A DNA stretch of 56,821 nt, the filler included, from Bipalium vagum (lineage: Eukaryota), in NCBI GenBank assembly GCA_037834085.1. It is 3 parts of 3 records of this genome, joined end to end, with 100 filler letters (N's around TTAATTAATTAA, not from the genome) between each part and the next. Parts side by side here need not be neighbours in the genome. Positions count along the whole stretch, not along the records: positions 16,580 to 36,954 come from JBBMKC010254474.1; 2 more parts are not named here. One strand, 5' to 3'. The stretch's first letter is position 1; the number at the start of each line of letters is the position of its first letter. Shown here piece after piece: positions 1 to 56,821 of the stretch. The notes under the pieces were generated by a model. That model did not search any database and was not told where the DNA came from. It saw nothing but the letters and a program-made list of their open reading frames with translations. The position numbers were made by a program, and so were the translations under genes.

Positions 1-717
1 ATTCTGTAGTTTTAAATTATGATCATAGTAGCCGCATTTGTTTGGTCTAAAATTTAGTCCAGCCCATCCAGCTAGTTTTTCAACTCTTACCAAGGTTTCT
101 GTACGTACCCCATGTACGTATTGATACACATTCATTGATATCATTTAAAATATGATTCTTGGTTTTGCTTTCAATAATACATTTTATTAATCGAATACTA
201 AAATATGATCATTATTTCATATTTACTTCCTTCAATGAGCAATAACAGTAATTTTCTTTCTTTTAACTATTTTTAAATTATTAATGATCACACAAAACTG
301 ATCCAGATAACAAAACTTATTATGCTCTTCATATAAATTTATCAATAAAAATACATAATTGCCAATATCCAAAATATTTTTTAGTTGCAGATAAAATAGT
401 TTAAATTGTGATTCATTAATCATTTATCAATTATATAGTGGATCAGTAACAGTCATTTCTTTATGATCAGACAATTTCAAATCTGCTCTGAACAAATAAA
501 CATATTACATCAATTACAAATAAAGTTCGAAAGGTGACCTGAAAAAATTTAACCAAAATCACGATTTATCAAACAAATTATAAATTGAAATATTAACTTA
601 ATATCGATTAATTTAAATTCAGAAAATCAATGATATAAAAACAAACTAAATAAAAATTTATTGACAGAATGAGTAATCATGAAAGACAACATATGGAAAC
701 AAGGCGGTAATAAATGC

Positions 718-1407
718 TTATGATTTTTTGGAAAATAAGCTTTCATAACTGGGTGGAAGATCATGATAATTCATATTGTTAGTAGCAACCATGTAAGGAG
801 CACTTGGCGAATTGGCACGTGACGCATCTACACGAACAGTATTATTTTCGAAATTACTCGATACCATAGGAGGATTATTACAATATCTTCTTCGGTCTCT
901 TCGCATAAGCAATATGAAAATTACAACGACAATCACAACACCAATTCCAATTAAAGGAGCCGCAATTTTCCAAAATGAATGAGAGCACCTTCCTTCTCTG
1001 AAAACAGTCTGTCTGCTTGAGACATTATTGAATTCCGCCAGGCATCCATAATCAAATTTTCCATATCCTGGTTTATTACAACAACGCCTAGTTCGTGTTC
1101 TGGACGATCTTTTACAATCACCACTCCATTCTGACCAATTCTCCCATGAACACCAATTTTGAACATTTGTACATCTGGTCATGCATGGCACATATATATT
1201 CAAAAATTTATACGGTTTCACATGTTCCCCATTACAGGATAATGGTGAATAAGCCTTTTTGTTACATATACAATCACGAGAAAAAGATTTTAAGCAAGTT
1301 ATATTTCTTCGTAGGCATTTAAGTCTTTCCGACCACGATGACCAGCTACATTCAGAATTAAACGTATAACAAATTTCCAAAGAAATTAGTATTAAAATTA
1401 TTTTCAT
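718..1407 (-). CDS. Single-pass type-I membrane protein with thrombospondin type-1 (TSP1)-like repeats and a cytoplasmic PPxY motif (229 aa)
   Basis: First ATG at 1407 (the ORF track starts at an upstream TTG). Hydrophobic signal peptide MKIILILISLEICYTF; TSP1-type motifs CSWSSWSE and WCSWENWSEWSGDCKRSSRTRTRRCC; TM segment IAAPLIGIGVVIVVVIFILLM followed by RRDRRR; tail ends DLPPSYESLFSKKS. Intronless. Confidence 0.85.
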   Translation of the reverse strand: MKIILILISLEICYTFNSECSWSSWSERLKCLRRNITCLKSFSRDCICNKKAYSPLSCNGEHVKPYKFLNIYVPCMTRCTNVQNWCSWENWSEWSGDCKRSSRTRTRRCCNKPGYGKFDYGCLAEFNNVSSRQTVFREGRCSHSFWKIAAPLIGIGVVIVVVIFILLMRRDRRRYCNNPPMVSSNFENNTVRVDASRANSPSAPYMVATNNMNYHDLPPSYESLFSKKS

Positions 1408-1717
1408 TGCCAATCAATAAATTTAATACTGTCACAGAATAGACTTTAATATGTTGATACAAACATTCACAAATAAAATAGCAAATCAAAAATCGTTTAC
1501 GTTTTTTGTTCACAGTTTTGTTTATTTAGATTACTTGTGACTTGGTTCAATGATTATTAATATTTTATTTGGCTGTTATACAAAAGTTCAAAAATTAATA
1601 GTTATTTTAAAATATTGAATCTTTTTCTTAAAAAATTAAATACGAAAAACAATGTTTAATATTTTAATTTTTAAAATTAAATATTGATTGGTTTTTTTTA
1701 AATAAAGTAAAATTTTA

Positions 1718-2346
1718 TGTTATTTAAATTTTAATATGTAATTCGTTCTTTTATAGTTGAGAAATAATTCATATCCTACCTATATTCTAACTTTATGAAA
1801 TTCAAAATGAAATTAAGGGATATATAAATTTATTAAGAATTAGAAAATTATATTATAGTCAATAGTGCTTTTACGCTAAAACAGCATATTTTTAAAAAAC
1901 TGTGAAATGCACTCGGTGACAAAATAATGGAAATAGTTAATAATACGTAGGTTAGTCGAAAGATTTCGGGAATGACACACAAACGGCATATATTTATTAT
2001 AATAATTGACATCATTGTTTTTCGAGGTATTCAGTCACAATCTGTACACTTGCATTCTGTCAAACCATTCATTGAAAAATTTATTCCAATCCGAAGTCAG
2101 TATGTCCAGAACATGTGATTTGAATGCTCTTGTTTCGTTTTGCGTGTAGTGGTGTTGAGAATGGGAAAGTGGCAAAGGTCCAGCAGCCGGACGGATCCTC
2201 CTGGAACCGTAAGATGTGTTTGTGTATCTTGCTTTGGTGCGTGTGTGTGGTCAGTAATAAAGGGAGGGATTATTTGATTGAATATTTTTCGGAAAATCAA
2301 GATTGTGAGTATCTATTAGTGAGTAGTTGTGTGACTTGGTCGAACA
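1718..2346. mobile_element. Possible solo LTR
   Basis: TGTT...AACA ends flanked by TTTA on both sides, GC-richer interior and AATAAA near 2255. Such short matches can arise by chance in AT-rich DNA. Confidence 0.25.
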
Positions 2347-2816
2347 TTTATTGGTAATAACAATAGAAATATGCTTGCTGGATAGTAGATCGTAACAATA
2401 ATTCACCTCCGTTGTTCTGACATTTAAAGAATATATTAATGGAAATATTGAAAAATTTATATTTTAGAGAACGTTAGATTTTTTATTTTCATTTGATTTG
2501 ATTTTTATCTTTATCTTATCATAACCATAATTTTATATAATTTCGGTTAATTATTAATATGATAATATTAATAAAATTATAAAAAATGTGTTGGGTTTGC
2601 CAAAGGCTCAAAACCCGATTTTGATTAATAATAATAATAATTTTAGTTTAAAAATTTAATAGCAACAAAGCGTTACTAAGTTAATAAATAAAATAATGAA
2701 CTTTTATACACCTTACTATTGTTAAGTTCCTAAAAGGATGGTTGATTTTATAAAACTTAGCTTGGACTTTTAGGTTACTTAACAAAGTCTATGCTATCAG
2801 AAGGGATTACGGATGA

Positions 2817-4052
2817 TTTTTTAGATCAATGATTTCCTTCGTGGGAATTTCAGTGGAAATATACGTTCCAGGATAATGAACCTTTATATTTGTAACCTTT
2901 TTTGGTCCACAACCACAATCTATCAAGTATTCGTCGTCATCCCTCATTTTACCAAAGATCTCTATTAATGAAATTACGAGCAATGCATGAGACTGGTTAA
3001 TCTTTGGTTTAATTTTTGTACTTTATTTTTTAATGGCAATAAGTTTTAATGACTTGTGCCATCAGGCATATAAGCTTTTATCTTAACGGATGTGGGATTT
3101 TCTTTACTTTGACGAATTGATTGACCATATTTCAATAACACTTCTTCTAACTCTTTTCTGTGGTGTGCCGAAAAAGTTACCAAATTACAGAGTTTATTCA
3201 CTATCTTTTCCAATATCTTAACTGGTATTGGCATTTTGACAACTGAATTTAATAAAAGTTTTATTTTAACGTGATCCAGATTATTTTTAACTAACTCTTG
3301 CGTGAGTTTGTTGGGGATATTTTGCATATGCTTATAATCTTGTTCAGGGAACACATCAGTTCTTCATTTATAACCTCTTCGGGTTTGAAATAAATGTCAA
3401 TTATCTTATTCCAACCTGGTATTATACCATAATCCTAGATGCTATTATTGGGATCTAATTCTGTACGATAATATTTCAATTTGAAATTTCTATTGATCAA
3501 TTCCTTAACATTACTGATTATCTCTTGTACCATTGTAGCTGTAGTAGTACCATTACATTATCAGGATATCTGTAATATAGGGTAAATTGCTCATTTGTCT
3601 TTGGGTATAACCTGCCTATATTTTGCAATAATTTGATTTCTATATCTTTGTCCATTTGATTTTGTAACAATAAATGTCTTGCTTCTTGTATATTATCTAT
3701 AGGTACTTCTCCACTAACCCATTTTTCTGCGATTTGTCTCGCTGCTCTATACTGCTGTGCTCTGTCAGAAATTAATATGATTTGGTCATCTAAAGGAACT
3801 TCCTCAGAATTACTTTGATCCATTTTGGAATATTCATTTTTTAAAATTGTTTCTAACCTTTCTATATAGGCTAATCGATTTTGACAATTAATATCTGTCT
3901 CATCTTGGACAGTATTAATTTTACCTGATAACTTAGGACAACTTCTTTGAGTATGCCCAAATTTTCCACATATATGACATTTGATCTTTCCCTCAACGTT
4001 TATTTGCTGTCGTTGGGGAGAATTATAATTGATCCTTGTCTTCTGATGCCGT
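2817..4052 (-). pseudogene. Degenerate gag(-pol) polyprotein remnant: CCHC nucleocapsid knuckle, ubiquitin-like segment, unknown region
   Basis: Frame reads RHQKTRINYNSPQRQQINVEGKIKCHICGKFGHTQRSCPKLSG... into ORF 3518-3823. After a frameshift it continues ...FKLKYYRTELDPNNSI*DYGIIPGWNKIIDIYFKPEE... into ORF 3046-3354. Contains stops and a frameshift. Confidence 0.7.
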
Positions 4053-4096
4053 GTTTTTAATATTTATTATTTTATCTGAAAAGTGCTCCGAACGTG

Positions 4097-4114
4097 ATCA
4101 CGTCTGGCTCACCA
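4097..4114 (-). promoter_or_regulatory. Primer binding site complementary to the tRNA-Trp 3' end
   Basis: Minus strand TGGTGAGCCAGACGTGAT, 2 nt after the LTR terminal CA. Matches the canonical Trp PBS TGGTGACCCCGACGTGAT at 16/18 positions. Confidence 0.8.
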
Positions 4115-5649
4115 AATGTTAAGTTCCTAATAGGATGGTTGATTTTATAAAACTTAACTTGGGCTTTTAGGTTACTTAACAAAGTCTATGCTATCAGAAG
4201 GGATTACGGATGAACGTTGGAACACTAGAGTTATAACTGTCACAATAAAAATCGATCAAAAATAAAACTATGAGGACACAAATTTATAGCAAAATCTTTA
4301 TTGAAAATATAATACAAAGTTTTGACTACACGGATTAATTAGGTTTGATGCTAATCTAGCAGAATCTTTAAAAACAGGCTTAGCCTAGTGTGTTAGAGCC
4401 CTCAGGAAGTTTACCAGCTAGCGGCTGTGTAAACTTTAAACAAAAAAGGAAGAAAAAGATAAACAGAAAAGTTACTGTATCAACGGTGAAGCACCGAGTA
4501 TTTACTTTCACGTCAATCGGTTAAGATTGCACAAATTGTAGGTTGATTTATTTAATTAAATGTGACTGCTTACTTCTGTACTCACAGAGTAAGAATCAAT
4601 TAAAAATATGATAGTAAAGTAGAAATAATAATAATAATGAAAATATTGTTATGAATTTTTACCTAGGTTTCTTTTGATGCCGAACTTTGTTATAGATTCT
4701 TCCGTGCCCTTTAATCTTTAAAAATTATGCTCTCTTTAATCAAGAGATCTGTTAATAAGCATAATGTAAATTTCCAATATTTTTTATAAAATGATACGGT
4801 TCAAGGAAAACATAATTTAGTGGAACAATATTTATTGTTTGGAAAAATAATTATAACACATTTTTACCAGTTTCTACTAATTAATATTTTTTTTATCCTC
4901 TTGAAAATTTAATGAATATATCTGTGCTACTTTAAAAATAAATAAAATTTATGTGACACTCACTTTTATTTATAATATCATAATTAATTCTTTGATAAAT
5001 AAATGAATTTCTAACCAGTAAAATTTAATTAAACAGTGATTACTTAATTTCCTCCGTCTAGACGTCTTTCAAAAAATAAGTATTTTTTAAATAAAAAATT
5101 TCTTTTCATTTTAATAATAATTAATTTTCACTCAGATCACATTTATTCATTTTAATGCATATTTTAAAATTCAGAATTTTAGGTGATGACTTAGGAAGAA
5201 TGTCTCTGGATATCTGTGATAATTACAATTTATAAACCAGAAAGATTCACAAATATTAAAAAATTATATTGTTAATATTTTTTGGTGAAATATAATGATT
5301 TATATTAATTTTCTCTTAGACAGAAGATACATTTTTCCTAATAAGATTTTTATTTTCCAAATTTTTTTATTGTTTACCAGATCCTTCAATAATTAATAAT
5401 CCTCATTGAAGCAATGATTGTAATAGATATTTGTCTCCCGGTATTGTTCAATTCTGTGATAAAAATTATATTTTAATATTTTTTTAATTATATAAATAGT
5501 GGATAAATAAATCTAATACCTACCAAAAGTTTTAAAAATCCACAATTTCTAAAATATTCTGTTTGTCCATCTATTAAGCCGATCCTTACAAATTTAATCA
5601 ATTAAAACTCACCAAAAAGTACTTAATATTAAAAATTATATATATAATA

Positions 5650-6190
5650 AAGAATTTAAATTTTATTAAAGACTCATTATAAAGATTTATTAAAGTTTCT
5701 CAACAAGTTCGAAATCGTAAATGTTGGTTTGTATATAAAGCAGCTTGATAAAGTAATAGATTTGCTTCTTCAACGAAAACCAGGTCTTTACAATAAAAAT
5801 AAAGTGATATTGTTGCACGATAATGCAAGACCCCATATCACTAAAATCACCCGAGAGAAAATTTTGCATTACATTGGGAAAATCTGGAACATCCACCATA
5901 TTCTAATGATATTCCTCCTACAGGTTATCCTCTTTTTTCACTCTGGAAAGTTATTTTCGAAACAAAAAACTTAAAAATAGGAAAATTTTAAAGTGGAATT
6001 TTGTAAATTTCTCACCACGAAAGACTCTTAATTTTATAAAGATAATTTTTATAAACTTGTTTCTAGTTGGAAAAGTGTTTTTGATTGCGATGGATAATGC
6101 GATTTTAATGAATACATTTTCAGTTATTAGTTTTTATTTGATTTTACCATGGTCATACAAAAGCCCGCACGAACTTTTTTGGTTAACTGA
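5650..6190 (+). mobile_element. Mariner (DD34D) 3' fragment
   Basis: ORF with KVILLHDNARPH, a degenerate YSxDxxPxxYxLF region, and a right TIR ending ...GGTTAACTGA followed by TA. Confidence 0.8.
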
Positions 6191-6606
6191 TAACTCTACT
6201 TAATTAAATGTCACAAAGTCAATTCAGTATCATCAACAATTGAAGTATTTCAATTTAATTAAAACAAAGTTGCAGACATAAGTATTATTATATAAATTAT
6301 TAACGTTTTAGATATATGATCTAAAGAGTCTGAAATAGTTTTATAATATATTTCTTTCAAATCATTTCTCAAATTCTCCATTGTATTTGGGAACAAATTA
6401 GTATTCTTAAAGTTTAAATCTTTTTTATATTTTTAAAATTATTTTTATTTTAATATTGTTTAATCAAGTGTTATTAAAATTTATATTTTTATAATTCTTC
6501 TGAATTTCCGAATTATGTTTCTGATGTTATTATATTTTCTGAAAAAAATATTTTTTTAGTTTTAAACTGATTTAAATTATTGTGCTCTTCTAATATGTTT
6601 TAAATA

Positions 6607-7843
6607 TTGGGTTGGAAATTAAGTCCGTTTGGCTTTTAATGAAATGAAATAATTGCTTATTGTCGAAAAAATGTATTAATTTGAAGCAAAATTTTAATGC
6701 ACAAGCAATTTTTATTTCATAAGATATATATTAATCAATTATTGTTTAAATAATATCATTTTTTAACCAAGAATTCAAACTCTAATATGGAAGATAAAAT
6801 GGTGCATTTAAGACACATTTCTTTATATTATTTTAAAAAGGCAAACGAGCTGCGGATGTTCAAAAAAAATTTGTTTTTTATACGGGGATAATGCCTTAAC
6901 AGAACGGGTATGCCAGAAATGGTTTGCAAAATTCCGTTCTGAAAATTTTAACATGGACGATGCGTTCCGCTCCGGTCGCTCCACGGAAATTGAATCAGAT
7001 GATATCAAAGCTATTGTTGATGATAATCCAACCCAGACGGTTCGGGAAATAGCCACGAGACTCAAAATATCACACATCTGTTGAGAAACATTTACATAAA
7101 ATTGGTTACGTTTCTCGACTTACTGTATGGGTACCACATATACTTACCTTTGGCCAATTTGACATCACAAATATCAATCTAAGTTTTCTCCTAAAAGGCA
7201 AGAAAGACACTCATTTTTACGCAACTTGGTTACTGGTGATGAAAAAAATGGATTTCTTACGACAATGTGGTGAGTAAGAGATCAGGGGGACGCAGTTCTG
7301 AGCCACGAAAAACAACATTAAAATCCGGATTACATCCGAAAAAGAGCTCAGTTTGGTGGTATTATAAAGGTGTCATCTTCTATGAGCTATTACCATCTGG
7401 CACAAAGGTTGATTCAAATGTTTACTGGTCTCAATTAACTAAATTGAACAAAGAAATTTCCGAAAAGCGTCCAGGGTTGGCAAATCGTAAGGGCGTTGTC
7501 TTCCAACACGACAATGATAGGCCTCATACCTCAATGATAACTCAGAAAGAAATAATGAGCCTTGGGTGAGATGTTTTGCACATCCACCATGTTCCCGAAC
7601 TTGGCTCCTACAGACTACCACTTATTTCGATCGTTGCAGTCCACCAAAAGGCATCTTGGTTGGTTTTTTGAAAATAAGCCCCAAGAATTCTACCAAAGGA
7701 GAATAATGAGATTGGTAGAAAGATGGAGGGAGGTTATTGATAAAGTTGGACTACACATCATTGATTGAAATTGTTTTTATCAATAAAAATTTTTCTGTTT
7801 TTCTACCTTTCAAAAAACTGAACAGACTTAATTGGCAACCCAA
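6607..7843 (+). mobile_element. Full-length degenerate mariner, mellifera-like TIRs (1237 bp)
   Basis: TA-TTGGGTTGGAAATTAAGTC... / ...GACTTAATTGGCAACCCAA-TA TIRs with TA target duplication. Frameshifted transposase 6787-7768 with WVPH, VTGDEK, FQHDN and PNLAPTDYHLFRSL motifs. Confidence 0.95.
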
Positions 7844-8449
7844 TATTATTATAAAACATAGAAAAAACTAATGCATTTATTTTCTCGAGTATTTTTAAGA
7901 AAAATAAAATGTCTTATGTTATCAGAAATTAAAATATGGAAACCTGCGATAAAAAATGTTATTCGTTTAAATATGTTGAAGATCTAACAGGTAGAATAGA
8001 AAATAAGATATTATAAATTAAAATAATTAAATAAAATAGTTATTTAATAAATTTTATAAAAGATCAGGTTGGTTTCCACTCAATAATCTTTTTTCTGCTT
8101 TGCTGCACTGCTTTTGTCAGCTCTCTATATCTTTTTATATTTAATATTTTTCTATTACTCGTTTAATCCCTTCGGCTTCTTACACCGCTTTTACAATTTA
8201 AATAATAAATATTTCCTTCTATAATATATAATTATGTAATATTTCAGTTAAACAATAATAATTTCCATAAATATTTGTAATATTAAAGTTTGATAACTAA
8301 GCGTAATTTACTGATTCATTCAAAAAGTATCTGGACAAGCCTAATAAGTATGTTAATTTTTAAAAGATTTTTATATCATTTAAAACTAAAAATGTGTGGT
8401 AGTTACTATGCAGAAATTCATTCGTGTGTTTATTTTATTGATATCCGCA

Positions 8450-8900
8450 TTTAAAAATGCCTTTGTCTGTCGAGAACGTTTCAAAAGTAGAATATCTCAG
8501 TGCCATTAGATTTTGCCTTTTGCTAGGCCAATCCAACCAATAGATTCTGTGCAATCTTGCAACAGCTTATTAAGATAGGTGCCCCTTAAAATCCGTCCTA
8601 CTGTTCTGGATATCAGAATTTAAAAGAGGATGCCAATCTGAGCATGAGATGGTCTGAGAAAGAGATTGTCTTCCATCAACATAAAGTAATGAGAAAAATA
8701 AAGAATAACTGTAGAAATAGATTCAGGAGAATCAGCGAATGAAGATTACTGGCTTTGTCGAGAATATAAAGATCTTAAGAGGATCTGTGGCAAAAATGTT
8801 TGAAGAAATGAATAGAAAGGTCTTGTCGCTATGTGATCCTCGCTTTCTCACACCAAAAATGCGTAAGACGGAAAGAAATAGATAGTTCGAAGTGTTAAAA
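8450..8900 (+). mobile_element. Highly decayed mariner-like 5' fragment
   Basis: Translates to KVEYLSAIRFCLLLG... and W.SEFKRG, typical of the mariner N-terminal HTH. Many stops. Confidence 0.45.
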
Positions 8901-10124
8901 CGAAAAAACTGTGTTTCAGTAACAATTATGTCATTTTAATTTTTAATTTGTTATGCTAAAATATGATATATTAAAATAGCATAGAAATATTTGACCTTAC
9001 ATTGTTTTATATGTGCTGCTTTCAGAACTTTTCACGCAACCTATAAAAGAAACTCATTGGAATCAGACAGCAATAATAGATAGTCCGGGAAGTACAGATA
9101 AAAATAAAAATTGGTTAATATTCTTTTATATAATATTCTTTAATAAAAAGATAGCTTTGAGGCACTGGCTTCCTCATCATTCATCGATGTGATCATCGAG
9201 GTCGCGTCTCTGCGTATACGTAGATATAGTAAATGAATATATTATATTCACAATAAGAAATAATTAATTAATTAGTCGAAACAAAATTTCCAGTTTTTTC
9301 CTTCTTTTCTATTCAAAATGTCAATTTACTTCTTATGTTCTTACCCCATTGATGATCTATTGACTTAATAACTCAGTTCATAGTGTTTATCTATTGGGCT
9401 TTTCGGTACTCCTGGTACCGATCAAACATTTTTAATTAAAATAAATTTTCATTATAACATAATATTGATCACAACTAATAAGAGGTTAATAAAAAAATAT
9501 TGTAAAAATATTGTAAAATATATTAAAAAAATAAAGAATTTTAAAAGAAATAAAAATTACAAAGGTATGACAATGTATTTTCTGATTATTTGTTTTCGGT
9601 TTTCAGTCGCAGCCGAAGAATGCTTCGCATCATCATATTATATTAATGTTTCCTGATCATGAAAATTTGGTCTTGAGGAAAATTGTAAACTAAATTTTGA
9701 TTATGAAAATCACAGTTCGATGCAGGATAAAGATAAAATATAAAATAGTTGGGAGATTCACTGTTGAGAAAAATTCAACTGTTAATGTACTTAATAAATT
9801 AATATTTTATGGAATATCTATCAATATTTGTCAATCTTGATTTATTAAATTATCTGATCTGAAAATCAATTCTTCAAAGAAGATTGATTTTCATTCAAAG
9901 GATATAGAAATCAATCACACAATATAAATAATTGATGAATGTAAATGACTTCATAAAAAAACAAAATTTAAAAATAAATTTAAAAATTAGATAAAATTGG
10001 TTAATATTTAATGAAATATTAAATTGTTACATAAAAATATCGGATTTCGACGTGAAAATTTAAAAGGCAATTACCTTACAATTAATAAATAAATAAATAA
10101 ATATATATATATATATTAAAAAAA

Positions 10125-11030
10125 TAAAAACCATTCGCTTCTATACACTTCTACCAACGCGACAAAAGTTTTTTTATTCCATTTGAATAAAAACCATGAT
10201 CTCTAGAGGAGATAAACTCCAGGAAGATATTTTTGACTGCGTCCGGTTCCCGAAACAATCTATCCTTGAGAAAACTGTCCATATATTTAAATAAGTGAAA
10301 ATCGATTTGAGACAAGTCAGGCGAGTAAGGAGGATGAGGTAGGGTTTCTTATCTAAGTTAGTTATGTTTCTGCTCAATTAATTGTGCAATGTGTGGTTTA
10401 GCATTATCATGTAATATAATTGGTCCCCGCCTATTAGCCAATTCCAGATTAATTACACTTAATTTTTGATTCATTTCTTCCAATTCCTGGCAGTGTTTGT
10501 TAGCTGTTATAGTTTCCCAGGTTTCAGAAACCTGTGATGGATTAAACCAGTAGAATTCCACCATACATTGACCATTAAATGTTTGGATGGAAATTTCGTT
10601 TTGCTAAGGATCTGGGAGTTTTATTTTTATCAATCCACTGTGATGATTGTTTACAGTTATCATACATGATCCATTTCTCATCACACATAAATATTCGATG
10701 AAGAAATGGATCAATTTTTTTCCGTAAGAGCAAGCTTGAGCAGATCTCATCGACGGATTTTATTGTCCTTCATTAACTCGTGTGGAATCCATTTATCCAT
10801 CTTTTTAGTCTTCCAAATTTTGCAAGTGACGACACACTGTTGCATTGTTTACATGTAATTGTCCTGCTAACTTTCGAAAGGTTGCAACAGGATTCGCCTC
10901 TACTGTCGTTTTGAGAAGGTCATTTCTAATGTTGCTCTTCAAACCGCGACCGACTTTCTCTTCGAGGCTCGTATTCCCATTGAGAAAATTCTAGAACAAA
11001 AGTTGAATGTTGCGTTCATTAATTAAACTG
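10125..11030 (-). mobile_element. Degenerate mariner transposase (cecropia/Hsmar1-like motifs)
   Basis: Minus-strand WIPHEL, CDEKWIMYD and LANRRGPIILHDNAKPH motifs, interrupted by frameshifts. Confidence 0.85.
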
Positions 11031-12551
11031 TGACCTTATCTTCAATAAATCAGACAAACAACCTAATAATAAAATTAAATAATTTTTCAAGTTCGAAACA
11101 TGTTTTCAAAAATTTTTTAAAAACCAACAAATTTTAAATATCTTACATTTTTATTAGAATTTTTTAATTGCTCCTATATCTATGAAATAAAAGTTGCAAA
11201 TATTTTATTATTATTTGTTAATAATAAAATTAACTAAAGTTACAGAAAAATTTATAACTCTATAATAACAGTCTGGAAATTGAAGAATTTTTGCCGATTT
11301 AATTATTTTCTCATTCTTCTAGCCAAATGGATATATGTATTTGATTAATCTTTTGGTGTATTGATATAAACAAAATAGCTTGTTTAACTAATTGCATTTA
11401 CATATCATTGCAATAAATTTAAGAAACTTGGAATTTAATTCTTGGTTAATCATTTATCCCGATATTTTATTTAAAGTAAATCAAGTTTTTTGTTAATACC
11501 TGGTGATTATTTTAAAGATATATTATATAATAAACATTTCAAAAGCTGTTTTAATTGATATTCAACAAAATAAAATTCTTTTAAAATTTTATTAGAATGA
11601 CAAGCAAAATATAAAGATTAAAATTCAGAAAAAAAATTTTTAGTATGAATTTTCAGTATGAAGAAAAATAAGATTGAAAATATTCTATTAATTTTAATTT
11701 ATATCTATTTTTATTATCTCAAGAAGAAAATGATTTTACTTCTCATTTTCTCTAAAAAACTTTTTTATAGAAATTTTTTTTGATTCAATATTAATTGCTT
11801 GTAAATTTGTTTAAATAAAAATGAATAAAGAAATCTTTTACCATTTTCAAAATATTTTCCTAAAACTTTTTGATATTTTAATAATTTCTCAAAATTTAAT
11901 TCAATTTTTATTTCAAAAAAATAATGACCAGAATGCAAGCAAATTATTGCATTAAGCAAATTTTTAATAATTTCCATTATTTATCACGAAATATGTAATA
12001 ATTATTAGGAAACAAAATATTATTTTAAATGTAATATTTTTAAAATACTTTTGTGGGCCATTGTTAATCTGTTAAAAAACATAATTTTCATGTCATGATA
12101 ATTTTCTAGATATATTAACCTATAATCCGTGTAATACCCAAGAATAAGTTTATGTATAATATTATAATGAAATATTCAGTTACTTTTAACTATTAGTAAC
12201 ATTTTGTGTTCAAATATGACTTACTCTGCATTGAATATAATTTTATAATTTCAGCTATTATTTAAAGGATTGTTTAAATGAAAATTACTTAATAATTCCA
12301 GACTTTAAATTAAAATAATTTAAGTTAATATTAAGTTTAAAAATGAATTTTCCCTTTCTCAACTAATTATGGATATTTAATTATCAAATTTCAATTGTAT
12401 TATTGTTTAAAATTTTCAAAATACGCTCAGAATTTAAATGTCGTTTTCATTATTCAGTTTGATATTTATAATTCTGTAAGGTATTAAATTGTATGTTGAA
12501 ATTTTGATAAGACTAATAATAAGACTAAATTTTAGATTTAAATTGCTTTAA

Positions 12552-13508
12552 ATGTCCAAGGAATTTCTAAAGTTTTGTAATGAGATATATACAATTTCCA
12601 ATAAATTAAATTGCTTGGTAGGATCGCATATTAACATTAATATCAATTTTGACAACAAACTTAAAGAGATTAGTTCTCTGATTGCTGATAATAAAGATGA
12701 AGTTAATTTGAAAGTGCTCATTCAACAATTATCAGAATTACATAGTTTACTGGATACGAAATTGAAACACACAGAAGAAGTCAACTTAATGTGTTATAAA
12801 CAAAGCAAGTATCTCTCTGAATTGAACAGCGATACATTGGAAACCACAAATATTTCTCAAAATTTGTCTGATACGTACTCCGAAATTGACAATTCCAATT
12901 GTGATATGTCACAATCTAAAGTAAAGTCTAATGATTTTGTTTTCGGAGGACCTAAAATGTCAATGATCATGAATCGCAATGATAATTTTATCACACCGAA
13001 AAAGTTACCACCAGTTAGTAGATATCTAGATGATTCAGTCCACAATTCTCCGTTTAAAACTGAATGCGGCAGTGGCCCGTTGCTCCGTAAAAAGTTGAAT
13101 TTTAACATCAAACCCAATAAGCACAAAACGAAAAAGTTTGTTCCTTTTAAGAAGCAGGGCATTTTTAAAATGAAAAACGAGGAGTGTGCCAATATGTCTA
13201 AGAGGTCCAGCAACATGCGCCTCGCTGCTTCAAGTGACTCAAAGTATTCAAGTTATAACAAAAAACGAAAGCGGTTGTCACTGTCGCAGAATGGCTTAAT
13301 TTATTCGAAGAACACTCGTAATCAACTGAACAAGTCATGGGATCACGAGGATACCAGGGTCTATTGCATCTGTAACAAACCGTCATACGGGGATATGATC
13401 GCCTGTGACAGCGAAAAATGCAAAATCGAATGGTTCCACTACAAATGCGTGGATATCACTACAAGTCCCAAGGGTGACTGGTTCTGTCCGATGTGTAAAA
13501 TTGATTAG
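12552..13508 (+). CDS. Inhibitor of growth (ING) family protein with C-terminal PHD finger
   Basis: C-terminal YCICNKPSYGDMIACDSEKCKIEWFHYKCVDITTSPKGDWFCPMC matches the ING PHD signature. Helical/coiled N-terminus and basic NLS (KKRKR). Paralog (ING1-5) not assignable by eye. Confidence 0.92.
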   Translation: MSKEFLKFCNEIYTISNKLNCLVGSHINININFDNKLKEISSLIADNKDEVNLKVLIQQLSELHSLLDTKLKHTEEVNLMCYKQSKYLSELNSDTLETTNISQNLSDTYSEIDNSNCDMSQSKVKSNDFVFGGPKMSMIMNRNDNFITPKKLPPVSRYLDDSVHNSPFKTECGSGPLLRKKLNFNIKPNKHKTKKFVPFKKQGIFKMKNEECANMSKRSSNMRLAASSDSKYSSYNKKRKRLSLSQNGLIYSKNTRNQLNKSWDHEDTRVYCICNKPSYGDMIACDSEKCKIEWFHYKCVDITTSPKGDWFCPMCKID

Positions 13509-14807
13509 CTCCTCAATTACTGACTCCAAAGAAAATAGTCATTTTATATCAACTTTGACACTCTGGATTATGACTTTTCCAAGTTTACAATCCTCAAAAT
13601 CATCACCAGCTTCAACTGTAATGAATCAGATTCTCTCAGATTTGTAAAATAGTCCGATTGTGCTTCGAAATTTTCCATAGCAACCGTTGATGTTGCTGAT
13701 GTTTTCACAGTGGCGCCAGTGGATGTTCCATTTCCAATTTACGGTTTATGTAAATTTCATTTGTGAATCTTGGTATTAGTTGTTCCGCTTTGTGTAATTT
13801 GTGATGGGTTTTATTTCTTGTACAATATTTATGAGAATGAATTTGCGGTTAAATTAAATAAATATAATTCCTTCATTTTCATTTTTATTGACCTTTAATT
13901 AAATTATTTTCATATTGAATTAATAATTTCAATTAATAATTATTAGCAAGCTAATTATGTACGGAAACGAGAAACTGGTTCTTTAAAAGGTGAAATATTC
14001 AAAATAATTTTTTTCTCTAATGTATTGAATTGAAGTTTTTTTTCTCATGATCTCGTCTTTATTAGGAACAAATTTAAACTAGTCCTTTGTTACTATCTTT
14101 TTGGTCCAACATGGATATGCATAGATGGTTTTAATACACTAACGTAACTTGTTTTGTAGTAGGAGAGAAGTATTGCAGAATTATGTTTTTTGACTATTAT
14201 TCTATCACGTAGTTGAACTTGTGACTATTTTATTATAGAACACTGAACTACATTTATGTTGACTCTCGTCTAAGTTGTTTTTCATTTCAAAATTTTCCTT
14301 TATAAATTCAAATATTTCCCTTTGAATTGTCTAAGTTTTCTCTAAATTTTCATTTATATTTTTATTATTATTAGAACTCATCAGAACTGTTGGGTACTAT
14401 GAAATCTAAAAAAAGAGTGATACCTTTTGAAATGAGTCCCTGACAGTTTTTACTTCAATAAAACTACAGATTTTCTTCCAAAAACCCGAATGCTTCAGCT
14501 TAGCTCTCGACTTGCTCCAAAATAATTTTTCTAATAAAATAAAAATCTGTCAATTTTAAAAATGAATGGGGTAATTTATGAGATTCAATTACAAGACTCT
14601 TATTATTCTAACTTACTTTACATGTATCGAGGGCAAGATGTAAGATAAAACTGATTAAAAGAGATCAAACCACTCTAACGGTTTTTCATATAGTTACTAT
14701 AGACCATATTTTTAATGAGAAATTGCTGAGAACTCCTATTTAATGGAGTATCAAAGCAGTATGAGCATGTAGTTTAAGAACTTTGATTTTACATCTATTA
14801 ATAAATA

Positions 14808-15663
14808 TGTTAAGTTCCTAATCTTAAAAGAGTGGAGATAAAAATTATTATTATTATTATGACTTAACGGCGAAGGTTGCTCAACAATGATCGAATAAAT
14901 TCAAATTCAAATTTTCAAAAATTATATTTTTATCAAAAATATGGATTTTAAAGGCTCGTGATGATCGTCCTTGATGGATAATTTATTTTAAGGCTTTTTA
15001 TTTTGGGTTTAGAAAAATCCTCTTGCTCTTAGGCTCAGAGTTCTTCAATGAAGAAAAACAATTTAAATCACAGTCCAACTTAGCGTGAGTTAAGAACAAA
15101 AATGAAAACGGAAAAAGGAAGAGAAATTAAAAGATTATTTGATCCTTAGTATTATTTAAAGATAACTTTTGCTTTGTCTACAAAGAAAGATTATCTGCAA
15201 GAGTTTATTTATTTAAAACTTTGTTTTATTAATAAAACAAGTAATATTGTTAAAGAGCAATTTAATAAAATTGAGTTAAATGTTGAGTTAAACTTTATCT
15301 TGATTACAAGGTAAGTTCCTTTATTTATTTAATAAAAAATTTATTTACCTATTGGCATAAATGTTTGAGTGATATGATCTCAGAAATGGTAAATTTTGTC
15401 TTACTTTGAATAAACTTGAATTGAACAACTTTTGATTTTGACTTTCAATAAATAGGGATTGAATTCCAAATAAATCTTTGTGGTATTTTTGCTAAATAGG
15501 TATTTCTCAATATTCCCTTTTATATTACTGATCGTAGCCTTTCTTTGAAATATTTGAAATATATATAATTTCGTCTGATCGACACTATCGTATTTGATAA
15601 GATTTATTAATGGATAAAATTTTTTTTTTGTGTTTCCTCTTGACTTCATCCTGGTTCTTGACA
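14808..15663 (-). mobile_element. Solo-LTR-like copy related to the TGTTAAG LTR family (right end tentative)
   Basis: Starts TGTTAAGTTCCTAA like 2720/4117. 14860-15090 is homologous in reverse complement to 32990-33230. Candidate other end CTTGACA at 15663, but the flanks (AATA/CTAT) are not a TSD. Confidence 0.6.
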
Positions 15664-15696
15664 CTATAGGGTTTGATCATTTTGATAATATTTATA

Positions 15697-16137
15697 CGTG
15701 GTTCGTTCAATAATGCCTCGGTCTGACTAAGAAAAAACATGATAAACCAGTCAAGCCAATTGGCTTGAACACCTACACGTATGTTTGTTTATATGCATAA
15801 ATTAAATAATCTGATTGGCTGACGTATAATTCATAAACTAACTCACATTTCATTTTTTGTCAAATGGATGAGGTGGAATACAGAAGTATCATTTTGAGAC
15901 ATCAGATGCATTCCAGCAATTTGTTGAACAGTAGTTTGCAGAGCTTCCTGGACATTTTTATGCTGATGCATTTAAAGATTTGGTGATTAGATGGAATAAG
16001 CTAGTTGCTGCCAATATAGAAAAATAATGATATATGTTTTTCGAACTAGTACTTCATGTAGTTCAATAAAAGATGTTTCAGTTTTTTGTGTTGTGTTTTT
16101 TTCTTAGTTAGTCTGAGGCATTATTGAACAAACCACG
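15697..16137 (+). mobile_element. Non-autonomous internally deleted mariner (MITE-like, 441 bp)
   Basis: About 43-bp TIRs CGTGGTTCGTTCAATAATGCCTCGGTCTGACTAAGAAAAAA and near-perfect reverse complement, TA on both flanks. Interior retains MDEVEYRSII start and FYADAFKDLVIRWNK C-terminal remnant. Confidence 0.9.
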
Positions 16138-16322
16138 TATTTGTCACCCTTTCACCAATGTCGAGAGACTTTTATAATATTTTTATTAATATTAAAGTTA
16201 TTAATAATTATTATTTACTAATTATATTTTTATGTTAACTCTTATTTTTAGTAATTTATTTTAGCATATTTTCTTTTTTTTGAAACTGGGACTTTCCCAT
16301 ATATATTTTATTTAAACTTATT

Positions 16323-16479
16323 TGTTGGGTTTACCAAGACACCCCCCGGGAAAAAATAAATAATAAAAATGATAAATAATGCATAAATACTAATAATAAT
16401 AATATTATTATTAATAATATTAATAATTAAAAATTAATTAATACTTGAAAATCATTGAGAATTTCCCAGGAATTTTATT
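16323..16479 (+). repeat. 5' end of a TGTTGGG-type LTR/repeat running into an assembly gap
   Basis: TGTTGGGTTTACCAAGACACCCCCCGGG followed by an AAT-rich tract, the same architecture as the solo LTR starts at 33859 and 21917. Confidence 0.55.
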
Positions 16480-16579
16480 NNNNNNNNNNNNNNNNNNNNN
16501 NNNNNNNNNNNNNNNNNNNNNNNTTAATTAATTAANNNNNNNNNNNNNNNNNNNNNNNNNNNNNNNNNNNNNNNNNNNN
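16480..16579. other. Artificial scaffold join (N44-TTAATTAATTAA-N44)
   Basis: Exactly 100 nt; the central 12-mer has stop codons in all six frames; identical construct at 36955-37054. Confidence 0.95.
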
Positions 16580-16800
16580 ATATTATAAACATTCATTTAA
16601 ATTCCAAGAAATGCTTTATATTATCTAAAAAAAATTTTAAAAAATCATTTATATTTCCAATTTCAGATCAATTTTAAATTGATAAGTCTTTTAGTGGCCA
16701 CTCTGTATTATTATTATTATTATTATTAATATTTATACCTTATTTATAGTTTTTTTTATTATATATTTTTCCCCCGGGTGGTGTCTTGGTAAACCCAACA
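16580..16800 (-). repeat. Second, inverted 5' end of the same TGTTGGG-type repeat running into the gap
   Basis: Reverse complement reads TGTTGGGTTTACCAAGACACCACCCGGGGG, then an AAT-rich tract. Confidence 0.55.
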
Positions 16801-18764
16801 AAGTTATTACTGTCTTGGCTCTTGAACTCTCCGCCGTGGGCCTGTGACTTGGATTACTGCTGATTTGTACTGAGCCTTCACTTGAATGGTGTGGGTTGGA
16901 TATTATATCTTCGTATTTTTGTTCAACTGGAACTTGGTTTTTAGCTTTTAGCTTGGAGGTTGTGGTTTTGTTATTGACCTGATATCCGTAGGTTTTTGAT
17001 ATTCTGAAGTTTTCAAACTTGTTAATAATTTTTGGGTGTTGCAGATTGCTGTCGTAACGTCTGAATTTAATTCTCTCCTTTTTCTTCTTTTCTGACTGCT
17101 TATGGTTTTCATTCCTTTTTATATTATAATTTCTATCTTATTTTGTAAAAATAACACCTTCCTATTTCTTATTATAATTTTCTTGTCTATTCCCACTACT
17201 AATTTTATTATTCTTTCAATTCTTATTATAAAAACTTTCCTTATTATTTATTTTTAGTAATATTTTGTTGTTTTATTATAAATTTCCTTTATTTTCAAAT
17301 TTTTTGACTAATATTTCATATGTTTTTAATTAATTCATCATTTCATTCAATTTTGTATGCATAATAATAATTTACATACTACTCAGTACTGATAACTTAC
17401 ATATTATTCATGAATTATTAAAAATGATCATTTTCATACTATTATAATTTATTATTTATATATTATTTATTAATTATCATTTTATTATTTATGTTTCAAT
17501 CAAGGACGATTTACATATCGAATACATATACTTTTAAAACTTATTATAATACACATAAAATTCAGATCAAAATATTATTGTTATTTGATCGTATATACAA
17601 CACAATTGGATCATAAACACAATTAAAATTCAGATTCAGAAGGATTACAGTATTATATTTGGATCAATATTTCAGTTAGTTTGTGGTTGTTGGACAATTG
17701 GGATTGCTATTTTTTCTGTTGATCTTGATCTTGGAGTCTCCACAATAATAAATAAAAGTAATAATCAATAATCAATAAAAAATATTTTAAAAATAAGGTT
17801 ATAATAATTTTATTCGATATTAGTAGTGATAAGTGACCAAACATAATTAAAATAAAACCTAAGGAATAAAAATCCAAATGTTTCAATTTTTTCAAATGTA
17901 CAATTTTTAGAAATTTTTAAAACAATAACAAATAAAAAACCATTAATAAATCATTTAAAATCCAAAAATCTTTTTAAAATATAAAATGAAATAATAGTTG
18001 TAAAATTTTAATTGTGAACTTTGTAACAGGAATTAAAACTCAAACAGATTTATCACATTTAAGATCTAGGAAACATTATGAAAAAAAATTTAATATATTT
18101 AATAAATTACCAATTAATTCTGCAAAATATTCTAATAAAAGCAAAACACTTGAAGAAAATTTATTAAGTTTTAAAAATAAATATAATCAGAAAATTAATC
18201 TTTTTAAGTCTAAAATTTTAGTAATTAAAAAATTTTACAAGATAAATTTTTTCTATTACCCAGATGAAATAGAAAAAAAAATTTTTTTTTGAAATAAATA
18301 AAAAATTTAAAAATCAAATAATATTGTTTTTAAATATAAAAGAAATTATAAATGTGATAATTTTACATTTTTTCACAACCAACGGAAATTATAAAGAAAA
18401 ATTAAATCAAACAAAGTATAAGTTTAATATTTTTAAAGTAAAATAAATATATAGCAGAAAAAGAATTTACAGGATTTGGATAGAATTTTAAATATATAAC
18501 TATTCAAAACTAGAAAAAATTTTAGGATGTTAAGTTTTGTTTTTATACTTTATAGTATGAAAAGAATATGAATCCAAATCCTGGATTCTGTATCTTGCAG
18601 GAAAATGTGAATTTTGGTGTATGTATGTGTGTGCTTCTGGCTGTGTGAATATTAAAATTATTTTTTATTGGTTTATCGATTTATACTTAATTAATTTTTT
18701 TAAAATAATTCTCATGAATTAATTAATTTTTTTCTTAATTTTTGTTTTTAATGTTAATTTCTTA

Positions 18765-19080
18765 TTCATCTTCGATGATACTTAACTTTTTGGGAAAACA
18801 TATCTTATCCGCTCTAATAGTATTTGGACCATCTAAACGAATCGGATTATTTTTGAAATATTGTTTATCCCCTTTTTTTAGGATTTTAATCGCCTTGTTC
18901 TCAATATATATGGAGCCATTTAAAGAAAGAAAGCTCGAAATCTAGATAATGTCTTCATCTTCTGATCTGAATGGTTCTCTGAATGCCTTGCATTCTGATT
19001 ATGCATTTTCGTACATATCTATTGTACAATTTAATTTTTTACCAGTTGAAATGGTTGTTACCTAAGTTGAAATTTTCATC
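18765..19080 (-). mobile_element. Merlin (ISXO2/IS1016-like) transposase N-terminal remnant
   Basis: Minus strand YFKNNPIRLDGPNTIRADK...(fs)QKVKYHRR resembles the Merlin motif LGGPxxxVxIDESxFxxKxKYxRGR. Confidence 0.55.
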
Positions 19081-19239
19081 ACGATTAACTAAATTCCCTC
19101 CTTGAAAATATGTAATTATTCTCATTGGTGAAACTTCACATTGAAAGATCTTTTTAATTAACATTTTGAAGTAAAGAATTACTTATATCAATTTGAAACA
19201 GAAAGTTATATTAGACTTTATATATTAGACAAACTATAA

Positions 19240-20075
19240 ATGGCTTCATCTAAGGTACAATTTTATATATTATACAAATGCGTTAAGACTGGGTCTGGAA
19301 GAAGGAATTCGGAAGATTGTGCTGAGAAACGACAACGAGTTGTCGAAGCCATTCGCAAGCGGCGATCCAGTAATATTGTTTGTTTGTCTGAGGAGATGAA
19401 TATTACTTCAACGAGTGTTTTCAGAATAATCAAGGCAGAAGGAATGAAACTTGTCCCCCCGAAGAACCTGTCCTCTCTTAAATGATAATCAGAAAATGAA
19501 GAGACTAAAAGGGTGTAGACAAAATCGCTGCAATAAATGGAATGCCTCTGTCAACAAAAATGAAAATTGGTTTGAATTGTATCAATTCTGTCGAGAACGA
19601 TATCATGAAAACAGTCCGAGGAAAAAGCAGCCATTATTTAGTAAAGTTAATCCACCAAGAATTAAATTACTGTCAGCTATTGCTAAACCTGATATCGCAA
19701 ATGGGTTTAATGGGTTGATAGGAATCTTGAGAATAGAAAAGGATGTGTAGGCCCAGCGTTCTTCCAAAAACATAACAAAGGTGATAAATACAAAGTTGAT
19801 TGAACAATGACAGCCGATAATTTTTACAATTTGATGATTTCTGAAATTATGCCACCAATCTCATGAAAAAATGCAGTTTTGTCCGAATGTTACTATCCAA
19901 ATGGATAATGCCCGCTCTCGTATGGAAAATAAAATTGTTGAAAATTCCAATGACTTCGGAGGAAATATTGTTCCATGTATTACCGTCATAAATACCCGGC
20001 GCAGTTTACAGATTTAAAAGTCAACGATATTGGCTTCTGCACTTCCCTCAATAAGCGGTGTCATAGAAAAACATA
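19240..20075 (+). mobile_element. Degenerate Tc1/mariner transposase with DD39D-like motifs
   Basis: HTH-like GSGRR...TSVFRIIK; then ADNFYNLMISEIMPPI, VTIQMDNARS and (fs) PAQFTDLKVNDIGFC, resembling QQDNAxxH...QPPNSPDLNVLDLGFF. Confidence 0.65.
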
Positions 20076-20899
20076 GAAAATGGTATGTGAACTTCCTATA
20101 CATGATTCTCGTGTATATAAGGGAATAAATGTTTTGGATTTGTGCCAAACCTGGAACAAAGTCTCAAAAGGAAGCTGGAAATTAGAGAAAAGTTGCTGGA
20201 ATATATACTGTTGGAAGAGATCTGGAAGAAGCAATCATTTTAGTCTATTCATTCATGAATTTCATCTTTTCGAAGGGGTTGAAGGTGAGAATAAACTGTC
20301 GTAATTGTCTTCTATATTTTATCGCAGGAAGATACGGAATAGTGGTGGATCATTGCCTTCTGATTTCTGATCAATGAGCTGATTTGAATTCTAGGGGATT
20401 CCCTTAATCACATGATAAGATTCAATGTAATCGAATCTCATCAAGAGCAATGATAAAAGGACAAGTTTAATGGTATTTTCAGGGTTATCTGGACTACTGG
20501 AAGTTTTACCAGGGAACTGGGTTTAGGTTCAAATGAGATATAGAGTTACTCTTATGTTGATGATCCCATATGGTTGATCACCATTGGAAGAATACTCTAT
20601 TGTTCTCATTGATTGCATCCCTGTGTTATTCTGGTCCTGATAAGTTCGTGAAAGAAAAAATTACGAAATCATAAAAGTAAAACAATCAAAGATATGAAGA
20701 TACTAGAATTAAATCAAATTAGAGAAAACAAATTTTATGTTTTGTATTAATGTCAGTTTAGATAAAACGTAAATAAAAATAATTTGAAGAAATATTAAAG
20801 TGCTAATTTATTCATATCGTTGCCATTCAAACACAAATTCGATATATATATTATAATTTATATTAAGATTAAATTTATTATTATTTTAAATAAATGTTT

Positions 20900-22360
20900 A
20901 TGAAGATATATATAGAAAAATATTCAGAAATATATATAGAAAAAATATTCGACTGTTTCTAATTGAATTGATCGGAATTTAGTCAGCCAAAAATATAAGC
21001 TGGATAGTTGCTATTAAAATGACAGGTTTCATTGTTTTGTCATCTGTTTATTTGTTACTATTATACTAAAATGTAGCAACGTGTGCTCGTCTGCTCGTGA
21101 CACTTTGTGTAACTCATTGTGTTCGAAATCCCTCTCAACTCATTTGAATGTAAAACACCCTCCACTATACAGTATCCGCTCCCTTTAATAACCAATTCCA
21201 GATATTTAAAATAAAACTTTATTTATACTAACAATTACAAATATTAAATCGATCACAAAAGAAATGTTATTATGGATGAACTGAAATCCCACTACTACTG
21301 AATCTAAATTTAATAATGATAATAATTTAATACTAAAATTGAAGGAAAAAAAACGAAAAATAAAAATAATCAAAACCGATCTCACCAAGAGCGACAAGGG
21401 GTCCTCGGGTCACCCTCTAGACCCTTCTCAGGTCGCCTAGGGGTTCCCAAGCTTGCTGGGTCCCCTTGTAAAAAGAATCCGACTGCATAATTTGGAAATG
21501 AATAAAAGATTTACTGTGGTCGTCCTCTTAATTCCTCCAACAGCGTCTTCTGGAATTTTTGAATGTTTCCTCTGAAATTTTTCCGACAGAACTCTGAAAA
21601 TTTGGGCGACTTAACGGGAATAGCTGTCTCCTTTTATAGGCGTCGGGATTGGTCTACGATCACCAATCCCTACTCGGAGACAACTATAGCTTCTCACTAT
21701 CTCCACGCCGAGATAGTCTCCTGATCCCATGAAAAATAATCCCTACAACGGGATTTCCCGATCACCAATCAACAAGAATGATCCCATGAAAAAATAATCC
21801 CCACGGCGGGATTTCCCTTTACTAATTAATCAGAAAAAAATTCCCCCTTTTTTTGAAAAAAAATTTTTTTTTGTATTATTATTATTATTCAAAATTATTA
21901 TTTTTCAAATCCCAACATATTTATTAAATAAAATTTACAAGCATTTTATGTTTCCAAATCAGAGATGAAAATAGTTTTATGGACTTCATTAGTGAAGAAC
22001 TATACAATCATTTCGATCAAAATTCTGGGGATGTATTGGTGATGGACAATTGCAGGTTTCATCACCGCAAAGATTTTATTAAGTTGCTGACAGAACGGGG
22101 TATTGCTTACAGATTTCTGCCACCATTCTTTATGAAAACCATTATAGATCGGGACGATTTATAATAATTGATTGCCAAAGTACTCCTTCATGACGATATC
22201 GATTTATTTGATTATTTACGCAACATGAGGCCTTGGCGAGACAAAAATTTACTTTAGTATTTAGTGTACATTTTCACTATATATTTCTGAATATTTTTCT
22301 TTATATATTAATAATTCTCTTTATATTTTGAATATTTTTATATATTTCTGAATAACCCTG
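20900..22360 (+). mobile_element. Deleted Tc1/IS630-like (DDE_3) element interrupted by a solo LTR
   Basis: NISWIVAIKMTGFI left of the LTR and VLVMDNCRFHH...YRFLPP right of it. Inverted subterminal repeats AAAAATATTCAGAAATATATA at ~20915 and ~22280. Right TIR ...TCTGAATAACCCTG-TA. Left boundary approximate. Confidence 0.7.
21053..21917 (-). mobile_element. Solo LTR (865 bp), TGTTGGG...ATAGTAACA family, 4-bp TSD TATT
   Basis: TG...CA ends, TATT at 21049-21052 and 21918-21921, TATA box CCTATAAAAGGAGACAGCTATTCCC, AATAAA. Homologous to 33859-34807. Confidence 0.9.
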
Positions 22361-22461
22361 TAATAAAGTTTGTTTCAAAGATTGTTTTAATAATTAAATA
22401 ATTAAGCTGAAATAAGAATATTTTTAAATAGTTAAAAATTTTTTAATTTCTAAAATCTTAT

Positions 22462-25400
22462 ATGGCTAAATGTTTGCAGCAAGATAGAGATTTTTCAATT
22501 TTAGAAGGTAAATTAATTAGGTGCTGGAAAAGCGACCATGCAGTATGTTTGATTTAAAATAATAGGCATGTAATATTTTCTAAAATTTAAGATTTATGAA
22601 ATTCAAATAAAATCCAAAGATAATATGATTTGGACGCTATCCAGGCGATACAGAGAATTTTTACAATTACATGAAGATGTATTTCATTTTTATAGTTTAT
22701 TAGCATTTCATCCAATTTAGATGTGTAAAATAGATGATGCAGTTAAAAAAATTTATTTTCCCCCGAAAAAGCCTTTTAATAATCTTTCATCCAAATTTCT
22801 GTGCAAGCGATTAAAGGAATTGGAAGTATATCTAAATAATTTACTACAGAAATATCTTTATCCTCCAGAACCTCTTGCACATTTTATTGATTGGAATATT
22901 TATGTAAGTCATCAAATTAGTTAAAGTAAAATTTATATTCTGAAATTTATTTTAAGGAAGTTCATGGAATCACTAATTTATTGGCAAAGAATTTCTTTGA
23001 AAATGGTAAGGATTTTGCAATTATTCCTATTTTTCATTTTGTCTTTATCCAGGAGATATGATTTTGAAAATGGGATTTCAATTTGAATTTAATGTATTGC
23101 AGATTTTTTCCATCAATCAACGTCTGAACTCTCAATCCCCTCCATTATGTAAGCTTTGACACTTGTTCGATTCATTTTTTATCATCTGAAAATGGTTTTC
23201 ATATGGATTCTTAAGACAATATTAAGATAAAAATTTTGTAGCAGTCTACGGTTGGAAATATATGAATTTGTATCCATTCTTCATCATCCATGTATTCATT
23301 ATATCAATTGCTCTCAACCTTTTTACTAAAGACTCCAAAAATATTTCATTTTCACTTATAAATTCGCGGCTCCTTGGAATTTTTGAGGTGAAATTTCATG
23401 TATTTTAAGGTTACTTTTGTGATCATTTTGGTTACTAATTTTTGACATTACTGGTGCTTTCAATCACAAATAACACTAATTTCCCGTTCATATTTGTAAA
23501 AGACAGTCTTTAGAAATTCTATATTATAACTACCTTTGGTCGAACTTAGCATTTATTGGAGAAAGAGAAGAAGCGGAAAGTAATATGCTTCTATTAATTT
23601 CTGACACCTCATGGCGGCAGAGGACAGAAACATCAGAATAGTGCCACCTGTATAGGTGAAGGAGGCATATTGATTTGGTTATTAACATAAAGTGAAGATC
23701 GGTGTTATTCTAGAGAATAACAGCTCTAACCATATAAAGTTAAAATGGTACGCATATACAATACTGTCTGAGAATTGAAAAATTGTAACACTAATTAAAA
23801 TACACATGATACCTTGATTTGCCACTCTCGCTACTCCAAACGAGATCATTTTAAGACTACAATTTTTGATATTATATATAGATATAGATTTTTTTATTGT
23901 ATATTGGTTTGAATAAACATTAATTATTTTGGTAAATTAAAAAAATGTTACCTTGAGTACCCTTGTTTGGTTATAATAAAAATAAATTTAACCATTACTG
24001 ATACTGTCATCTGTACAGTGCTTATAACTTAAAGTGCTATTCACCAGTGACTTAATTTGTTAAGATGGTATTATTTCTATTATGTCATCATTGATTGTTA
24101 TTGATCAGATTATTTAATTACCCCGAGTAAAAATTCTTTTGAATTTTTGTTATTTGTATCAGCCTATATATATTGTTTTTTTTCAATGACAGAAACTTAT
24201 ACTTTATGGAATTTATATATTATTTATTACTCACAGATTGAAAATAATCAAGACATTTGTTAGTGTCATAAAAGAGAGAGTATTGACAAATTTAAATCTA
24301 CACACTTCTTTATCGAACACCATTGTTTATCAAGTGTATTTTGTCAGAACTAGATTCAATATCTTCAGTATTGTAATTTATTATGATAAGAATCGTGTAG
24401 TGTTTAACAGAGATATTTTAATTCCATATCTCAAAGCAGAACATTGTCTCAGAATGTTTGTTTGATCAAACGGACACACCTACTAATTCCGCCTTTATTA
24501 ATCTTTGTAATTCCTAAATAAATAACTTTAATCTCTTTAAATGGGTCTTACGATTACTATTTTGTTGCTATTGAACTCTGCAGTCATAAATCTCTTGAAC
24601 TAAGATCAAGGTGCATTCTAATGATCAACAAAATTTAGGACGATTGTAAGACAAATCAAAATATATAGATCCAAAATTTTTTAGGATTTATTTAAGAATG
24701 TTATGTTTGTTTTCATAAGATCGTCTCTAAATGCTGTAAAAATGATGTGATGTTGGAAAGTAAATTTAGGTTTTTGATCATTTCTTTACCTTCATTTTCA
24801 TTGATTTTTAAAGAGTGAAGTGATATTTAAATATCCTGGATACCTTATTCATACACTCTACGTGGTTTTATCTGATTGTCTTATCAGGTCCTCACAATTC
24901 CATCAATTTAATCACTATGTATTTTATTTAAAGTTTGATTTATAATTTTATCAACTTTCATATGTGAAATCCATTTTGATTTTGCCCTATTCTCTACTAG
25001 TGTCAGACAATAGTAATATGGATTTTGTTCATGTAATGGAATTTGTGGCCAAAATTCGAAATGTTAAGGTAGGTGACAACTTGACAAAGGTTCAGATGTA
25101 ATCTTTGTTTTCAGGTTACTGGTTCCACATCACCGTTTCATTCAAGCAATATTATTATGAATAAACTGGAATTCGATATGTCACGATTTAATTCCATAGA
25201 AAAGCTGGAAGTGTGTCTTATAACACAATTTCTTTCATTTCTATTGTACATTTTTTGAACAGTTATCAAATGTCGATTTGCGACATATGAAGGGATTCGA
25301 CAAGTTGAAAGAAACAGTTCAGATGTTGAAAATAAGTCACGCTCTTGACAGTGTCAAAAATGTGGCCTTGGGAGATCTTTTGTCATACGGTTATGGAGAT

Positions 25401-27645
25401 TGGGTGTTTGGAAAAGATTCAGTTCCAACAACGAGTTGGCAGAAAGTCGACCATCTGGATCTATCGCACAATTATTTACATGCACTTGATCCTAGCATGG
25501 TTGGTTATTCAAGAATATTTTAAGATAAACGGAGACTTTCTCCACGATTATTTATTTATATTTATTAATTGATATTTAATTACTCAAGAACTATATGACA
25601 ATGAATTTATTGAAGTCTAAATAAAAATTAAAATCGATAATTTCTATTTAATTTAATCACTCTGAAATTTTATTGGGTTTGAGGCAATTCCCTGCACAAA
25701 TGATTTTACCAAAATGTTATATCATTCAGCCTATTGATTTTTTAAATGAAAATTTTATTATTTAAATAAATAATTAAGCAGTCAATAAATTTATTTCTTT
25801 TTTCAAATTATTCTATTAAAATTTGAAATCATTTTTATACTTTTGTATTGATTTTTAAATTTACAAAATTGTTTTTTATCAATACAGGGTTTTCCGAAAT
25901 ATTTAATCCATGAATAAAAACCAAATTAAAACGATTAAATGATATGTTTTATTTACAATTTAAAATTCTTCTCTTGCAACGGTTTTAACAATTGATCTTT
26001 ACATGTTTCTAAAGAATCATTGGAACTTTTCTCTTGTAATATTCCTTTATTTCATTAATAATAACTAAAAATGTTGCAGCGTTATATGCATTGTTCTGTG
26101 TTCTGAAATAAAAGATTTCTTCATTTTGTTTTGCTGCACAAATTGATTAATTTCTACTCCTTAAAATTCTAACTACTTTTTTAGGAGATTTGCCGGCTGT
26201 AGCTCCTCCATATCGCTTTCTCATTGATATATTAACTCCGATATGGAATTTCCAATTCATCAGATATTATTTTATGACTTTCTAGCATCATACGTCTTAA
26301 ATATCATTTTCCTGGTTTCGTTAGATACATTTTGATAGTTACGCTTATTTTCTATCACTATCACGTAGTTTTATTTTTTAAACAAAGTATTTATAAAAAT
26401 AATTAAGATAGGATTAATTATTTTGAAAAAGAGAATTAAATATCTCGGAAAACCCTGTAAAATCGCATTAATTCAATCGATTCTAAATTGAAAGACATCA
26501 AACTGGATAGCTTTATAATTCGATAGTTTTTTGTAAAATAAATAATAATTATTATTATTATTATAAATAATGTATCTATATAAATTTAGCACGAATTGGT
26601 AAACATTTTTGTATGATCAATGCCAAACTCAAACTGATTTCAAAGTGTTCTCGATTTATTCTTATTTCAAGAAACATTAAATTTTAATTACTTGGTTTTT
26701 TTGCGTTTTATGGTTTTTGCGTTTTATGGTTTATGCGTTTTTATCAATTTCTCTTCGTTGATGAGCTAACCATTCTCTATTAACAAAAAGTGAAATAAAA
26801 AAAATATTTTTATACTTGTTACTTTTTAAATATTTTTTTAAAATTAAAACTATTGAACCATAAATGTTATCCTTGGTTCTCGTTTCTAGTTATTAATTTA
26901 TCAAAGATTTATCTGTTTTTCGGTGGCTTCAGATTTAACATTCAATTGATTTTGGTATTTTTCTATCCGTTATTTATTTATTTGAAGGTTTTTGAGATTT
27001 ATTGACTCAGATTTGAAATTGAAAATTTTAATTCTAATCTTGCAATCAATTAACATTTAATGATTTTTCGATTAATGTGATAGAATAGTGTCTCGAAAAA
27101 TACATTTTTCACATTGGTTTTTATTTTAATACTTTTCATCATGTTTCGGAATGACAATCGAGTTCGTCGCAGGTTCTGTTTAAGAAAGTGAAAAATCTCA
27201 AGCTCAACAACAACCTTTTAACGGAAATTCAACATTTAAACCATTTGGAAAATTTGCGCATGCTCAATCTCAGTCACAACAAATTGGGTGTGATTTTCAT
27301 ATCTTCTACCACTTGCCCAGAACCAATTCTTCGCGGTCGATTTGGTAATCTAACAGAATTGGACTTGTCTTATAATCAGTTGTATAGCACGAAATTAGTC
27401 GAAGGTCTTTATTCCTTGGTTAAATTAAACATGGGAAATAACGTGATCTCAGAAGTAATGATATTTACATATTTGACCTGATACGATATCGATATCTTTA
27501 TGTCATAGTTTGAAGAGTTGAAAAGTCTCAAAACACTACAATGTCTGGAATCATTGATTTTGATTGGAAATCCGATATGTTCCAAGCCAGGTTACAGAAA
27601 ATTTACGTTACAACTTTTTGTCGATCGAATTAGTGAAGTAATGTC

Positions 27646-27684
<39 letters not shown>

Positions 27685-30600
27685 CATTTTATTGTTTATT
27701 TTCTAAACCACTTATGGTTTTCATGTCTGTTTTATAGCCCATCAAAACTAACCATGTTCATTTTCCAATCCTAAAAATATTTTAAAAAAAAAACATTAGA
27801 AAGACAATTAAATAAACAATTTATTAATCAAATTTATTTAATAACTTAAATATGGCATTTGGATCTTTCTTTAGAAAATTTTATCTCTAAGTCATTCGGC
27901 CAGTTAAAACTTTAGTACCATTCCATATATTCTCAAACATTTTTTCTTGCTTTTTAATGTTTCCCAGATAGATTCAATGCGCTAGGTATTGGCACCAGTC
28001 TCTTTGTTCACAAAATTATGTTTGTGATTGAATGTGTGACGAGTAAAATTTTATCCTTAGCCAATTGACAATAGGCATTCCCCTCATCAATCATTATACG
28101 TGATCCTTTTTTAACCATGGTTCTTATAATGGGTATCAAAGTGGCAGCACTTCTAATGTTGACTAAGATCAAAAATATTTTCACGCATGAGTTTATATAA
28201 CATTTTTGTTAACCCCTTGATGACAACTTTTTTATAACCCATTGCATTATGTTTTTTTCCTAACCCATTGAAGACAAGGTTTTACTTTAACCCACTGTCT
28301 TTGATCAAGTATTTTATCTAACCCAAGTGGGTTGAAAACTAAACATGGTCAACATAAATATTTTTTTTAAAAAAATTTAAATAATATATTAAAATTTTAT
28401 CCTTAATGTAAAATAAATGTTTTAAATAATTTTTAATAAATTTAAAGTTTTTTAAAAAAATAAATAATTAAATTAATGTTAATAAAAATTTTAGATAATT
28501 AATTTTTAAAATAAATAATTATTCGACCATTCAATTATTTTCAACTGTTACTAACAATTATTATTATTATTATTACTATCATTAATGATTTTTTCTCCCA
28601 ATTTGCTTTTTAAAAATAATAATTGTGATAAATTAATTTTTTTTTATTATTATTATTATTATTTTATCGTTTAATTATTTGAGATTAAGGAGACTTTTTA
28701 GCTTAAAAAATAGTTAATAATTATTCAAAAAATGACAAATGTTAAGATTTCACATGAATTCACAAATGTTCTTTATCTGGTTTTTCTCCTTTGAATATGA
28801 TTTGAAATTGTACTTAAATAAAAATCAATTGGTGAAGAAAAAATAATTAATAATGTGATCGATTTTCTTCGGACTTTTCATTTCTATTTTGTCATTGAAT
28901 TATCTCTTTTCCTTAAAAAAAGATTTGAAAAAGTTATTGAAAAATTCTCTTTAAATTACCAAGAAGATTCGATAAGGGTAGCGTCATTATTTTCCAATAT
29001 TTTATAATATGACTGAAGACTTATTTTTTATATATTTATATATGTATATTTTCCAAAGATTCTTTTGATTTTCATGAGATTTAACTTTCTTATTCATTAT
29101 AACACTAATCAGATTCAAAATATCTCAATACATATTAATAGTACATTAACGGGTGGCCAATAAAGAATGATAAACTCTTTAAATACATTATTTTTAAACT
29201 AAAAAAATTTAAATTTGAATTATTAATTGATTTAATTTATGCCAAGGTTTTTAATATCTTGCAAAATAAACATGTTATTTTTAGCAATATTTTCTTTTAG
29301 ATAATGACGTATAAGAGCTGTGTAAGAAATTTGATTAAATAGGAAAACACCGGAAGACATTTATGAAGCTGTAGCAAAAACGGTAAAAAAGTCCATTATT
29401 TATAGATGGACTAAACTAATAAAAGATGGAAAATCATTACTTGTCTCAAAATTTCCCTGAACGTCCAAGAACCGTAAGAACGAAAACATTTATCAAAAAA
29501 ATTAACAGAAACCTTACAACAAACAAAAAAAGAAATCAGCTAGAAAGTTTGCTTTAGATTTTAAATGTTCAAGAGGAACTATTGAAAATATTATATTTAA
29601 TGACTTGGGATTTAAGTACTACAGGAAAATAAAAGTTCCCTATCTATCTGAGTCCCAAATCAAGAGACGAAAGACGTGCTCATGTTAGTTAAGAAAAAGA
29701 TTTAGTAAACAGGCAGTGAACAAAATTATGTTTAGTGATGAAAAATCTTTTGGTGCAGATGGTCAGTTTAATCCACACAACGACGTCGTTTATGCTTTGT
29801 CTAGAAAAGATAAAAAATTAAAAGGTGGAGTTTTTGCAAAGAGAAAATATCCTTTGAAAGTGATGGTATGGGTTAGACTGACATATCAGGGTCCGATGAA
29901 ACCTGTATTCTTACCGACAAAAACATCTTTTGATACAAGATTTTATATATCAAATGTACTTCCAATCTTTGGAAGCTCATTGGAAGCGATTTCATATATC
30001 AGCAGAATGGTGCTAGCTGACACAGAAGCAAAAAGACGACTGCGGTATTAAAAAAAGATTGATATTTCAATAATAGCTCCAAATCAACCAAATTGTTCAC
30101 CAATTTCACCAAATCTTAGTCTTCTTAATTATTTCTTTTGGAATGAAGTATCAGAAACTGAAAACAAAAAAAATTGAAAATCGTACAAAACCGATTGAAA
30201 AAATTAAAGAAACAATTGCAGAAATTCCATTAAATATGATTCGCCAAGCCATCGATTCCTTTCGACAAAGAGTTTTGGCCATAGGGAGGCACAAAGGAGG
30301 TTTAATAATAAACTGTTTTTATTAAATAAATTTTGATTTTATTCTTTATTAAATTCTTTTAATTGAGTTAATTTAACATTATGCTGTCTATGTCAAACGT
30401 CATTCAAAGAATTGTCTTTTTTTTTGGCCACCCGTTACATAAATTAGTTAAAATTATTTCTTATGAAATCGGAAAATTTTATTTACTTTATCGATCTTAT
30501 TTCACAAAGCGTGACCTGGTCATTGTTTACAAATTGTGATTTTCACTTACCTAAACAGTGTTAAAGTTTAATAAATAATTATACTTTTAACTATTACACT

Positions 30601-31345
30601 TTAGAATGTCTGAAAATACCATATCACTTCGTTCTTATTAATTATAAATACAAGTAACATTTGATCAATATTTTTAATTATTAATTAAGCCTGTTTCTGA
30701 TAATAGATATTTTATTATTTTTAGTTTATAATAACTGTATTTTTGAAATATCTCTATTATTAGTATTATTATACACTATTTTAATTAAATTGTTGATTTT
30801 TTATTATTATGGTACCATAACAGTGAAAAGGTCAGAATCTATATCTTTGTATTATTACATATGATATTGTATCATTGCAAAGAATTCTTCACTAAACTTT
30901 TAAAACCAGTTCCGTTAAATAAATGAATAAATAAACGGAATTCATGTCCAAATAACTGTAACGATTCTCTTTTGTTTTGATCGAGCTCTTAATTCAAGAA
31001 TACTATCATTTAAACAGAAATTATTTCATTTCATAAATTTATGGGTCTTAAGGAAATATTTTTCTGTCCTTAGATTAAATTGGATCTGCGCATCGCAGAT
31101 GAAATTGAGATTTCCCAGTTACAGACTTCAACATCAGAATCAATTGCTGGAAAAAAAAATTCCATTAATGATCAACAACAGTTAAATATTGATGACAACG
31201 ATTTGCATTTATCAGTGATCCAAAGTGTTGAAGAGTAAGCCAGCAGTATTGATGTTCTGAGATAATTCATTCATGTTCTAGAACAAATACTAGGAATCTT
31301 GAGGTGTCTATGGAGTCCAGCGTTAATGAAATTCTGATTTTCTGA
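22462..31345 (+). CDS. NISCH: Nischarin-like PX + leucine-rich-repeat protein, 12 exons, about 510 aa
   Basis: Exons 22462-22542, 22592-22678, 22721-22903, 22957-23005, 23053-23148, 25001-25068, 25115-25210, 25263-25499, 27173-27454, 27509-27637, 31074-31234, 31282-31345, all GT-AG and frame-consistent. PX motifs RRYREFLQLH and FPPKK; nischarin-type YEVHGITNLLAKNFFENG, DFVHVMEF, SNII..LEFDMS, WQKVDHLDLSHN, LYSLVKLNMGNN, GNPICSKPGYR. The last intron is less certain (alternative stop TAA at 31238). Confidence 0.92.
25885..26457. mobile_element. Tc1/mariner-type MITE in a nischarin intron (573 bp)
   Basis: 23-bp TIRs CAGGGTTTTCCGAAATATTTAAT / ATTAAATATCTCGGAAAACCCTG with TA on both flanks. The TIR resembles the end at 22360. 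Confidence 0.88.
27850..28335 (-). mobile_element. Merlin (ISXO2/IS1016-like) transposase C-terminal remnant with adjacent ~27-bp tandem repeats
   Basis: Minus strand RSAATLIPIIRTMVKKGSRIMIDEGNAY...(fs)HTFNHKHNFVNKETGANT*RIESIWETLK matches Merlin motifs. Five TAACCC-anchored repeats at 28210-28330. Confidence 0.85.
29149..30435 (+). mobile_element. Full-length degenerate maT/DD37D-like Tc1/mariner element (1287 bp) in a nischarin intron
   Basis: TA-ACGGGTGGCCAA... / ...TTGGCCACCCGT-TA. Motifs GRPRTVRT-like, IMFSDEKSF, VMVW, YQQNGA and SPNLSLLNYFFW. Confidence 0.88.
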
Positions 31346-32299
31346 TATATTGAAGTACTAAGATTTCACAATGGTGCTAAATCTAATTTTGTGCACAAAT
31401 GTCAAATCATTTTGTTAATATTCATATATCTTTTAAAAACTGATCCAACATTCAATAAATTTATTTTCCAGTGTCACGAAGATTTTATTATTCTTTTATG
31501 CAAATGATATCATTTCTCCAAAATGAACCCTTTTCTTTTCATTGTTGAATTTATAATAACAAGGATTACTTATAAAAATGGTTTTTTTAACTGAGAATTC
31601 TCATTAAATAATGATTTCTAAGTATTGTCCGGTTTTTCTTTTTTTTACTATTGTTTAAAATATTTAAATTTATAGTTAATTTCTTTGTTTGCTATTTTAC
31701 TAAATTTTTTCTTTGTATAAAGTCTCGGTGTCATCTTTAGTCTATTTTGATCTGGTTAAGAGATTATTCTACAATGGGAATTTCTAATTTTGTATTAGAG
31801 AAGATATAAAATACCATTCAAGTGTAGATGCTGACTTAAATCTGTTTTCACATAGTGTAGCCTGTTTGATTATAGATGACAACATCTATGAAATTGAAAT
31901 TTATCACGATATTATGCATTGCTTTTGGAATCACTGTTTAGATTTTTTAAAATTCTTCGACTTCAAAGTTACAGACCTTACCTTTAAGCCTTCTTTTATT
32001 GTCTGCAGTAGTTAAAACTTTTGAATCCATATGAATAAGAAATTTTAATAATGTTCTTTTATTAAATTATTTTCTTTCTTTACACTGAATTCTTTGTCAT
32101 TCTACAGTAACTTCTATCACTATTTTAATTTTCCAATCTGGATAAGCACAATTTTTAACCTTTTAATTTCATTCAATTCGAGCTGCTGATAGTTCGGTGT
32201 TAATGACCAAACTCTGTATTAATCCTTTTATTACACCATTATTATTAGGTTGTCACATATGAAATGTCCGCTTTTAAACTACTATAATTTACGTAATAT

Positions 32300-32909
32300 T
32301 TAACATTTGGAATTGCTGGATCTTACATTCTTCTGAAAAAATAACCCTCTGCCAATCTGTTGGCTTCCAATTCTTATATTTGTTACAAAAGAGAAGGCGG
32401 TCTTTAACATTCTTTAAAGAAAGTCTCGGCATTATTGCCGGTCTTCTGGAGTGCAACGAGAAATGGTACTCATGCTTACTGGTGCATCTGGAGGAAGTTG
32501 TGATCTTATTTCACTTTTTGGTGCAAAAGGTCGAGTACAGGACAACCGATGAATTAATCTATCAGTTTGAACTATTGTTACTTTTGGCCTTCCACGTCGT
32601 TGATTGCACTTGAATGATTTATCCAAGTCATATCGTTGAATTGAACGTCAAACAGCTCCCCTTGGCACATTCATTCTCGTCGCGCAAAATCAAAATTTGA
32701 GCCCTTTTTTCAGCATATAATTCAGCCATTATTTAAACAAAAGTATTTATTTGACAAGAATAATATTGATAATTATGTAATATTAATGAAAAAACAATAA
32801 ATTGTTATAGGTCAGAGTTATATAAATACCTATATCTAAATTGATGTCATGCCAATGGATAAATAATGAATAATTTTTGAAGATGGGCTCAGACTTTTGA
32901 CGGGGACTG
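32300..32909 (-). mobile_element. Tc1-like element, 5' fragment
   Basis: TA-CAGTCCCCGTCAAAAGTCTGAGCCCAT TIR; MAELYAEKRAQILIL, RRGRPKVTIVQTDRLI, WKPTDWQRVIFSEE. Confidence 0.8.
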
Positions 32910-32924
32910 TAAATAAATAAATTC

Positions 32925-33277
32925 TCAGACCAGGATCTGAGGATTATATAATTTTTAAATCTCTATTTCTGACACTATTTTTTATTTCACACGCTAAGTA
33001 GGGCGGTGAAATAATTTTTTTTCTTTTCTGAGGACCTCTGAGATTAAGAGCTAGAGGATTTTTCATAATAATAATAATCTAATAATACAATCAGGGACAA
33101 TATCACTGCATTGTAAATTAACACTTAATTTACTTAAAAATAAAAGTTTTAAAAAACGACTCGTTATCTCAGTAATTTCAATTAATAAAAACGAACACTC
33201 AATTAAGCAACCTTCACCGTTAAGGCCTAAATCACAATAACCTCTACTTACTTACATCCCCTTTTAGGATCTTAACA
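32925..33277 (+). mobile_element. LTR fragment (U5 end) of the TGTTAAG/CTTAACA family
   Basis: Ends CTTTTAGGATCTTAACA; shares CACGCTAAGT...CTCTGAG..TAAGAGC.AGAGGATTTTTC and GCAACCTTC.CCGTTAAG blocks with the reverse complement of 14808-15090. Confidence 0.7.
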
Positions 33278-33766
33278 CAATGTTAGACTTTCAAAAATGA
33301 ATTGTCTTATGAGGATTGATTTTCTGCATATTCTTGAGCTGTACTTAAATGAATACAAGTTTTATCGCATATTCATTGGTTTTTGGCAAGGTAGACAAAG
33401 ATTGAGAAACAGTATAATATTCACCTCAATTTAATAAAATGAGAAATTTAGTACTAACTTTAATTAATCATTATTAAGTTTGTAGAAAACCATAATACAA
33501 ATATATATTTTTGCTTCAATAAATCATCTTAGTTATTTTGTTTATTTTTATGTATGCAACTGAATCTTTTGGAGTCAGATTTACCTTATCTGAATCGATT
33601 AGGAGGATATTTTTTAATCGATCTGTGTATATTTATTAATATTTTGGCAGTTAGAAACAGCGTTACCACTACCTGCTTATCTAATTAAAGTTGAGGTCCG
33701 TGAATCGAACAAGAACTTCAATTTTATTATCAAATTCCATTTAGTTAAATAAATATAAGTGAATTA

Positions 33767-35760
33767 TTGTCTTGAACAGAAAATTTGTTCGTTTTTTTAA
33801 CTGTAGAATTAAACTCAATTAAATTCAATAATTTTTTTAACGAAATTTTGTTCAAAGTTGTTGGGTTCTAGAGTTAATAATAATAATAATTTTTTTAAAA
33901 AAATTTTCCAAAAACTATATATCAAAATCCCACCGTGGAGATTTTGATATGATACGCTAATGAATTTTCTGACAGTCGAGTGAACTGCAGGTTTCAATCG
34001 GACTCTATCTCGGCCTGGAGATAGAGTTTAATTAATGACTATTAGAGGAAATAGCCGCCTCTAAGCGTATGGATTGGTGATGTTAGACTAATCTCTACGA
34101 GTATATAAAGAGACGGCTATTCCCAGAAAGGCTCCAGAAAATTATTAAAGTGAATTTTAGTATTGTTTATATTCGTTGGAAGTGGAAAACATATTCAAGA
34201 CTTTTACGATTGAAAGGATTCATTGCCAAGAAGACGTTATATTTCTACGAAGAAGATTTTTATCACGAAGGCGGTTATTCGACAGATTCATGTATCAGTA
34301 ATGATTTTTAGTTCAACAAATATGCAACAGGATTATACAAGGAAACCCAACGAATTTGGGAATCCCTAGGAGACCTTAAAAGGGCCTAGTGGACAACCCG
34401 GGGACTCCTTGTCGCTCCTGGTAAGAATATCTTTAATTTTTTTATGATTAACAAGAACTTTATTTTACTCATCTTGAATTGGTGATTTTGGATTATCTGT
34501 GTTTTTTTTCTTTGATTTTCAATAACTAAACGTTTTGATTTTGAGATAATTTAGATTATTGATTTCAGCCTTTGACGATTTTTATTGCGATTTTATGACG
34601 AGTGTAGCGATTATTTTTGCGCTATTCAATAAAGTTTTATCGGAATTGTTTTGATTCAATTAGGGTGCGGATAAATTATTATTGTGGGAGTTTTGATTCT
34701 AATCGAGTTTAACTTTTTGCAGCGACAATAGAATTACGAACGCGACACATTAAAGTGAGGAGTTTTTGATATGATATACGAGTGACTTTCAAAGTATAAT
34801 AGTAACAAAGTGTATGATATTTTTAAATGTGTAGGTAATTGCAATATTTAGGTAGCAAGCCTTAAAATGTCTCATAATGACCAACATATTCGCCATGTCA
34901 TTCTCTTTTATTTTCATAAAGAGAAAAACGCTACCCAGACACAAAAGAAGAGATGCTTAGTATATGGCGAAAATATAATAATCACTTGCACTTGTCAAAA
35001 GTGGATCTCAAAATTAAAGAGGGAGATTTTTCTCTAATAGATTCAGGTCGCTCAAAGTGGCCATTGACTGTCAATGATGACGATTTAATCGCCTTAATTG
35101 TAAAAAGACAATGCAGAACAACACGAGACATATCAAAAATGTTACATATAAGTCAGACGTCTATAGTTAATCACTTAGGAAAACTGGGCTACATCTCCCG
35201 TTATGACACTTTGGTACCTCATAAATTGTCAGAAAAGAATATTAATGATCGCTTTTCTGTTTGCAAATTATTATTGAAACGGAACGAGGAAAGTTCCTTT
35301 TTAAAGCAGATAATTAAAGAAAACCAAAACTGGATCATATATAAAAATATTAAACGGAAGAGATCGTAGATAAAGCCAAACGATTCTCCTATACAGCAAC
35401 CTAAAGGAGATTTGCATCCAAAACAAATTCTACTTTTAGTTTGGTAGGATTTGAGCTTCTCCCAAACAATGAAACCATCAACACTGATAATTATTGTCGG
35501 CAGCTAGACGAAATAAAAGATGCAGTCCAGAATTAGCTAATCAAAAAGGAGTGATATTTCACCATGATAACATCAGATCTTACATACCAAAGAGTATGCT
35601 GCGAAATTTTTCAGAGTTGAATGTGCAGTGTTAAGTCACCCGGCTATTCCCCTGATATCGCTTTTTCAGATTACCACCTCTTCCGTTCCTTGCAAAATAG
35701 TTTCGATGGAAAAGAATATCAATCTTAAGAAGTTAGCAAAATTCACCTGAACAATAGTTT
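33767..35760 (+). mobile_element. Degenerate mariner whose 5' UTR is interrupted by the solo LTR
   Basis: TIR-like TA-TTGTCTTGAACAGAAAATTTGTTCGTTTTT at 33767. Transposase from ~34867 MSHNDQHIRH with LVPHKLS, WIIYKN, IFHHDN and YSPDIAFSDYHLFRSLQN. Confidence 0.85.
33859..34807 (+). mobile_element. Solo LTR (949 bp), TGTTGGG...ATAGTAACA family, 4-bp TSD AAGT
   Basis: TG...CA ends, AAGT at 33855-33858 and 34808-34811, TATA box GTATATAAAGAGACGGCTATTCCC at ~34102, AATAAA at ~34628. Homologous to 21053-21917. Confidence 0.9.
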
Positions 35761-36954
35761 AATTTCAATCAAATTATTCTGTGTTCAAAATCAATTTACC
35801 AATTATTAACTTAACCAAAATTACCTTCGTAAAACCCTTCAGTTCATGCAATTTTCTTAAAGACTGCTCTTTCTCTGTTTCGGGTACATTTAAGAGCCTT
35901 TTATATAGGAGCCCTCTTTTTTGCTTAAGCCTTTTGAAAGCAAGAAAAGGAAAAAGCTCCCTAATATGTGAATAAATAAAGATAAAAAATTTCCTAAATA
36001 TTTTATTTTTATTATCATTGTTATTGTATATTTTTTATTATTAATTAATGTTTTTTTGTTTATTATTAATAAGTTATTATTTTAATAGTATTATTTCTAC
36101 ATTGAAGAGCAAATCCTAATATTTTTAATATTAAAGATACTTTAATTAGAATAAAGTTTAAAAATAAATAAAACACGAAAAAATTACGAATTAATGGAAA
36201 CAAACTTTAAGTGTAATTAAATTTAATTTCTACATTAACAAAATCCGCAATAAGACTTCAATTCTTATAACTTGTTCGTCAATAGTCAGCACTCTAAAAA
36301 TGCTAAACAAGTATCACTATATTCAAAATTTTTTTCTAGATGATAAAACTGCAAGCAAAAATTATTATGTTTCGTACACTTTACAAAATAACGAACACTC
36401 CAATTATCAATCTCTTGACCTCTATAAATAAAATAAAACTGTATAAATCAAATGAAATTACAACAAAAAAATTATTGAAAATCGATTAAATTAATGATTT
36501 GAGAAAAAAAGAACCCTCGGTAAAAGATCATTAAACCAACTAACTTCTCAATAATGTTAACTCTCACCATTGAAGCTCGCGACCCACATAGTCGTCTCCT
36601 TCCAAATTGACAGCGAATTTTCAACAATCCACTCTAATTAGAGAAATAATTAAATAAAAAACCCTTAACCTGGAAATTTTTTTTTTACTATTATTATTAT
36701 TATTATTCAATCTTAATTGTACATATACAGTACCTGGTCATTGAAATAGACTCAAGTATGTTTTTACAAACAATGTTATTTCACTGAACTAATTTGATTA
36801 TGATTCCACCTGTAATATTTTTTTTGTATTAATTTAGATGCCGTTTATGAAATAAACTTAATTTTTTTAAAAAAAATTTACAATAATTACGAAAAATAAA
36901 TTATTGATTAGGTACTAATTTGGGTAAATTAAATCTTTTATAACATAAGCATTT

Positions 36955-37054
36955 NNNNNNNNNNNNNNNNNNNNNNNNNNNNNNNNNNNNNNNNNNNNTT
37001 AATTAATTAANNNNNNNNNNNNNNNNNNNNNNNNNNNNNNNNNNNNNNNNNNNN
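36955..37054. other. Artificial scaffold join (N44-TTAATTAATTAA-N44)
   Basis: Same 100-nt construct as 16480-16579. Confidence 0.95.
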
Positions 37055-37230
37055 TTATTTATTAGCATTATTATTATTTAATTTTATTATTTATTATTTA
37101 AATTATTATTTATTATTTAAATTATTATTATTATTTATTAATTATTATTATTATTATTAATTTTTATTATTATAATATTATTTTTTTAATTATATAATAT
37201 TTTATTATTATTATTTATTATTATTATCAC
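37055..37230. repeat. Degenerate (ATT)n microsatellite
   Basis: Direct reading. Similar tracts at 27648-27690, 39076-39195, 43441-43475 and 52898-52990. Confidence 0.9.
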
Positions 37231-50600: not shown

Positions 50601-53600
50601 TAAACAAACATTTTTTACACTTAAATTGATGGATAATTATTCAGATATTAAAATTGTATTTATCACATTTATTAACGACAGAGCTTATTAAAATTGTGGA
50701 AACTGTTATCGGATTCCGGAAATGAATTCACACCCTTCTTGAATGTTCAAACTTATGCTTTTAATTTTGGGTTTCCTGATCCAGTTTCGCCTCTACATTT
50801 ATACAATTTATATTACTACATTTCTTGAAAAATGATTTATTTTTTTGTATTCATAAAAAATAAAGATTGTAAGATATTTCCAACTTGATCATGTACGAAA
50901 GATGACTGTTGGATCTTGGAGAAAAATGAAGATTATTTTAAAACCAGTTAATATAGTTTCGTTATCAATATCGACGCATAAAAATAAGATTTTATAGCAA
51001 GACGTTGAAGTTGACGACTGCCATAATTTATCTTTTGAAATGTCCTCTACGCTTTCAAGTGTCACTTTTTCGGTCCCAGGAACTCAGTGAACTGATGGAA
51101 ATTTATTTTTAAAATCCTCCCTCTGTGGAGACATAAATGGAATTCATTTAATCCAGTTTAATCTTTCTCATCTCCACTTCCTCTTTCTCCAAGGACTGAT
51201 TTTATCTTGATAATCATTTTCAATTCGAAATATAAGTACAATTTGTGTTTTTGTACCAAATGATATTCCCATATCACCAGTTTTCATCCTCCACTTCCAA
51301 GCTCCTCCACCTTCCAAACATTGTCGAAATGATACAGCTCAAATTATTGATTAAAACAAATAAAAAATAATTTACAAAAATAAATAAAAAAATAATTAAT
51401 TTTCCCCAACCGAAACGTCTCAAATGTTCGACAATCAAAAGTCGGTGGCCACCACTAAAAAAAAAACAAATAAATTTCATTGAAAAATAATTTTATTTTT
51501 ATCATTAAAACAAAAAAAAAGGATTCGCAATTTTTGTTTTCATTAAACAAGGAAAATTTCAGAAAATTCGCTCGAGAATAATTTCTGAGGAAATAATTTT
51601 TCTACTTAAATTATCAAAAATAAGTTTCAAGATTCCATTTCGTTGTTAGTGAAGTTTCCTTAAATTTCTCTTTAATATGTATGTAACACGTTGTACCATG
51701 GCCTTTCTTTTAGCGTCTGCAACATCAAAGATATTTGATTTACATTGTTTTTATCTTTTCATTGATGGTGAATAGATCTTCCTCTCTCAATATGACTTCC
51801 TACTTCAGTCTAATCATGAAAACACTATATTTACGAAATAAAATTCTTAATAATAGAGTCGTTCTGTTTTTCTGGGTGATGGATGCAAGGATAGTTTCAA
51901 TGCTCACCAACATTGTATTATGTTGTTGATGAAAGGGCGAAATTATATTACATTTTTCCCCAACTACTCAGTCAATCATCTGAATTTTTTCCGTTGAAAA
52001 AAAAACCCCTAACACAAGAGACAGGCAGAACAAAAAAACCGTTTTTATTTTTCCATATGAAAGACGACAAAAAAAGAAAAGAAAATCGTTTTTCCATCAA
52101 ATCATAATTGAAGATCATTACCAAAAGGTGGGAACTAATCCATGAAACGATCTATCTAATTTGAGCGCACGCTTCAATGGATGTCTTGTCGTGAGGCCTG
52201 GTTCTAGTAGTTCTGTTTTCGACCGATGTTGCAATCGAGAGAAGAATAAAAAATAAAACGAGGAGGAAAAAATAGAGTATCCACTTGAGCTCATTAGTGA
52301 AGCTACTTTAAACATATTCAATATCAAAAGACTCATTTGTAGGATCTAAATTTCACGGTTTCCGTGAATAAAACTTTACCACTGTGTTTCGTCGATTCCT
52401 GACTCTTATTAGACTACTGATTATTTTTGTTTCGTGTTACAAAGAAACTCAATCAATCATTTTAATGTTCTTTTCTTTNNNNNNNNNNNNNNNNNNNNNN
52501 NNNNNNNNNNNNNNNNNNNNNNNNNNNNNNNNNNNNNNNNNNNNNNNNNNNNNNNNNNNNNNNNNNNNNNNNNNNNNNNNNNNNNNNNNNNNNNNNNNNN
52601 NNNNNNNNNNNNNNNNNNNNNNNNNNNNNNNNNNNNNNNNNNNNNNNNNNNNNNNNNNNNNNNNNNNNNNNNNNNNNNNNNNNNNNNNNNNNNNNNNNNN
52701 NNNNNNNNNNNNNNNNNNNNNNNNNNNNNNNNNNNNNNNNNNNNNNNNNNNNNNNNNNNNNNNNNNNNNNNNNNNNNNNNNNNNNNNNNNNNNNNNNNNN
52801 NNNNNNNNNNNNNNNNNNNNNNNNNNNNNNNNNNNNNNNNNNNNNNNNNNNNNNNNNNNNNNNNNNNNNNNNNNNNNNNNNNNNNNNNNNNNNNNNATAG
52901 TAATAATAATATTGATAACAATAATAATTATAATAATAATAATAAAAAAATTAAATAATAATAATGATAATAGTTGATAATAATAATTAAAACGATATTC
53001 GCTTTTGGTTTTGTTGTTGTTTGATTGTTGAATATTTTAGTGCTATTTTTGATGCCATTACTGAAGAGCGCTGTAAAACAAAAAAGTCTTCAATTGTTGA
53101 CAAATTCGGTTTGTATCTTCTCTGGAAGGACAACAAGTATGGAATGAATCTTCATCAGTCAATTAATTTGTTTTCAATGTAAAACATTGTGGTAATTGAT
53201 TAAGAATGATTTTTTGTCAATGTTGACTTTGTTACTGTCCTCTGGTCGGATATCGTTGTTGTTAACATCTATATCATGTTTCTCACACTGAGTCTCGCAA
53301 TACCAGCATTCACCGTTGCTGTTCCGTTTCTATCTGCGATCAGATTTCAATTAAATAAACAAGTCTTCCTCGACGTTTAGACTTTTAATCTCTTTACAAC
53401 GGATTTCGCTGAATTCTTGATGACATTTATTTGAGTATTATTATTATTATTAATAATAATAATAATCACTGACCAATTGGTATCCAGTTATGATGCTTGA
53501 TCATTATGTCTATACACAAATGGTTTCGGTCCAACCTACATGAGCTGACATAATATTTGTTAAAAGTTGATTATTCTTATAATACGGGGGGCACTCATTT

Positions 53601-54122
53601 ACGACATTGATTACATCCTGAAAATATTAGTATTATATATGAAAAATAATGTTTAGTCCTTAGAATTTATTTTTTAATTTTATATCTTTAATTAATATTT
53701 TGTTCTTATTCGCCTGTTTATTTGAAATTTAAGCAATCCCTCTTATCATACAAATGGTAATAATGAAACAATGAAAATAAAATTACTAAAATAATAAGTA
53801 ATATAAAGATCGTTTATTATATATTAAGACACCGGTATTACAAAACTTGAGTTGTATCGAAAAATAAAATCATAAAAATAATAAATAAAAATATAATAAA
53901 AGCCAATAAAGTTATTTAAAAATATATGATTAAAATGTTAATGGATATATTAATAATAATTATTAATTAGGACTGTTAACAATATATATATTTACATTTA
54001 TATATAATATTTGTGAAAATTCTAAACCCATTTAATTATATAACCGAATTATAAAATAAAATTGTTTATATATTAAACAATATTAAAGCTTTGTATATTT
54101 TTGTTGTATATAAAGTTTCAAG

Positions 54123-54604
54123 ATGAAGCGAAAATGGTACACAATAAAAGAGAAGCTTGGAAAGACTATCAGAAGGAAACATTGCACAGGTGACCAGGGA
54201 ACTTGGGATCAAAAGGAAAAGTTTCAGAAATTTGATAGATTAAAATTCGTGTCTTTTAAACTCGAAAACAAACGTTATTTCACGAAGGCAGGGTCAAAAA
54301 ATGATTTTATAATGAAGAGATGGATAAGGGTTTACTTTTTGAATAGAGGAATTGTCTTTGCTAAAGAAAACATCTTGAGTATTATGGACTGTTTTGGGAT
54401 TCATAAAAGGGAAAGTGTTTGCGAATGTTAAATTGTAAAGTTTTATCTATTCCAACCAAAAAAACTTGCTTTTTACGGCCGTTGGATGTAAGTATCAATG
54501 TATATTTTAAATCTTTCTTGACAGTTGGATGGACCAACGGGATGGCTGATGGAACAAAGGAATTCACCACCAAAAGGATTTATCAACGATTTCTTAATAG
54601 TTAA
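54123..54604 (+). mobile_element. pogo/Tigger-like (DDE_1) transposase remnant
   Basis: IMKRWI...ILSIMDCFGIH (fs) VLSIPTKKTCFLRPLDVSINVYFK matches the DDE_1 motifs D.F..H and IP..T..LQPLDV..N..FK. Confidence 0.8.
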
Positions 54605-55069
54605 CTTTCTAAAAGGAAAATCAAAACATAAAACTAAGTAAAATACATTCATTTAAAAATACCACAGTTTATCTTTAGGGGTATGCATAGCTTTAGGTCT
54701 TTTTTGAAATATAATTTAATTTTATAAAAAACCTAGAAATTATTTATTTATACAAAAGGTACAAAAGATCAAGCAATAATACAAGACCCATTATTGTCAA
54801 TCACGGTTGCCACCCTTCAGGTAATTGGCGAATTCCAGAACAATCGAAAGTTGTAGGCTTCGAAACAGGACAATTATCCAGATATTCTCGAATCTCGGAA
54901 ACATTTTTGAGGTAACATCCCGCTGAAAAGTGTCGCATATCATAGCATAACCAGTTACAAAATATTAATTAATTAAGAATATTAATTAAATATCAAAGCT
55001 TTACCGTGTCATAAATTTAATAATTTTAAAATAATAGAATAATAACTAAATTAAAATTAAAATAATTGT

Positions 55070-55129
55070 TTAGTAATAATATTATGATTATTTATTAAAT
55101 ATAATAATTTAATAATAATAATAATAATG

Positions 55130-55170
<41 letters not shown>
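55070..55170. repeat. (AAT)n microsatellite
   Basis: Near-perfect AAT run at 55110-55168. Confidence 0.9.
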
Positions 55171-55172
<2 letters not shown>

Positions 55173-55563
55173 TTATTATTTATATAACATTAATTCAAAA
55201 TAACAATATTTTCTGATTTTTAAACATAAAAATCACAAAAACTGCAAAATCCTTGATATATTTAAACAATAAAATTAATTACGAAAAAATTATATTTTTC
55301 TATTATTTTTTCCAGTTTATCAGTCATATCCTTGAAAATATGTTTTCAAATGAAATATGATCAAAAACGATCCTAACTTATTTCTTAAAGAACCACTGAC
55401 CGGATAGGAATGACAGAAAATAGATATTTACATTACAGTTTTTAAAAAAAAATTCGTTTTAGCGGAAACCTTAAATAATGTGTGGGACAGTTAATCACGA
55501 AATCCATATATTTCCAAAAAAATTTTCAAATTTCATTAATTAATTTCTAATTCCAATTAAAAT

Positions 55564-56337
55564 CTAATGAAAATAATTATAATGTGGTCTGGCATGTTCG
55601 TTGTTGAGTTTGATGATAATTTCTGATGGAAGTGGAGACCGAGTTCGGTCGAGATCGATTCGAAAACTCAAACCGTTTCTCAACGGTTCCACGTTCCGGT
55701 TCAATGGTTTGATGATTTTCTCAAATAGCCGTAAAATTTCCATTAAATATATCAATGTAAAATCGACTTTATTCTTGTGGATGTCCATGTAATTTTCGTG
55801 GCTATTAATTATTTTTCCATGGGGGAAACGTTTTTTGTCAGTATTCATTTCATTTTCAATTAAAACAATTTTCTCTTTTAATTTCGTCTGAAAATCTTGT
55901 CGTTCTCCAATTATTTTTGACAATGAATTTGGCTTGAAAGTGTCATTGGAATTATTTTTCAGCAAATTATCCGGTTTGTTAACAGAGGTCCCATAATCTG
56001 TCAACTTTTTCCTGTCATGTAAAAAATCATGTTTTTTCGGACGATGCACAATTAACTTTTTATTTGCAACATTTACATTTGTCTTCATGTCTCCGTAATA
56101 AGCGACCTTTTCTCGCTCTTCATTACGTCTAATGTGTCTTGGACCATGTTGCTTTTGGTGAATGTGTCCATGGATATTACTCTCACCAATGTCATTTGAC
56201 CTTCTCCAAGGTTTTCTTTGTTGCCTGTGGATTTTATGGTAACATCTATTGCGAAAACATTTCGATCGAAATTCTTCATAATGTTGGCTCGTACAGATGG
56301 CAATGAAAACTGTAAGACAGATTAACGCGAAATTCAT
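55564..56337 (-). CDS. Orphan secreted protein (257 aa), basic/His-rich, with dibasic sites
   Basis: Long intact ORF in very AT-rich DNA, AAAATG start context, signal peptide MNFALICLTVFIAICTS. No domain recognised. Confidence 0.75.
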   Translation of the reverse strand: MNFALICLTVFIAICTSQHYEEFRSKCFRNRCYHKIHRQQRKPWRRSNDIGESNIHGHIHQKQHGPRHIRRNEEREKVAYYGDMKTNVNVANKKLIVHRPKKHDFLHDRKKLTDYGTSVNKPDNLLKNNSNDTFKPNSLSKIIGERQDFQTKLKEKIVLIENEMNTDKKRFPHGKIINSHENYMDIHKNKVDFTLIYLMEILRLFEKIIKPLNRNVEPLRNGLSFRIDLDRTRSPLPSEIIIKLNNEHARPHYNYFH

Positions 56338-56619
56338 TTTGTGATTTATAAAGATTAGTTCCGTCGACTAACCGAGTTCTCTTCTGAAAGGGGTCAAAGA
56401 TCAAGAAATGAACTCTGGGGTCGGGTTTTGATAAGTCGTCATTTCTTTATCGATATAAAGCAATGGTTTTTGGATTTTGTCAACAATAAATATTCTGTTA
56501 GTCTCACGGGAAAGTAGGCTCTTTTATGCCAATAGGACACATAAAAAAGATTTTTCGATATGACAGAAATATATTTCAATGCTAATGGAAATATTCACAG
56601 GTACTATTTTTATTGATAA

Positions 56620-56821
56620 ATAATATTATATATAAATATTATGAAAAGTATTATATAAAATATTATAAAAGATATATAAAATAATATTAAAAATAATATT
56701 AAAAATTATATATAAAATAATATAAAAAATAATATTAAAAATTATATATAAAATAATATTTAACGTAATATTTAAAATAATATATAAAATAATATTTAAA
56801 ATAATATATAAAAGAATATAT
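56620..56821. repeat. AT-only minisatellite/low-complexity repeat
   Basis: Repeated AAAATAATAT(A/T)T units running to the window end. Confidence 0.85.

Follow-up and report, generated by a model that had tools for sequence, protein, structure and literature searches.

The locus studied here holds two solo LTRs that can hardly be aligned over much of their length and yet share a GC-rich segment of 76 nt, which raises the question of what role this segment plays in the retrotransposon. Every LTR element has two identical poly(A) signals, and it must keep the one in the 5' LTR silent while using that of the 3' LTR. In the literature covered, this control has been worked out in a few retroviruses and hardly for animal LTR retrotransposons. 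A unit of hairpin, splice donor, intron and AATAAA signal, as predicted below, with natural variants in a large family, would provide a compact and directly testable case, and an intron retained inside an LTR is a puzzle in itself. The window analysed is a stretch of 56,821 nt from Bipalium vagum (assembly GCA_037834085.1), made of three joined parts of the genome, and is AT-rich with a GC content of ~27%.

The two solo LTRs and their family

Copy A (33859-34807, + strand, 949 bp) and copy B (21053-21917, - strand, 865 bp) have TGTT...AACA ends, with a TGTTGGG start and a GTAACA end common to both, and each is flanked by its own 4-bp direct repeat; the chance of both duplications is ~6e-5 as calculated from base composition. 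Neither a TGG primer site nor a purine tract was seen in the inspected flanks of the two copies. Given the LTR ends and the 4-bp duplications, with no primer site or purine tract adjoining, we regard both as solo LTRs, and as such they are dispersed members of a multi-copy family of an integrase-type LTR retrotransposon. The ends fit the integrase signals of Ty3/Gypsy-type LTRs, a clade assigned by the pol domain order and RT phylogeny of a full-length element, and no internal region joined to these two LTRs was seen; these signals are given in the available text of PMC3601003, and the 5' end of both copies fits its TGTTRNR. The Metaviridae LTR consensus of that survey also shares with copies A and B the AACA end, TATA and AATAAA, while the ta-TRIM/lennie elements of tapeworms, as presented in the accessible parts of PMC4558846, have the same 4-bp target duplications, and their solo LTRs are transcribed and spliced. 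No conserved hairpin-donor-intron unit of the kind predicted for copies A and B is described in those portions of the two papers, and the word 'splice' is absent from the main text of PMC3601003. Many solo copies that carry a promoter and a donor could splice into host genes, as the tapeworm solo LTRs do (PMC4558846, in part). A reading as a TRIM with two short LTRs was ruled out, the only internal repeat in copy A being one of 31 nt at 81% (E 0.045).

Identity between the copies alternates along the LTR. From 0.47 in the 5' U3 it rises to 0.74 over the promoter block and drops to 0.38 across the leader, then reaches 0.78 for the 76-mer and 0.85 for the linker with the donor. Past the donor it falls to 0.37, and it is 13/13 at the AATAAA block, 0.46 in U5 and 0.88 at the LTR end. 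The 76-mer, located at 34337-34412 (+) in copy A and 21394-21469 (-) in copy B, is one of several conserved islands in the LTR and not the sole one. The first-pass annotation of this DNA had described it as ungapped in both LTRs, set in poorly alignable surroundings and placed between the TATA box and AATAAA. These descriptions were all borne out: the two 76-mers differ at 17 of 76 positions (78% identity), identity falls to the values above on either side, and both solo LTRs have a TATA-like box, 169-235 nt upstream with a spacing that varies between the copies.

Family data were drawn from contigs of sequencing run X1, which is probably the source data of the window and hence does not constitute independent support. 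In this run, 2,363 contigs fell on 1,081 bases of the copy A region and 1,271 contigs on 126 bases around the copy B element. The summed depth at the element was ~86,000 as compared to 15-26 for the single contigs listed, which is not a copy number but points to a very large LTR family. Conservation within the family has sharp edges, at ~21373 and ~21473, beyond which lie unrelated loose ends. On the donor side it stops a few bases past the predicted donor of copy B, depth dropping from 43,729 at 21385-89 to 31,261 at 21380-84, 10,185 at 21375-79 and 1,062 at 21365-69. No indel is listed from the stem through the linker to donor position +5, and the three listed indels all lie at 21470-21475, outside the 76-mer. 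A second run, X2, which carries another organism label, yielded one contig across the element (depth 3.7).

Further homologues and known identities were sought by several routes. A covariance model built on the two copies recovered only copies A and B in the window, other matches having E 0.38 or worse. A 29-letter pattern gave no match in metagenomes; 18 viral, 86 metagenome and 5 prokaryote pattern matches were rejected as chance, since the alignment never exceeded 38 bases at any of these 109 loci and the outer-stem partner was present in none of the 85 matches checked. The collections scanned yielded no copy from outside this organism group. A scan against Rfam (release 15), the check that had been proposed for novelty, gave no match in the window at the gathering threshold, i.e. 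no known family, and at E up to 10 only 2 and 5 weak matches, all far below threshold. A tRNA within the LTR, of the Helenus type, was likewise not found in the window by ARAGORN (0 genes) or Rfam. In the open literature covered, including the available text of PMC4558846, PMC10886601, PMC11410931 and PMC4209133, we found no description of this RNA or of an intron within an integrase-type LTR; Repbase and Dfam entries, supplements and subscription papers may describe the family. A literature search with sequence words returned only unrelated 11-letter matches. Structured cis-elements in LTRs are a known kind, and the RNA of the 76-mer is absent from Rfam.

Predicted fold and paired changes

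Both isolated 76-mers are predicted to fold as an unbranched rod (z -2.6 and -3.8) made of an outer stem (element positions 1-7 with 70-76), a lower stem (21-24 with 61-64), an inner stem (27-34 with 49-57) and a cap (38-40 with 45-47). The outer stem drawn by eye in the first-pass annotation, and its inner CUAGG/YCUAG stem with the capping helix, are present in the minimum-energy folds of both copies. Its hairpin 1 (10-14 with 20-24) failed to appear: the pair probability is ~0 in both isolated 76-mers, forcing the hairpin costs 4.9 and 4.8 kcal/mol relative to the rod, and both copies prefer 21-24 paired with 61-64. In longer contexts, hairpin 1 reached a probability of 0.8 in one of four for copy B and 0 in four of four for copy A. 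The multi-stem topology that had been proposed is therefore not the preferred fold, and in these models the branched form is a possible second state beside the rod. A possible pseudoknot between the loop at 13-17 and positions 76-80 has four of five pairs in each copy by reading; the variant rows described below cover positions 13-72 only.

Between the two copies, the rod has two double changes (7-70 and 27-57) and three one-sided changes among its 24 pairs, while the first-pass model has one double change among 20; such counts are not significant by themselves (p 0.15-0.20; 133 of 500 shuffles for the rod and 245 of 500 for the first-pass model). Three compensatory changes had been cited at first. 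One of them, at 7-70 in the outer stem, is indeed two-sided and the other two are not; the change cited in the inner stem depends on a copy B letter at position 49 which is private, being carried by at most 3% of the run X1 depth. The double change at 27-57 had been overlooked. The fold as a whole fares better: when the fold of one copy is imposed on the other, 24 of 27 and 24 of 25 pairs are retained, more than in random mutants (p 0.005 and 0.008), although retention of antisense pairs is also above chance (p 0.038 and 0.016). An argument made earlier, that the G.U pairs work on the sense strand only, proved weak: the antisense consensus fold has -30.9 kcal/mol against -28.45 for the sense fold, and the antisense folds of the two 76-mers have z -3.1 and -1.6.

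A further test draws on variants within the family. The variant table comprises variants of at least 1% in run X1 at element positions 13-72, with copy B as reference; it is without linkage, weighted by contig depth, biased to B-like copies and drawn from copies of shared ancestry. Most C/G sites show a transition background of 1-2% (median 1.4%), as expected from decay after insertion. At positions 16 and 49, copy B has private letters, from which 95% and 97% of the depth differ; both positions were excluded from the count, which also removed pair 34-49. The copy B fold used was predicted before the variants were seen. In this fold, both partners of 4 of the 18 assessable pairs (26-58, 27-57, 35-48 and 40-45) vary above background in such a way that Watson-Crick pairing is restored, with frequencies on the two sides of 6.5 and 4.1% at 27-57, 9.4 and 6.6% at 35-48, and 1.7 and 1.9% at 40-45. 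The change at 40-45 is a double transversion with matching depths of 1,297 and 1,316, in 9 and 10 contigs. Shuffling among same-base sites gave a mean of 0.7-1.15 such pairs, with p 0.0105, 0.0021, 0.0013 and 0.0013 at four thresholds that were picked after the table had been seen. A control with slid partners restored 0-1 of 17 pairs, and the first-pass model scored 1 of 9 pairs (p 0.33-0.43). A narrower test confined to C/G transitions found 2 of 12 pairs (p 0.03-0.04), and the rank correlation in that test was non-significant (p 0.22).

Some variants run counter to the fold. Above-background variants that break a pair and have no listed partner occur at 21 (2.9%), 30 (2.0%) and 34 (5.0%), pair 22-63 is disrupted in the single low-depth copy of run X2, and a double change may in each case go back to one ancestral event. 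All four double changes fall in the inner hairpin. The support for the lower stem (19-24 with 61-66) accordingly comes from energy and one-sided changes, and the branched form may exist as a second state; hairpin 1 itself has double changes at neither of its two assessable pairs, and variants at 13 and 21 break it. The original claim of a selected structured RNA within the LTR is nevertheless supported by the family-wide variants together with the sharp edges of conservation. The 76-mer is a real, selected structure, a family-conserved stem-loop with paired changes in the solo LTRs of a high-copy retrotransposon.

Predicted splice donor and intron, and a proposed role in the choice of poly(A) site

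Exactly 8 nt beyond the stem, both copies have a GT that begins a candidate splice donor. The linker and donor occupy 34413-34425 (+) in copy A, with G/GTAAG and a predicted intron start at 34421 (the slash marks the exon border), and 21381-21393 (-) in copy B, with G/GTGAG and a start at 21385. Matches to the donor consensus number 7 of 9 and 5 of 9. The predicted introns run from 34421 to 34568 (+; 148 nt, 51% T) and from 21385 to 21281 (-; 105 nt, 52% T), and both end in GATTTCAG, an 8-mer that occurs twice in the whole window, once in each LTR; the stretch between donor and acceptor is variable in length and sequence, and about half T. The AATAAA block follows 60 nt past the acceptor in copy A (34628-34640, +) and 58 nt past it in copy B (from 21223 downward, -). 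Donor, acceptor and AATAAA motifs thus stand in the same order in both copies, with spacings kept except for the donor-acceptor length. In the family data of run X1, donor position +3 alternates between A and G, by which the consensus is kept, a C/T variant preserves the YAG of the acceptor (in a place covered by only 4 contigs), and depth is high at 34614-34724, around the AATAAA block. No intron-less copy was seen among the 15 of 67 contig joints listed, which is too weak to count. The alternative that TGGTRAG is an internal primer-binding site was set aside, there being no CA before it and conservation ending after 7 letters. The arrangement reads as an intron inside the presumed R region, in which the 76-mer is placed by the positions of TATA and AATAAA.

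A second conserved hairpin lies in the predicted U3, at 34050-34123 (+) in copy A and in the matching block at 21617-21687 (-) in copy B. This promoter block, with inverted CCAAT-like boxes and the TATA-like box, forms a long stem with z -3.4 and -6.7 (antisense -3.7 and -4.5); of its 23 consensus pairs, 3 show a double change, in one case where the alignment is loose, and 3 further changes are of the G-U/G-C or C-G/U-G type. The region has the highest family depth on the copy A region in run X1. As it encloses the TATA-like box, only the 3' LTR would carry it as RNA, barring a transcription start further upstream, and it may equally be a DNA feature. The U3 also contains small inverted repeats of the form ATCYC-six bases-GRGAT with similar loops, at 33920-33950 and 33998-34030 (+) in copy A and at 21790-21820, 21732-21762 and 21692-21722 (-) in copy B, which are either RNA hairpins or palindromic DNA sites.

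The donor, the acceptor and this second hairpin had gone unnoticed in the first pass and are the best clue to function. Our preferred reading, to which we assign a probability of about 45%, is that the 76-mer is a cis-acting RNA of the R region which, together with the donor 8 bases on, sets the balance between splicing with LTR polyadenylation and unspliced read-through. Transcription would start ~30 nt past the TATA box, in which case hairpin, intron and AATAAA would all lie within a long R and be present at both ends of the genomic RNA. The donor and acceptor motifs would be used for splicing, and the rod would serve as a protein-binding site, for the Gag of the element or for a host factor, beside the U1 site. 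If U1 held the donor and no splicing to the local acceptor took place, the poly(A) site of the 5' LTR would be suppressed, which would give full-length RNA with an intact 5' R; this unspliced 5' R would template both new LTRs, and the intron would be kept. Use of the local acceptor, in contrast, would create a terminal exon and let the poly(A) site fire, in the 3' LTR or in short LTR-only transcripts.

It is the fixed link between stem and donor, with a local acceptor before AATAAA, that suggests a logic like that of foamy virus or of the Arabidopsis element EVD. According to the available text of Schrom et al. 2013 (PMC3694450), prototype foamy virus has, as predicted here, a donor in a long R beside RNA stems and upstream of the poly(A) signal, U1 and RNA structure choose the poly(A) site, and the donor is found at both RNA ends, as we presume for our element from predicted R bounds. 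The foamy donor belongs to cap-proximal stems that refold with 13 nt of U3, whereas the candidate donor here lies outside the stem, ~290 nt from the presumed start, has a candidate acceptor in the same LTR and sits in what is apparently an invertebrate retrotransposon. EVD, of the Ty1/Copia type (Oberlin et al. 2017, PMC5580714, as far as available), is an LTR retrotransposon that keeps its intron and makes a U1-dependent choice between splicing with early termination and full-length RNA; donor-bound U1 represses early termination, and splicing accompanies early poly(A), as proposed here. The EVD intron lies in gag-pol and not in the LTR, its short RNA encodes Gag, and the terms 'hairpin' and 'secondary structure' are absent from the main text of that paper.

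Foamy-type refolding that hides the donor when U3 is added was not supported by the predictions, in which donor accessibility does not fall: for R alone versus U3 plus R it was 0.18-0.30 versus 0.18-0.31 in copy A, and 0.35/0.34 versus 0.72/0.52 for the GT of copy B. In the absence of a consistent change, a protein-mediated effect is likelier than refolding. Against the splicing and poly(A) reading it can be said that the donor is outside the stem, and that conservation of the exon end next to the hairpin could have some unrelated cause.

Alternative roles and neighbouring features

The main rival reading, unlikely though to be taken seriously, is that the 76-mer is a packaging or dimerization signal independent of the donor, a role which is not exclusive of the splicing and poly(A) reading. 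Such a signal may switch, the rod hiding the palindrome at 61-66 and the branched form with hairpin 1 freeing it for a second RNA. Dimerization by short palindromes of the 5' leader is described for Ty1 (PAL1/PAL2 in SL1; PMC6844567) and Ty3 (PAL6; PMC11381356), whose palindromes, in the parts of these papers available, lie in the 5' genomic RNA and are paired within a hairpin of the monomer, as predicted here. The inner stem consists of two CUAG palindromes paired together, the branched form lies similarly far above the rod in both copies, hairpin 1 reaches 0.8 in one long context of copy B, and copy A co-folded with itself takes the branched form plus a 6-bp intermolecular helix at 61-66, with -63.3 kcal/mol against -56.6 for two monomers. 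Extended self-duplexes, however, are energetically favourable for any hairpin, which makes the co-fold energy unspecific, and the self-dimer of copy B lacks the 61-66 helix. The 6-mer is perfect in copy A and in ~67% of the depth but broken in copy B; position 65 within it is the most variable site (67% versus 33%) while its partner 62 varies by <1%. No sequence likeness to the Ty1 and Ty3 palindromes was seen, and the present element differs from them, within the accessible text, in that a third of the depth has a broken 6-mer and in its link to a candidate donor. Being upstream of that donor, the element would be present in spliced and unspliced RNA alike, and the variants that break hairpin 1 speak against the switch as well. 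Should the hairpin be an ordinary packaging signal, it would still be an RNA family missing from Rfam, of modest interest.

Improbable in our estimate is an R structure that serves another step, i.e. first-strand transfer in the manner of TAR, elongation, nuclear export of the intron-holding RNA, or translation. Unspliced genomic RNA with a strong donor would need an export route, and RNA elements of this sort generally take the shape of a rod interrupted by internal loops. TAR is cap-proximal, unlike the 76-mer, which lies well past TATA at a variable spacing. The survey of LTRs (PMC3601003, in part) connects the residual conservation seen in long R regions with stem-loops; the retroviral cis-elements in Rfam gave no match at E up to 10, and the fixed 8-nt link to the donor is left unexplained. 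A further proposal, slightly more of a long shot, would combine several roles: a two-state switch between the rod and a branched form freeing the dimer palindrome, placed 8 nt before an LTR intron, may couple dimerization or Gag binding, donor use and poly(A) choice, with the U3 hairpin marking the 3' copy. If true, such a cassette would explain why reverse transcription has not removed the intron from either LTR in so large a family.

Less probable still is that conservation acts on DNA, be it on palindromic sites for factors or on a hairpin formed by single-stranded DNA while reverse transcription proceeds, or that the segment is a chance GC-rich island, the RNA fold being incidental. The antisense consensus fold is as stable as the sense fold, antisense pairs are retained above chance (p 0.016-0.038), the rod folds with DNA parameters too (-12.3 and -16.6 kcal/mol), and several other inverted repeats of U3 are possibly DNA sites. 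Swaps of pair identity at 40-45, 27-57, 35-48 and 7-70 argue for pairing rather than a site read by its sequence. Both copies retain U21-G64, either of the two letters found at 65 can pair with U20 on the sense strand only, and, as a weak indication, the C side varies more than the G side in 9 of 13 G-C pairs, as tolerance of G-U on the sense strand predicts. A chance island is unlikely given the sharp edges of conservation.

An undescribed self-cleaving ribozyme, as in Penelope-like repeats or retrozymes, is very unlikely. In Penelope-like elements (Cervera and de la Pena 2014, PMC4209133, in the text available), the terminal repeats hold hammerheads and introns, so that a structured RNA abuts a retained spliceosomal intron much as in the layout predicted here; the present element differs in having no hammerhead core and in its TGTT/AACA ends and 4-bp duplications, which point to integrase-type LTRs. 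Several unpaired positions vary by <1%, but low variation at A/U sites is the background here, and the preferred fold has no multi-way junction or supported pseudoknot. The hammerhead boxes CUGANGA and GAAA never occur together in one copy and strand near the element, and twister, pistol and HDV motifs were not found in a pattern screen of both copies. Among the Rfam ribozyme families, none matched at the gathering score or at E up to 10. The screen and Rfam thus agree with the earlier statement that there is no hammerhead core, and lend no support to the catalytic role that had been suggested. A short coding exon spliced to a downstream ORF is hardly credible: in copy B one reading frame runs through the element as far as the donor without a stop, and no indels are listed inside the element, but that frame has a stop in copy A, the 9.4% family variant at 35 creates another, and third positions take only 7 of the 17 differences.

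Several other features were noted in the window. A different LTR element at 2720-4700 (-) has a 97-nt repeat pair (2720-2816 and 4117-4213) and an LTR end, after which comes a TGG primer site resembling tRNA-Trp. A gag-like frame at 3521-4063 is broken and includes a zinc knuckle; the element has no similarity to copies A and B. Terminal inverted repeats of ~95 nt (85%), starting TGTTGGG, surround an assembly gap at 16321-16802 and are probably those of a MITE, and a similar TGTTGGG-type start is seen at 2589. Inverted repeat pairs that are unexplained join 15012-15087 with 32990-33064 (80%) and 15694-15737 with 16097-16140 (91%). Fragments resembling mariner (34920-35369, +) and Tc1 (29689-30051, +) transposases were recognized by eye, with no Pfam match, and copy A stands just before the former. 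Animal genes are represented by an uninterrupted PHD-finger (ING-like) frame at 12552-13508 (+) and by a T-box first exon at 39486-39887 (-).
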